Of a DNA stretch of 64,000 bases, positions 1 through 64,000 are shown piece by piece (within the stretch, counting starts at the first letter, position 1; every line of letters begins with the position of its first letter). The stretch covers positions 174-64,173 of the forward strand of contig JAGCDY010000085.1 in assembly GCA_017650925.1 (NCBI GenBank). Direction: 5' to 3'. The notes beneath the pieces are model-generated. The model saw nothing but the letters and a program-made list of their open reading frames with translations, searched no databases and was not told the DNA's origin. The DNA is from a bacterium. Its GTDB lineage: Bacteria > Auribacterota > UBA3054. Position numbers and translations under genes: made by a program.

Positions 1-1658
1 TAGGCGGGGAAAGGACCACTGTCACAATAAGGTTTCTGGCGGGCAAAAGAGCGCATTTGGCGATCAACGGCAACTTCGATCTTTTCGAGGGCGACGCTTT
101 GAAGCTGAACAATTTCGGCTCCCGCGGATGCGACAGTTACCGCTGGCTTCTGGACGGCGAATTTATAAGCGGGGCGGGAGCGGCGGTCTATCAGGACGGC
201 TTGGAAAGCGGCGAGCATTCCGTGGTTCTGGAAGGGTACAATGTCAAAGGGGAACTGGCCGCCTCCGTCACGAACAATTTTTATGTCTCGCCCTATATGC
301 CCTCCGTTTATCTCACTGAATTCAACAAGATGGCCAGCAGCGTGACCGTCTGGCCGAGAATGGCGTCCTTCAGGGATGGCATGCTGATCCGCTTCGACTG
401 GGGTGAGGGCGCCGGCTATACGACCTGGCAGGAACTCAGAGAGGATTCCAAATTCACGCATGAATTCGCCCATACCGGAGACCACTATGTGAAATGCGAG
501 GTGAGCCTGGGAGAACTCAGGGGACACGCTTCCTTGTTGTTCAGGCCCGACCGTGAGCTCTATTACCAGGCCAGGATAAAGGAAAATTACTCCGACGAGA
601 TCACGGTCTCCGCCGGCGAATGCGTGACGCTGCTGGGCGAGGCCGGCGCGCGCAATTTCTGGCGCGAGGATCCCATGAATCCTGAGATTGGCCTTGTGGA
701 AGACCCGCTCGCCGAGGAAACTGTCTGCGGCCCCTTCGCGAAACCGGGGACCTACGGCTTCATCTATTACCGGGCGGACGACGAAGCGGTCTCCGCTCCG
801 CAGCTTTTGAAAGTCATGGTCGAGCCCTCCGAGGTGACGTTCAGCTCTTTCGAACTGAACGGCATGGTCATCACCAATACCATTTACGGCGAAGGCCCCC
901 TGGGCGGCTGCGCCGTCGGCGTGAGGGCTGGCAGCGAGCTCTATTTCATCACCAACAGAGCGGACGGCGCTTTCGTTTTCCCGACATTCCAGGGCAACGG
1001 TACGGGCATCCTGACCCTTAACATCATGCATCCTGAACATGACGGCATCATGACGAACGTTTTCCTGAACTCGGGAGCCGTCTTCCAAATGAGGAAAAAG
1101 AGCGGCACGGGCTACGTCTACTTCAACTGCACCGGAGAACGCTCGGCGCTGCCTCTGGAAGGCGTAAATATTAAGATCGCCGGTCTGGAGGGCAGGACCA
1201 ACGGGAAAGGCCGCTCCGCCGCGTTCACGCTGCCCTACGGCGAATACCTGGCGGAACTGACTTACCCTGGCATGGAACCGGTCGTGACGAACGTCCTGTC
1301 CTTCAGTCAGACGACGACCTGCAACGTTGTCATGCGAGGCAGGCAGTATGTCTTGAGCGGCATGCTCTACGGGACAGGCGGCGAGATCGTGACCAACGGT
1401 CAGATCCAGGTGCTCAACAGGGAGACCATGAACATCGCCAAACGTTACAACCTGGAAGGCCTGCCCTTCTTCGACGTCGTATTGGGCGGAACGGCGACCA
1501 CGCTGCGTTTCAGGCCTGAGGGCTACGACAACCTTAACATGGACATCGCGCTGAAGAACAACGACGCGGAAGATTTCGTTCTGACTCCGGAACCGCTTTT
1601 CATAACGCCTCTCATTTTCCTGCTTCTCTTGAAACTACATCACAAGGATAGATCATGA
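1..1658 (+). CDS. C-terminal ~550 aa of a giant PEP-CTERM surface protein (third paralogue of the 1545/1550-aa proteins); 5' end lies outside the window
   Basis: This frame is open from nt 3, so the TTG at 57 in the ORF track is not the true start. Residues before it (TVTIRF..) still align with HSVTLRV.. of the 1655..6292 protein. The product aligns by eye with the last third of both full-length paralogues (YRWLLDGE; RFDWGEGAGYTTWQE PKD-like block; YGTGGEIVTNGQIQVLN; DFVLTPEP). Its TGA overlaps the next ATG (ATGA at 1655-1658). Confidence 0.85.
   Translation, partial: GGERTTVTIRFLAGKRAHLAINGNFDLFEGDALKLNNFGSRGCDSYRWLLDGEFISGAGAAVYQDGLESGEHSVVLEGYNVKGELAASVTNNFYVSPYMPSVYLTEFNKMASSVTVWPRMASFRDGMLIRFDWGEGAGYTTWQELREDSKFTHEFAHTGDHYVKCEVSLGELRGHASLLFRPDRELYYQARIKENYSDEITVSAGECVTLLGEAGARNFWREDPMNPEIGLVEDPLAEETVCGPFAKPGTYGFIYYRADDEAVSAPQLLKVMVEPSEVTFSSFELNGMVITNTIYGEGPLGGCAVGVRAGSELYFITNRADGAFVFPTFQGNGTGILTLNIMHPEHDGIMTNVFLNSGAVFQMRKKSGTGYVYFNCTGERSALPLEGVNIKIAGLEGRTNGKGRSAAFTLPYGEYLAELTYPGMEPVVTNVLSFSQTTTCNVVMRGRQYVLSGMLYGTGGEIVTNGQIQVLNRETMNIAKRYNLEGLPFFDVVLGGTATTLRFRPEGYDNLNMDIALKNNDAEDFVLTPEPLFITPLIFLLLLKLHHKDRS
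1578..1655 (+). other. PEP-CTERM-type sorting signal (VLTPEP + hydrophobic helix + basic tail)
   Basis: The C-terminal 26 aa are VLTPEPLFITPLIFLLLLKLHHKDRS. This gives a P-E-P motif, a helix of about 14 hydrophobic residues, then K/H/R residues right at the stop codon. Confidence 0.7.
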
Positions 1659-4600
1659 AAAAACTTTGTCTGCTTGTCTTACTGACGACCGTTTCTCTTT
1701 TCGCCACTCCGCCTGAAAAAGAGAAAGAACTTTTGGTGGTGGACTTCGAGTCCGCCAGCGCCTCTAAGATCATGGGCACCGACGTGACGAAACTCCAGGA
1801 CCCGGATTTTCCCGAACAGGTCAAAGCCCTGAAGTATCTTGACAAGATCATCTTCAAGACCGCCGAGGGCATCTTCACCGGCACGGTGGGCGTGGCTTAC
1901 CGCGACGTCAACATGGTGGAAGTGAGAGCGGGCTATTTTCAGCCCCGCAACAACGGCTACAGGGAGATCTTCCACTTCACCTATGACCAGGACGCCCTGG
2001 TGGGCTGGATGGAATACACCTACGCGGCCAAGGAATACAACATCCTCTACACCAAGGCCAGCGGGAAACTGACGGCCTACAGCGAGGAGAGCCGCATGAA
2101 GCATTTCCGCTGCGGCAACGAGGACGGCGCGGCGCTAAGCGAGATGTCGGAAGAGCAGAAGGCTGAGATCCATGCCAACGCTTCCATCCCGCAGCCGGCC
2201 ACCTTCTACACCAACATCTGGGAAGTGCCGGAATACGTGACGCAGAATTACCTCATCTGCTACACCAAGGACGCCTACGAGTATTCCAAAAGGAAAGGCG
2301 GCATCAACCACCTCATGGCGCACGGCATCGTCCATGGCACGCTGCTTCTTAGTAACAGCAACATCAAAGCCTGCCTGAGGCTGGGTCACTCACAGCTGCT
2401 CGAGGATTACCCTGACAATCACAATTCCAGCAAGAGCCTCGGCGACTTCAACGGCTACAAGAACGGCTGCCAGGACGCTTACGACATGCGCTGCCGCTAC
2501 GGATGCGACATGGGAAGTATAGGCATCAAGCACGCCACCTACACCGGCCTTGCCAACGTCAACTTTTCCCAGACAGGCTCCGAATCCATTCCCTTCAACT
2601 GCATGGACTCTGACTTTTTGGGCGGCACAGGCTGGTGCCACGAGGACGGCCACACCATGGGCGGCCGCCACTATATCGACACCTACGCGGAAAACAACAG
2701 GAACAGTCTTTTCGACCACAGCTTCGGCTGCCACAACACGCCTCCTGGGGCGCCCAGGGAATACGGCTCAGTCATGGCCCGCTCCGCCGGTCTTTTCAAC
2801 TACTATTCCTCCACCAACATTTACTACGACGGCGTGCCCATTTCCACTAACGCCAAATGTCGCGTGGCCGACACCTGGACGAAGATTAGGCGCTACGCCG
2901 CCAGATACCGCTGCAATCCCGTCATTCCCGACGTGGACGGACTGATCTGCAATGAAGAGTTCGAATATCCCGACGGCATGGGCCTTATGTGGCAGGAGGG
3001 CGGCGAAGGTTTCTGCACGCCCTGGGAACACTGCAACACAAATATTTTCCAGACCGTTTCCGATACTATGGAAAGGCCGGGCTTTCACAGAGGCGGAGTG
3101 CTGAGGATCAATAACGTCAACGCCGGCTCCGAATCGATCAGACGCTTTATTTTCTGGGGCCGCAACATCAACGGCGACTATCACTACAGCAGGACGAACT
3201 TCTGGCTGAGGAGCACCCTGAACATAAAGAACGAGAATTTGTTCTACATTTATTTGGGCAGTTTACCCATTCGATTCGGCGATGGCAGGATCAGGATCAT
3301 AAACGGAAACACCGGCTTGACGTATGAATACGACAAGACTTTCAGCGTTCTGGTTCACTTTGAAATGGGCCCTCAGGACACTACGGTCAGCATTTGGAAA
3401 GATTTTGAGGGAGAAAGCGCCCCCGATCCTTCCAGCGCCGCCTTTACTCTGGAAGTCAGCAACACCACTTATTTCGGCAACTACCGTTATCTCACGCTTT
3501 ATTCCATGAACAACTTCCAGGGCGAACTGGATGATCTGAGGATGGGCTTCACTTATGAATCGCTTGATCCTCCCGAGCGGCCTATGGGCTTCCAGATCGT
3601 TCCCGGCGGCTACACCAACGACTTCATCAGGATGGTCTGGCGCAACGTCACCGAACCCGAAAGTTTCGAGATCTTGAGATCAACGGTCAACGATCTCGAT
3701 ACGGCGGTCTCCGTAGCCACCCTGGAAGGCGGCACGGCAGGCTTTAAGGACACGCATGTGGACGGCGGCGTAACGTATTATTACTGGCTGAAAGCCAATT
3801 ATTCCGACCACGTCTTCACGACGCTCGTGAGGAAAGGCATCGTGGGAATCCCTGTCGACACGGTGGAAGCCAACGGCGAATACACGATCGGCCAGGGACA
3901 GGTGGCGCACCTCACCGCCAAAGGCACCACGGGCTATCTGCCAATGATCCGCTGGACGGTCGGAGAATTCGACACGGTCTTTTTGACCAACCATTACGAT
4001 TACGCCTTCAACGAAAGGATCATCATGACGCCGGGCGATTACCCGGTGAAGATCGAAGTGACGGAGCAGGAAGTCCAGACCGACATTCTCGAAGACACCA
4101 CGGTGCTGCACGTCACCAACAGCTATCCGCACGTGACCTTCGAACTGCAGACCGAAGATCCCATGGCTGGCAAGCCTTTGATCTTCAGGGCCTATCCCAC
4201 CGACCCCGGCACCAACGACATCTTGACCGTCAGATGGCGCTTCTCGTCCGATGCGGAATGGACCCCCTTTACCAACAGCTACTACGCGGCGCACATTTTC
4301 CCGGAGGAGGGAAGATATACCGTCGAGTGCGAAGTTATGGATAACTACGGCGCCACCACCGTGACCAGCAAGGAGTTCGTTTTTGGCGCCGCTTCGGCCA
4401 TCCCGGTGATCCCGGCGGTCCTTGCCATGGACAACGGACATTCCGCCGTGCTGCTTCTTTCTAACGACGGCTCCGCGCCCTACGATTTCGTAATCGACAC
4501 CACCTCCAGAATGCTCACCGCTTATCCCTCTAGCGGCACGGTTCCCGGCGAAGCCGGCGGCGTCACACCGGTCATTATCAAGCTCCAGCACCAGACCACG

Positions 4601-6292
4601 GGCGGCACGGCTGGCAACTACACCATCAAGGTCATAGTTGGGGAAAACATCCACTCCGTGACTTTGAGAGTGCCTTATTCCGAATGCCAGTTGGCCATCC
4701 AGTCTCCTGACATGGTGAAGAACAAAGATTACGCTCTCTTCTCAGCCTTGGGCAGCCAGGACGATTACAATTACCGCTGGTTAGTTGACGGCGAGGACGT
4801 GAGCGGCATCCTGCGCGGCCTCCTCTGGAGAGGAACGCTCGTAAGGACGCCCGGCGACCACAGCCTTGTGCTGCAGGCTCTCAAAGATGACGAGACGGTG
4901 GTCAAGACCGTGACCAACACCCTTTACATCGCCTCCCGGGATCCGGAAGTTTATCTCGAGGAAGTCAAGCGCGAGGATCTCACCGTCACTTACTGCCCGG
5001 TCGTGATCGTCAACGGCAGGGAAGAGGCTAACGTCCGCTACAACTGGGACGACGGCAACGGCTGGACCGTCTGGCAGGAACCCAAAGAGATCTCCCACAC
5101 CTTCGCGAAAGGCCGGACCTATCTCGTCCAGTGCCAGGTCAGGGTCGGCCAGCAGAACAACGCCACCTCTACCAAGTTCGATCCGGAAACGGCCCTCACG
5201 CTTTCGGCCTCCTTCGAAAACGGCAAAAAGGACTTCTCCTGTCAGGTGGGCAAAACAGTTACCATGAACATCGCGAGCTTCAGCGGAACGGGGAGCGTTT
5301 GGCGGGAAGCCATCTCCAATCCTGAACTGGAACTCATAGCTGACGCTTCCGCGCAGAGCGTGGAAGTGACGCCCACCGTTCCCGGAGAATACGTTTTCCT
5401 GGCCTACACTCAGAACGACAGTGCCATTGGCGCTCCGGAAGTTTTGATCCTTAACGTCGAGGAAGACTTCGAGGATATTGCCCACGGCTGCGTGGCCGGC
5501 GTCATAGTCACCAACACTGTCTACGGCAGCGGCGTCTGCGCCGACTGCGTGGTCAGGGTGACCGGCAAGGATTTCGAGCTTTCTGTCTCCAACCGCTTCG
5601 ACGGCTCCTTCATCTTAGAAGGCCTGCCCATGGGCCCCTTGACGCTGAACGTCAGCGGCGACATACTGCGGGGCAGGATCGTGGAAGTTGCTCTCACGAA
5701 CGGCGCCTCCACCCTGAATGTTCCCGTGGAAATAGCGGACGCCAACACCATCTTCTACGCGCAGCTGAACGACAAGCGCTCTAACCTGCCCATCCAGGGC
5801 GCGGAGGTGAGGGCCGGGTCGAAGCTGGGAACGACGACCAATAAGGGCCGTTCCACCGCCCTGACCATGCCGGAAGGCGAATACGTTCTCGTCTGCGACG
5901 TGCCATACCGCGGGCTCATAATAACCAACGTCTATCCCGTTGGCAACTCCAAGACGTACAATCTTCTCAGCGACGGCTACTCTCCCTCCATCCACGGCTT
6001 CCTCTACGGCACGGGCGGCGAGACCGTGAAGCAGGGCGTCATCCAGGTCCTTTCCACCCTGACCATGAACATCGTTCAGAGATATGCCGTTTCTGGCGTG
6101 CCTTATTACAGCATCGGTCTCCTTGACGACCACGAGGTCACGCTGCGCTACCGCCTGGAGGATTACGACAACGAGAACTTCACCTTCACGCCGAAAGGCT
6201 GTCTCGACAGGGACGTCGTGCTGACGCCCGAACCGGGTATCGCGGCGCTGCTCGCTCTGCTGCTCTTCCTTATGGGGAGAAAGAGAGGATAA
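1655..6292 (+). CDS. Giant (1545 aa) secreted multidomain protein: reprolysin-like metzincin domain + LamG-like + FN3 + PKD/Ig-like repeats + carboxypeptidase-regulatory-like repeats + PEP-CTERM anchor
   Basis: Signal peptide MKKLCLLVLLTTVSLFA. Approximate domains by residue number: reprolysin-like block at aa 185-420 (YLICYTKDAYEY..GGINHLMAHGIV..SNSNIKACLRL, MRCRYGCDMGSI, HEDGHTMGGRH); LamG-like jelly-roll at aa 430-637, ending ELDDLRMGFTYESL; FN3-like at aa 643-730 (..GVTYYYWLKA); PKD-like blocks (TVRWRFSSDAEWTPF..GRYTVECEVMDNYGATT; VRYNWDDGNGWTVWQE); three CarboxypepD_reg-like sandwiches at aa 1278-1515; PEP-CTERM tail. Confidence 0.85.
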   Translation: MKKLCLLVLLTTVSLFATPPEKEKELLVVDFESASASKIMGTDVTKLQDPDFPEQVKALKYLDKIIFKTAEGIFTGTVGVAYRDVNMVEVRAGYFQPRNNGYREIFHFTYDQDALVGWMEYTYAAKEYNILYTKASGKLTAYSEESRMKHFRCGNEDGAALSEMSEEQKAEIHANASIPQPATFYTNIWEVPEYVTQNYLICYTKDAYEYSKRKGGINHLMAHGIVHGTLLLSNSNIKACLRLGHSQLLEDYPDNHNSSKSLGDFNGYKNGCQDAYDMRCRYGCDMGSIGIKHATYTGLANVNFSQTGSESIPFNCMDSDFLGGTGWCHEDGHTMGGRHYIDTYAENNRNSLFDHSFGCHNTPPGAPREYGSVMARSAGLFNYYSSTNIYYDGVPISTNAKCRVADTWTKIRRYAARYRCNPVIPDVDGLICNEEFEYPDGMGLMWQEGGEGFCTPWEHCNTNIFQTVSDTMERPGFHRGGVLRINNVNAGSESIRRFIFWGRNINGDYHYSRTNFWLRSTLNIKNENLFYIYLGSLPIRFGDGRIRIINGNTGLTYEYDKTFSVLVHFEMGPQDTTVSIWKDFEGESAPDPSSAAFTLEVSNTTYFGNYRYLTLYSMNNFQGELDDLRMGFTYESLDPPERPMGFQIVPGGYTNDFIRMVWRNVTEPESFEILRSTVNDLDTAVSVATLEGGTAGFKDTHVDGGVTYYYWLKANYSDHVFTTLVRKGIVGIPVDTVEANGEYTIGQGQVAHLTAKGTTGYLPMIRWTVGEFDTVFLTNHYDYAFNERIIMTPGDYPVKIEVTEQEVQTDILEDTTVLHVTNSYPHVTFELQTEDPMAGKPLIFRAYPTDPGTNDILTVRWRFSSDAEWTPFTNSYYAAHIFPEEGRYTVECEVMDNYGATTVTSKEFVFGAASAIPVIPAVLAMDNGHSAVLLLSNDGSAPYDFVIDTTSRMLTAYPSSGTVPGEAGGVTPVIIKLQHQTTGGTAGNYTIKVIVGENIHSVTLRVPYSECQLAIQSPDMVKNKDYALFSALGSQDDYNYRWLVDGEDVSGILRGLLWRGTLVRTPGDHSLVLQALKDDETVVKTVTNTLYIASRDPEVYLEEVKREDLTVTYCPVVIVNGREEANVRYNWDDGNGWTVWQEPKEISHTFAKGRTYLVQCQVRVGQQNNATSTKFDPETALTLSASFENGKKDFSCQVGKTVTMNIASFSGTGSVWREAISNPELELIADASAQSVEVTPTVPGEYVFLAYTQNDSAIGAPEVLILNVEEDFEDIAHGCVAGVIVTNTVYGSGVCADCVVRVTGKDFELSVSNRFDGSFILEGLPMGPLTLNVSGDILRGRIVEVALTNGASTLNVPVEIADANTIFYAQLNDKRSNLPIQGAEVRAGSKLGTTTNKGRSTALTMPEGEYVLVCDVPYRGLIITNVYPVGNSKTYNLLSDGYSPSIHGFLYGTGGETVKQGVIQVLSTLTMNIVQRYAVSGVPYYSIGLLDDHEVTLRYRLEDYDNENFTFTPKGCLDRDVVLTPEPGIAALLALLLFLMGRKRG
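2639..2671 (+). other. Metzincin zinc-binding consensus HExxHxxGxxH (HEDGHTMGGRH, aa 329-339)
   Basis: Codons cac gag gac ggc cac acc atg ggc ggc cgc cac, read directly from the sequence. Confidence 0.7.
6218..6289 (+). other. PEP-CTERM-type sorting signal
   Basis: The C-terminal 24 aa are VLTPEPGIAALLALLLFLMGRKRG, immediately before the TAA stop. Confidence 0.8.
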
Positions 6293-7453
6293 ATGAGACG
6301 TCTTTGGCTGATACCGCTTGCCCTGGCGCAACTGTGCTTCGCTTCCCCGGAAAAATTAAAAACTTACGGGGAAGTGGAGCGCTATTTCCTGGACAAGGGA
6401 TCGACCAATGCTTTTTACGAAGCGATGGACGTCATGAAGTCGCGGCATCCCTTCGATTTCTCGCCGGAATACAAAAAGGCGGTGGCCGCGCATTTCGCCG
6501 AGATCACCAACATCAACGCCACTATCAAACCAAGCTTGCTTTATCGTACGCAGGCATTGTTTGCCAAGACCTTCGGCCCGAAAAAACTTTTCGCCATGGA
6601 AGCCTCCGCGCTGAAAAAGAAGCTGGACGGCAAGACGAGCTGGAAGGAGACCTACGCCCCCAAATGGCTGAAAGTCATAAAGGACGTGGAATCGCTTCCG
6701 CTGCCGGACGGCCGCCACTGCGACATCCTGCGTCAGAAAAAAGCCAACGGCAAGGCGCTGCTCTTCTGCCACGGCGGCGGCATGATCCTGCCGCCCATGC
6801 TGCAGCACTGGGATCTGGCGCGCTACCTTTTGAAGCATGGCGAAAGGGACGTCTGGTTCCCGGATTATCCCTTGCTGCCCGATACGGACATGTACCGCTC
6901 CACCACCACCTGCTATCTGACCTACAGGGAAATGCTGAAGAAGTACAAGCCGGAGGATATCGCCTTCATCGGCGACTCTGCCGGCTGCGCGCTTTGCCTG
7001 ACGGTCTGCTTCAGAGCCAGGGACAACGGCCTGCCTCTGCCCAGCCGTCTCTTCCTTTTCTCTCCCGCCCACATAGACGTTTCCGAAGAGAATTGCAAAG
7101 AGGAAATGGCCATCCTGGCGCCCGACGACATTTTGATCCCGCTCCAATTGATAGACAATCTCAACGTTTTCCTGCGTCCCGGCCCCGAGGCCGCCCACAA
7201 CGAGTGCGACCCGTACCACGGGGAAATCGAAGGCTTCCCGCCCATGGACATCTTCACCGGCAGCAAGGAAGTCTTCTCCTCCCACGCCATTCGCTTCTAC
7301 GAACTGGCGAAAAGGAAGGGGATAGACGCCACCTTGAAGATCGGCAAGGCCGTCATGCACGACTGGATCCTCATGCCGATGGGAAAAGAGAGTTTGGAAG
7401 TGAGAAGAATGATAGCCGAAAAACTTAAGAATGATAAAATAAAAAACAAATAA
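6293..7453 (+). CDS. Secreted alpha/beta-hydrolase, hormone-sensitive-lipase-like esterase/lipase family
   Basis: Signal peptide MRRLWLIPLALAQLCFA. Oxyanion-hole motif HGGG (LLFCHGGGMILP) and nucleophile elbow GDSAG (FIGDSAGCAL). The ATG directly abuts the TAA of the upstream giant gene (TAAATG). Confidence 0.8.
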   Translation: MRRLWLIPLALAQLCFASPEKLKTYGEVERYFLDKGSTNAFYEAMDVMKSRHPFDFSPEYKKAVAAHFAEITNINATIKPSLLYRTQALFAKTFGPKKLFAMEASALKKKLDGKTSWKETYAPKWLKVIKDVESLPLPDGRHCDILRQKKANGKALLFCHGGGMILPPMLQHWDLARYLLKHGERDVWFPDYPLLPDTDMYRSTTTCYLTYREMLKKYKPEDIAFIGDSAGCALCLTVCFRARDNGLPLPSRLFLFSPAHIDVSEENCKEEMAILAPDDILIPLQLIDNLNVFLRPGPEAAHNECDPYHGEIEGFPPMDIFTGSKEVFSSHAIRFYELAKRKGIDATLKIGKAVMHDWILMPMGKESLEVRRMIAEKLKNDKIKNK

Positions 7454-7470
7454 TCAATACAGGAACCATC

Positions 7471-10400
7471 ATGAAAAGAGTATTTCTGCTCAGTTTTCTT
7501 CTGGCCGTCTGCGCCTTCGCCAGCGTCCCCAAGAATGAAAAGGTCTTAACGGTCGACATGACTTGCGAGCAGCCGCCCACGCTTTCAAGCGGCTACGGCA
7601 GCGGCAACATCACGAAATTGCAGGACGAGGACCTGCCCGATCAGGTGAAAGCCCTGCAAGTGGGCGACACGCTCTTTATGAAAACGCCCGACGGCGTCTT
7701 CACCGGCCTCTGCACCGTGGCCTACCGCGACATCAACCTGGTGGAAGTCAGGGCGGGCTATTTCCAGCCCCGCAACAACGGCTACAACGAGATCTGGCGC
7801 TTCACCTACGACCAGGACCAGATGCTGGGACAGGCGGACTACACTTATCTCAACCATGAGTACGCGATACTCTACAACCATACGAAAGGTCTGATGTCGC
7901 TTCCGCCTGTCAAGAAGACATTCACCTGCGGCGGCTGCGACGGGCCTATCGACGATGTTATCGCCCGTGACGGCGTGAGGCAGGTCATGGACAAGATCGA
8001 GGCTGAGCAATATTACACCAACGACTGGCAATGCGATGAGTATGTCACCCAGCACTACATGATCGTCTACACCAAGGAAGCGGTGGACGAAGCGATGGAC
8101 CGCGGCGGCATCAACAACGTCATGGCCCAGGGCATTGTCCTGGGAACGCTCATTCTTAGCAACAGCCACGTCAGGTCCTGCTTCAACCTCGCGCACTCCC
8201 AGCTCGTCGATTATCCCAACCCTGTCGGCCAGATCTGCAATTCCAGCCTGGCCTTAAGCAGCCTGTGCAACTCTAAGAACGGCCTTGAGCAGATCGAGCA
8301 GCTGAGGGCCCGCTACGGCGCCGACATGTGCTCTATAGCCGTTCTGATGCCGACCTACACTGGTCTTGCCTACGTGTCGGGCGGCGTAGCCGGCAGCGAA
8401 AGCTCCGCCAACAACTGCATGGACGTGAACTTCGTCAACACCACCGGCTGGATCCACGAGGACGGCCACAACATGGGCGGCCAGCATTACGATGAGACCG
8501 GCACGAGCAGCGGCGGACTCTTCAAGCACAGCCACGGCTGCCACAACACACCTCCGGGCGCGCCCATGGAGTACGGCTCGGTCTTGGCCAGATCCAACGG
8601 CATCTTCAACTATTTCAGCTCCACCAATATTTTCTACGACGGAGTGCCCATCTCAACGAACCTGAAGTGCCAGGTGGCCCTGACCTGGGAGAAGACGCGC
8701 CGCTACGCCTCGCGCTACCGCTCCGTGCCTTACCACGCGGCGGGGGACATGATCCTGCATGAGAGCTTCAATTACCCAATCGGCAGCGGCTTGATGTTCA
8801 AGGAAGCCGGCTGCGGTTTCGCGAGCCCCTGGTATTCCTGCCTTTCCAACATTTTCTTCATTCAGGACAGGGATCTTGGCGACGATTCCGCCATGCACGA
8901 GGGCGGAAGCCTGAGGATCTGCAACGAGTCTTCCGAAACGGCCACCACCAGGCGTTTCATCAACTGGATGAAATATTCTCCCGCCTCTCTTGACACGCTC
9001 GCGGGAAATGACATCTGGCTCTCGGTCTGGGCCGACATGGACGAAGAGGGCGGCAGCTACGGCTATGGCGGCTTCAGGCTCGGCGGCTCCTACGAGGCCT
9101 TCACTTTCTACAAGGACGGCACGATCAACGTGTTCGATTTCGGCACGGGCATCAAGCATAACTTCGGAACGCCGGCCCATTATCTGGCCCGCTGCACGAT
9201 AACGACCAACGATGCGGGCTACGCCTATACGGACGTTTATCTGTGGGTCAACCCGGATATGAGCGAGGAACCGAAAACAAGCGACTGCGCTTTCCATAAA
9301 TACGGCTACTCTTACTGGGGCTCCAGCTTCTCCAGTCTGTATCTCTACGCGCCTTCCGGCTTCAAGATGACCTTCGACGAATTCTGCCTGGGCTATACCT
9401 TCGATTCGATCAAGAACAGAGCCGTGCCTTACAGCTTCATCTGTATGAACGGGGACGACAAGATCAGGCTGCGCTGGCGCAACACCACGAAAGGGAACGT
9501 CTCTTTGTGGCGCAACACCGTGGAAGATCTCGCCACGGCCGTGAAGGTCAGGGAAGGGGACAACACCTTCCAGGCTTACGACGACAACGACTGCGTAGCG
9601 GGCCAGACTTACTATTACTGGCTGACCGGCGATTTCCCGACTCCGGAACCCCGTAAGGGCGTCAGGGGCATCCCCGACGTCAGCGCGGAATGCAACGGCG
9701 AATACACGATCGGCCAGGGCCAGGCGGCGCATTTGTCCGCGGAAGGTAGTAAGGGCTATTTCCCGGCCGTGCGCTGGCTCGTTGGAAGCGACACGACGCT
9801 TTTCAGCACCAACTTCTATTACTACGATTACAAGGAAGACCAGATCTACTGGCCCGGCGATTATGACGTTGAAGTGAGAGTGACGGACCGCCAGTTCAGG
9901 ACCTGCATCTGCACCAACTATACGGTGCTGCACGTGACCAACGCCTATCCGCACGTCGCTATCTGGAGCGAGGCGGAAACAAGAATGGTCAACGTTCCGC
10001 AGATCTTCAGCGCCGATCCCACCGACCCCGGCATCCACGACTCCCTCGACATCCGCTGGGATTTCGGCGACGGCAGCGGCTATTCCGACTGGACGAATTA
10101 TTATTTCGCCAGGCACACCTTTGACAGAAGCGGCGATTACACCGTGAAATGCCAGGTCAGGGACAACTACGGCGCCGTGACCGAAACGACTATCACGCAT
10201 ACTATCGAAGGCGCCTCGGCCCGTCCCGTGGTGCCCTCCGAGATCACGCTGGAAAACTGCCGCAGCGGCGTATTGCTTCTCTCTAACCTTGGCTCCGTGC
10301 CCTGCGACTTTGTAATCAACAATTCCTTCGATTCCCTGAAGGTCAGGCCCAGGACCGGCACCATCAATCCCACCGCGAGCGGTTCCGTTCCGGTCGTGCT

Positions 10401-17210: not shown

Positions 17211-18251
17211 TTAGTTGATGGTTGGGAAAGCGGGAAGATTCTGAAGCATCTCGGACTCGGACTGGGGCGTGGCTCCGGGAAGATCCTGAGCGGGGGCGAC
17301 GTTCAATCCGGTGGAGCCTCCGGGCTCATACTGCGGGATGTTGACTTCGGGGGGCTTGGGCAGCGGCATGGTGGATTCCATGATATTGTTGACCGTGGCG
17401 TTCAGCTGCTCGTCCTGGGAAAGCGGAGAACCGAAGTCTGTCGGGATCAGGGTAATGACGACGCGGCGGTTCAGGCGCTGGCCGTCGGCGGTGGCGTTGC
17501 TCGCGACAGGCCTATTGGCGGAATAGCCGGAGATGGCCATGCGCTTAGGATCGACGCCGCCCTGCTTCTCGAGGAAGTGTAGGACCGCCAAGCTTCTGGC
17601 CGCGGAGAGTTCCCAGTTGGACATGAAGTTGGAGCCTTCCGGCAATTCGTTGCTGTCCGTATGTCCTTCGATAGCGATGAGGAAGTTGGGATATTCGGAA
17701 TTAACCACGCGGCCGACTTCCTCAAGCACGGGGTAGACGGCTTCGCGGAGCTGGGCTCTGCCTTCGTCGAAAAGGACTTCCGAGAGCATCGTGATCTGCG
17801 TGGTGCCTTCCTTGGTCGTCTCGACCTGGACGTAGCGCCCGTCAGCCTGGATGTTGTTGGCCAGAACGTAGCTTTTGGCCACGATCTCTTCGTAGCGGGC
17901 GGCCATCATCTTGGTCCTGGCTTCCATCTTGGCAAGCTGCTTCTCGTATTTGGCCACGACCTTGGTGGAGACTTTCGCCTCGCCGCTGTACTTGTCTACG
18001 TCGGCGTAGTCTTCGAGCATGCGCGCGCGGTGGATCTCGTAGGCTTCGCCGGCGATCGCGCCGGTACGAAGACCCGCGCCGGCGCCAGCGCCAGCGCCGC
18101 TGGCGACGCCGACGCCTCCGCCGGCCGCGCCGATGCCGGCGCCCATACCGCCTCCGATTAGACCGCCTATCAGGCCGCCTCTTTGCATGGCGGTGCAGGC
18201 GCTAAGAAAAAGTGCCAGGATTGCTATTGTGGTAAGGGAAGATCTTTTCAT
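17211..18251 (-). CDS. OmpA/MotB-family peptidoglycan-binding lipoprotein with glycine-zipper and coiled-coil regions
   Basis: Lipobox LFLSAC and a Gly-rich zipper (GGLIGGLIGGGMGAGIGAAGGG). OmpA_C block: IAIEGHTDSNE..SNWELSAARSLAVLHFL..ISGYSANRPVASN..GQRLNRRVVI. Confidence 0.85.
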   Translation of the reverse strand: MKRSSLTTIAILALFLSACTAMQRGGLIGGLIGGGMGAGIGAAGGGVGVASGAGAGAGAGLRTGAIAGEAYEIHRARMLEDYADVDKYSGEAKVSTKVVAKYEKQLAKMEARTKMMAARYEEIVAKSYVLANNIQADGRYVQVETTKEGTTQITMLSEVLFDEGRAQLREAVYPVLEEVGRVVNSEYPNFLIAIEGHTDSNELPEGSNFMSNWELSAARSLAVLHFLEKQGGVDPKRMAISGYSANRPVASNATADGQRLNRRVVITLIPTDFGSPLSQDEQLNATVNNIMESTMPLPKPPEVNIPQYEPGGSTGLNVAPAQDLPGATPQSESEMLQNLPAFPTIN

Positions 18252-18901
18252 TCAGAGACCTCGCTTGTTTCTAACGTGGGCGCCCCGTCTTCCTTCGTCT
18301 CGTCTCCCTTCTTCAGAAGCCTGAAGATCGCGAAACAGCCGATGAGCAGCACAAGGAACGCTATGGTTAATATGTTGAAATATTTGTCGATGAATTGTTT
18401 TATTCTCTCGCCGAAGATCCTGATCAGTCCGGCCACCAGGAAGAAGCGCGCTGAGCGGCTGACGGCCGAGGCGATAAGGAAAGGCCAGAAGGCCATTCCG
18501 AAAACGCCTGAAACGATGGTGAAGATCTTATAGGGGATGGGCGTGAAACCGGCGGCGAAGACGCACAGAAAGCCGTACTGATCGTAGAGCGTTTTGACCG
18601 TGTCGAAGCTTTCGGGAGTGAAGCCGGGGACGTAGGCAAAAAAGAATGCGCTAGTCTTGCTCCACAAAAAGGCGCCTATCACGTAGCCCAAGACTCCGCC
18701 GAGCACCGAGGAAACCGAGCACCACAAGGCGTACCACAAGGCGCGCTTCGGTTTCGCCAGCGACATCGCTATGAGAAGAGGATCGGGCGGTATGGGAAAG
18801 AACGATGATTCTGAAAAGGAAAGCAGATTGAGAGCGAGGAGCGCATACGGCGAAGGGGCGCATCTCATCACCCAGTCGTAGATCCTACGCAAAAAGCTCA
18901 T
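18248..18901 (-). CDS. YqaA/DedA-superfamily membrane protein
   Basis: SESSFFPIPPDPLLIAM motif and about 5 TM helices. There is a 4-nt overlap with the downstream gene. Confidence 0.75.
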   Translation of the reverse strand: MSFLRRIYDWVMRCAPSPYALLALNLLSFSESSFFPIPPDPLLIAMSLAKPKRALWYALWCSVSSVLGGVLGYVIGAFLWSKTSAFFFAYVPGFTPESFDTVKTLYDQYGFLCVFAAGFTPIPYKIFTIVSGVFGMAFWPFLIASAVSRSARFFLVAGLIRIFGERIKQFIDKYFNILTIAFLVLLIGCFAIFRLLKKGDETKEDGAPTLETSEVSE

Positions 18902-19282
18902 TCAGTCTTTCTTTTCAAAAACGGCTATGGGATTGACCCTGAAACGGAAAGTCATCTCCGTGTCATTCACCTTCAGGCTCAGAAGCGAATTGAGCCTGGT
19001 CAGGAGAAGCTGATAGGGGATCTTGACTTCCTCCTCTCCGACCTTTATGCCTATGCTAGCCTGGCCAAGAAGATCGCGCGATTCGTAGACCGTTTCGAGC
19101 AGCTTGCTGAAACGCTTGATCTGATCGGCCAGTTCGGGTGTGAAGGAATACGTTTTGCCGCATTCCTTGCAGGTCAAGAGAGTGTCGGGGTTGAGATCCA
19201 GAAGAGAGAACTCCACGGCGTGGCCGCAGCCGACGCAGTTGAGTTCGATCTTGTGGGCGTCAGTATAATTTTCCGTGTTCAT
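18902..19282 (-). CDS. Small zinc-ribbon protein, unknown function
   Basis: CVGC...(17 aa)...CKEC pair near the N-terminus. It abuts yqaA with no gap and has its own extended -10 element upstream. Confidence 0.55.
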   Translation of the reverse strand: MNTENYTDAHKIELNCVGCGHAVEFSLLDLNPDTLLTCKECGKTYSFTPELADQIKRFSKLLETVYESRDLLGQASIGIKVGEEEVKIPYQLLLTRLNSLLSLKVNDTEMTFRFRVNPIAVFEKKD

Positions 19283-19307
19283 GGTGTCCTATTTTGTTTT
19301 ATAGATG

Positions 19308-19316
19308 ATTATACCA
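19308..19316 (-). promoter_or_regulatory. Extended -10 promoter element TGGTATAAT (- strand) upstream of 18902..19282
   Basis: The + strand reads attatacca. It lies about 26 nt upstream of the ATG. The same element recurs at 47017, 47042 and 57038. Confidence 0.5.
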
Positions 19317-19340
19317 TTTTCTAACTTTTTTTGTTGGCAA

Positions 19341-19367
19341 TAAAAAAAGACACCCTCGCGGGTGTCT
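19341..19367 (-). terminator. Rho-independent terminator after tRNA-Glu
   Basis: On the - strand: agacaccc gcga gggtgtct followed by ttttttta. It starts 8 nt after the tRNA 3' end. Confidence 0.8.
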
Positions 19368-19374
19368 TGAGTTT

Positions 19375-19450
19375 TGGCGCTCCATAGGAGAATCGAACTC
19401 CTGTTTTGTGGATGAGAACCACATGTCCTAGGCCACTAGACGAAAGGAGC
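19375..19450 (-). tRNA. tRNA-Glu (anticodon CUC), CCA encoded
   Basis: Folded by hand. Reverse complement: GCTCCTT TC GTCT AGTGGCCTA GGAC A TGTGG TTCTCAT CCACA AAAC AGGAG TTCGATT CTCCT ATGGAGC G CCA. 76 nt, with one U-U mismatch in the acceptor stem. Confidence 0.85.
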
Positions 19451-19460
19451 AAATGTTTTT

Positions 19461-19631
19461 TTACTGTTCGCTGATGGCTCCGGCGGGGCAAACGCTGGCG
19501 CAAAGGCCGCAGGAAACGCACTTCTCCGGATCGATATGGTACTGGCCTTCGCCTTCCGCGATGGCGCCCTGGGGGCACTCGGAAGCGCAGGCGCCGCAGC
19601 TGAGGCAGTCTGAACTGATTTTGTAAGCCAT
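19461..19631 (-). CDS. Clostridial-type 2x[4Fe-4S] ferredoxin (56 aa; below the ORF-track length cut-off)
   Basis: My own translation is MAYKISSDCLSCGACASECPQGAIAEGEGQYHIDPEKCVSCGLCASVCPAGAISEQ*. It contains two CxxCxxCxxxCP motifs. SD aggag lies 6 nt upstream of the ATG. Confidence 0.85.
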   Translation of the reverse strand: MAYKISSDCLSCGACASECPQGAIAEGEGQYHIDPEKCVSCGLCASVCPAGAISEQ

Positions 19632-19691
19632 GTTTTCTCCTAATGGTTTGGTTAAAATATCAACGGTAGGGAAATGGTATCAGAAATGCGG

Positions 19692-20813
19692 TCAAAAGTA
19701 AAGGCTCAAGGTCTTTTCGTAGACTTTTCTCGTCTCGCGGGCGCAGCGTCCCCAGGAAAAAAGCTTCGACCTCTCCAAAGCCGCCGAGGAGAGTTTCGCC
19801 CTCAGCTCTTCATCGTAAAAAAGGTCGAGCATCGCTTTCGTCCAGCTACTTTCGTCATCGCAGGGTAGGAGGAGTCCGGCGTCGCCCACGACTTCCGGAA
19901 GCGAGGTGGAATCCGAGACCGCGACAGGGGCGCCTTCGCCCATGGCCTCCAGGACGGGAAGCCCGAAACCCTCGTATTTTGAGGGGAAGAGGAAGGCCGT
20001 TGCGTTCCTGTAATAGTGCGGCAGATCATCGAGGGGGACGTAGCCCTTGGCGATGACGTGGTCTGAAAGATCGTTTTCCCTGATGGCCGCGAATATCTCG
20101 TCGGAGAGCCAGGTGGGGGAGCCCGCCAGCACCAGTTTCGGCAGGTCCTTTTCCTTCCTTCTGGCGGCGGCGTAGGCTCTCAGGAGCATCGGCAGATTCT
20201 TTCTCGGTTCGAGATTCCCCAGATAAAGGAAATATTTCTCCGGCAGACCGCCTTTGAAATCAGGGTTCGGCTCGGTAAATTCCAGTCCGCCCAGATAGAT
20301 CGTCGTCACTTTCTCTTCCGGAACGCCGTACAGATCGACCAGTTCTTTTTTGGAGAACTCGCTTATGGTGATGAAATGGCTGGCGTTTTTCAATCGCTTC
20401 GCGAAGTAGCTCTCAAAGTAAGCTCTGCGGTCCTTGGGATGCGTTTCCGGATATCTGATGAGCGACATGTCGAAGACGGTCACGACCTGGGGCCCTGAGT
20501 ACGGAAGGGGAACGTAATTCATCTCATGATAAATGTCGGCCCCTATTTTGGGCGCCCCATGCTTGAAAAAGAATTCTTTTATAGGCTGCGTTATGCGGTA
20601 GGGCTTGGGAAAGCATTTTTTCAACACCTTCCTCACGCCGGCGTCAAAAGAAGGCGCCGCCTCCAGGATCTCCCTGGAAAAGCGGCGTCCGTAAAAATAG
20701 ACGTGGTCGTCTTCGGGATATTCCCGACTCATCGCCTTGAGAAGGTTCAGGGTATAGTATCCGACCCCCGATTTGGGAGCAAGCAGCGGGAATGCGTCGA
20801 AGAGAACTCGCAT
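19692..20813 (-). CDS. Glycosyltransferase family 4
   Basis: YEGFGLPVLEAMGEGAPVAVSDSTSLPEV (E-x7-E) and a typical GT-B layout. Confidence 0.85.
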   Translation of the reverse strand: MRVLFDAFPLLAPKSGVGYYTLNLLKAMSREYPEDDHVYFYGRRFSREILEAAPSFDAGVRKVLKKCFPKPYRITQPIKEFFFKHGAPKIGADIYHEMNYVPLPYSGPQVVTVFDMSLIRYPETHPKDRRAYFESYFAKRLKNASHFITISEFSKKELVDLYGVPEEKVTTIYLGGLEFTEPNPDFKGGLPEKYFLYLGNLEPRKNLPMLLRAYAAARRKEKDLPKLVLAGSPTWLSDEIFAAIRENDLSDHVIAKGYVPLDDLPHYYRNATAFLFPSKYEGFGLPVLEAMGEGAPVAVSDSTSLPEVVGDAGLLLPCDDESSWTKAMLDLFYDEELRAKLSSAALERSKLFSWGRCARETRKVYEKTLSLYF

Positions 20814-20814
20814 A

Positions 20815-23379
20815 TCACTGCGGGAGTTCCAGCTCGAAATTGCTCATCTCTTTCAGCGTCTCGTCCAGCTCCTCTTCGCCGACCTTTTCGCCGAAGATGG
20901 TGTCTTTGGGAACGTCGATCTCCTTTTTGGTCTCCTCCTTCACTTCCAGAACTGGCGCGGCAGGCTCCTCGTCCTGCTCTTCAGTTTCCTCGGTTTCGTC
21001 CTCGATGATGTCGAGGTCCTCTTCCGAGGGAAGAGTCTGCTTTTCATGGAAAGTCACTTTTCCTATGAAGGCGCCGACCTGGTAGGTCTGGTTGGTGAGG
21101 TTCGGATAGTATTCGGCGGGAACGAAGGTGGCGCTGTTTCTGATCTCCACCACGATGTAATCCTGTTCCTGGAAGAGAGCCCTGATCTGGGAAGTGCGTC
21201 CGAGATCGTATTCGAGCGTCTTGAGGCAGCTGTTGGTGAAGCAGAACTTCATGGCCGGCTCGCTCTCAACGAGGACTTCCACCTCGACGGGTTCGTCGGG
21301 GGAGAGCTTGGGATGGGCGCAGGCGGCTTCCAGGCGCATCACGCGCTTGCCCTTTTCAGGCTTGATGATCATGAAGGAGGACTTGTCGCTCCAGCGGCCC
21401 ATCTGGTTGTAGACGAAACCGAGCTCATGCTTGGCGTATACCTGGGAAGTTTCCTCCTCGGTCAGGTCGGCGCCCTTTATGGATTCCAGTCTGGCGACGG
21501 CGGCGTCGAGAGAATGTTTCTCGTTGTGATGCGAGACGATCTTCGGCCAGAAGACGGCTACAGTCCCGAGAAGGACGAGAGCGAGAAGCAGGATGTAAAA
21601 GACCTTGAAGGTCGGCTGATAATCGCGGTTGGTGGTCGCGGCGTTGACCATGATGAGGCCGCAGAGGAACCAGTAGAGCGCGGCGATCTGGTATTGGCTG
21701 AAGGAATTCTCGAAGAGGCAGCCGAAGACCAGGAAAGCGAACATCCAGGCCAGGACTCTGGAAGTCCTCGGCGATATGCTGTGCTCGACCGTGCCGAAGG
21801 CCACGCTGATGGTGATTATGGTGATCATCAAGAGCGCTGCGAAGCCGAATATGCCCTGATCCACCAGAGCCTGCAGGAAGATGTTTCCGGCGCCGGACCT
21901 GGACTCTTTCACGTATTTGGGCTGGTAGGTGCGGTAGAAACGCTTGAAGTTGTTCGGACCGCAGCCCAGTGCCAGATAATCCCAGTTGCCGTTCTTGGGT
22001 CTGAAGAAATTAAAGACGGTGATCCAGTCGGCGGACTTGTGATTCGTTTTGGCGTAAAGCTTGGACTCGAAGTCGGACTTTTTCGGACCGGTCACGTCAG
22101 GGTCTTCCTCAAAGAGAGACTGCTTGAAACTGTCTATCTGGTTCGCCACGGAGGTGGCGAGGCTGTTGTGGAAGAGGCCCAAAGGCTTTCCGGAGGGGTT
22201 GTCGACGTCTTTTGAAGCGCTGAAATTGCCATTCTTGGTGTTGTTTTTGGTCGAGAGCAGTTCCGCTTTGTCAACATTCAGGTAAGAACCGACGGCGAAA
22301 AGCACGAAGCAGGCCAAAAGGGTCCCGACAAAGACCGGAGGAATGATCTTTCCGCCGCGGAAAGCCTTGACGAGCGTAACTATGAAGAAGACCAGCAATA
22401 TGACCGCCGAGAAGAGCAGGATGACTTTCGAGCCGGCCAAAAAGATGCCCAGAAGGAAAAGCAGAATGACGGCCACGCCGCAGAAGGCCGGGACTATTCC
22501 AGCGAAGAGGAGCCCCAGGCCGATGGGGAGAAGTGTGAACAAAAAGACGCCCCAGGAGTTCGGCTCGACAAAGGTCGCATGGATCTCCCTGGTGTAGCGG
22601 TAGACGTAATTGGAGAAACCCGTCAGGGAGAGACGCTGAACGACGCCCACAAAGACCGATCCAACGCCCAGGAGCAAAAGAAGCCCGAGATAGAATTTGA
22701 TGTGCTTCTCAGACCAGACCTCGTTGATGACAACGGTGTAAAGCGCGATGAGCTCTATGGCCAGCGTGGCGTTCCTCAAGGCCTGCAGATTGGCGGCCTC
22801 TACTCTCTTGAAGAAAGGATAGGGGAAGGAGCAGAAAACATGCTGGATCTTACCGAGGAAGCCCGGCATGAAAATGTTGTCCAGGGCGATGGCGGCGTAG
22901 ATGCCGGCAATGATCGCGGTGAGCCCGAAGATGAAGATCGGGAAGTTCATCTGCCTGGCGGTCCTGGCCCTGTTGACCTCGAAATCGAGCTCGGGATTGC
23001 CGAAGAAGCGCGTCAGCGCCCAGGCCGCGAAGAGACCCAATAGCACGCACTCGTAGGGGACTTTGGCCAACTGGAAGAACTTCATCGACTGCCCGACCGG
23101 GACGGCGCTGGACAAAAAGGTCTCGAACCCCAGCTTCGAGCAGACCAGGTAGAGCATATGGTCGAAGATCGCCATATTCCCGAAGAAGAATATGAAAACT
23201 ACGGTCAGGGCCAGGGCGAAGCGCAGGTGTATGAGCCCGACCACCAGAGTCAAACACATCACCGTCAGAGGGATGTAATTGGCCACGACCTTGAAGGAAG
23301 CGGGGTCGGTGAAGGTCCACAGAGAGGACCCGAAATAGACGCAGAACGCCAGCGCGATGAGAAGGAATATGTTACGCAT
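20815..23379 (-). CDS. Large O-antigen-ligase/polymerase-like (Wzy_C-type) membrane protein with extra C-terminal soluble domain and acidic tail
   Basis: More than 12 TM helices. Ligase-like loops REIHATFVEPNSWGVFLF and SGAGNIFLQALVDQGIFGFAALL. A C-terminal region of about 270 aa is non-membrane and ends in an E/D-rich tail. Confidence 0.55.
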   Translation of the reverse strand: MRNIFLLIALAFCVYFGSSLWTFTDPASFKVVANYIPLTVMCLTLVVGLIHLRFALALTVVFIFFFGNMAIFDHMLYLVCSKLGFETFLSSAVPVGQSMKFFQLAKVPYECVLLGLFAAWALTRFFGNPELDFEVNRARTARQMNFPIFIFGLTAIIAGIYAAIALDNIFMPGFLGKIQHVFCSFPYPFFKRVEAANLQALRNATLAIELIALYTVVINEVWSEKHIKFYLGLLLLLGVGSVFVGVVQRLSLTGFSNYVYRYTREIHATFVEPNSWGVFLFTLLPIGLGLLFAGIVPAFCGVAVILLFLLGIFLAGSKVILLFSAVILLVFFIVTLVKAFRGGKIIPPVFVGTLLACFVLFAVGSYLNVDKAELLSTKNNTKNGNFSASKDVDNPSGKPLGLFHNSLATSVANQIDSFKQSLFEEDPDVTGPKKSDFESKLYAKTNHKSADWITVFNFFRPKNGNWDYLALGCGPNNFKRFYRTYQPKYVKESRSGAGNIFLQALVDQGIFGFAALLMITIITISVAFGTVEHSISPRTSRVLAWMFAFLVFGCLFENSFSQYQIAALYWFLCGLIMVNAATTNRDYQPTFKVFYILLLALVLLGTVAVFWPKIVSHHNEKHSLDAAVARLESIKGADLTEEETSQVYAKHELGFVYNQMGRWSDKSSFMIIKPEKGKRVMRLEAACAHPKLSPDEPVEVEVLVESEPAMKFCFTNSCLKTLEYDLGRTSQIRALFQEQDYIVVEIRNSATFVPAEYYPNLTNQTYQVGAFIGKVTFHEKQTLPSEEDLDIIEDETEETEEQDEEPAAPVLEVKEETKKEIDVPKDTIFGEKVGEEELDETLKEMSNFELELPQ

Positions 23380-23442
23380 CTTATAAGACCTTAATTTTTA
23401 TTATTTACCAAATTATTCTTTTTTCATTCTATCAAAAAGCTC

Positions 23443-25014
23443 CTATCTCTGTAAAGCCCGCCTGCAGCGCGGAATGACCTCGTCAACAATGAAGCTGCGG
23501 TCGTCTTTATGCATGGTCAAAGCGGTCGCGGGGATATAGATAAGAGCGTAAAGCGCTCCGGAAAGGGCAAGCTGGAAGGCCCAATGGGTGAAAAAGCGGG
23601 TGTCGGGCAGGACCGCGTTCACGTATGTAAAGGCGAAATAGGCCAAAACGCCGCAGATGGCGGCCGTCAGGGATATGGTGAGCGTGGAGAGGCTGAAGGG
23701 CTGGGATTTGACGAAGAAAGCCGTGCAGATGACCGCCAGGCCGTTCCTGATCGTTATGGCCGCCAAAGTCGCCAACGCCGCGCCAACCATGGCGTAGGGG
23801 GGTATAAGCAGAAGGTTCAGCAGAAGGTTGGCGAAGACTGCCAGAATATTGATGTAGAGTATCATTCTGGAATAGCCCGACATTATCATCATCGTTCCCG
23901 AATGTCCCGCCAGGGTGCTGACGATCTGGGCGCAGACCAGTATCCTCAGGGTAGTGAGAAGCATCGGGTCGGGTCTCAGGTGGAAAACGGAAAGGATCTG
24001 GGCGGGGAAGAGCAGCATCATTCCCGCGGCCGGGAGCGTTACGTAGAGCATCCAGCGCGTGACGGTCTTGTAAAGCTCGTTCATGCGGCGATAATCCTTT
24101 TCCTTGCTGATCTTGGCGATCATGGGCGCGAAAAGCGAGGAGTAGGCCAGAAGGATGTTGGCTATGATGAGCGTCGAGATGCCGGCCGCGTTGTATTGGG
24201 ACACGTAGTTTTCCGCGTTGTGGAAATAGCCGAGCATCATGATGTCGCATTTCTTCATGAAGACCAGAATGGCGGCCTGCAGGACGAGAGGAATGGAAAA
24301 CAGAAAGAGCGCGCGCCGGTCGTAATTAGGGGAATATTCCTTGAGTTTCGGCGCCGCCAGGGCGTGGCACCTTATCGAGATGACGAAGGAAAGAAGGTTG
24401 ACCAATACCATGCCGCAGGCCAGACCCATGATGCGGTTTTCGCTGCGGGGGAGGAACCCGACCAGCAAAACGACCGCAAGCCAGCCGAATTTCTGGCAGA
24501 GCGTCTCGATCCAAACGGAGTGGCGGATGTCGTTCAGGGCCCTCAAAACGGCAAGCGAGATGGTCGTGAGCGCTATGGGGATAAGGTAAAGGGAAAGAGA
24601 GCGCAAGACCCGGCAGAGCAGCCGGACGGACTCTTCGTCTTTCAAGTAATGGTTGGCGATATGGGGCGCCAGGAAGTAGACGCACGCGATCATGACGATC
24701 GAAGCGGCGAAGGAGAGCTGGAAGGCCCCCTTTATGACGCCCTTGATGCGTCCCCAGTCCTTGTCGACCCAGTGTACGCCAATAAAACGCTGGACGCCGT
24801 CGGAAAGGCCGAGCCGCGCGAAAGGCTCAAGGATCGCGAAGAAAGAGAAGGCTATGATCCAGATGTTGAGTTCGGAAGAGGCCTGGGAGTGGTCGAAACG
24901 CCAGTAGAGAATGACGTTCGTAAGGAGTCCCATCAGGGTGGACAGGACGTACCCGAACATCGAGAACCCCGCGCCCAGGGCCACGGTCTTTTTTTCCTGA
25001 ACGTATTTCTGCAT
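23443..25014 (-). CDS. MOP-superfamily polysaccharide/oligosaccharide flippase (Wzx-like)
   Basis: 523 aa with about 14 TM helices. N-terminus typical of polysaccharide biosynthesis proteins. The ATG abuts the lepA stop (TAGATG). Confidence 0.6.
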   Translation of the reverse strand: MQKYVQEKKTVALGAGFSMFGYVLSTLMGLLTNVILYWRFDHSQASSELNIWIIAFSFFAILEPFARLGLSDGVQRFIGVHWVDKDWGRIKGVIKGAFQLSFAASIVMIACVYFLAPHIANHYLKDEESVRLLCRVLRSLSLYLIPIALTTISLAVLRALNDIRHSVWIETLCQKFGWLAVVLLVGFLPRSENRIMGLACGMVLVNLLSFVISIRCHALAAPKLKEYSPNYDRRALFLFSIPLVLQAAILVFMKKCDIMMLGYFHNAENYVSQYNAAGISTLIIANILLAYSSLFAPMIAKISKEKDYRRMNELYKTVTRWMLYVTLPAAGMMLLFPAQILSVFHLRPDPMLLTTLRILVCAQIVSTLAGHSGTMMIMSGYSRMILYINILAVFANLLLNLLLIPPYAMVGAALATLAAITIRNGLAVICTAFFVKSQPFSLSTLTISLTAAICGVLAYFAFTYVNAVLPDTRFFTHWAFQLALSGALYALIYIPATALTMHKDDRSFIVDEVIPRCRRALQR

Positions 25015-26811
25015 CTAGTCTTCCGCTTTCAATACCTCTATGAAGGCTTTCTGGGGGATGAAGACCTTGCCGATCTGCTTCATCTTCTTCTTGCCTTCCT
25101 TCTGTTTTTCCAAAAGTTTGCGTTTTCTGGTGATGTCGCCGCCGTAGCACTTGGCCAGGACGTCTTTTCTCAAGGCGTTTATGGTCTCCCTGGCTATGAC
25201 CTTGCCGCCCACGGCCGCCTGAATCGCGATGGCGAACTGCTGCCTCGGCAAAACATCCTTCAGCCTTTCCGCCAGCATGCGCCCCTTGGGATAGGCCCTG
25301 TCGCGGTGCACGATCATGGAGAAGGCGTCGACGGGCTCGCCGTTCAGAAGCAGGTCGAGCTTGACGAGGTCGCCCTCCCTGAAGCCGATGGGCTCGTAAT
25401 CCATGCTGCCGTATCCGCTCGTCATATTCTTTATTTTGTCGTAGAAATCCGTGATGATCTCGTTAAGCGGCATGTCGAAGTGCAGAACGCAGCGCATGGG
25501 GTCCAGCGTCTCCGTGCCCTTCATCTCGCCCCTGCGGTCCAGCGCCAGCTGCATGATGACGCCGATGCGGTCCTGCGGGGTTATGATGTTGACGGAAACG
25601 AATGGTTCTTCGGCGGTCAATATCTCGCTCGGATCGGGGAAGCGCAGGGGGTTGTCTATCTCAAGGACGGTGCCATCCTTTTTCGTGATGCGATAAATTA
25701 CGCTGGGCGTCGTAGCGATGAGGTTCATGTTGAACTCTCTGTCCAGCCTTTCCTGGATGACGTCCATGTGCAGGAGACCCAAAAAGCCGCAGCGGAAGCC
25801 GAAGCCCAAGGCAATGGAGGTCTCCGGCTCGTAGGTAAAGGAGGCGTCGTTCAGCCTCAGCCTTTCAAGCGCTTTTTTGAAATCCTCGTAATCGCTGGTG
25901 TCGACGGGATAGAAGCCCGAGAAGAGCATGGGCTTGAATTCCTTGAAACCGGGCAGCGGTTCCGGCGCCGGATCGTCGGCGATCGTCACGGTGTCGCCGA
26001 CTCTGACGTGCGAAGCGTCCCTTATTAGCGCCGTGAAGTAGCCGACTTCGCCGGGTTTTATCTCGTCGACCGCCTTCATGTGCGGCGTGAAAGTGCCGAC
26101 TTCTATGACTTCGTATTCCAGGCCGTTCGACATGAAGCGGACCTTCGTGCCTTTTTTGATCGCGCCCGAGAAAACGCGTCCGTAAACGATGACGCCCCTG
26201 TAGGGATCGTAAACGGAGTCGAAGATCAGCCATCTGAGCTTGTCGTCCACCGGTTCCTTCGGCGGGGGAACGTCCTTTATGATGTGCTCTAAGAGCGTTT
26301 CCAGTCCTTCGCCGGTCTTGCTGCTGACTTTCAGTATCTCGTCTTTTGTCCCGCCGATCAGATCGATGATCTGCTGGGAGCAGTAATCCACGTCGGCGCT
26401 GGGAAGGTCGATCTTGTTCAGCACCGGAATGATGTTCAGATCGTGGTCCAGGGCCATCCTGACGTTGGCGACCGTCTGGGCCTGTACGCCCTGGGAGGCG
26501 TCCACGAGAAGGATGGCGCCCTCGCAGGCCGCCAGGCTCCTGGAGACCTCGTAGGAGAAGTCCACGTGCCCCGGAGTGTCGATAAGATTCAGAATGTATG
26601 TCTGGCCGTCCGGGGCGGTGTAATTGAGGCGCACGGGATGGGACTTTATGGTGATGCCGCGCTCCCTTTCGAGATCCATGTCGTCAAGGGCCTGGTCGAC
26701 CATCTCTCTTTTGGCGACCGCGCCGGTCAGTTCCAAAAAGCGGTCGGACAAAGTCGTTTTGCCGTGGTCGATGTGGGCTATGATGCAAAAGTTGCGGATA
26801 TTTGAGAGCAT
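25015..26811 (-). CDS. lepA: Translation elongation factor 4 (LepA)
   Basis: IRNFCIIAHIDHGKTTLSDR, DTPGHVDF and NKIDL GTPase motifs. C-terminal LepA-specific region ...CYGGDITRKRKLLEKQKEGKKKMK. Confidence 0.97.
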   Translation of the reverse strand: MLSNIRNFCIIAHIDHGKTTLSDRFLELTGAVAKREMVDQALDDMDLERERGITIKSHPVRLNYTAPDGQTYILNLIDTPGHVDFSYEVSRSLAACEGAILLVDASQGVQAQTVANVRMALDHDLNIIPVLNKIDLPSADVDYCSQQIIDLIGGTKDEILKVSSKTGEGLETLLEHIIKDVPPPKEPVDDKLRWLIFDSVYDPYRGVIVYGRVFSGAIKKGTKVRFMSNGLEYEVIEVGTFTPHMKAVDEIKPGEVGYFTALIRDASHVRVGDTVTIADDPAPEPLPGFKEFKPMLFSGFYPVDTSDYEDFKKALERLRLNDASFTYEPETSIALGFGFRCGFLGLLHMDVIQERLDREFNMNLIATTPSVIYRITKKDGTVLEIDNPLRFPDPSEILTAEEPFVSVNIITPQDRIGVIMQLALDRRGEMKGTETLDPMRCVLHFDMPLNEIITDFYDKIKNMTSGYGSMDYEPIGFREGDLVKLDLLLNGEPVDAFSMIVHRDRAYPKGRMLAERLKDVLPRQQFAIAIQAAVGGKVIARETINALRKDVLAKCYGGDITRKRKLLEKQKEGKKKMKQIGKVFIPQKAFIEVLKAED

Positions 26812-26816
26812 ATTCG

Positions 26817-28715
26817 TCAGAGTAGTTTCTTCAAAAGTTCTTTTACCGAGCTTTCAATTTTCTGCATGATGTCGCCGCTTTCGCTTTCGCCAAGAAATCT
26901 TTTCGCGGCGGAGCTAAGCTTGTCATTGTAAAAATCAGTCACCAGCTGCAGCACGCGGTCCTCGAAGAGCGCCTTCTTTTCGGGGGAAAGATCGAGCGTG
27001 GCCTTGGGGGAGCTTATGCTTCCCGTCATCTTTATGGGGATCTCTATCGTGCCATTGTTGTTCAGGAAGAGCGAGGCCAGGGGCTGCTTGGAATATTGCG
27101 AGCTGAGGCTCTTGTTCAGTTTCAGCTTCAGCCTGTAGTCGATCTCGCCGAGCAGGGAACAGCTTCCGGAGGCGTTGATTTCGCCCATGTTTCCGTTAAG
27201 CGTGGTAGCGGGGGACTGGATGCTTCCGTTTTTTATGGTAAAACTGGCCGAATAGTTCCTGAGCTTTTCCTTGCCCAAAGACTGCATTATCTGCTGCAAA
27301 AACGGCAGCTCCTCCTTGGCCTTGGCGATGGTCGCCCCGGCGCCGAGAAGCCTCTGTAGCAGCAGGGGAGCTTTCCCTCCCTGCCAGTCGCTGCCCGCGA
27401 AATAACTGAGATTGACGTTGTTCGCGCTGACTTTTCCCTTGCCGTGGAGGCTTTTCAAAGTGTCTTCGCCTCCGTCCAGAAGGGCTGCGAGGCTGCCGTT
27501 GGTTAGAACGAGATCGGCTTTTAGCGAGCAGACGCCTCCCGGCATTCTCCCACTGCATTTGAAGTGCTCGAGCATATCGCTCATGGAAAGATCGCCGAGG
27601 TCTATTTTCGTTTCCAAAAGCGCGGAGCCCTTGGCAAGCTGACGCTCCCTGGAATTCACCACCGCGCTCCCGTGCCAGAATCCGGAAGTGAGGGAGAGGC
27701 TGGTTATTCGGTCGTTCTGGGCCATGAAATAAAGCCTGGCGCCTTCCAGATCCACTCCCAAAAGCTGTCCCTTGTCGAAGGTAAGGCTGCCTTTGGTCAG
27801 GAGTTTTCCGCTTTCGTCAGGATTGCCTTCCAGACGGCAGTCGAGTGAATCGAAATGCGAGACGCGGCGCTGCAGTCCGCAGAGCTGGGCAAGCTCCTTG
27901 GTGAAGTTGCCGCTGCCATTCAGTAAGAAGGTCAGGCCGTCTTTCGACTTCAGGATGCTGCCGGTCGAAAGGAATTTGTCCGCCATGAAGGAGATGCCGT
28001 TCAGCTCAATCTTATCCTTGTCGACGATGCAGTCGCAATCCAGGGTGAAAGGCACGTCGGAGACGTCCTCCACGATCCTTCCGTCCAGGATCGTCTTGGC
28101 GGCGGAGCGCTTGTGCCCTGTGAAGCTCAGGCTGTCTAAAAAGAGCGTTTTCGAAGAAGGCTCGTAGCGGCCTCTCGTCGTGAGCGCGCTTTCGCTGAGC
28201 GCCGGGCAGTCCACGTCGCAGCTTATGTTGAAATTGAGGCAGCCGTTTTTCTTTTTTGCATCGAAACGGATCCTCTGGAAATAAGCCGGGCGGGACTCAT
28301 CTTCCCAAAACTGGAGTTCGCTGACGTTGAGGTATGGTACGGCCGAAAGGAATGTTTTGACCCTTTCCCTGGCCCTGACCCATTCCATCGTGCGAATACT
28401 TCCTTTCTCCATGCCGAAGAAGGGCGAAAAGATCTGGTGCGGCCACATCTCGAAATGGATGTAGTCCAGGCACATTATGGCTTTCCCGTCGCCCTTGGCC
28501 TCGTAGAGGTCGAGCGCGGGGATGTCGATCTTGAAACGTCCCGTCCAGGACGAGAGCTTGAAGTCGACAACCTCGGCCCGGCACCTTAACGCCTTCGAGA
28601 TCTTCCTGGCCACGTGGTCCCGGAAGACGAAGTTGTTGGCGAAAAGAGGCGGAAGGATGGCGAAAGCCAGATACAGCCCGGGTATCACCAGAAGATGTCG
28701 CCAGGACAGTTTCAT
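26817..28715 (-). CDS. AsmA-like outer-membrane-biogenesis protein (weak call)
   Basis: N-terminal anchor helix and a long beta-rich body. The C-terminal IEIPIKMTGSISSPKATLD resembles the AsmA-family C-terminal motif. There is a 4-nt overlap with aspS. Confidence 0.45.
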   Translation of the reverse strand: MKLSWRHLLVIPGLYLAFAILPPLFANNFVFRDHVARKISKALRCRAEVVDFKLSSWTGRFKIDIPALDLYEAKGDGKAIMCLDYIHFEMWPHQIFSPFFGMEKGSIRTMEWVRARERVKTFLSAVPYLNVSELQFWEDESRPAYFQRIRFDAKKKNGCLNFNISCDVDCPALSESALTTRGRYEPSSKTLFLDSLSFTGHKRSAAKTILDGRIVEDVSDVPFTLDCDCIVDKDKIELNGISFMADKFLSTGSILKSKDGLTFLLNGSGNFTKELAQLCGLQRRVSHFDSLDCRLEGNPDESGKLLTKGSLTFDKGQLLGVDLEGARLYFMAQNDRITSLSLTSGFWHGSAVVNSRERQLAKGSALLETKIDLGDLSMSDMLEHFKCSGRMPGGVCSLKADLVLTNGSLAALLDGGEDTLKSLHGKGKVSANNVNLSYFAGSDWQGGKAPLLLQRLLGAGATIAKAKEELPFLQQIMQSLGKEKLRNYSASFTIKNGSIQSPATTLNGNMGEINASGSCSLLGEIDYRLKLKLNKSLSSQYSKQPLASLFLNNNGTIEIPIKMTGSISSPKATLDLSPEKKALFEDRVLQLVTDFYNDKLSSAAKRFLGESESGDIMQKIESSVKELLKKLL

Positions 28716-30481
28716 CCCTGCAGCTCTTCCTCTTCGGTTCTCGTTACGGCGATGGCCAGTTCGTCAAGCTGTTCGGGGCTGACGGTGGAGGGCGCGTCGG
28801 ACATGAGGTCGGTGGCCTTCAGGGTCTTCGGGAAGGCGATGACGTCCCTGATGTTGTTGCGGCCGGTCAGAAGCATCGTAAGTCTGTCGAGGCCGAAGGC
28901 GACGCCGGCATGCGGCGGGGCGCCGTATTTGAGCGCGTTGATGAAGAAGCCGAAGCGGTCTTCTATCTGCTGGGGCTCGAGCTTCAACAGCCTGAAGATG
29001 CGGTCCTGCAGCTTGGAGTCGTGGATACGGACGGAACCGGAGCCGACTTCGTAGCCGTTGATGACAAGGTCGTAGCTGTTGCTTCTGACATGCCCGGGGT
29101 CGGATTCCAGAATGTCGAAATCAAGGGCGTTGGGAGAGGTGAAGGGATGGTGTTCGCTAACCCAGCGTCCTTCCTCCTCGCTGTACTGGAAGAGAGGGAA
29201 GTCCGTGATCCAGGTGAAGGCGAAAGTATTTTCCGGAATGAGCTTCAGTTCCTGGCCAAGCTGCAGTCTGACTGCGCCCAAGCCTTTGCAGGCGGTGAGA
29301 GCCGGACCGGCGGACAGGATAAGTAGGTCGCCCTCGTCGGGGGACATCTGTTTTTCAAGCGCGGCCCATTCCTCGTCGGTCAGGCCTTTCATCGGGGACT
29401 TGCGGCCTTCCGCTTCATATTTGACGTAGAAGATGCCCTTGGCTTTTTCTTTCTTGGCGACTTCGTTCAGTTCGTCGAGCCTGCGGCGGGGGAGAGAGGC
29501 GCCGCCCTCTACCTTGATGCATCTGACGCTGCCGGCTTCTTCCAGAGCGGAAGCGAACGGCGGGAAGGCGCAGCCTTTGAAGATATCCGTAACGTTCTGG
29601 ATGACCATTCCGAAGCGCAGGTCCGGTTTGTCGGAGCCGTAGCCGTCCATGGCGTCCTGCCAGGTCATGTGCGGGAAGGGCGTTTCAATATCGTAGCCGG
29701 CCGTCTTGAAAGCCGTCTTCATAACGGCTTCGCCGACCTCGAAGACGTCCTCTTTTTCCGCGAAGGACATCTCAAGGTCGATCTGGGTGAACTCGGGCTG
29801 ACGTTCGGCTCTCAGGTCCTCGTCCCTGAAGCAGCGGGTGATCTGGAAGTATTTGTCCATGCCGGCCACCATAAGAAGCTGCTTTAGGAGCTGCGGAGAC
29901 TGCGGCAGAGCGTAGAATTTGCCGTGGTGCACGCGGCTGGGAACGAGGTAGTCCCTGGCGCCTTCCGGAGTAGACTTGGAAAGCACAGGCGTCTCAATTT
30001 CCCAGAATCCCAGGGAATCGAGGCAGTTGCGCACGGCGAGCGCGACCTTGTGCCTCAAGCCGAGGGCTTTCTGGAGATGCGCTCTCCTAAGGTCGAGGTA
30101 GCGGTAGCGCAGCCTCAGGTCGTCGGTGGGGTCTTCGTTTTCCAAATGAAAAGGCGGAGTCTCGGCCGTGTTGAAAACTTTGATGGAGGAGGCTAAGACT
30201 TCAATCTCCCCGGTGGGAAGATCCTTGTTTATCTGGTCGCCGCGCGAGCGGACCTTGCCGCTGACGCAGATGACGTATTCGCCCCTTATGTCTTTGGCGA
30301 TCTCGTGGGCTTCCGGCGCGGCGGCCGGGTCGAAGACGATCTGCGTGATGCCTTCCCTGTCCCTAAGATCGACGAAGATCAAGTTTCCCAAGGCCCTGCG
30401 GCGTCTTACCCAACCGCAAAGCGTAACATCCTTGCCCTGATCGGCGCTCCTCAGCGCGTTGCAGGAATGAGTTCTTTTCAT
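28712..30481 (-). CDS. aspS: Aspartate--tRNA ligase
   Basis: Class II motifs FQITRCFRDEDLRA and GLDRLTML. N-terminal OB fold: GWVRRRRALGNLIFVDLRDREG. Confidence 0.95.
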   Translation of the reverse strand: MKRTHSCNALRSADQGKDVTLCGWVRRRRALGNLIFVDLRDREGITQIVFDPAAAPEAHEIAKDIRGEYVICVSGKVRSRGDQINKDLPTGEIEVLASSIKVFNTAETPPFHLENEDPTDDLRLRYRYLDLRRAHLQKALGLRHKVALAVRNCLDSLGFWEIETPVLSKSTPEGARDYLVPSRVHHGKFYALPQSPQLLKQLLMVAGMDKYFQITRCFRDEDLRAERQPEFTQIDLEMSFAEKEDVFEVGEAVMKTAFKTAGYDIETPFPHMTWQDAMDGYGSDKPDLRFGMVIQNVTDIFKGCAFPPFASALEEAGSVRCIKVEGGASLPRRRLDELNEVAKKEKAKGIFYVKYEAEGRKSPMKGLTDEEWAALEKQMSPDEGDLLILSAGPALTACKGLGAVRLQLGQELKLIPENTFAFTWITDFPLFQYSEEEGRWVSEHHPFTSPNALDFDILESDPGHVRSNSYDLVINGYEVGSGSVRIHDSKLQDRIFRLLKLEPQQIEDRFGFFINALKYGAPPHAGVAFGLDRLTMLLTGRNNIRDVIAFPKTLKATDLMSDAPSTVSPEQLDELAIAVTRTEEEELQG

Positions 30482-30499
30482 TTGTTTTCCTTAAATAAT

Positions 30500-31777
30500 T
30501 TATTGATTTTTACCTAGACGGCTGCCGGGGAAAAGCTGTTTGGCCAACGCCACGTCGCCTTCCGGAGTCTCTTTCTTTTTCGGTTCGCTGTTTTCTTTTT
30601 CTTTCTCCGCCAGAACGGAGCCCTTTTCAAGCGCCTCCAGTTTGGCGAATATCATGTCGGGACTGATCCTTGCCCTGATGTGGATCAGCTTCAGGACAGC
30701 CAGTTCCAGAACGGTCTGCTTCGCTTCCGTGGCCGAAAGTTTCGGCAGGATCTGCAGAAGCTCGTCTATCGCCGCTGTAAGCTGGCCTATGGTGTATTTC
30801 TCGCCGGCCTTCTTCAGTTCGGCCATGTATTCCGGGCTTTCCTCCAGAAGGCTTCCGGGATCGCTCGTCACTTTCAGGACCGTCAGATTGCGGAAGAACT
30901 GGACAAGGCTCAGTATGAACTGTTCGGGATCGCGTCCGCCTTCCATGACTTTTCCGACGCATCTTAAGGCGCTCTCGTGGTCCTTTCTTGCGATGGCGTC
31001 CGAGAGTTCTATGATGATCTCTCTGTTGGTGAGTCCCAAAAGGGCGGCGACGTCTTTTTCGGTCACGGATTCACCGCCCCAGGCCAGGACCTGGTCGAAT
31101 ACCGAGAGCGCGTCGCGCATGCTGCCGTTGCCGGCTCTCGCCACGGCCGCGATGGCGTCCGGCGAGGCCTTGAGGCCCTCTTTTTCCGCCATCATGGAAA
31201 GGTAGGCGTTCAGAGTGTTCCAATCCATGCGGTGCAGCTCGAACTTCTGGACGCGGGACAGTATCGTCGGAGGGATCTTCTGCGGATCCGTCGTGGCGAA
31301 GAAGAACTTCACGTGCGCCGGCGGCTCCTCGAGAGTTTTCAAAAGCGCGTTGAAGGCCTCCTTGGTCAGCATGTGCACTTCGTCGATGATGTAGATCTTG
31401 AAACGCGAAGAGACTGGCGCTATGGAGACGGTGTCCCTGATCTGCCTGATGTTGTCTATCGTGCGGTTAGAGGCGCCGTCGATCTCGATCACATCCAGTG
31501 AGCTGCCGTCCCTTATGGCCTGGCAGCTGGCGCATTCGCAGCAGGGCTCGGGCACGGGGGAGTCGGACGACTGGCAGTTCAGAGCCTTGGCCAGGATGCG
31601 GGCGATCGTGGTCTTACCCGTTCCGCGCGTCCCGATGAAGAGGTAGCCCTGGCCGACCCTTTTCTGAATTATGGCGTTTTTGAGCGTCGTGACGATGTGA
31701 TCCTGGCCGACCACTTCGGAGAAGCGCTGCGGCCTCCAGCGTCTGGCCAGGACCTGATAGTTGTTGCTTTCGGACAT
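30500..31777 (-). CDS. dnaX: DNA polymerase III subunit gamma/tau (short form, 425 aa)
   Basis: LARRWRPQRFSEVVGQDH, GTRGTGKTT (Walker A), the Zn module CCECASCQAI, and DEVHMLT. Confidence 0.93.
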   Translation of the reverse strand: MSESNNYQVLARRWRPQRFSEVVGQDHIVTTLKNAIIQKRVGQGYLFIGTRGTGKTTIARILAKALNCQSSDSPVPEPCCECASCQAIRDGSSLDVIEIDGASNRTIDNIRQIRDTVSIAPVSSRFKIYIIDEVHMLTKEAFNALLKTLEEPPAHVKFFFATTDPQKIPPTILSRVQKFELHRMDWNTLNAYLSMMAEKEGLKASPDAIAAVARAGNGSMRDALSVFDQVLAWGGESVTEKDVAALLGLTNREIIIELSDAIARKDHESALRCVGKVMEGGRDPEQFILSLVQFFRNLTVLKVTSDPGSLLEESPEYMAELKKAGEKYTIGQLTAAIDELLQILPKLSATEAKQTVLELAVLKLIHIRARISPDMIFAKLEALEKGSVLAEKEKENSEPKKKETPEGDVALAKQLFPGSRLGKNQ

Positions 31778-32490
31778 TACTCTTCTTCGGTTGCGGGTTT
31801 GGTTTCGGTCTCGGCTTCGGTTTCGTCTTCAGCGTCGGCTTCGGTCTCGCTTTCGGTTTCCTCTACCTCTTCAGCGTCCGCATCCTCTACCTCTTCAACT
31901 TCCACTTCTTCCACTTCCTCTTCCACGTTGTCAAAAGGATTGTTCAAAAGTACGATGTCGTTGACGACGTCCATCTTTTCTTCCACGAAATCGCTGGTAT
32001 CGGTGATGTCATAATCCTCGTCGACGAAGGCGCCGAGAGTGAAGGTGTCGAAAAGGCCGCGCAAGACGAGGCAGGGGGCGTAGACGGCGCCGCAGACCGC
32101 GCCAACACCCGCGCCCACCGTGGTGGTCAGAGGAACTATCGCCATGCCGCCGTAGTTCTCCATGGCCGGGAGCAGTCCCGCTCCGGCGCCCACGCCAGTG
32201 AAGGCCAGGGGCACGCCAAGGGAAGCCAATATTTCGGCCGGGCCGGCAAGATACGACTTTTCAAGGAAGCCTTTTTCTTCATTTTCTTCTTCCTCTTCGC
32301 CGCTTTCCTCGGCGACGGGCTCGACAGTGATCTCCACTATCTCGACCACGCCGGAATCGATGGCGTCGTTCTCGGCTTCCTGCGCGAGATGATCAGGGGT
32401 GACGGAAGTTTCCGTGAATTCGATCTTCGGGGCGGTCTCTTCGCCGAAAAGGAAAAGAGGGAACAATAAAAAGGGGATGAATTTTTTCAT
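31777..32490 (-). CDS. Secreted acidic protein with central Gly-rich hydrophobic core; unknown function
   Basis: Signal peptide MKKFIPFLLFPLFLFG, E-rich flanks, a GVGAGAGLL...GAGVGAVCGAVYA core, and a C-terminal E/T/A/D low-complexity tail. Its TAA overlaps the dnaX ATG (TAATG). Confidence 0.6.
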   Translation of the reverse strand: MKKFIPFLLFPLFLFGEETAPKIEFTETSVTPDHLAQEAENDAIDSGVVEIVEITVEPVAEESGEEEEENEEKGFLEKSYLAGPAEILASLGVPLAFTGVGAGAGLLPAMENYGGMAIVPLTTTVGAGVGAVCGAVYAPCLVLRGLFDTFTLGAFVDEDYDITDTSDFVEEKMDVVNDIVLLNNPFDNVEEEVEEVEVEEVEDADAEEVEETESETEADAEDETEAETETKPATEEE

Positions 32491-32501
32491 GTATGGACTC
32501 C

Positions 32502-34313
32502 TTATTGTTGATTTAAAGCCTTAAGTTGTTCTTTTGCTTCTTCACAGTTCTCGCCGTTGGGGGAGAGTGAAAGGTATTTCTCAAAATCTTTTTTCGCCGA
32601 CTTGTTGCGACCCATGTAGCGGTTCACCACGCCCCTTAAGTAATAGCCGTCGGCGTAATCGGGGTTGAGCTCGATCATGCGGTTGAGCTGTCCGAGGGCC
32701 TTGTCCGGCTTTCCGGTGCTGAGGTAAAGGATCGCGATGTTGTAGCGGAAAAGAGGATTGTCCTTGTCGCTGTCGATAGCGGAAAGGTAATTGTTGATGG
32801 CGTATTTCATTTCGCCGGCGAGCTGGTAGGCGCTGCCGAGGACGGCGAAGGCTCTCGGATGGACTATGTGCCACTTCGGCATGTTTTCAGACAACAGATC
32901 TATGACGTAGGCGTGGTCGCCTGTCTCTTCCATATACGCCGAGGCGTAGTTGATCATCACTCTCTGCTTACCACCGGCTTTAGTCATGGCGTCTCCCCAG
33001 ATGGTCCTTTCGGTCTGCCAGACCTTGCTGCGCTGGTAAGTGGCCGCGGCGTAAAGCAGGAGCGCGGCCGGAAGGCAGACTTTCATGGCGTAGGTGAAAG
33101 CCTTGGGAAGAGATTCGGACATGATCCTCAAAAGGTCGGCGAAGATCCAGATAAGGCCCGCCACGGAAAGGTACATCCTGTGCTCGAAAGCCAGATCGAG
33201 CGTCGGCATGAAGGAGCTCTGCGGCAGCAGCGGGAAAATGAAAAAGAAAAAGCCGAAGCTTGCCAGAGGATACTTGTGGCGCACCTTAAAGAAAACGACG
33301 CAGCAGGCGAGGAGTATGCAGACGGGGACGATCCACTGCCAGCTCAAAAAGCTGGTGCAGAGCGGAATGTCGTGATCGATGCAAAGCAGGCCCGGCATGA
33401 AGAAAAGCGCGACGTAGAAGAGGATCACGAAAGGCTGCGTCAGGAAATACGTGAGCCTGGACAATCCCTCCACGTTGTAGTCTATGTGCCTCATGCCGCC
33501 CACGCTCTTAAGAGAGCCCATGATAAGTTCGGGGTCCCATTTGTTCAGGTGGCAGAAGACCACGGCGGGCAGGACCAAAAAGAGGAAAATGACGCCCAGA
33601 AGCTCGAGGATCAAATACTTTTTCTGGTGCGACTTCAGGTACTTCAGTTCCGGGCTAGCCTCGAAGAGCCAGAGAAGGACGATGCAGGCGACGGGCGCCG
33701 TGACGATCGTCTCCTTGCAGAAAAGGCCGATGACGAAGGAAATGACCGCGCAGGGTATGGCTATCGCTTTGCGCCAGTGCGCGAAATAAGCCCTCGTCAC
33801 GAAGTAGAGCGTCAGAAGATAGAAGAAGGCCGAGAAAAGCGTGAAGCGCTGGCCTATGTAGATGACCGGCATGGTCTGCAGCGGAATAAGGGCGAAGAAA
33901 AAGGCGATGAGGGCCGCGGAAAGCTGCACGCCAAGGCTTGCCTTGTCGATCTTGTCCCTCAGCCGCAGTGGGAGCAGGAGCGGCAGGCTTATGAGATAAA
34001 CGAGCCAGGAGTTCAGGGCGTGCAGGAAGAAATTAAAAAGGTGCAGCGAAACGAGCCTGGCGCTTTCAGGTGTGAAGACCTTGCCGACAACGTCCGTGAC
34101 CGCCGGCCTCAAACTCAGCCAATATGACAGGAACACCAGCCATCTCGTGGGGTACTTCTTGATCAGGGGGATCAGCTTGGCGTCGACCAGATCGTTGGCG
34201 ACTATGATCTCGAAATCGTCAAGATGATACGACGATGCGACGCTGGGGTAATAGGCCAGCAGTATCGCCAGGAGAAGCAGCGGAAAAACGAGATATTTGA
34301 AAGCTTTCGTCAT
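32502..34313 (-). CDS. TMTC-like membrane protein (GT-C fold, DUF1736-like block, C-terminal TPRs), paralogue-type of 13906..15441
   Basis: SSYHLDDFEIIVANDLV, HLFNFFLHALNSWLVY and GLFCKETIVTAPV. C-terminal TPRs (AFAVLGSAYQLAGEMKYAINNYLSAIDSD.., LNPDYADGYYLRGV..). Confidence 0.65.
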   Translation of the reverse strand: MTKAFKYLVFPLLLLAILLAYYPSVASSYHLDDFEIIVANDLVDAKLIPLIKKYPTRWLVFLSYWLSLRPAVTDVVGKVFTPESARLVSLHLFNFFLHALNSWLVYLISLPLLLPLRLRDKIDKASLGVQLSAALIAFFFALIPLQTMPVIYIGQRFTLFSAFFYLLTLYFVTRAYFAHWRKAIAIPCAVISFVIGLFCKETIVTAPVACIVLLWLFEASPELKYLKSHQKKYLILELLGVIFLFLVLPAVVFCHLNKWDPELIMGSLKSVGGMRHIDYNVEGLSRLTYFLTQPFVILFYVALFFMPGLLCIDHDIPLCTSFLSWQWIVPVCILLACCVVFFKVRHKYPLASFGFFFFIFPLLPQSSFMPTLDLAFEHRMYLSVAGLIWIFADLLRIMSESLPKAFTYAMKVCLPAALLLYAAATYQRSKVWQTERTIWGDAMTKAGGKQRVMINYASAYMEETGDHAYVIDLLSENMPKWHIVHPRAFAVLGSAYQLAGEMKYAINNYLSAIDSDKDNPLFRYNIAILYLSTGKPDKALGQLNRMIELNPDYADGYYLRGVVNRYMGRNKSAKKDFEKYLSLSPNGENCEEAKEQLKALNQQ

Positions 34314-34317
34314 TTTA

Positions 34318-36561
34318 TCAGAAGGTTAGTTTTTCTCCGGGCTTGAGCACTTTCTCGATGTGCTGCGCTTCGGGGGTCGCGAAATCGATAGTCACCTTCA
34401 CTCCGCCCTTAACAGGAGTCAGGAAAATATCGAAGGTGAAGGGCCCGATGTGGAAATTGGCGAGGCCGTAGTTTGATCCTTCCTTCCAGCTTGTGGGGAT
34501 GGTCGGGCTGATCTCTATGCTGGGATAGTCCGTCTCGAGTTCCCTGATGCCGAAGATGTTCCTTATGACCATGGCGGGAAGCGTCGCGCCCCAGCCGTAG
34601 TGCTCGGCGCCGCATTCCCAGACGGGATCGGGCACAAGCGGCCAGAATTCCGAAGCCTGGCCGGGCATCTTGTAGCGGAAGCAGTTGGGGAAGGTCGTCT
34701 TGTGGCGGGTGGCTAGGGGACGCACATCCCTCGCGGTCTCCCTGGCGTACACGCGGTCGCCGGTGGCAAGGAGAAGGTCGCTGACCATCTCCGTCTGCTT
34801 GGCGCGCCTGGCCGCCTCGGTGAAGGGGAACTGGAAGGAGGGCCACTCCAGCATCAGCTTGGGATTCTCGATGAAATACTTGAAACTCGAGCGCATTTCC
34901 TCTATCTGCTCGGGCAGCGCGACGCCGACCGTTATGGGCAGAATCATCATGACGTCGTAGTAGTCCTTAAGGATTATCGGCTTGTTGCTTCTGGCGTCGA
35001 AATCCCTGAACCAGCCTTCGCAGAACATCTCCCTGGTCCTTTTGATGCGCTCTTTGGCGAGCTCCTGCCAGTAGGGGATGTCGTTCTCAAGTCCGAGCTG
35101 CTTGGCGAAGATCGCCATGGACTCCATGGCGTGCGCCATGACGGCCTCGACGTCCACGGTCCTGACGAAATCAACGACGTCGGATTCGTTACAGCCGTCG
35201 AAGGTGAAGCGCTTGCTGCCGTCCTGGCCGGATTCCCAGGAGTTGTTGCAGTGAAACCAGCCCTCGGCGTCCGTCCTGTTCTCGAGCCACCAGCTGATGA
35301 AGGCCCTTAAGTAAGGGTAAAGCTTCCTCAGCCAGGAAAGGTCGTGCTCGCGGAAAAAGATCGAGCGGATGACGTAGAAGGGAAGTCCCCAGACCGGGGA
35401 CGTTCCACACTCGGAACCGCCGGCGCCTATCATGTTCATGCTGCCGTCTTCCCTCGAGCAGGGGACGTTCGGCATGGGCGCATCCTTGAAGCAGCCGTAG
35501 ATGACTTCCTTGGCCGTTTCCGGGTCGGCGTAGGCGAAGCACATCATGTCGAGGTGCGTTTCGCCCAGAACGCAGCGGGGCGAGAATATCTGCATGGCGT
35601 CCCAGGGAGTCGTGTAGATGCCCACGGGCGGCCTAACGGTCATCCTCAGCGTTTCCCAGTCCTGGACCCAGCCCTGTTTCCAGCTGTCGCTCCAATCTCC
35701 TTCCAGGACAGGCGTGCGGGAATAGAATTCCTCGTCCTCCGCCATCTTTTTATGCTTCAGGCTGTCGTAGTCGAGTTTGATCTTGCAGAACCTGCGCCAG
35801 GCATAAGCCTCGTTGCGTTCCCTGACGAAGTAGAAGCGCCCGGTCCTTGAAGTCTTGCCGTCCAGCGTGAAACTGTAATCCGAGAAGGTCTCCGCGGCCA
35901 CGTACTCCGGGAATTCGCGCGTACCGTAATCGGCGTCGTTCAGTTCGTCGCCGACCCATTCGGAGGGATCGTCTCCCTCTTTGTAAAACTTGAGGCCGGT
36001 CCTCAAGGGGGCGTCGTCGGAACCAAGCGTGAAGACTGCGCCGCCTTCCCAGATCTTGTTTATCCAGGCTTTCTTTTCCTTCACGAAGCGGCAGACCACA
36101 CCTGAGCTGCCCCACCAGGGCTTCTCGATATAGCCGAAAAGGTTGGAGAGCCTGAGCGTGACTTTCTGCTGGTCGTAGAGATCGTTTTTGATCTCGTAAT
36201 CGCAGGCGATGGTTTCCTCGTCCGCCAGGAGGTAGGTGACCCTGAAGCTGAGACCGTGCCCTTCCCAGTCATAGCTCATCAGATTCTTGGTGTGGATCCT
36301 GGAGCAGACGGCCTGGGCTTTCGCCTCGGCGATAGTGGAGATCCTGACCTTTTCCGTAAGAAGGGAAAGCCTAAGAAAGGAAAGGTAGTTGTTGTAGCTC
36401 GGGCAGACGCCGCTGGCGTAAGTCCAGGGAAGCGAGCGCTTCCAGAAGCCGAATCCCAAAGGCGGGACCGATCTCACCACGCCGGAAATATTCAGGCGCG
36501 CGGTGTGATAGGGGTTGTCCAGATAACCGAACGGCGTGAAATCGTAATGGGGAACTTTCAT
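34318..36561 (-). CDS. (alpha/alpha)6-barrel glycoside hydrolase, GH63/MGH1-like (tentative)
   Basis: 747 aa with no signal peptide. The blocks WFHCNNSWESGQDGSKRF and HYGWGATLPAMVIRNIFGI resemble the catalytic-domain motifs of the GH63/trehalase-like clan. Confidence 0.45.
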   Translation of the reverse strand: MKVPHYDFTPFGYLDNPYHTARLNISGVVRSVPPLGFGFWKRSLPWTYASGVCPSYNNYLSFLRLSLLTEKVRISTIAEAKAQAVCSRIHTKNLMSYDWEGHGLSFRVTYLLADEETIACDYEIKNDLYDQQKVTLRLSNLFGYIEKPWWGSSGVVCRFVKEKKAWINKIWEGGAVFTLGSDDAPLRTGLKFYKEGDDPSEWVGDELNDADYGTREFPEYVAAETFSDYSFTLDGKTSRTGRFYFVRERNEAYAWRRFCKIKLDYDSLKHKKMAEDEEFYSRTPVLEGDWSDSWKQGWVQDWETLRMTVRPPVGIYTTPWDAMQIFSPRCVLGETHLDMMCFAYADPETAKEVIYGCFKDAPMPNVPCSREDGSMNMIGAGGSECGTSPVWGLPFYVIRSIFFREHDLSWLRKLYPYLRAFISWWLENRTDAEGWFHCNNSWESGQDGSKRFTFDGCNESDVVDFVRTVDVEAVMAHAMESMAIFAKQLGLENDIPYWQELAKERIKRTREMFCEGWFRDFDARSNKPIILKDYYDVMMILPITVGVALPEQIEEMRSSFKYFIENPKLMLEWPSFQFPFTEAARRAKQTEMVSDLLLATGDRVYARETARDVRPLATRHKTTFPNCFRYKMPGQASEFWPLVPDPVWECGAEHYGWGATLPAMVIRNIFGIRELETDYPSIEISPTIPTSWKEGSNYGLANFHIGPFTFDIFLTPVKGGVKVTIDFATPEAQHIEKVLKPGEKLTF

Positions 36562-36568
36562 ATGAAAA

Positions 36569-36958
36569 TCAGAGGGCGGCGATGACTTCTATCTCGACGG
36601 CGACGCCTTTCGGCAGTTTCGCGACCTCGACGCAGCTCCTGGCAGGCGCGGTGTCGGAGGGAAAATATTTTCCGTAGACTTCGTTGACGGAAGCGAAATC
36701 GTTCATGTTGGAAAGAAAGACGGTGGTCTTGACAACGGCGTCGAAAGAGATCCCGGCGTTCTTTAGGATCTCGCCGATATTCTTGAGGCACTGCTCGGCC
36801 TGTTCCGCCGCGCTGCCTGTCACCAGTTCTCCCGTGGCGGGAATGATGGGGATCTGGCCGGAGGCGAAGAGGAAACCGTTGGCGGCGACGGACTGGTTGT
36901 AAGGGCCGATAGGGGCCGGGGCTTTCTCTGTGTTGAGGATCTTTTTGCTCATAATCAT
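36569..36958 (-). CDS. ridA: RidA (YjgF/TdcF) reactive-intermediate deaminase
   Basis: APAPIGPYNQSV..ASGQIP..VKTTVFL.DM.DF..VNEVY..PARS.VEVA.LP.GV.VEIE, the canonical family pattern. It lies directly downstream of ilvA. Confidence 0.9.
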   Translation of the reverse strand: MIMSKKILNTEKAPAPIGPYNQSVAANGFLFASGQIPIIPATGELVTGSAAEQAEQCLKNIGEILKNAGISFDAVVKTTVFLSNMNDFASVNEVYGKYFPSDTAPARSCVEVAKLPKGVAVEIEVIAAL

Positions 36959-36974
36959 CCTTAAATTTAAAATT

Positions 36975-38504
36975 TTATCTCAGGAAACACTCGTAAGCGG
37001 GGTTGTTCTTCTCGATGGTGTAGGGATATCCGAGGTTCTTCAGGACTTCGTCCAGCTGCGCTTTCTCTTCCGGCGGCACCATGAGTCCCATGAAGATCCT
37101 GCCTATGCTGGCGCCCAGGTTGCGGTAGTGGAACATAGTGATGTCCCACTTGCTGCCCATGGCGTCCAGGAAGGTCTTCAGCGTTCCGGCTCTTTCCGGG
37201 AACTCGAACAGGAAGAGCGTTTCTTCGCCCTTCAAATTGGCGTGGCCGCCCACCATGTACCTGACGTGCGTCATGGCGAGCAGATTCCCGGTCAGGTCGC
37301 AGATCTCGTAGCCCAATTCGTTCAGTTTGGCATAAAGCGTTTCCCGCCTCTGGCCGGGCGCGAGCCTGATGCCGACGAAGACGTAAGCCTTAGTGTCGTC
37401 GGAATGGCGGTAGTTGAACTCCGTCACGTCGTGGCCGTCTATGGCGGCGGCGAAGGCGCGGAAGGAGCCAGGCTGCTCTTTCAATTTGGCGGAGAAGAGT
37501 ATTTCGCCTTCCGCCATCTCGGCCAGCTGGGAGATGACTCTCAGCCGCTCAAAGTTGATGTTGGCGCCGGACAGAACGGTGGCGAAGACTTTGCCTTTAA
37601 CGTTGTTTTCGCGGATGTATTTCTTTATGCCCGCCAATCCGACGGAGCCGGAAGTCTCGGAAATGGCCCTGGTATCGTTGAAGATGTCGCGGGTGGCCGC
37701 GCAGATCTCTTCGGTGGTGACGGTGATGCAGCCATCCAAGTTGTCTTTGAGGATCTCGAAGGGAAGCGCTCCCAGCTGCTTGACCGCCACGCCCTCGGCG
37801 AAGAGGTCGACCTTGTCCAAGACGACTCTTTTGTCCTTGTCCATGGCGGCCTTGCAGCAGGCGCAGCCCTCGGGTTCGACCGCGAAGACTTTCACTTCCG
37901 GGCGGAAAGTTTTGATGTAGCTCGCCATGCCTGAGATCAGTCCGCCGCCGCCCACCGGGACGAAGACGGCGTCCAATTGTTCGGGATTCTGCCTAAGGAG
38001 CTCCATGGCGATGGTGCCCTGGCCGGCGATGACGTCCTGGTCGTCGTAGGGATGAATGAAGCTCAGGCCCTTTTCCTTCGCCAGGTCGAGCGCGTAGGCG
38101 CAGGCCTCGTCAAAGTTGTCGCCGTAGACTATGACTTCGGCGCCCAATCTTCTGACGTTGTTGATCTTTATGCTGGCCGTCGGCTTCGGCATGACGATCG
38201 TAGCCTTGCAGCCGTATCTGGAGGCGGCCAGGGCCACGCCCTGGGCGTGGTTGCCGGCGCTTGCCGCGATGACGCCTCTCTCAAGTTCTTCTTTCGCGAG
38301 CGAATGGATCTTCTGATAGGCGCCTCTCAGCTTGAAGGAGAAAACTTCCTGCTGGTCTTCGCGTTTCAGAAGGATTGTGTTGTTAAGTTTGGCGCTCAGG
38401 ATGGACATCTTGTCCAGCGGCGACTCTTTCGCGACTTCATAGACGGGAGTCGAGATGATCTTTTTTACGATTTCCGAAAACATTTCTATATCCTTTTCAA
38501 CCAA
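36975..38504 (-). CDS. ilvA: Biosynthetic threonine ammonia-lyase (threonine dehydratase)
   Basis: PLP-lysine motif SFKLRGA, glycine loop GGGGLISG, and two C-terminal ACT-like regulatory repeats. 509 aa. Confidence 0.93.
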   Translation of the reverse strand: MVEKDIEMFSEIVKKIISTPVYEVAKESPLDKMSILSAKLNNTILLKREDQQEVFSFKLRGAYQKIHSLAKEELERGVIAASAGNHAQGVALAASRYGCKATIVMPKPTASIKINNVRRLGAEVIVYGDNFDEACAYALDLAKEKGLSFIHPYDDQDVIAGQGTIAMELLRQNPEQLDAVFVPVGGGGLISGMASYIKTFRPEVKVFAVEPEGCACCKAAMDKDKRVVLDKVDLFAEGVAVKQLGALPFEILKDNLDGCITVTTEEICAATRDIFNDTRAISETSGSVGLAGIKKYIRENNVKGKVFATVLSGANINFERLRVISQLAEMAEGEILFSAKLKEQPGSFRAFAAAIDGHDVTEFNYRHSDDTKAYVFVGIRLAPGQRRETLYAKLNELGYEICDLTGNLLAMTHVRYMVGGHANLKGEETLFLFEFPERAGTLKTFLDAMGSKWDITMFHYRNLGASIGRIFMGLMVPPEEKAQLDEVLKNLGYPYTIEKNNPAYECFLR

Positions 38505-39265
38505 TTTGTGTAAAGCTCAAGCCAACCGTCCGTGGCCTTCCCGCAGGGCCTGGAGCCGAAGCCGTGCCCGCCTTCAGGGAAGAGATGCGCCTCCAGGGGA
38601 AGCTTTCTTTTCAGAAGCGCCTTTTCGTATGCCGTGTAGCTCGGGAAGTAGGGGTCGTTGGAAGCCTGCAGCAGGAAGGTCGGGGGATGATCTTTCTTAA
38701 GCGGGAAGCGCGGCTTCTCCTCGAGATAGGCCGGATAGATGAGGCCCAGGCTGTCGGGGCGGGCGCTTTCCCTGTCGATCTCGTCAACGGGCTCGTAAAG
38801 CTTTTTCCCGTAGCTTCCGGCGGCGAACGCGGACAAGTGGCCGCCCGCCGAAAAGCCCATGATGCCGATCGAATCCTTTTTGACGCCGAATTTGCCGGCG
38901 AAGTGACGCAGGTATCTTATGGCGCGGACAGCGTCGCAGAGCGCTGCTTCGCGCTGCTTGGGCACGCGGTACTTCAGAACGAAAGCCGAGATCCCGTGCT
39001 TCGACAGATACTCCGCTATCTCAAGCCCTTCGTAATCCAGGGCCAGAACGTCGTAGGCTCCGCCCGGGCAGACTATGACGGCCCGCGAGGGGGCTTTCGC
39101 GCCCTCGGCCGGGAAGGGGATGAGCGCGGGGTAATTGACGCCGGTTACGAGCGTGATAGGGGATTCGTCCGGTATCACGCGCTCCAGTTTGGAACGGTAC
39201 TTCCTTTGCGGCACCTTTTCCTCGGGCCACAGAAAGAGGGGATCTGGCAATGGTTTTTTCTTCAT
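38486..39265 (-). CDS. Alpha/beta-hydrolase esterase
   Basis: CPGGAY oxyanion region, nucleophile elbow GFSAGGHL, and a C-terminal GGHGF. It overlaps the ilvA start by 19 nt. Confidence 0.7.
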   Translation of the reverse strand: MKKKPLPDPLFLWPEEKVPQRKYRSKLERVIPDESPITLVTGVNYPALIPFPAEGAKAPSRAVIVCPGGAYDVLALDYEGLEIAEYLSKHGISAFVLKYRVPKQREAALCDAVRAIRYLRHFAGKFGVKKDSIGIMGFSAGGHLSAFAAGSYGKKLYEPVDEIDRESARPDSLGLIYPAYLEEKPRFPLKKDHPPTFLLQASNDPYFPSYTAYEKALLKRKLPLEAHLFPEGGHGFGSRPCGKATDGWLELYTNWLKRI

Positions 39266-39343
39266 GAAATTTATCAGTTTAAATTAAGATATTTTACCAA
39301 AAGGCTCCCCCTTTGGGCAATAGCGTCCCCGGGGAAGACCGGT

Positions 39344-39373
39344 TTGCCTACCAATAGGCGCTTTTGCTATAAT
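39344..39373 (+). promoter_or_regulatory. Sigma-70-type promoter for the nfu/GT9/dapB... + strand block
   Basis: TTGCCT (39344-39349), an 18-nt spacer, then TATAAT (39368-39373). It lies 38 nt upstream of the ATG at 39411. Confidence 0.55.
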
Positions 39374-39410
39374 CAATAGATAAAATTAAAAACTAAATAC
39401 GGGTGAAAAT

Positions 39411-39635
39411 ATGGAAGAACAGATCAAGAAGATCCTGGACGAAAAAGTTATCCCCCTGCTGCAGACCCACGGCGGTTCCTGCGAGTTCGTGGGAGTCGAG
39501 AACAACGTCGTGAAAGTCAGGCTGCAGGGCGCCTGCGGACACTGCCCGGGAGCGATCATGACGCTCCGCGGCTTCGTCCTCAAAGTTCTGCAGGAAGACA
39601 TTCCTTCTATCGAAGACGTGGTGAACGTTCAGTAG
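39411..39635 (+). CDS. NifU-like (Nfu C-terminal domain) Fe-S cluster carrier
   Basis: 74 aa with ..VRLQGACGHCPGA..TL, the CxxC motif typical of the NifU C-terminal domain. Confidence 0.85.
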   Translation: MEEQIKKILDEKVIPLLQTHGGSCEFVGVENNVVKVRLQGACGHCPGAIMTLRGFVLKVLQEDIPSIEDVVNVQ

Positions 39636-39642
39636 GGAAGAC

Positions 39643-40689
39643 GTGAAGTTCCTTATCATAAAGCCGAGCTCCCTGGGCGACGTGGCCTGCGCCATGCCGG
39701 TCGTAGCGCTAATAAAGAAGCGCTATCCCGACGCCCGCGTGGACTGGCTCGTCAATAAGGAATACGCCGGCCTGGTCATGGCTTCCGGCGTCGACCGCGT
39801 CTTTTCCATAGACCGTCGGGCCTGGAAGAAGATCTCCTCCTGGCCGAGAGCGCTCTTCAATTACCTGGGAGTGGCCGTAAAGCTGCCCTTCCAGCATTAC
39901 GATTACACCATAGACCTCCAGGGGCTCTTAAGAAGCGGGATCTTCACCGCCTTGTCCAACGCCAAGACCGCCATAGGCTTCGCCGACGGCAGGGAATGCT
40001 CGCCGATATTCTACGACGTCAAAGTGGTAGTCAACAGGAAGCTGACGCACTCCACGCTCTGCAACCTGGCCGTCCTAAAAGAGCTGGGTATAGAAAACGT
40101 CGAGGAATGGCCGTCTTTCGTGCCAAAGGACACGGCCGCGACGCTGGAAAAATTCGGTCTCGAGAAAAAGGGCTATTTCATAGCTGTTCCCGTAACGCGC
40201 TGGAAAAGCAAGAACTGGGTGCCGGAATTCATTGCGGAGACCGGAATGAAGCTTAAGGAGAAGCACGGCTGGCGCGGCGTCCTTTTGGGCGGCGACGACG
40301 CGAAAGGTGTCTGCGCCGCGATCTCCGAGATCGCCGGGGACGCTTTCCTGGACCTTTCCGGCAAGACCGACTGGGCCCAGTTTTTGGCGCTGAGCGCGGA
40401 GGCGGTCTGCGCCGTCACTCCCGACACCGGGCCGATGCACGTCATGGCTGCGGCGGGAACGCCCATGATCGCCGTGATGGGTCCGACCGACCCGAGGCGC
40501 CACGGACCTTACGGAAGCTGCAGCAAAGTCCTCCAGAGCAAAAGGCGCTGCCTACCCTGCTACCACAGGGACTGCGTCCTGGGAGAAGAGGGGAAGCCCT
40601 CGCTGTGCATGTCCGACATAACTCCGGACACGGTCTTGGAAGCCGTGGAAAAATTGCTGGAAGAATTGAATACCAAGGAAAATAAATGA
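39643..40689 (+). CDS. Glycosyltransferase family 9 (LPS heptosyltransferase-like)
   Basis: KFLIIKPSSLGDVACAMPVVALIKKRYPDARVDWLV, ..TPDTGPMHVMAAAGTPMIAVMGPT... GTG start. Confidence 0.8.
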   Translation: MKFLIIKPSSLGDVACAMPVVALIKKRYPDARVDWLVNKEYAGLVMASGVDRVFSIDRRAWKKISSWPRALFNYLGVAVKLPFQHYDYTIDLQGLLRSGIFTALSNAKTAIGFADGRECSPIFYDVKVVVNRKLTHSTLCNLAVLKELGIENVEEWPSFVPKDTAATLEKFGLEKKGYFIAVPVTRWKSKNWVPEFIAETGMKLKEKHGWRGVLLGGDDAKGVCAAISEIAGDAFLDLSGKTDWAQFLALSAEAVCAVTPDTGPMHVMAAAGTPMIAVMGPTDPRRHGPYGSCSKVLQSKRRCLPCYHRDCVLGEEGKPSLCMSDITPDTVLEAVEKLLEELNTKENK

Positions 40690-41459
40690 CGAATCTCTGC
40701 ATAGTCGGCGCCATGGGACGCATGGGAAACAACGTGGGCAGCCTTGCCGCCAGCTTCGGTTTCACCGTGAGCGGAGCGCTTGAATTCAAAGGCTCGCCCA
40801 ATGTCGGGAAAGCTTTTTGCGGCGTTAATGTGACGGACGACATAGAAGTTGCCCTGCAGGGCGCCGACGTCGTCATAGAGTTCGCGCTTCCAGACGGCAT
40901 AGCGGAAAGGGCGGCCGCCTACGCGGCCCATAAGATCCCGGCCGTCATAGGCACGACGGGCGTTTCCGAAGAGGGGCTCAGCGCGCTTAAAGAAGCCTCG
41001 GCCGCGATCCCTCTTATCCACGCCGCCAATTTCAGCCTGGGCGTCAATCTTTTGGGAGAACTTTTGAAGAAAGCCTCCGCCGTTCTTGGCGAGGAATACG
41101 ACGCCGAAATAGTGGAGATGCATCATCACAACAAGAAAGACGCCCCCAGCGGCACCGCGCTCTATCTCGCGAAGATGGTGGAAAGCGGCAGGGGAGTCGG
41201 AAAGGAAAAAGAGATCTACGGACGTTTCGGCAACGTCGGCGCCAGACCCTCTGGCGAGATAGCGATCCATTCGCTTAGAGGCGGCGACGTCGTAGGCGAC
41301 CACACGGTGATTTTCGCCGCGGACGGCGAGAGAATTGAATTCACTCACAAGGCCACGAGCCGCGCAAATTTCGCGTCCGGAGCCTTGAGAGCCGCGAAAT
41401 ATCTCATAGGAAAAGAGCCCGGCCTTTACACGATGGCCGACGTTATAGGTTTAAACTGA
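40686..41459 (+). CDS. dapB: 4-hydroxy-tetrahydrodipicolinate reductase
   Basis: [40 protein letters not shown] and [14 protein letters not shown]. Confidence 0.95.
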
Positions 41460-41460
41460 G

Positions 41461-42405
41461 ATGAAAGGAAAAAACATACTGGTTACCGGCGGAGCCGGAT
41501 TTATCGGCAGCCATTTGACGGCTGAGCTTTTGAAAACGGGAAACCTGGTGACGGTCATAGACAACCTGTCGTCCGGCAGGATCGAGAACATCAGGGAGTT
41601 CGAGAGCGATCCGGCCTTCAGGTTCGTTGAGCACGACGTGTCTGAGCCTTACTGCGAGGATTTCGACCTGATCTTCAACTTCGCCTGCCCGGCCTCCCCG
41701 GACGCCTATCAGACCGATCCTATCCAGACGACGAAAACGAGCATGCTCGGCGCCTTCAACATGCTTGGCCTCGCCAAGCGCTGCGGCGCGAGGCTTCTGC
41801 AAGCTTCCACTTCGGAAGTCTACGGCGACCCGCTGGTCCATCCTCAGGTCGAATCTTACTGGGGCAACGTCAACCCCGTCGGCATCAGAAGCTGCTATGA
41901 CGAAGGCAAGCGAGTGGCCGAAACGCTTTGCAACGACTACCGCAGGCAGAACGGCGTCGACACTAAGATCATCAGGATCTTCAACACCTACGGCCCCAGG
42001 ATGAGGGTCAACGACGGCCGCGTCGTATCCAATTTCATCGTGCAGGCCCTGCAGGGGAAAGACATCACCGTCTACGGCGACGGCTCCCAGACCCGCTCCT
42101 TCTGCTATGTGAGCGACCTCGTCAGGGGGATAATCCTCATGATGGAAAAGGATGGCTTCCCGGGCCCCGTCAACCTCGGCAACCCCGGTGAATTCACGAT
42201 CCTGGAAGCGGCGAAGATCGTGATCGAGATGACCGGCTCGAAGAGCAAGATAATCAATCTGCCGCTGCCTTCCGACGACCCGACGGTCAGAAGGCCGGAC
42301 ATTTCCCTGGCCAAGTCGCAACTCGGCTGGGAACCGGAGATACCCTTCCGCGAAGGGTTGAAAAAGACGATAGAATATTTTGAAAAAGTGCTGACAAAAG
42401 GATAA
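41461..42405 (+). CDS. UDP-glucuronate decarboxylase (UDP-xylose synthase, UXS-type SDR)
   Basis: Collinear with eukaryotic and bacterial UXS, as I recall the sequence. Blocks: [109 protein letters not shown]. Confidence 0.88.
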
Positions 42406-42409
42406 ATCT

Positions 42410-43705
42410 ATGAAAAGCCTGAAAGAAAGAATCCTTGACCGCGAAGCGCGCGTGGCTATCGTGGGACTGGGATACGTTGGTCTGCCTTTGGCCTGCGCGT
42501 TCGCGAGCAAGGGCTACAAAGTGATAGGCGTCGACCTCAGCGAAAAGAAAGTCGAGAGCCTGAAAAAAGGTGAGAGCTACATCATCGACGTCAAGTCCGA
42601 AACTTTGAAAGAGCTGGTGGACAAAGGGCAGTTCGCTCCCACCACCGATTTCTCCGTTCTCAGGGACGCGGACTGCATCTCCATCTGCGTTCCGACCCCT
42701 CTGGCCAAGACCGGCGAACCGGACGTCTCTTACATGATCAATGCCAGGGACTACATTCTGCCGCATCTCAAAAAGGGCACGCTCTTCGTCCTTGAGAGCA
42801 CAACGTACCCCGGCAGCACCAGGGAACTGATGATCAAGCCGCTTCAGAAGGCCGGCTTCGAGCTTGGCAAAGACGTCTTCGTCGCTTTCTCTCCCGAACG
42901 CGTCGATCCCGGAAACCCCAAATTCAACACTCTTAACACGCCGAAAGTCGTGGGCGGCGCCACGCCAGAATGCACGGAACTGGCGGTAGCCCTTTATTCC
43001 AGCATAATCCCGCAGATCGTGCCTGTCTCATCCTGCGAAGCCGCGGAAATGGCGAAACTCCTTGAGAACACTTTCCGAAGCATCAATATCGGCCTTGTCA
43101 ACGAGATCGCCATCATGTGCCGGTATCTGGGCATCGACGTCTGGGAAGTAATAAAAGCCGCTTCCAGCAAGCCCTTCGGCTTCATGCCGTTCTATCCCGG
43201 ACCCGGCATCGGCGGCCACTGCATCCCCATAGACCCCCTGTACCTTTCCTGGAAGCTCAGGACGCTGCATTACAAGGCCCGTTTCATCGAGCTGGCGGAC
43301 GACATCAACAGCGCCATGCCCGACTACGTCGTCGGTCTGATCGGCGAAGCCTTGAACGGTCATGAAAAGAGCATCAAGGGCTCCAGGATACTCCTTCTCG
43401 GCATGGCTTACAAAAAGGACATCGACGACCTGAGGGAAAGCCCTTCGCTCTTGGTCTACGACAGGCTGAGGCAGAAAGGCGCCGACCTTTTCTATCACGA
43501 TCCCTTCGTGAAGAGCTTCCGCTACAATGACGAAACGATCTCCGGCATCGGCGGAGAAAACATCGGATCGTACGACTGCGTTGTCATCCTGACGAACCAC
43601 TCCTGCTTCGACTACGAGGCGATCGCTAAGGAAGCGAAGCTTATCGTCGACACCAGGAACGCCACCAAAGACATCACGGATCGCGGCAATATCGTTACGC
43701 TTTGA
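42410..43705 (+). CDS. Nucleotide-sugar dehydrogenase (UDP-glucose/GDP-mannose dehydrogenase family; substrate not resolvable by eye)
   Basis: VAIVGLGYVGLPLA Rossmann motif, catalytic-Cys region GPGIGGHCIPIDP, and C-terminal GMAYKKDIDDLRESP. Confidence 0.8.
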   Translation: MKSLKERILDREARVAIVGLGYVGLPLACAFASKGYKVIGVDLSEKKVESLKKGESYIIDVKSETLKELVDKGQFAPTTDFSVLRDADCISICVPTPLAKTGEPDVSYMINARDYILPHLKKGTLFVLESTTYPGSTRELMIKPLQKAGFELGKDVFVAFSPERVDPGNPKFNTLNTPKVVGGATPECTELAVALYSSIIPQIVPVSSCEAAEMAKLLENTFRSINIGLVNEIAIMCRYLGIDVWEVIKAASSKPFGFMPFYPGPGIGGHCIPIDPLYLSWKLRTLHYKARFIELADDINSAMPDYVVGLIGEALNGHEKSIKGSRILLLGMAYKKDIDDLRESPSLLVYDRLRQKGADLFYHDPFVKSFRYNDETISGIGGENIGSYDCVVILTNHSCFDYEAIAKEAKLIVDTRNATKDITDRGNIVTL

Positions 43706-44946
43706 TGACCAGAAGATCCCGTCTGCCTCTTTCCGAACTGGCTTTCGTCTGGGGAGGGAACATCCTCAGCAAAGTCATGATGTTTTTCGCCACGATCTAT
43801 CTGGCGAACAAACTGGAGGTGGAAGGGTTCGGCGTCTTCAGCACGGCGTTCGCCATAACGAATTACATAAGCCTGGCGCTCTTCACCGGTCTTGACACGC
43901 TCACGACCGCGGAGAGCGCCAAACTTTCTCCCGAAAAAGTCTGGCCTTTTTCAAAGGAGCTTTTCGCCGTCAGGAGGAAGCTGGCTAATTTGGCCGTCAT
44001 TCTCATCGCTCTCATCGCTCTCTACATGGGAAAAGGGAATCGGGATTCCGGCTTCGCGCTTATCCTTTTCGGCCTGGGCTTCATTCCGCTGCAGTTCTAT
44101 ACCGTCAACGTCTTCTACGGGCTGGAGTGGTCCTGGCCGATCGCGGCTTACTTCGTTGGCGGACGCCTGGTCTACCTCGCGCTGCTCTTCGTTTTCGTCA
44201 ATAACAGCTCGAACCTTATGGCGGCCGCCGGCGCTTTCACGGCCGCCATCGCCATAGAGAACATTTTCCTTTTCCTCTGCCTTTTCCTGCGCTACGGGAA
44301 GATCGCGGACCGCGGCGTTCCGGCGCCCAAAATAAATTTGAAACCGGTCCTGCTTCTGACCGTGCTGTCCGCCCTCGTCCTGCTGCATGAGAACGCGCCG
44401 CAGTTTCTCGTCTATTTCATGAAGGGCGAGGAGGAGGCCGGGCTTTACGCTTCCTCTTTCAGGCTCATCTACACGGCCGTCACTTTCGCCAACCTTGGCG
44501 GCTTCGTCTTTCTGGCCAGGTTTTCCAAGGAGGAAGGCGAGGAGACTTACAAAAAGAGTCTGCTGCCGGCCCTCGTTCTGGGGATCCTTTTCGCGGCCGC
44601 CGGCTACCTATGCGCCGAACTGATCTACTCTTTCCTCTTTTCCAAATCTTATGAAGGCGGGGCGCTCGTTCTGAAGGCCGGGATCTTCCAGATGGCGCTC
44701 GTTCCCGCGAGAGTTTTGGCCTATCAGAGAGTGATCGCCAAAGGGAACGCCAAATCGGCGCTTTTGCCGCTCATTTTGGGCGTTATCCTGAGCATAGGCT
44801 TATCGGCATATATGATAAGCCTAAAAGGGGCTATAGGCGCCGCCAGGGGCCTTTTCTGCGGTGAAGCGGCTATCACCGCCATTTTGCTTTTCCTAGCCGG
44901 ACGGCCTATTTCGAAAGAGACTGGAGAGCGGTCTCCAGATGCGTGA
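43702..44946 (+). CDS. MOP-superfamily oligosaccharide flippase-like membrane protein
   Basis: 414 aa with about 12 TM helices. There is a 4-nt overlap with the dehydrogenase gene. I see no other motif. Confidence 0.5.
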   Translation: MMTRRSRLPLSELAFVWGGNILSKVMMFFATIYLANKLEVEGFGVFSTAFAITNYISLALFTGLDTLTTAESAKLSPEKVWPFSKELFAVRRKLANLAVILIALIALYMGKGNRDSGFALILFGLGFIPLQFYTVNVFYGLEWSWPIAAYFVGGRLVYLALLFVFVNNSSNLMAAAGAFTAAIAIENIFLFLCLFLRYGKIADRGVPAPKINLKPVLLLTVLSALVLLHENAPQFLVYFMKGEEEAGLYASSFRLIYTAVTFANLGGFVFLARFSKEEGEETYKKSLLPALVLGILFAAAGYLCAELIYSFLFSKSYEGGALVLKAGIFQMALVPARVLAYQRVIAKGNAKSALLPLILGVILSIGLSAYMISLKGAIGAARGLFCGEAAITAILLFLAGRPISKETGERSPDA

Positions 44947-46996
44947 TCAAAAGGTTGTCGAGTTCGGCTATCTGGCGCATGGCGTCTATCTGCCTTGAGA
45001 AAGAGGCCGGGTCGAACCTGGTCGGCTGATAGCGCGAACCGTCGTAGCCCAGAATGCTGCCGTTGTTGAGGGCGCTGCGCGCGATGGTCAGCTCCCTTTC
45101 CAGAATGCCTTTCGCCTCCGTCATGGGAATGGAGATCATGGGGACAGCCTTGGTAAGATGGTTCACGAAGATCAGGGCGTCGCTGCGTCCGTCGATCATG
45201 GTGTTCCAAAGGCTGCGGTTCGCGCTGGCTTTCTTGGTGGGAGGAAGTTCTTTTTCCCTCGACCAGGAAGCGACCTCCGTCATCCAATATGAGAAGAGTT
45301 TTCCGCCTGTCAGGACGCCCTGGGTGCCGGTTCCTTTCATACCCTTTATCCAGCGGGAAAGGGCCAGCGCGACGTCCTCCTCGAACGTCTGCCTCGGTAC
45401 GGAGGCGTCAATCAGGACTATGTCGGTGGGAAGGGTAGTGAACTCAGTCAGCTGCGATTTGGCGTCGAGGACGGTGCGGCCCAGCCAAGTGAAGCCGTAA
45501 TCATTGTAGCCTGCGATGACGCCCCAGCTTCCGGAACGGTTCAGGTTCGAGCCGACCAGGGCGTGCTTCTTTACGGAGATATTCTCAATAACTTTTCTTA
45601 TGGCCGCGTCGTAAACTCTCTTCGTGTTGCTGTCAATTCTGGCGGCTTCGGGATCGCTTATTTTCGTCGTGACTTGGCGCAGACGGAAGCCGCAGGCCTC
45701 CGCCAGGGCGGCCTTCATATCCTGGCCCTCGTTGATCTCGCGGCAGAAATACCAGTCGTTGGTGCGCAGCGCGAGGCGGACGGGAAGACCGGCTATAGAG
45801 CGCGTCACAAAGGAAGGCCTGTCGCAGCCGGAGAGCTGGCAGGCTATTAGGAGCGAGCAGGCCAGAGATCCCTCGTAGCGCGAATCGATCTGCATGTCGA
45901 CTATGGCGTTGGCCAGCCTGTCGGAAATGAGCTGGGAACGCTTGCTGGGGGAGTAATACTCCTGGCTTAGGGAATTCTTCTTGTTGGCCAGCGAGAAGAA
46001 GCACTCGGCGCAGCTGATGAGAGGAAGAGTCAGTTTCCTTACCTTTTCGCCCGTGATGGTCTGGGCGGTAAGGTCGGTCTGGGGATGCTCCCAGACTGGA
46101 TCGCTCAAAATGGCGTTGAAGTTGTCGGAATAAGCCCTGTATTCCTTCTCGGCCAGGGAGAGCAGAGCCCTCTCTTCCTCGCTCTGAACCAGCTGGTACA
46201 TGAAGGGGAAAAGCTCCAGGGCTTTTTTCGAATCGTGCTGCCAGCGCAGAAGATGCTTGTAGATGCAGTTGTTGAAGGGAGAATTGCATTCGGGGCACCA
46301 GGGCATGGCGTAGGCGCCGTCCGAGAATTCGCGGAGCATGTTGACGCCGCCAATTAGGAAGGAGACCGTGGTGGTGCCGTTCAAAAGTTTTCCGATGTTC
46401 TCGAAGATGAAGACCTGGGGCGAGTCAGAGGAAGCCGGGCGGGACGACTTTTTGATGAGCCAGACTTTTTCCGGAACGCCCTGGAAGGCGAGCGTCTGGC
46501 CGCGGTGAACGGCCCTCAGAGTCAAGCCTGTGCCGGGCTCGACGTAATGCCAGCTGGGCAAAAGCTGCCCGGGAAGCTTGGCGAACTGTATGGCGGGAAC
46601 TCCGTCCTTCTGGGAATCCGATATGAGCTTGCGGTATTCGGTGCGTTTGCTGGGCGACAACTGCTCCTTTGAGCTGTAGACCTTCTCCTCGTTTCTGAGG
46701 CGGTAAAAATTGTTGAGCCTTTGGACGTTGTGATAGCAGGAGTAGGGGAAGTCCGTCTTGCGCCCGCAGTATGTCTCGCTGCTTCTCAAGGGCGTGAAAG
46801 GCAGCCCGTTCAGGCAGGCCAGCTCTTCGTAGGAAGCGTTTACGCCGTAGGAGCGCAGCGCGAGGCGGTAGGCCTCGAGGAAATCGTCTTTTTCGGGCTG
46901 AGGAGGAAGCGTCTCGGCGCCAAGGGACGTCAAGGCGAAAACTGAAAGCAAAAATGCCGCGGCAAGGTTTTTCTTCATATTGGATATATCCAGCAT
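44906..46996 (-). CDS. Secreted 696-aa protein of unknown function (possible internal duplication)
   Basis: Signal peptide ..KKNLAAAFLLSVFALTSLGA, with an alternative ATG at 46978. It has its own extended -10 element. Its 3' end overlaps the convergent flippase gene by 41 nt. I recognise no confident family. Confidence 0.6.
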   Translation of the reverse strand: MLDISNMKKNLAAAFLLSVFALTSLGAETLPPQPEKDDFLEAYRLALRSYGVNASYEELACLNGLPFTPLRSSETYCGRKTDFPYSCYHNVQRLNNFYRLRNEEKVYSSKEQLSPSKRTEYRKLISDSQKDGVPAIQFAKLPGQLLPSWHYVEPGTGLTLRAVHRGQTLAFQGVPEKVWLIKKSSRPASSDSPQVFIFENIGKLLNGTTTVSFLIGGVNMLREFSDGAYAMPWCPECNSPFNNCIYKHLLRWQHDSKKALELFPFMYQLVQSEEERALLSLAEKEYRAYSDNFNAILSDPVWEHPQTDLTAQTITGEKVRKLTLPLISCAECFFSLANKKNSLSQEYYSPSKRSQLISDRLANAIVDMQIDSRYEGSLACSLLIACQLSGCDRPSFVTRSIAGLPVRLALRTNDWYFCREINEGQDMKAALAEACGFRLRQVTTKISDPEAARIDSNTKRVYDAAIRKVIENISVKKHALVGSNLNRSGSWGVIAGYNDYGFTWLGRTVLDAKSQLTEFTTLPTDIVLIDASVPRQTFEEDVALALSRWIKGMKGTGTQGVLTGGKLFSYWMTEVASWSREKELPPTKKASANRSLWNTMIDGRSDALIFVNHLTKAVPMISIPMTEAKGILERELTIARSALNNGSILGYDGSRYQPTRFDPASFSRQIDAMRQIAELDNLLITHLETALQSLSK

Positions 46997-47016
46997 TAAT
47001 TAGAAAACTATATCTG

Positions 47017-47025
47017 ATTATACCA
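47017..47025 (-). promoter_or_regulatory. Extended -10 element TGGTATAAT (- strand) for 44906..46996
   Basis: The + strand reads attatacca. The flanking 13-mer tgattataccatt is identical to the one at 19306-19318. Confidence 0.5.
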
Positions 47026-47041
47026 TTACTTGAGCTTTCTA

Positions 47042-47050
47042 TGGTATAAT
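47042..47050 (+). promoter_or_regulatory. Extended -10 element TGGTATAAT (+ strand) for 47084..48787
   Basis: atggtataatc lies 34 nt upstream of the ATG. It is back-to-back with the divergent element at 47017. Confidence 0.5.
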
Positions 47051-47083
47051 CGTTCTCGTAATCAACCATATTGAAGGAAAAGA

Positions 47084-48787
47084 ATGATGCTTTCTTTGGG
47101 AAAACAACTTGCGGTCGCGGCGCTTTTAGTGTTGGCCGCCGGCTGCTCTTCTTCCTTCGGAGCCCCGAAAGGAAAAGGCAAGACCATGAACATGCAAAAG
47201 ATCAAATTCAGCGACTACGGAGCGAAAGCGGACGGCAGCGCCAACGCGAAAGACGCTTTCCAGGCGGCTTTCGACGCCTGCAGGGCGAAAGGGAACTGCG
47301 AGCTCGTGATCGAACCCGGCGTCTATCTTATCAGCGACCCCGAGGCCATAAAGCTAAGAGACGCCGTCATGTCGCTAAAAGACAAGAGTCAGGACGAAGG
47401 GACCATCTTCCAGTTCTATTTCCCCTACGTCACGGGACTGGACATGCGGAACCTTAAGAACGTCAAGGTGACGGCCAAGGGCGTCACGATCCTCTGCGAA
47501 GGCTTCATGGAGCCGGTGACTTTGGAAGGCTCGAAGAACGTCTGCATAGAAGGGCTTAACATCTCGTACAAAAGGCTGCCTTTCACCCAGGGCGTTATAA
47601 CGAAAGTCGAGAAAGACTACTACGACGTGAAGCTGGACGAGGACACTCCTCTGACCGAGGGCGCCGCGCTGTCCAGGATCTCGTATTGGGATCCCGTAAG
47701 GGAACGCCTGGAACCCAACCAGGATTATTATCAGAGGGACAACGAGGTCTTGTCCGACGGCACCTTCCGCGTGCACAGCCAGATCCCTGAGCGCTACAAA
47801 GGTTATATCGTGATCTTCAACCACTCACTGCACTTCCGCCCGGCTATCCTTATGAACGAGTGCGAGGACATAACCTTAAAGGACGTGACGATCTTCTGCC
47901 AGCCCGGCATGGGCATAGTCGGCAACAAGACCAGGAACGTCTTCATGCAAGGCCTGAGGGTCGTTCCGCTGCCCGGGAAAAAGCTCAGCACCAACACGGA
48001 CGCCACGCACTTCACGAACTGTTCCGGCATCATCGATTTTGAGAACTGCATGTTCGCGAACCAGGGCGACGACGCTACCAATCTGCACAACTTCTATTAC
48101 ACGATGCTGCCTGTTGAAGGCGACGATTCGACCGCGATCCTCAAGGTGAAGGCCATGACGCACGCCCTCGTCCTCGACTCTCCGGAAGTAGGGGACATCA
48201 TGGAGATCGTGGACTACGAGACCATGAACGTGCTGACGACCATGAAGGTCATGCGGGTCGAAAAGGACGTGAAGAATCTGAGAAGCAAGGTTACTTTCGA
48301 CACACCGCTTCCCAATCACCTTGAGAAGTACGCCTGCATCAACGCTTCCAGGATGCCGAGTCTTAGGATGCGCGGCTGCTCCATCATGTCGCACCGCGCC
48401 AGGGGCATTCTCATAAAGACCAGGAACGTTCTCATAGAGAACTGCACCATCATGGAAACGACTTTGTACGCCATCCATATCGGCGTCGAGAAAGGCTGGG
48501 GCGAAGGCCCGGGCTCTGAGAACGTCGTGATAAGGGGCAACCGTTTCATCCGCTGCGGCTACAGCGGCGGCTGCACCGGGATCTGCATCAACTGCGACGG
48601 CAACGAGAAGTCCCGCGTGCACGACAACATCCTGATCGAGAACAATATTTTCGAATCGGAACTTGATCAGCCGGACGTGGTGGTCTCCTACTGCAAGAAC
48701 GTCATGCTGCGCCACAACATCTTCTCAGCCAAGACGAAGAACCCCGTGAAAATTAATCACGCCGAGAATGTCGTCCAGCAGAACTGA
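47084..48787 (+). CDS. Right-handed beta-helix lipoprotein (pectate-lyase-superfamily / GH28-related fold)
   Basis: Lipobox LVLAAGC. N-terminal KFSDYGAKADGSANAKDAFQAAFDAC, typical of the Pectate_lyase_3 type. Repeated coils contain ..N..I.N..F.. (IENCTIMET, IRGNRFIRCG, IENNIFES). Confidence 0.7.
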   Translation: MMLSLGKQLAVAALLVLAAGCSSSFGAPKGKGKTMNMQKIKFSDYGAKADGSANAKDAFQAAFDACRAKGNCELVIEPGVYLISDPEAIKLRDAVMSLKDKSQDEGTIFQFYFPYVTGLDMRNLKNVKVTAKGVTILCEGFMEPVTLEGSKNVCIEGLNISYKRLPFTQGVITKVEKDYYDVKLDEDTPLTEGAALSRISYWDPVRERLEPNQDYYQRDNEVLSDGTFRVHSQIPERYKGYIVIFNHSLHFRPAILMNECEDITLKDVTIFCQPGMGIVGNKTRNVFMQGLRVVPLPGKKLSTNTDATHFTNCSGIIDFENCMFANQGDDATNLHNFYYTMLPVEGDDSTAILKVKAMTHALVLDSPEVGDIMEIVDYETMNVLTTMKVMRVEKDVKNLRSKVTFDTPLPNHLEKYACINASRMPSLRMRGCSIMSHRARGILIKTRNVLIENCTIMETTLYAIHIGVEKGWGEGPGSENVVIRGNRFIRCGYSGGCTGICINCDGNEKSRVHDNILIENNIFESELDQPDVVVSYCKNVMLRHNIFSAKTKNPVKINHAENVVQQN

Positions 48788-48803
48788 CCGGGATGGTCAG
48801 AAT

Positions 48804-48841
48804 AAAAAAAGGCCCGCGGCTTGCGCCGCGGGTCTTTTTTT
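48804..48841. terminator. Bidirectional rho-independent terminator between the convergent beta-helix gene and hydA
   Basis: aaaaaaa ggcccgcggc ttgc gccgcgggtc ttttttt. This is a 10-bp G/C stem (one G-U pair) flanked by a 7-nt A run and a 7-nt T run. Confidence 0.85.
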
Positions 48842-48858
48842 GTACGCCGATGTCAGCC

Positions 48859-50610
48859 TTATTTGTAGAGGCCGCGTTTCACGTACTTGGTATGCAGGCA
48901 CTCGTGAGCCTTGTGGCTGCCGGGTTTCTCATAGAATTCCGCATACACCTTCTTGATGCTGGGATTCTCATGAGACTTCCTGATCTTCATGCCACTGTCG
49001 AGCTGATAGAGCGCTTTGGCGCGTTCAGCCCTGATATCCACGGTGTTCCTGATACTGGCATGGACCTGGGGCTGGCCGCCGCCGTTGACGCAGCCGCCCG
49101 GGCAAGCCATGATCTCGATGAAGTGGTAGTCCGCTTCGCCGTTCCTGACCTTGGTCAGAAGTTCTTTCGCGTTGGCCAGGCCGCTCGCCACGGCGATCTT
49201 GACATCCATGCCAGCCACGTTGTAGGTGGCTTCCTTGATGCCTTTCGTTCCGCGGACTTCCTTGAAGTCGACGGCCTTCAGTTCCTGACCGGTGATCCAT
49301 TCGACAGCCGTTCTGAGAGCGGCTTCCATGACGCCGCCGGTGGCGCCGAAGATGACGGCCGCGCCGGTACTTTCGCCCAGAGGATCATCGAAGCCTTCGT
49401 CGGGCAGTTCGCGGAACTTGATGCCGTGATGCTTGATCATGCGGGCCAGTTCGCGGGTCGTGATGGAGTAGTCGAGGTCAGGGATGCCGGGGCCCGCGGC
49501 GGACTGGTCGTCGCGGCCGATCTCGAACTTCTTGGCCGTGCAGGGCATGACGGAGACGGAGACGATCTTCTTGGGATCGATGCCCATCTTCTGCGCGTAG
49601 TAGGTCTTCAGCGTGGCGCCGAACATCTGCTGCGGGGACTTGCAGGTGGAGAGGTTCTCGATCAGTTCGGGGAAGTAATGTTCGCAGAACTTGATCCAGC
49701 CGGGGGAGCAGGAGGTGATCAGAGGCAGCTTGCCGCCGTTCTTGACTCTCTCGACGAATTCGTTGGCTTCTTCCATGATGGTAAGGTCGGCGCTGAAGTC
49801 AGTGTCGAAGACCTTGTCGAAGCCCATGCGGCGCAAAGCGGCCGCCATCTTGCCTTCCACAGGGGTGCCCATGGGATAGCCGAATTCTTCGCCCAGAGCG
49901 GCTCTGACGGCCGGGGCGGTCTGCACGACCACGAACTTCTCGGGATCGTTGATGGCTTTCTGCACTTCCTCGGTGTAGTCCTTTTCCTTCAAAGCGCCCA
50001 CCGGGCAGACGGCGATGCACTGTCCGCAGCAGACGCAGCTCGTTTCACCCAAGCCCATTTCGAAGGGGGAGGTGATCCTGGTCTTGAAGCCGCGGCCGTT
50101 GGCGCCGATGACGCCCACAGCCTGGATCTTTTCGCAGACGGCCGTGCAGCGGCGGCAGAGGATGCACTTGTTGTTGTCGCGGATCATGTGCGCGGCGGAG
50201 ATGTCCTCTTCGGATTCGCTTCTCACGCCGTCGTAGTAGCCCTCGTCCTCGACGCCCATGTCGTGGGCCAGAGTCTGCAGTTCGCATTTGCTGCTGCGGA
50301 CGCAGGAGAGGCACTTGCGGTCGTGGTTGGAGAGGATCAGGGAGAGGGTCTTCTTCCTGGCTTCCAGAACGCGCGCTGAATTGGTGGTGATCTCGATGCC
50401 CTCGTTGACGGGGTAAACGCAGGCGGCCACGAGCGTGCGGGCTTTTTTGACTTCCACCACGCACATTCTGCAGGCGCCGATCTCGTTGATGCCTTTCAGG
50501 TAGCAGAGAGTGGGGATCTCCACTCCGGCGATGCGGCAGGCTTCCAGAATGGTGGAGCCGGCGGGCACGCTGTAATCTTTACCGTTTATTTTGACGTTTA
50601 CATTTTCCAT
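48859..50610 (-). CDS. hydA: [FeFe]-hydrogenase catalytic subunit, M3-type (HydA of a HydABC-type complex)
   Basis: N-terminal 2Fe-2S ferredoxin fold (..GACRMCVVEV), His-ligated and 2x[4Fe-4S] F-clusters, and H-cluster motifs L2 VMPCTAKKFE and L3 EIMACPGGCVNGGGQP. L1 reads TSCSPGW, which is non-canonical (see findings). Confidence 0.93.
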   Translation of the reverse strand: MENVNVKINGKDYSVPAGSTILEACRIAGVEIPTLCYLKGINEIGACRMCVVEVKKARTLVAACVYPVNEGIEITTNSARVLEARKKTLSLILSNHDRKCLSCVRSSKCELQTLAHDMGVEDEGYYDGVRSESEEDISAAHMIRDNNKCILCRRCTAVCEKIQAVGVIGANGRGFKTRITSPFEMGLGETSCVCCGQCIAVCPVGALKEKDYTEEVQKAINDPEKFVVVQTAPAVRAALGEEFGYPMGTPVEGKMAAALRRMGFDKVFDTDFSADLTIMEEANEFVERVKNGGKLPLITSCSPGWIKFCEHYFPELIENLSTCKSPQQMFGATLKTYYAQKMGIDPKKIVSVSVMPCTAKKFEIGRDDQSAAGPGIPDLDYSITTRELARMIKHHGIKFRELPDEGFDDPLGESTGAAVIFGATGGVMEAALRTAVEWITGQELKAVDFKEVRGTKGIKEATYNVAGMDVKIAVASGLANAKELLTKVRNGEADYHFIEIMACPGGCVNGGGQPQVHASIRNTVDIRAERAKALYQLDSGMKIRKSHENPSIKKVYAEFYEKPGSHKAHECLHTKYVKRGLYK

Positions 50611-50622
50611 AGTATTTCTCCC

Positions 50623-52425
50623 TTATTTCTTGCTGATAGCGCCGAATTTGCAGTTATCCATACAAGCGCCGCACTTGATGCACTTCGTGGTGTCGATCGT
50701 ATGGGGATTCCTGACTGTGCCAGTTATGGCGCCGACCGGGCAGTTGCGGGCGCACAGCGTGCAGCCTTTGCACTTCAGGGGGTCTATGACGTAATTGAGG
50801 AGCGCTTTGCAGACGCCGGCGGGGCAGCGTTTCTCCACAACGTGGGCCTCGTATTCCTTGCGGAAGTAGCGCAGGGTGGAAAGGACCGGGTTGGGGGCCG
50901 TCTGTCCGAGGCCGCAAAGGGAGTTGTCCTTGATGTAGTAGCAGAGGGCTTCGAGCTTGTCGAGATCCTCAAGGGTGGCTTTGCCTTCCGTGATCTTCGT
51001 CAGCATCTCAAGCATGCGGCGCGTGCCGATACGGCAGGGCGTGCATTTGCCGCAGGATTCGTCCACCGTGAATTCCAGGAAGAATTTCGCGATGTCGACC
51101 ATGCAGTTGTCCTCGTCCATGACGATCAAGCCGCCGGAGCCCATCATGGAGCCGATGGCCATCAGGTTGTCGTAGTCGATCTGAACGTCGAAGTGTTCGG
51201 CCGGGATGCAGCCGCCGGAAGGACCGCCGGTCTGCGCGGCTTTGAACTTCTTGCCGTTCGGAATACCGCCGCCGATGTCTTCCACGATCTGGCGGAGCGT
51301 CGTGCCCATGGGAACTTCCACAAGACCGGTGTTGTTGATCTTGCCGCCCAGGGCGAAGACCTTGGTGCCTTTCGATTTCTCGGTGCCGATACTGGCGAAC
51401 CACTGGGCGCCTTTCAGAATGATCTGAGGAATGTTGGCGTAGGTCTCGACGTTGTTAAGAATGGTCGGGCGCATGAAGAGGCCTTTGGCCGCCGGGAACG
51501 GGGGACGGGGCCTCGGTTCGCCGCGGTTGCCTTCAATAGACGTCATCAGAGCCGTTTCTTCGCCGCAGACGAAAGCGCCGGCGCCGAGGCGGATGTCGAT
51601 GTCGAAATCAAAGCCCGTGTTGAAGATGTTCTTGCCGAGGAGGCCGAGCTCTTTGGCCTGACCGATGGCGATCTGAAGACGCTTGACCGCGATGGGGTAC
51701 TCGGCGCGGACGTAGATGAAGCCCTGGTTGGAGCCGATCGCGTAGCCGGCGATGGCCATAGCTTCAAGGACGGCGTGCGGGTCGCCTTCCAGTACGGATC
51801 GATCCATGAAAGCGCCCGGGTCGCCTTCGTCAGCGTTGCAGCAGACGTACTTCGGTCCACCGTCGTTGACGAGCGTTCTGGCCAGTTTCCACTTCATGCC
51901 GGTGGGGAAGCCGGCGCCGCCGCGGCCTCTCAGGCCCGCGTCGAGAAGCGTCTGGATGACGTCTTCCGGTTTCATCTCGGTCAGCACTTTGCCAAGCGCG
52001 GCGTAGCCGTCCATGGCGATGTACTCGTTGATGTCCTCGGGGTTGATGACGCCGCAGTTCCTAAGCGCGATGCGCATCTGGGCGCGGTAGAATTTGGTGT
52101 CGTTCAAGGAAACGTCGGCCTTGTTCTTCAGTTCGTCGGTGACGTCCTTGTATTCGAGGCGCTCGACGATGCGGCCCTTAAGCAGATGCTCGGAGACGAT
52201 CTCTTCCACGTCGCCTTCCGTGACGCGGGAGTAGAAGGTGCCGTCGGGATAGACGATGACCACGGGGCCGAGGGCGCACAGGCCGAAGCAGCCGGTCTGC
52301 ACGATCTTGACTTCCTGGTCCAACTCATACTTTTTGAGGTTAGTCTCGAAAGACTCCATCAGCTTGTGGCTGCCGGAAGAGGTGCAGCCGGTGCCGCCGC
52401 AGATCAATACTTGTGCACGAATCAT
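50623..52425 (-). CDS. hydB: NuoF-like flavoprotein subunit of bifurcating-type hydrogenase (HydB)
   Basis: N-terminal thioredoxin-like 2Fe-2S domain (CGGTGC..GCFGLC), the NuoF core GRGGAGFPTGMKW, the ESCGKCTPCR cluster, and a C-terminal 2x[4Fe-4S] (CKGCTLCARNCP, CIKCGACMDNC). Confidence 0.93.
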   Translation of the reverse strand: MIRAQVLICGGTGCTSSGSHKLMESFETNLKKYELDQEVKIVQTGCFGLCALGPVVIVYPDGTFYSRVTEGDVEEIVSEHLLKGRIVERLEYKDVTDELKNKADVSLNDTKFYRAQMRIALRNCGVINPEDINEYIAMDGYAALGKVLTEMKPEDVIQTLLDAGLRGRGGAGFPTGMKWKLARTLVNDGGPKYVCCNADEGDPGAFMDRSVLEGDPHAVLEAMAIAGYAIGSNQGFIYVRAEYPIAVKRLQIAIGQAKELGLLGKNIFNTGFDFDIDIRLGAGAFVCGEETALMTSIEGNRGEPRPRPPFPAAKGLFMRPTILNNVETYANIPQIILKGAQWFASIGTEKSKGTKVFALGGKINNTGLVEVPMGTTLRQIVEDIGGGIPNGKKFKAAQTGGPSGGCIPAEHFDVQIDYDNLMAIGSMMGSGGLIVMDEDNCMVDIAKFFLEFTVDESCGKCTPCRIGTRRMLEMLTKITEGKATLEDLDKLEALCYYIKDNSLCGLGQTAPNPVLSTLRYFRKEYEAHVVEKRCPAGVCKALLNYVIDPLKCKGCTLCARNCPVGAITGTVRNPHTIDTTKCIKCGACMDNCKFGAISKK

Positions 52426-52437
52426 AAAGTCTCCTCC

Positions 52438-52809
52438 TTATTTGGCGAAAGCGGCGATGGTGTACTCCGTCACGACCTTGCCGCCCTTGAGGTGTTCCTT
52501 GATGACGCGGTCCGCTTTCTCGGCGGTCATCTTGACGTAAGTGACTTTGTCTTTCCCGGGTTCGAAGATCTCCACGACGGGCTCGTACTGGCAGATGCCG
52601 ATGCAGCCGGTCTGGGTGACGGCGACTTCGCCGGAAAGGCCTTCCTTGTTGACGCCTTCGACAAAAGCGTTCAAGACGGGACGGGCGCCGGCCGCGATGC
52701 CGCAGGTGGCCATGCCGACCACCACGCGTTTCTGCGCGGAGCCTTCCCTCAGGACGACTTTGTCTTTCATCTTGTCTTTGATTGCTTGAAGTTCAGCCAA
52801 AGATTTCAT
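52438..52809 (-). CDS. Small thioredoxin-like [2Fe-2S] ferredoxin-domain protein (HydD-like accessory subunit)
   Basis: 123 aa with ..GMATCGIAAGA.. and ..TGCIGICQYEP.. Cys pairs. It lies immediately upstream of hydB. Confidence 0.7.
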   Translation of the reverse strand: MKSLAELQAIKDKMKDKVVLREGSAQKRVVVGMATCGIAAGARPVLNAFVEGVNKEGLSGEVAVTQTGCIGICQYEPVVEIFEPGKDKVTYVKMTAEKADRVIKEHLKGGKVVTEYTIAAFAK

Positions 52810-52829
52810 AAGTGTTCCTTGAGTTGAAG

Positions 52830-53381
52830 TTAGTTAGATGTATATTGTTCTTTCAAATATTCGCCGATCCAGGTTATCACCTCGAACTCCGAGAGGGGAA
52901 CGTCCGGTCCCAGCTCTTTCCTTATCTCCCTGGTGTCGAGGAAGGCCTCGCCTCCGGGAAAGACATGATGGAAAAGGAAGTCACTCTCGGGATGCCCCTG
53001 GATAAGAGTCGTCATGGTCGAGACTACGTCGCCCAAGGGGATGTAGTCGATGTGGTCCTTCTTGAAAGTCGCTTCGATACGAGTGCCGTGGTCCGCGGGA
53101 TGCTCCTTTTCCGACTTGGAGGAAATGGAAAAAGTTCCGCCCGTCATTTCCGCTTCCATCTTGAAGAAGGGGATGCCCAGGCCGACTTTTCGCGTCGTCC
53201 TCGTCGTGTAGAAGGGGTCGGTCACTTTTTTCAGGATCTCATGGGTCATGCCGCAGCCGTTGTCTATGACGGCGATCGTCAAAGTTTTCTCCGTTTCGTC
53301 TATTCTTATCTCGGTCAAAGGCGCCTTAGCCTTGACGGAGTTTTCCGCGATGTCCAGTATGTTGAGGGACAGTTCTTTCAC
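52830..53381 (-). CDS. GHKL/HATPase_c-type ATP-binding protein (no sensor, DHp or receiver domain visible)
   Basis: N-box-like LNILDIAENSV, DNGCGM (G1) and GLGIPF (G2). 183 aa. Confidence 0.65.
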   Translation of the reverse strand: MKELSLNILDIAENSVKAKAPLTEIRIDETEKTLTIAVIDNGCGMTHEILKKVTDPFYTTRTTRKVGLGIPFFKMEAEMTGGTFSISSKSEKEHPADHGTRIEATFKKDHIDYIPLGDVVSTMTTLIQGHPESDFLFHHVFPGGEAFLDTREIRKELGPDVPLSEFEVITWIGEYLKEQYTSN

Positions 53382-54112
53382 GCTATCCCCCTAAGTTTCT
53401 TGAAGAGCTCGCTTCTCACCTTGTCGCCGCTGTAGGGCTCGTCGTCCAGGTCGAAGTAGTTCTCCTTTTCTTTCAATTGCTCGATCATGTGGGCGTCCGA
53501 ACTGATGACGACCGTTTTGCCCTGCAGGCCGTAGCGCTCGGTGTAGTCCGGAATGTTTTCCCTGTCACGCATTTCATAGCAGGCGAATTCCGGAACTTTC
53601 GGCATTTCGCCAAGGATCGCGATGATGCCATTGGCCTCGCGGTCGATGTGGGCGGGGTAGCAGAGACCGTGGTGGCGCTCAACTATTTCCGGAGCCTCTT
53701 CCAATCCGACCGTCGTGGCGTTGGGCAGCAGGTTTTCTTCTTCCGCCAAAACGTTGTCGTCCTCGTCCATGACGAGCTGGTCGCCGAAGATGTCCTTTCT
53801 GTTCGCTATCCTGATCCTGCGCTTGTCGATCTCCTCAGAGAAAGCCATGGCGTCCTCCAAGGTGGGGAAGAGGCAGACGAGGTGCACTTCCTCCGCCGTG
53901 GTCAGCTCCATGCCGGCCACCGGGATGACGCCGTAATTCTTGGCAGCCTTATAGAAGGCCGGGCAGTTCTTGCCGCTGTTGTGATCCGTTAGAGCCACGA
54001 TCTGCAGCCCGTTCAGGGCCGCCAGCCCCGCGATGTTGCAGGGCGTCATGTCGTTCTCCGCGCAGGGAGAAAGGCAGGAGTGGATGTGCAGATCGTAGTA
54101 GTAGCGGTTCAT
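53378..54112 (-). CDS. PHP-domain phosphoesterase
   Basis: YYDLHIHSCLSPC.. and ..ALTDHNS.. His-rich metal motifs, plus ..ISSDAH.. 244 aa. Confidence 0.75.
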   Translation of the reverse strand: MNRYYYDLHIHSCLSPCAENDMTPCNIAGLAALNGLQIVALTDHNSGKNCPAFYKAAKNYGVIPVAGMELTTAEEVHLVCLFPTLEDAMAFSEEIDKRRIRIANRKDIFGDQLVMDEDDNVLAEEENLLPNATTVGLEEAPEIVERHHGLCYPAHIDREANGIIAILGEMPKVPEFACYEMRDRENIPDYTERYGLQGKTVVISSDAHMIEQLKEKENYFDLDDEPYSGDKVRSELFKKLRGIA

Positions 54113-54435
54113 TCCGATTCGATCAAAAGTTTCGCGGCTTCAAAGGCCGGCAGTTTGGTGGCGAGGATGTTTACGCCCTTCGCCTTAGCGTTTTCTATGA
54201 TGTTTTCTTCCAACTGAACGTCTTCCGCCAGGATGATGCAGGCCACGTCGATGAGGGCCGCCACGGCGATGATGTTCTGATTGGACATAATGGTTATCCA
54301 GGCCTGGTCGGCCTTCGCGCGGCCCATCACCCAGGAGAGCAGGTCTCCCACGTAGCCGCCTTTAATTTCCCTTTCCCCGTTGGGAAGAGAGAGGACCGTA
54401 AGGGAGCATTTCTCGGCGAATTCCTTAACTTGCAT
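54109..54435 (-). CDS. DRTGG-domain-like small protein
   Basis: 108 aa with the same fold pattern as 56127..56486 (..ITIMSNQNIIAVAAL..ACIILAE..). Both ends overlap neighbouring genes. Confidence 0.55.
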   Translation of the reverse strand: MQVKEFAEKCSLTVLSLPNGEREIKGGYVGDLLSWVMGRAKADQAWITIMSNQNIIAVAALIDVACIILAEDVQLEENIIENAKAKGVNILATKLPAFEAAKLLIESE

Positions 54436-55705
54436 TGTTTTTCTCCCTCAGGTATTCCTTAACTTCGTCCGCGTGCATCAAGATGCAGTCGTACTTCTGC
54501 GCGTTGCCCTTTATTACGTCCTCCGCGAAGGCGCGGCAGTTGGGCGCGCCGCAGGCTCCGCAATCCACGCCCGGCAGCTCGTCCCGTAATATCCTGATCT
54601 CTTTCAGCATGCGCATGGATTCCGCCATGTTGTCGCTAAGCTGATTCAGAGGCTTATAAGAGCCCATGTCGCTCACGAAATAGCTTTCCGGTATGGGATC
54701 GTTTTCGTCCACGAAATTCTGTGAGACCGGCATGAAGCGCCTAAGCGTCTGCAGTCTCGCCTTGGCGATGAAGGGATCCTGGATCGTCATGGCGCCGCCC
54801 ACGCAGCCGCCCGGGCAGGCGTTCAGCTCCACGAATTCCAGAGCGGGGAAGTCGCCGCCTTCGATGCGGTCAAGCACCCTTATGACGTTGTCGATGCCGT
54901 CCGCCGCAAGATATGCGTCGTTGAAAAGCGCCGTGGCCTCGCCGCCGGAAGCGGCCCAGCCGATGCCGATCATGCCGGATTCGGATAGCGTCTTGGGTCG
55001 GCGGGAATATTTCATTTCATTCAGCAGCAAAAAATAGACGTCCTTGAAGCCCACCACCACGTCCACCTGGCTCTTGTAAGAGGGGAGTCCGTTCTTGACG
55101 TAACTCATCTTGGCGGGGCAGGGGGAAATGAAGCAGACACCGACGTCTTCGCTCTTGAATTCCGGATGGTCTTTCAGAGCCTGCTCCCTGGCCATGGCGG
55201 CCGCCACTTCCATGGGCGGCAGCATGTCGAGGATGTTCTCCTTGAGGCTCGGGAAGCGCAGCGCGATGAGTCTCACGATGGCAGGGCAGGCCGAGCTGAT
55301 GACGGGCCTCGGGCCTTTCCTGAGCTTCAGATACTGCCTCGTCCTGGCCGTCACCAGTTCCGCGCCCCTGGAGACTTCGAAGACGTCGTCGAAACCGATG
55401 TCAAGAAGTCCCTGCAGCACGAAGTCCACGTCCTCGAGATTGTTGAACTGGGCGTAGAGGCTGGGGGCGGGGAGAGCGATCTTCCATTTGAATCTCTGGA
55501 GATCCAGTAGATCGTCGCGCAGGGCCTTCTTGGCCTGGTGCGGACAGATCCTGATGCATTCGCCGCAGTCGATGCAGCGCGCGGCGTCTATGACCGCGTG
55601 CTTATCCCTGATCCTGATAGCCTCGGTAGGGCAGTGGTGAACGCAGGAAGTGCAGCCTTTGCACTTCTCGACGTCCAGGGATACTGAATGCTGGTATTCC
55701 ATCAT
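54425..55705 (-). CDS. [FeFe]-hydrogenase-like protein with degenerate H-cluster motifs (putative sensory HydS-type, no PAS domain)
   Basis: N-terminal 2x[4Fe-4S] (CKGCTSCVHHCP, CIDCGECIRICP). L1-like ISSACPAIV, L2-like ISPCPAKMSYV and L3-like ELNACPGGCVGGAM. Extra C-terminal Cys cluster VDCGACGAPNCRAF. Confidence 0.75.
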   Translation of the reverse strand: MMEYQHSVSLDVEKCKGCTSCVHHCPTEAIRIRDKHAVIDAARCIDCGECIRICPHQAKKALRDDLLDLQRFKWKIALPAPSLYAQFNNLEDVDFVLQGLLDIGFDDVFEVSRGAELVTARTRQYLKLRKGPRPVISSACPAIVRLIALRFPSLKENILDMLPPMEVAAAMAREQALKDHPEFKSEDVGVCFISPCPAKMSYVKNGLPSYKSQVDVVVGFKDVYFLLLNEMKYSRRPKTLSESGMIGIGWAASGGEATALFNDAYLAADGIDNVIRVLDRIEGGDFPALEFVELNACPGGCVGGAMTIQDPFIAKARLQTLRRFMPVSQNFVDENDPIPESYFVSDMGSYKPLNQLSDNMAESMRMLKEIRILRDELPGVDCGACGAPNCRAFAEDVIKGNAQKYDCILMHADEVKEYLREKNNAS

Positions 55706-56130
55706 TTGGGGAGATCGATCCTCATCGTTACGGTGGTGCCTACGCCGACGGTCGACTCGATCTTCATGTCGTCGGTGTAGCGTTTCATATTGGGAAGCCC
55801 CATGCCGGCTCCGAAGCCCAGCTGGCGGATGTTGTCGGGAGCCGTGGAATAGCCTTCCTGCATGGCTTTCGCGATGTCGGGAATGCCCGGACCTTTGTCC
55901 GACAAGGTTATCGTTATGGCTTCCTCCGTTACCTCAACGTCGGCGCAGCCGCCATGCGCGTGGATGACCATGTTGATCTCTCCTTCGTACATGGCGATGG
56001 AAGCTCTCCTGATGATCTCAGGATCGACGCCCAGTTCGCGCATGTTCTTCTTGAAGCGCACGGAGGCCTGGCCGGCCGAGGTGAAGTCCTCGCCGTTCAC
56101 GTCAAAGTGAAGAGTGAGAGCTTCGCTCAT
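55702..56130 (-). CDS. RsbW/SpoIIAB-like anti-sigma-type Ser/Thr kinase (HATPase_c)
   Basis: 142 aa with EGEINMVIHA, DKGPGIPD and GFGAGMGLPNMKRY motifs. Confidence 0.7.
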   Translation of the reverse strand: MSEALTLHFDVNGEDFTSAGQASVRFKKNMRELGVDPEIIRRASIAMYEGEINMVIHAHGGCADVEVTEEAITITLSDKGPGIPDIAKAMQEGYSTAPDNIRQLGFGAGMGLPNMKRYTDDMKIESTVGVGTTVTMRIDLPK

Positions 56131-56486
56131 CTTTTCTTGACTCCCTTGCTGGTCAGTCCGTTGGAGTAGAGGATGCCGCAGGCTTCGTACATGCGCTTGT
56201 CGGTCGCCAGAACGACCAGGCCGTGCTCATGCGCGAGCTTCACCATTTCCGGCGTGGGCTTTTTAGAGCGCACGAAGACGAGGCAGATCATGTCCATCAT
56301 CTCCGCGGTCCTTATGACCTGGGGATTGACGAGGCCCGTCAACAAGACCGACTGGTCTTTCACGTAAGCCAGAACGTCGCTCATCATGTCGCTTCCGCAG
56401 GCACTGTAGACGTCCTTTTCAAGCTCCGCTTCATCGCCGCAAAGAAGTTCGGCGTCCAAGTATTCTTTGACTTCTTTGATCTTCAT
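56127..56486 (-). CDS. DRTGG-domain protein
   Basis: 119 aa. ..SVLLTGLVNPQVIRTAEMMDMICLVFVR..P..MV.LA.EHGLVVLAT.. matches my recollection of the DRTGG pattern. Confidence 0.6.
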   Translation of the reverse strand: MKIKEVKEYLDAELLCGDEAELEKDVYSACGSDMMSDVLAYVKDQSVLLTGLVNPQVIRTAEMMDMICLVFVRSKKPTPEMVKLAHEHGLVVLATDKRMYEACGILYSNGLTSKGVKKR

Positions 56487-56498
56487 AAAAGGAAACGA

Positions 56499-56987
56499 TC
56501 AGTCCTTATACTTGGCAAGGATGCCGGGGATCTGGTCAGGAGTCAGACGGCCGTAGACTTCGCCGTTGATCATCATGACAGGAGCGAGACCGCAGGCGCC
56601 CAGACAGCGGCAGGCTTCCAGGCTGAACTTGCCGTCCGGCGTGCAGCCGCCGCCCTGAAGGCCGAGGGTGTTTTCCAGTTTGGCGTAAACGTCGCCGGAC
56701 CCTTTGACGTAGCAGGCCGTGCCGAGACAGACCGCGATCTGGTATTTGCCCTTGGGCTCGAGCGTGAACATGGCGTAGAAGGTGGAGATGCCGTAAACTT
56801 TCTCCAGGGGAATGTCCATTTCACGGGCGATGATGGTCTGAACTTCGATGGGCAGGTAGCCGTAGATCTCCTGAGCTTTCTGCATGATGGGAATGAGGTT
56901 GCCCTGCACGTCCTTCATCTCTTTGATGTAGGCAATGAGCTGCTCTTCCTGTTCTTTGGTGCCGTTGAAAGGAACCGTTTTTTTCAT
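56499..56987 (-). CDS. hydC: NuoE-like [2Fe-2S] subunit of bifurcating-type hydrogenase (HydC)
   Basis: CLGTACYVKG ... CRCLGACGLAPVMMIN, with SD ggagg 5 nt upstream. It is the first gene of the operon. Confidence 0.9.
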   Translation of the reverse strand: MKKTVPFNGTKEQEEQLIAYIKEMKDVQGNLIPIMQKAQEIYGYLPIEVQTIIAREMDIPLEKVYGISTFYAMFTLEPKGKYQIAVCLGTACYVKGSGDVYAKLENTLGLQGGGCTPDGKFSLEACRCLGACGLAPVMMINGEVYGRLTPDQIPGILAKYKD

Positions 56988-57037
56988 AATACCTCCGTGG
57001 GATTTTAGAAATAAAATAATGTTATTAATTAAGCGAT

Positions 57038-57046
57038 ATTATACCA
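57038..57046 (-). promoter_or_regulatory. Extended -10 element TGGTATAAT (- strand) for the hydrogenase operon
   Basis: The + strand reads attatacca, about 50 nt upstream of the hydC ATG. The leader is AT-rich and ends in ggagg. Confidence 0.55.
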
Positions 57047-57079
57047 TAAAGCCGCCCCCTTTTCCACGCGGCTTTTCGT

Positions 57080-57108
57080 TTGACTTTAAGGGCCTGTTTG
57101 AGTAGAAT
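57080..57108 (+). promoter_or_regulatory. Sigma-70-type promoter for tRNA-His
   Basis: TTGACT (57080-57085), a 17-nt spacer, then TAGAAT (57103-57108). It lies about 20 nt upstream of the tRNA 5' end. Confidence 0.6.
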
Positions 57109-57128
57109 AAGTGAACTTGATTTTTAGT

Positions 57129-57206
57129 GGTGGATGTAGCTCAGTTGGTTAGAGCGTCTGGTTGTGGCCCAGAAGGCCGGGAGTTCAAGTCTCCTCATTC
57201 ACCCCA
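57129..57206 (+). tRNA. tRNA-His (anticodon GUG) with encoded G-1 and CCA
   Basis: Folded by hand: G GTGGATG TA GCTC AGTTGGTTA GAGC G TCTGG TTGTGGC CCAGA AGGCC GGGAG TTCAAGT CTCCT CATTCAC C CCA. G-1 pairs with C73, the hallmark of tRNA-His. Confidence 0.9.
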
Positions 57207-57226
57207 TCTTTTTTAGGGCATAATTT

Positions 57227-58093
57227 ATGATCCTGCTTACCGGAGCAAGCGGCTTTCTAGGCCAGCATATCTATAAAACTTTCCGCCCGGTATTTCCCAT
57301 AACGGGACTTGGTTATTCCGGATCAAACTGCGACCGCAAAATGGATCTTACCGACCTTGAGGCTCTGGAAGCGTTGCTGAACGAGCTCAAACCGGACACC
57401 GTCATCCATTCCGCGGCCATAAGAGACCCCGACGAATGCACAAGAAGGCCGGAAACGGCTAAAATACTGCATGTTGACGCCACCAAGGTCATGGCGGAAT
57501 GGTGTAAAGAAAACGGCAAAAGGCTTGTCTACATCTCGACCGACTACGTTTTTAACGGCAAGAATCCGCCCTATAACGAAAAAGCCGAGCCCGGTCCCGT
57601 CAATCTTTACGGTGAGACGAAGCTTCTTGGCGAAAAGGAAGCCCAAAAATGCCCCGATCATCTGATAGTCAGGATCGCCCTCCAATACGGCACGACCGAC
57701 CGGCCTGAGCTCAGTTTCATCCACAAGGCCATCAAAACGCTCTCTAAAGGCGAAAAGCTCGAGCTCGACAACGTCCAGAAGCGCTTTCCGTCGCTCAGCG
57801 CCGACGTGGCAAAAGCCATTCTGGAGCTGGAAAAACGCCATTACGTAGGCATCATCCATATGAGCAATCCCGTCGGCATCACGCGCTTTCAAATGTTCCG
57901 AGCCATCGCGGCCGCCTTCGGCTTCGATCCCACTCTCGTCGTGGATACCGGTAAACCGCCGCAAATGTCCGCCAACCGTCCGGAGAACTGTACCTTTGAC
58001 CTTACGCTCTACAAAAGCTTAGGCCTTCCGCCGTTCCATTCCTTCGAGGAAGGGCTTTCTATGATCAAAGACGAGGTCAAGGCCTCCTTATGA
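57227..58093 (+). CDS. RmlD-like SDR (dTDP-4-dehydrorhamnose reductase family)
   Basis: ILLTGASGFLG and YISTDYVFNGKNPPYNE...PVNLYGETKLLGE, the RmlD substrate-binding-domain pattern. No other rml genes lie nearby, so the substrate is uncertain. Confidence 0.6.
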   Translation: MILLTGASGFLGQHIYKTFRPVFPITGLGYSGSNCDRKMDLTDLEALEALLNELKPDTVIHSAAIRDPDECTRRPETAKILHVDATKVMAEWCKENGKRLVYISTDYVFNGKNPPYNEKAEPGPVNLYGETKLLGEKEAQKCPDHLIVRIALQYGTTDRPELSFIHKAIKTLSKGEKLELDNVQKRFPSLSADVAKAILELEKRHYVGIIHMSNPVGITRFQMFRAIAAAFGFDPTLVVDTGKPPQMSANRPENCTFDLTLYKSLGLPPFHSFEEGLSMIKDEVKASL

Positions 58094-59370
58094 CGGAACT
58101 GGAAAACTACCTCTGCAGTCTCAAGACCTTCGGCGTGCGCCCCGGCTTCGAGAGCACCGAAAAAGCCATTTCCGCCCTTAAAGCGAAGCATCCCGGCCTT
58201 CCGGAACCGAAATTTCTCCATATCGCGGGTACCAACGGCAAAGGCAGCACCTGCGCCTTCCTTTATTCCATTTTGAGGGAAGCGAATCATAAGGTCGGCC
58301 TCTTCACTTCGCCGCATCTGGTCGAACTCAGAGAAAGGATCCAAATTAATGGAGAAATGATAGGGGAGACGGACTTCGAGAAATTAGCCCTGGAGGTCAA
58401 AGACCTCGGCATCGAGCTGACCTTCTTCGAATACCTGACCGTCATAGCCTGGCTTTATTTCTGCGAAAGGGGAGTCGACTATGTCGTCTGGGAAACGGGC
58501 CTGGGAGGCCGTCTAGACGCCACCAGCGCCATAAGACCCTACGTTACGGCCATAACCGGCATAGGTTTAGAGCACACCCAGTATCTGGGCAATACCATCG
58601 CTGAAATCGCCCGGGAAAAAGCAGGTATTATCAGGCCGAACGTACCTTTATTCCATACGGCCGAAGGCGAGGCCAAGGAAGTTATTGAAAAAGAGGCAGT
58701 TAGCCTTAACGCTCCTTATTATTATGTTAAGTACGATGAGGGTTTGATCCAGCCGGACAAATACTTCGTAAGCCTGCCTGAAATAGGCATTTACAACGCT
58801 CAATTGGGTTTGCTGGGCCACTATCAGTATAAAAACGCGGCCCTGGCCATATCTATAGCTAACTATCTGAATATAGATACTATAAGTATATTGAACGGCG
58901 TAAAACACGCCGTTTGGCCCGGACGATTCCAGATATTGAGGAAAGTTCCGCTGACCATCCTGGACTGCGCCCACAACGCCCACGGCTGGCAGGCTCTGAG
59001 AGAGTCCTTAGAAGAGCTGAGACCAGGGGGAACCTGGCATATCTATTTTGGCATGCTGGCCGAAAAAGACCCCAAATTGGCCTTAAAGATATTGGGACCC
59101 ATAGCCGGGACATATTCCTATATCGAACCCCAAAACGAGCGGAAATTGACCCTCAGGGAATGGCGGCAAAATGCGGCTGAAATTTATCCGAATGATCCGA
59201 GATTTGAGAAAGGATTTTTGTCAGCGAAAGACGCTTTGGATAACATTAAAAATATTTCCGAGGGAAATATTATCATCTGCGGATCATGCTATATGGCCGG
59301 TGAGATCTTGGCCATATTGGAAGGAAAAGTCAGGGACAACTCCAAAGACGACCCGGTGGGGAGGAAATAG
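58090..59370 (+). CDS. folC: Folylpolyglutamate synthase / dihydrofolate synthase
   Basis: HIAGTNGKGST P-loop, TSPHL..RERI, and Mur-ligase middle and C-terminal domains. There is a 4-nt overlap with the upstream gene. Confidence 0.88.
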   Translation: MTELENYLCSLKTFGVRPGFESTEKAISALKAKHPGLPEPKFLHIAGTNGKGSTCAFLYSILREANHKVGLFTSPHLVELRERIQINGEMIGETDFEKLALEVKDLGIELTFFEYLTVIAWLYFCERGVDYVVWETGLGGRLDATSAIRPYVTAITGIGLEHTQYLGNTIAEIAREKAGIIRPNVPLFHTAEGEAKEVIEKEAVSLNAPYYYVKYDEGLIQPDKYFVSLPEIGIYNAQLGLLGHYQYKNAALAISIANYLNIDTISILNGVKHAVWPGRFQILRKVPLTILDCAHNAHGWQALRESLEELRPGGTWHIYFGMLAEKDPKLALKILGPIAGTYSYIEPQNERKLTLREWRQNAAEIYPNDPRFEKGFLSAKDALDNIKNISEGNIIICGSCYMAGEILAILEGKVRDNSKDDPVGRK

Positions 59371-59440
59371 AACTTTCCTTTATTGATGCGGATTTCCGCG
59401 TATTTGAATGTCGCATAATATATCTTATGTTAAGTTGGAT

Positions 59441-59458
59441 ATATCCCGAAAGGGATAT
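59441..59458. terminator. Weak hairpin between convergent folC and rmuC
   Basis: atatccc gaaa gggatat, a 7-bp AT-rich stem with a GAAA loop and only short T stretches after it. Confidence 0.25.
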
Positions 59459-59483
59459 TTGTCAATTAAGGGTCTGAACAACC

Positions 59484-60437
59484 TTACTCTTCCGTTTCGG
59501 CCTTCACGATCTTGTCCAGCTTGGTCTGGAGCCTGGCCAATTCTTCCTGGACTTTTACCTTTTTTTCGTAAGCCAAATCAAAGGAATTGCTGAACGGTCC
59601 CCAGGAGTCTCCGAACACTTTGAAAGCCGTCTTAAGGTCCTTGATCTGTTTACTGATCTCCTGGAGATTTTCGTTGCGTCGGTATTCCCGCCAGAACGAA
59701 CTTATAGTCGCCAATATTGGCTGCAATGTTCCCGGCGAACTCAAAATGACGTCGACGCTCCTGGCGTACTCCGCCAGATCATACATCTCAACGTGTATAT
59801 AGTAAAAGATCCCGTCATTCGGTATGAACATTACGGCATACGGCGAAGTCTCGCCTTCTATGATGTATTTGTTCTTTATGGTCGTGATACGACTCTTTAC
59901 CGCGGCTCTGAAGGCCGTTTTCAAGGAATTTTTCCTTTCTTCAGTAATGTCTTCTTTAAATAGCTCCTGATATTCCGCGAACGGAAATTTCGAGTCTATG
60001 CAAAGCAGTTTTTCCGGTTCCGGCAGGAATATGACAGCGTCCGGCCTGACGCTTTCGCCTTTAATGGCGTATTGCTCGGCGTAAATGCCTTTCGTATTGC
60101 CGAAAGTATTCTCCAGAAGCATTTTAAGCTGCATTTCGCCGTAGCGGCCGCGCGTCTGGTTGCCCCTAAGTACGGTCTTCAGCTCATTTACGGCGCTGCC
60201 GAGATCTTTTACGTTGTTCTGGGCTTCCTCGATCTTGCCGAACCTTTCGCCAACGTAGCTCCTTAAGTCCCCTATGTTTTTGTTGACATTTTCCAGACCA
60301 GAATCTAAAAGCTTCTGATAAAGCTCTTTATCCGTTTGGTCCTGAAGCTTCTTTTCCAATCTTTTGCTGGAAATAATGGCAAAAGCTATAGCCGCCCCGA
60401 TGATCAGGACAAAAAATATAAGGGTGTAGATATCCAT
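59484..60437 (-). CDS. rmuC: DNA recombination protein RmuC
   Basis: N-terminal TM helix and coiled coil. RmuC core: ..RPDAVIFLPE.K.LCIDSKFP...MFIPNDGIFY.. Confidence 0.8.
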   Translation of the reverse strand: MDIYTLIFFVLIIGAAIAFAIISSKRLEKKLQDQTDKELYQKLLDSGLENVNKNIGDLRSYVGERFGKIEEAQNNVKDLGSAVNELKTVLRGNQTRGRYGEMQLKMLLENTFGNTKGIYAEQYAIKGESVRPDAVIFLPEPEKLLCIDSKFPFAEYQELFKEDITEERKNSLKTAFRAAVKSRITTIKNKYIIEGETSPYAVMFIPNDGIFYYIHVEMYDLAEYARSVDVILSSPGTLQPILATISSFWREYRRNENLQEISKQIKDLKTAFKVFGDSWGPFSNSFDLAYEKKVKVQEELARLQTKLDKIVKAETEE

Positions 60438-60444
60438 AAATAGC

Positions 60445-62130
60445 TTAGAACAGTCCGGTTATGACGCTTTCGCGCTTTTCGGGATCGTAGTAGCAGTCGA
60501 TATTCATCGCGGCCGGGACCTTCGGCAGGCCGGGCATGGTCATGATGTCCCCTGTCAGGGCCACTATGAAACCGGCGCCCGCGGAGATCTTGAGCTCCCT
60601 GACGTTCAGCTTGAAGCCGGTCGGTTTGCCGAGCTTCGTGGGATCGTCGGAAAGCGAATACTGCGTCTTGGCCACGCAGACCGGCAGATGGTCGAGCTGC
60701 ATATCCTTGATCTCTTTCAGCATCTTCCTGGCTTTGGCGTCGAAGTTGACGCCGTCGGCGCGGTAGATCTCCCTGGCGATCTTCTCGAGTTTCTCCTCGA
60801 CGGAAAGGTCGAGTTCATAGAGGCAGTGGAAATTGGAGCAGTTCTTATCGAGCTCGCCGAGCACTTTCTGAGCCAGATCTATGCCGCCCTCGCCGCCCTT
60901 GGCGAAGATCTCCGTAAGAGAGACCGGGATCTGCAGTCTCAAGCAGCAGGCTTTCAAAGCTTCGATCTCGGCGTCCGTGTCGGATTCGAAGCGGTTGATG
61001 GCGGCCACCACGGGCAGCCCGAATTTCTTCAAGTTCTCGACGTGCGTCTCGAGGTTGACGAGGCCTTTCTTCAAAGCTTCGACATTCTCCGTTTTCAGTT
61101 CCGTCTTGGGCACGCCGCCGTTGTATTTCAGGGCCCTGATCGTCGCGACCAACACTACGCACTCCGGTTTGAGGCCGGCGTAGCGGCACTTGATGTCGAA
61201 GAATTTCTCGGCGCCGAGGTCACTGCCGAAGCCGGCTTCCGTAACGCAGTAGTCCCCTAGTTTCAGCGCCAACCTGGTCGCTCTCACGCTGTTGCAGCCG
61301 TGCGCGATGTTGGCGAAAGGTCCGCCATGGATAAGAGCGGGCGTTCCTTCCAGCGTCTGGACCATGTTGGGGTTGATGGCGTCTTTAAGCATGGCGGTCA
61401 AAGCGCCGCCGCAGCCGAGTTCCCTGACGTCCACCGGCTGTCCGGAATAAGTGTAGGCCACTATTATGTTGTTCAGTCTTTCCTTGAGGTCGTCGAGGTC
61501 CTTGGCCAAACAGAAAATAGCCATGACTTCGGAAGCGACGGTGATCTGGAAGCCGTCTTCCCTGGGCGTGCCGTTCGGTTTGCCGCCCAGGCCGATGACG
61601 ATCTGACGAAGATTGCGGTCGTTCATGTCAAGGCAGCGCTTGAAAATGATCCTCCTCGGATCGATCTGCAGCTGGTTTCCCTGCTGGATATGATTGTCTA
61701 TTAGAGCGCAGAGAAGGTTGTTGGCCGCGGTGATGGCGTGTATGTCGCCGGTGAAGTGAAGGTTGATATCCTCCATCGGGACGACCTGCGAGTAGCCGCC
61801 GCCCGCAGCGCCGCCCTTGACGCCGAAGACCGGGCCCAAAGAGGGTTCGCGCAGCGCCAGCATGGTCTTTTTGCCGAGCCTGTTCATAGCCTGCGCCAAG
61901 CCGACCGACACGGTGGTCTTGCCTTCCCCAGCGGGAGTCGGGTTGATGGCCGTGACAAGGATGAGCTTGCCGTCTTTTTCATTCGCCAGTCTGGCGAAAA
62001 GGTTCTCGTTCAGTTTGGCTTTATATTTGCCGTAAAGCTCTATTTCGTCCTCCCCTATCCCCCATTCGGCGGCCAGGTCGGATATTTTCTTCATTTTACA
62101 GCTTTGGGCGATCTCAATGTCAGACAGCAT
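60445..62130 (-). CDS. fhs: Formate--tetrahydrofolate ligase
   Basis: MLSDIEIAQ.., TPAGEGKTT and [18 protein letters not shown] motifs. 561 aa. Confidence 0.96.
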
Positions 62131-62160
62131 AGTTTAACTCCTTGTTATTAATTTACGTGA

Positions 62161-62190
62161 ATTGTAGCAAAACTGGCAGGCTTTTTTCAA
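62161..62190 (-). promoter_or_regulatory. Sigma-70-type promoter for fhs
   Basis: On the - strand: TTGAAA (62190-62185), an 18-nt spacer, then TACAAT (62166-62161). SD aaggag lies before the ATG. Confidence 0.5.
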
Positions 62191-62216
62191 TCTCGGATTA
62201 TGGTAAGATAATAGGC

Positions 62217-64000: not shown

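Follow-up and report, generated by a model that had tools for sequence, protein, structure and literature searches.

A hydrogenase operon with an embedded cassette for a putative H2-sensing hydrogenase in a rumen bacterium outside the Clostridia

Gene content and operon layout

In the 64-kb window (the whole stretch of DNA analyzed, 64,000 nucleotides), ten genes at 48859-56987 lie on the minus strand in the same orientation, flanked by a single promoter and a single strong terminator. Domains were assigned by Pfam and NCBIfam for all ten ORFs, and the features are, in the direction of transcription:

57038..57066, minus strand: sigma-70-type promoter (TGGAAA, 17-nt spacer, TATAAT with TG extension, i.e. 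a consensus extended -10)
56499..56987, minus strand: hydC, NuoE-like thioredoxin-like [2Fe-2S] subunit, 162 aa (Pfam PF01257 2Fe-2S_thioredx, 8.8e-51)
56127..56486, minus strand: DRTGG1, 119 aa (Pfam PF07085)
55702..56130, minus strand: SpoIIAB/RsbW-like GHKL Ser-kinase-type protein, 142 aa (Pfam/NCBIfam)
54425..55705, minus strand: HydS, group D (M2e) putative sensory [FeFe] hydrogenase, 426 aa (Pfam 2x Fer4, Fe_hyd_lg_C, PF04060)
54109..54435, minus strand: DRTGG2, paralogue of DRTGG1, 108 aa (Pfam; conservation)
53378..54112, minus strand: PHP-family metal-dependent phosphoesterase, 244 aa (Pfam; AlphaFold2 model, pLDDT 94)
52830..53381, minus strand: stand-alone GHKL ATPase (HATPase_c only), 183 aa (Pfam; model pLDDT 88)
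52438..52809, minus strand: hydD-like small thioredoxin-like ferredoxin, 123 aa (Pfam/NCBIfam)
50623..52425, minus strand: hydB, NuoF-like FMN/NADH subunit, 600 aa, 2Fe-2S domain N-terminal and 2x[4Fe-4S] domain C-terminal (Pfam/NCBIfam)
48859..50610, minus strand: hydA, catalytic [FeFe] hydrogenase, 583 aa (NCBIfam NF040763, 'NADH-dependent [FeFe] hydrogenase, group A6')
48804..48832, minus strand: intrinsic terminator, CCCGCGGC-GCAA-GCCGCGGG, then a T-run

The ten-gene operon described in an earlier sequence-only reading is borne out, in both gene order and domains, by ORF positions and Pfam/NCBIfam matches, and so are the single promoter with its extended -10 and the single strong terminator. 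A GGAGG ribosome-binding site precedes the hydC ATG at 7 nt, and the operon leader is only about 45 nt long. The terminator stem is 8 bp, all GC, with the stem-loop at 48832-48813 on the minus strand and the T-run after it; no further terminator-like site was found when the operon interior was scanned on this strand. Tight coupling by mostly overlapping junctions had likewise been claimed, and five out of nine junctions do overlap (by 4, 4, 11, 4 and 4 nt), all of them within the block from DRTGG1 to the GHKL gene, the remaining four being gaps of 12-20 nt. Rumen metatranscriptome contigs cover the regulatory module and span the hydC/DRTGG1/kinase/HydS junctions, these being assembled contigs from related strains in which DNA may be included.

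HydA scored 912 bits against NF040763 (cut-off 765), and the genome has no Fe_hyd_lg_C genes other than those two for HydA and HydS. The hydC product shares 60-72% identity with its counterparts at Clostridia loci. The protein previously labeled a small 2Fe-2S protein is a thioredoxin-like ferredoxin, but with just three conserved cysteines (C36, C69 and C73). The locus very probably encodes an NADH-linked [FeFe] hydrogenase of the HydABC(D) type, presumably electron-bifurcating, together with the accessory cassette that goes with a putative H2-sensing hydrogenase of group D (M2e).

Six regulatory genes had been considered inserted among the structural ones. Five of them do form a cassette, i.e. 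DRTGG1, the SpoIIAB-like kinase, HydS, DRTGG2 and PHP, but the sixth, the GHKL ATPase, is a fixed member of the hydC-GHKL-hydD-hydB-hydA operon type and equivalent to Acetobacterium woodii 'HydE', a name given by the A. woodii workers to a protein missing from the purified enzyme (PMC3315566). Its gene always lies between hydC and hydD, also where the cassette is elsewhere. The A. woodii operon hydC-hydE-hydD-hydB-hydA1 (Poehlein et al. 2012, PMC3315566) shares all five genes of this operon type and their order, with the histidine-kinase-ATPase-like gene again between hydC and hydD, and differs from the present one by the five-gene HydS cassette, which is here inserted between hydC and the GHKL gene.

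The putative sensor HydS

HydS has two [4Fe-4S] sites. Its H-domain contains SSACP, SPCPAK and ELNACPGGCVGG, its C-terminal part has a CGAC-x4-C-x16-C motif, and no PAS domain was identified in it by Pfam. Since all four H-cluster cysteines are kept, the earlier description of HydS as degenerate is inaccurate. It carries every sequence feature defining group D, as drawn from PMC8163306, and its motifs are conserved across 79 orthologues. The group D protein TamHydS from Thermoanaerobacter mathranii, whose gene lies upstream of those for a bifurcating HydABC (Land et al. 2020, PMC8163306; PMC13104023), binds an H-cluster and combines high H2 affinity with slow H2 turnover; its signaling partners are unknown (PMC8163306, PMC13104023). 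Common to the TamHydS group and the present HydS are two N-terminal [4Fe-4S] sites, four H-domain Cys ligands, the lack of PAS, replacement of the proton-relay Cys (SSACP) and of Met353 by Ser (SPCPAK), the C-terminal Cx2Cx4Cx16C, and a gene position within or adjacent to a bifurcating-type hydrogenase operon of group A, with a histidine-kinase-like ATPase as neighbor. The present protein differs in its host, a rumen bacterium from a small phylum outside the Clostridia, in the embedding of its cassette between hydC and the GHKL gene, and at position 497, where Asn is found instead of the Leu of TamHydS, a poorly conserved position.

Distribution and origin of the cassette

Presence and absence of the module next to hydABC was mapped over 80 related loci, and the cassette order was constant in nearly all that were long enough to judge. 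Relative to hydC-GHKL-hydD-hydB-hydA, the cassette can be divergent, collinear or embedded, and where it is unlinked the operon was found elsewhere in 10 out of 12 genomes. The GHKL ATPase occurs in 19 of 20 Clostridia genomes with the kinase, versus one of 20 without it. The insertion had been pictured as standing out; the layout of operon plus cassette is, however, already known from other bacteria and common in Clostridia, with the kinase present in 199 of the 401 sampled Clostridia species and an identical ten-gene order in three Clostridia loci (L099-L101). A further close system is the HydABCD operon of Thermoanaerobacter tengcongensis.

HydB is 70-80% identical to Clostridia sequences versus at most 63% within the organism's own phylum, where HydS is restricted to this genus. 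These comparisons suggest horizontal transfer as the probable source of the cluster in this genus. By dN/dS, which is 0.04-0.15 for each of the six module genes, the cluster is held under purifying selection in the genus.

The SpoIIAB-like kinase and the DRTGG proteins

The kinase has an invariant N-box (E49, N53), G1 (D78xGxG82), G2 (GFGAGMGLPN) and N-terminal DFT.AG.AS. Within the cassette, DRTGG1 shows the highest conservation, with 70-77% identity over the best 120 database clusters, and its invariant motifs, judged over 53 orthologues, are ACGSDMMSDVLA.VK, GL.N.Q..RTA.MMD and VR.K.P. Fused variants are found in other organisms, e.g. kinase-HydS (P0149, P0202), with a domain order equal to the gene order here, DRTGG-kinase (P0131, P0166), and CBS-kinase proteins with DRTGG1-like and DRTGG2-like genes on their flanks. 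Among the best 150 cluster representatives, about 35 have a length of 480-590 aa and carry the kinase at the N-terminus. These natural fusions suggest that the kinase is a signaling hub.

The unit resembles the partner-switching modules SpoIIAB-SpoIIAA-SpoIIE and RsbW-RsbV-RsbU in its small SpoIIAB-like GHKL kinase (1e-11 to 1TIL), the neighboring alpha/beta partner proteins of about 110 aa, the phosphoesterase gene and the tight translational coupling. Unlike these, it has DRTGG in place of STAS, PHP in place of PP2C, an H-cluster protein as input, and no sigma factor.

Possible outputs of the module

Post-translational control of HydABC, proposed in the sequence-only reading, is the best reading of the module, and a sensor cassette acting in this way on the hydrogenase has, as a whole, about an even chance of being correct. 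HydS would bind an H-cluster and report H2 or redox state by conformational change to the SpoIIAB-like GHKL kinase, to which it would be physically coupled, cf. the fusions in the same order. DRTGG1 would be a further binding partner of the kinase, and the DRTGG proteins would act as adaptors or acceptors in the STAS role, through ATP-dependent phosphorylation or partner exchange, with the PHP phosphoesterase resetting the state. The output would pass to the co-encoded hydrogenase, probably via the HydE-like GHKL ATPase between hydC and hydD, and a DNA-binding partner would not be needed. Taken together, these steps are tentative. The motifs D[LM][LM]S and T.[LM].N.[QN] are common to DRTGG1 and DRTGG2. 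They may make up a ligand pocket instead of a phospho-acceptor site, which would count against phosphorylation.

At E<=10, Pfam gave no match to HTH, sigma, STAS, Response_reg, PAS or HisKA domains in the six module proteins, in agreement with the earlier claim that HTH, sigma-factor, STAS and receiver domains are lacking. The output could nevertheless be transcriptional through a factor encoded elsewhere, with the SpoIIAB-like protein sequestering a sigma factor or regulator (Rex, AraC-type), the DRTGG proteins as anti-anti-factors, and H2 setting hyd transcription. Profile searches with the kinase gave anti-sigma F factor structures (1TIL, 1L0O, 1TH8; about 1e-11) as its closest solved relatives and only strong structural match, which also counts against a post-translational output; an AraC-family regulator is reported to flank TamHydS (PMC8163306), and AraC-like or DtxR-like genes occur near the cassette in some lineages. 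However, no conserved HTH or other DNA-binding gene adjoins the cassette over the 80 related loci, Rex is absent from all nine genomes of the genus, and the region upstream of hydC has no Rex box. The consensus promoter with its short leader, and a cluster seemingly moved to a foreign phylum without a regulator, yet kept under purifying selection, also make transcriptional control rather unlikely.

All PHP metal-ligand motifs are invariant (H9xH11, D43-H44, E69, H77, H155, D206xH208). The best fold matches of the model were EndoQ, BAD_1165, RNase AM, Cv1693 and the Pol III PHP domain, and by sequence profile and fold the protein falls with nucleotide and nucleic-acid phosphoesterases (EndoQ, RNase AM, pAp phosphatases). 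Neither profile nor fold groups it with PHP-type protein phosphatases, a point against the post-translational mechanism. The fold gives some support to a nucleotide signal through PHP, previously raised as an alternative, in which an adenine or dinucleotide ligand would be bound by DRTGG (and by CBS pairs in fused variants) and hydrolyzed by PHP, HydS and the kinase merging H2 and nucleotide or energy-charge status to tune the hydrogenase. This is an unlikely explanation, although Cv1693, among the nearest relatives, has AMP bound, and DRTGG sits between CBS domains in CBS-pyrophosphatases, as seen from NCBIfam matches to those enzymes, which respond to adenine and diadenosine nucleotides. The CBS-pair-kinase fusions between DRTGG genes similarly point to adenine-nucleotide input, again counting against the post-translational mechanism. 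Conversely, the cassette has no messenger cyclase or synthetase, kinase/ATPase motifs are kept in both GHKL proteins, and stand-alone DRTGG proteins have no known ligand.

The GHKL ATPase has intact N, G1, F and G2 boxes, with catalytic motifs invariant among relatives, and its C-terminal subdomain, about 75 aa in length, has a conserved D..P.GD motif; Pfam identified no DHp/HisKA domain. Its full-length model aligned with MutL-N and Topo VI-B as well as with histidine kinases, so the protein could function as an ATPase switch or as a chaperone and not as a kinase, which counts against the post-translational reading. HydS and the GHKL ATPases could, as scaffold or chaperone, help to insert cofactors or serve in HydABC(D) assembly, maturation or repair. 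The A. woodii authors left the role of HydE as 'assembly or signalling' (PMC3315566), GRP94-type ATPases are also among the best full-length alignments, and a CBS-kinase variant without HydS adjoins hydF, hydG and hydE. Such a role is nonetheless improbable, as cassette-free HydABC is common, e.g. at L087, a locus of the same phylum with plain hydC-hydB-hydA, SpoIIAB-type kinases are signaling proteins, and TamHydS has sensor-like kinetics (PMC8163306).

Relation to group C sensory hydrogenases

Group C (M2f) sensory hydrogenases, e.g. TmHydS, Ruminococcus albus HydS and those of hfs-type clusters with PP2C, share with the present HydS an H-domain without the proton-relay Cys, the C-terminal four-Cys motif and a genomic tie to catalytic hydrogenases. 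Unlike it, they have a fused PAS domain and are paired with PP2C phosphatases or Ser/Thr kinases. In the 64-kb window the group D type alone is found; in three loci of relatives (L015, L023 and L028), group C and group D systems occur side by side.

Operon layout

The sequence-only reading had placed ten minus-strand genes at 48859-56987, bracketed by a single promoter and one strong terminator. All ten open reading frames were recovered exactly as placed, both signals were found, and every domain assignment was confirmed by Pfam and NCBIfam, on which the gene entries below are based.

Features of the hyd operon in order of transcription (all minus strand)
57066-57038: promoter, TGGAAA-17-TG-TATAAT
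hydC: NuoE-like subunit; 2Fe-2S_thioredx
DRTGG1: DRTGG domain
kinase: SpoIIAB/RsbW-like GHKL protein, 142 aa
HydS-like: 426 aa; two Fer4 motifs, Fe_hyd_lg_C, PF04060 Fe-S motif
DRTGG2: DRTGG domain
PHP: PHP domain
GHKL: stand-alone ATPase, equivalent to 'HydE' of Acetobacterium woodii, 183 aa; HATPase_c as sole domain
52438-52809, hydD-like: small thioredoxin-like ferredoxin
hydB: NuoF-like subunit; Complex1_51K, NADH_4Fe-4S, SLBB
hydA: NF040763, 'NADH-dependent [FeFe] hydrogenase, group A6', 912 bits vs a cut-off of 765
48832-48813: terminator, 8-bp GC stem and T-run

The promoter has the consensus form of a sigma-70 extended -10 site, its leader is only about 45 nt long, and no further minus-strand terminator-like site occurs within the operon. 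Most junctions were said to overlap by 4-11 nt; five out of nine do (4, 4, 11, 4 and 4 nt), all located between DRTGG1 and the GHKL gene, and at the remaining four the genes are separated by 12-20 nt. On the plus strand, a tRNA-His gene (57130-57206) is divergent from the operon, its own promoter-like site, TTGACT-17-TAGAAT (57080-57108), standing back to back with the hyd promoter.

The locus is very probably a HydABC(D)-type [FeFe] hydrogenase operon combined with a group D putative sensor cassette, i.e. DRTGG1-kinase-HydS-DRTGG2-PHP. As is typical of HydABC-type (A3/A6) enzymes, a HydA with NuoG-like N-terminal clusters is encoded together with a NuoF-like HydB and a NuoE-like HydC, and a ferredoxin- and NAD-coupled bifurcating activity is predicted from this family membership.

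The HydS-like protein

The HydS-like protein had been described as degenerate, which proved wrong: direct reading of SSACP, SPCPAK and ELNACPGGCVGG gives all four H-cluster cysteines. Besides the H-domain motifs (including ELNACPGGC; Fe_hyd_lg_C, 1.3e-29), the protein has N-terminal Fer4 family matches at residues 8-63 (Pfam), as expected for the Fe-S clusters of group D, and a C-terminal Cx2Cx4Cx16C motif, read directly as CGAC-GAPN-C-x16-C (PF04060, 1.1e-12). The proton-relay Cys299 is replaced by Ala (SSACP) and Met353 by Ser (SPCPAK), in agreement with the published group D criteria (Cys299 absent, Met353 replaced by Ser or Thr, etc.; PMC8163306). All 79 HydS-family ORFs from 80 related loci carry the C-terminal motif; 67 of them carry S[ST]ACP and 76 carry [ST]PC. 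No PAS domain was detected in the protein by Pfam at E<=10. By these features the protein matches the class of putative sensory [FeFe] hydrogenases known as M2e or group D.

TamHydS, the group D protein of Thermoanaerobacter mathranii, binds an H-cluster, combines high H2 affinity with low turnover rates, and has its gene upstream of that for a bifurcating HydABC, adjoining a histidine-kinase-like ATPase (PMC8163306). H-cluster binding and slow, high-affinity H2 turnover have been shown for TamHydS only; for the window HydS they would be predictions from its sequence. According to a 2026 follow-up, H2 does not reduce the C-terminal cluster in TamHydS, and identifying the interaction partners is the critical missing step (PMC13104023); group D was still functionally undefined in a 2024 survey (PMC11216029). 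The relay of the H2 signal by [FeFe] sensory hydrogenases is an acknowledged open question, as is the signaling mechanism of the present cluster.

Related loci and distribution

By mapping the ten window proteins onto each of the 80 loci encoding HydS relatives, we could refine the description of the operon as six regulatory genes inserted among structural ones. The six genes are present, but they belong to two units: unit A, hydC-GHKL-hydD-hydB-hydA, corresponds to the Acetobacterium woodii operon type and already includes the GHKL gene, while unit B is the five-gene cassette. Most loci of Oscillospiraceae, Lachnospiraceae and Ruminococcus have the two units as divergent neighbors, some loci (L039, L045, L053, L059, L102 and L103) have both on one strand with unit B first, and in further loci they are unlinked. 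Unit B lies between hydC and the GHKL gene in the window, as it does in the close rumen relatives (L001-L007). The ten-gene order was also found in three independently sampled Clostridia genomes (L099-L101); the layout thus recurs and is no peculiarity of this organism.

Of 12 genomes with an unlinked unit B, 10 had unit A elsewhere, always as hydC-GHKL-hydD-hydB. An even sample of 401 Clostridia species yielded the kinase in 199, and the GHKL ATPase was identified in 19 of 20 kinase-bearing vs one of 20 kinase-less Clostridia genomes. At the genome level, the 'HydE' ATPase therefore goes with the cassette, although positionally it is part of the structural operon. The gene arrangement is an ordinary, repeatedly seen one, and the cluster is known and widespread; what sets the window copy apart is chiefly its apparent transfer and the lack of Rex. 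A literature search for DRTGG together with hydrogenase returned nothing relevant.

In three Bacillota MAGs (L015, 12577-17276; L023; L028), the group D cassette has an hfs-type cluster immediately downstream, so that group C and group D sensor types are adjacent. Encoded in the hfs-type cluster are a small 2Fe-2S protein, a PAS-bearing group C HydS, a SpoIIE/PP2C-like phosphatase and a further hydrogenase.

The kinase and its fusions

The N, G1 and G2 boxes of the kinase, i.e. its ATP-binding motifs, are invariant among orthologues. TIGR01925 matched it at 3e-16, below the family cut-off, and the only strong relatives of its profile among solved structures were those of the anti-sigma F factor SpoIIAB (1TIL, 1L0O and 1TH8; about 1e-11). 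A SpoIIAB/RsbW-like GHKL serine kinase is what partner switching of the RsbW/SpoIIAB type employs; however, the STAS antagonist, PP2C phosphatase and target sigma factor of such systems have no counterpart domain in the operon at E<=10, and DRTGG and PHP proteins are found instead.

Natural fusions were sought by comparing the kinase with 1.84 billion cluster representatives and resolving the longer matches by Pfam. Approximately 35 of the best 150 matches are 480-590 aa long with the kinase N-terminal, and two representatives (P0149 and P0202) are full-length kinase-HydS fusions. DRTGG-kinase fusions (P0131 and P0166) were also found, with weak DRTGG scores (E about 1e-3), as were fusions of a CBS pair to the kinase (P0129, P0154, P0163 and P0244). 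The order within the fusions is the gene order of the window. No fusions appeared in the kinase genome scan of the sampled Clostridia, where the frames listed were all 138-246 aa. DRTGG1 is the most conserved protein of the cassette, with 70-77% identity across the homologues listed. The kinase is a putative hub, coupled to a sensor (HydS or CBS pair) and to DRTGG1. Conserved neighbors and natural fusions together provide a testable shortlist of partners, with the kinase first, followed by DRTGG1/DRTGG2, PHP and the HydE-like ATPase.

A HydS-less core was seen in three variant loci (L105, 5072-7298; L106; L107), where a DRTGG1-like gene lies upstream and a DRTGG2-like gene downstream of a CBS-pair-kinase fusion. 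These loci adjoin hydA, a TM1266-like gene, hydF, hydG and hydE, and they alone contain a lone receiver-domain gene.

The identity of the parts, their conservation, co-occurrence and fusions, and the absence of a DNA-binding partner are matters of observation. Alongside them we tentatively favor, short of calling it likely, a post-translational route in which HydS would sense H2 and be wired to the kinase, the DRTGG proteins would serve as adaptor or acceptor, the PHP enzyme would reset the state, and the HydE-like ATPase would couple the cassette to HydABC(D).

PHP and GHKL proteins

In the orthologue comparison, all metal ligands of the PHP protein and the catalytic motifs of the GHKL ATPase were invariant. 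The PHP model (pLDDT 94) matched, in order, EndoQ (query-normalised TM-score 0.64-0.69), BAD_1165, RNase AM, the pAp phosphatase Cv1693 and polymerase PHP domains; PsfC was also among the 33 significant PDB fold matches, and the sequence profile agrees. As none of these 33 is a PHP-type protein phosphatase (CpsB/YwqE type), the reading that PHP replaces PP2C is weakened. The earlier alternative of a nucleotide signal handled by the PHP protein gains some weight from these fold relatives. We regard a nucleotide or energy-charge signal as unlikely. Neither DRTGG2-PHP nor PHP-GHKL fusions were found among the best 120 PHP homologues.

The GHKL model (pLDDT 88) gave its best full-length alignment with MutL-N, Topo VI-B and GRP94, and aligned with histidine kinases over the ATP-binding fold only. 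By sequence, the protein is closest to the CA domains of histidine kinases, and it has no DHp domain; it may be either a kinase or an ATPase switch. We consider an assembly role for the module improbable.

Search for a regulatory output

In line with the initial claim that none of the six module proteins (the cassette and GHKL) has an HTH, sigma-factor, STAS or receiver domain, Pfam at E<=10 found none of these, nor PAS or HisKA. The idea that a domain for DNA binding, or one of the receiver, STAS or PAS type, lay hidden in them was accordingly rejected. The operon also differs from a two-component system, since neither GHKL protein has HisKA and no Response_reg is encoded. DRTGG homologues carry the JGI annotation 'predicted transcriptional regulator', which is without domain support.

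Transcriptional control could instead be exerted by a factor encoded elsewhere. ORF clustering of the 80 loci gave only lineage-specific neighbors of unit B, namely a DtxR-like gene, opposite-strand AraC-like genes and the hfs-type cluster of three loci, and a conserved regulator beside the cassette was rejected. Rex was likewise rejected as the output in this lineage: its N-terminal family (PF06971) is missing from every one of the nine genus genomes, and hydC has no Rex-box-like site nearby. We judge control of this kind rather unlikely.

Origin, selection and expression

The phylum of the window is represented by only 79 species genomes in the collection, and within it group D HydS was confined to the window genus (8/9 genomes). 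Identity of the window HydB does not exceed 63% with any HydB from its own phylum, vs 70-80% with that of Clostridia, and plain hydC-hydB-hydA is what other members of the phylum have, e.g. the relative with locus L087. These sequence comparisons suggest that the whole ten-gene cluster was acquired horizontally from Clostridia. A compositional mark of recent transfer was rejected: the operon G+C of 0.56-0.61 is similar to that of the flanks, and the transfer would therefore not be recent. Within the genus, dN/dS is 0.04-0.15 for all six module genes, which indicates that they are functional. The HydF maturase is encoded by eight of the genus's nine genomes, and the genome has no hydrogenase-domain (Fe_hyd_lg_C-type) genes besides HydA and HydS. 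The locus thereby adds a whole cluster under purifying selection in a non-Clostridia rumen lineage without Rex. Because the cluster has been maintained in a Rex-less lineage after transfer, its output probably lies within the ten genes, or acts on something universal.

A bolder version of the favored post-translational route would make the cassette a self-contained switch, gated by H2, horizontally mobile and of undescribed build, with a sensor and SpoIIAB-type kinase, DRTGG in place of STAS, PHP in place of PP2C, a HydE-like output on a bifurcating hydrogenase, and no transcription factor. We hold this to be doubtful; if true, the genus is a natural test case, with the whole cluster present and no Rex. 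Rumen H2 partial pressure sets the fermentation balance and methane formation, which gives regulation of this hydrogenase its physiological weight.

Comparing 48859-56987 of the window with L001, L003, L004 and L006, the within-genus dS of hydC, hydD, hydB and hydA was 0.09-0.37 vs 0.5-1.7 for the six module genes, i.e. 3-10 times lower, and the values change abruptly from the GHKL gene to hydD. The low values could reflect codon-usage selection on highly expressed genes, or interspecies recombination of the structural genes.

In bovine rumen metatranscriptome assemblies, contigs matched the operon at 85-99% identity. Coverage at 93% likeness was limited to the highly conserved structural genes; the low depth over the module is mostly a mapping artefact, since the module genes diverge faster, and differential expression was rejected. 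At 80% likeness, DRTGG1, kinase and HydS reached depths comparable to hydC and hydD in two runs (X1 and X2); a third run (X14) and the PHP/GHKL stretch stayed at lower depth. The HydS/kinase/DRTGG1 and DRTGG1/hydC junctions are bridged by single contigs. These results agree with co-transcription of the operon, the contigs being from related strains and possibly including DNA.

Structural proteins

The HydD-like protein (52438-52809) has only three cysteines (C36, C69 and C73), invariant in 41 orthologues, and misses the canonical fourth ligand; its Pfam score of 24.6 bits is just below the 24.8-bit cut-off. No cofactor site was seen in A. woodii HydD either (PMC3315566). In HydA, the L1 motif (49696-49716) reads TSCSPGW vs the textbook TSCCPxW. 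Since TSCSP occurs in all 36 HydA orthologues of related unit-A operons, the variant is clade-typical, neither an error nor a loss.
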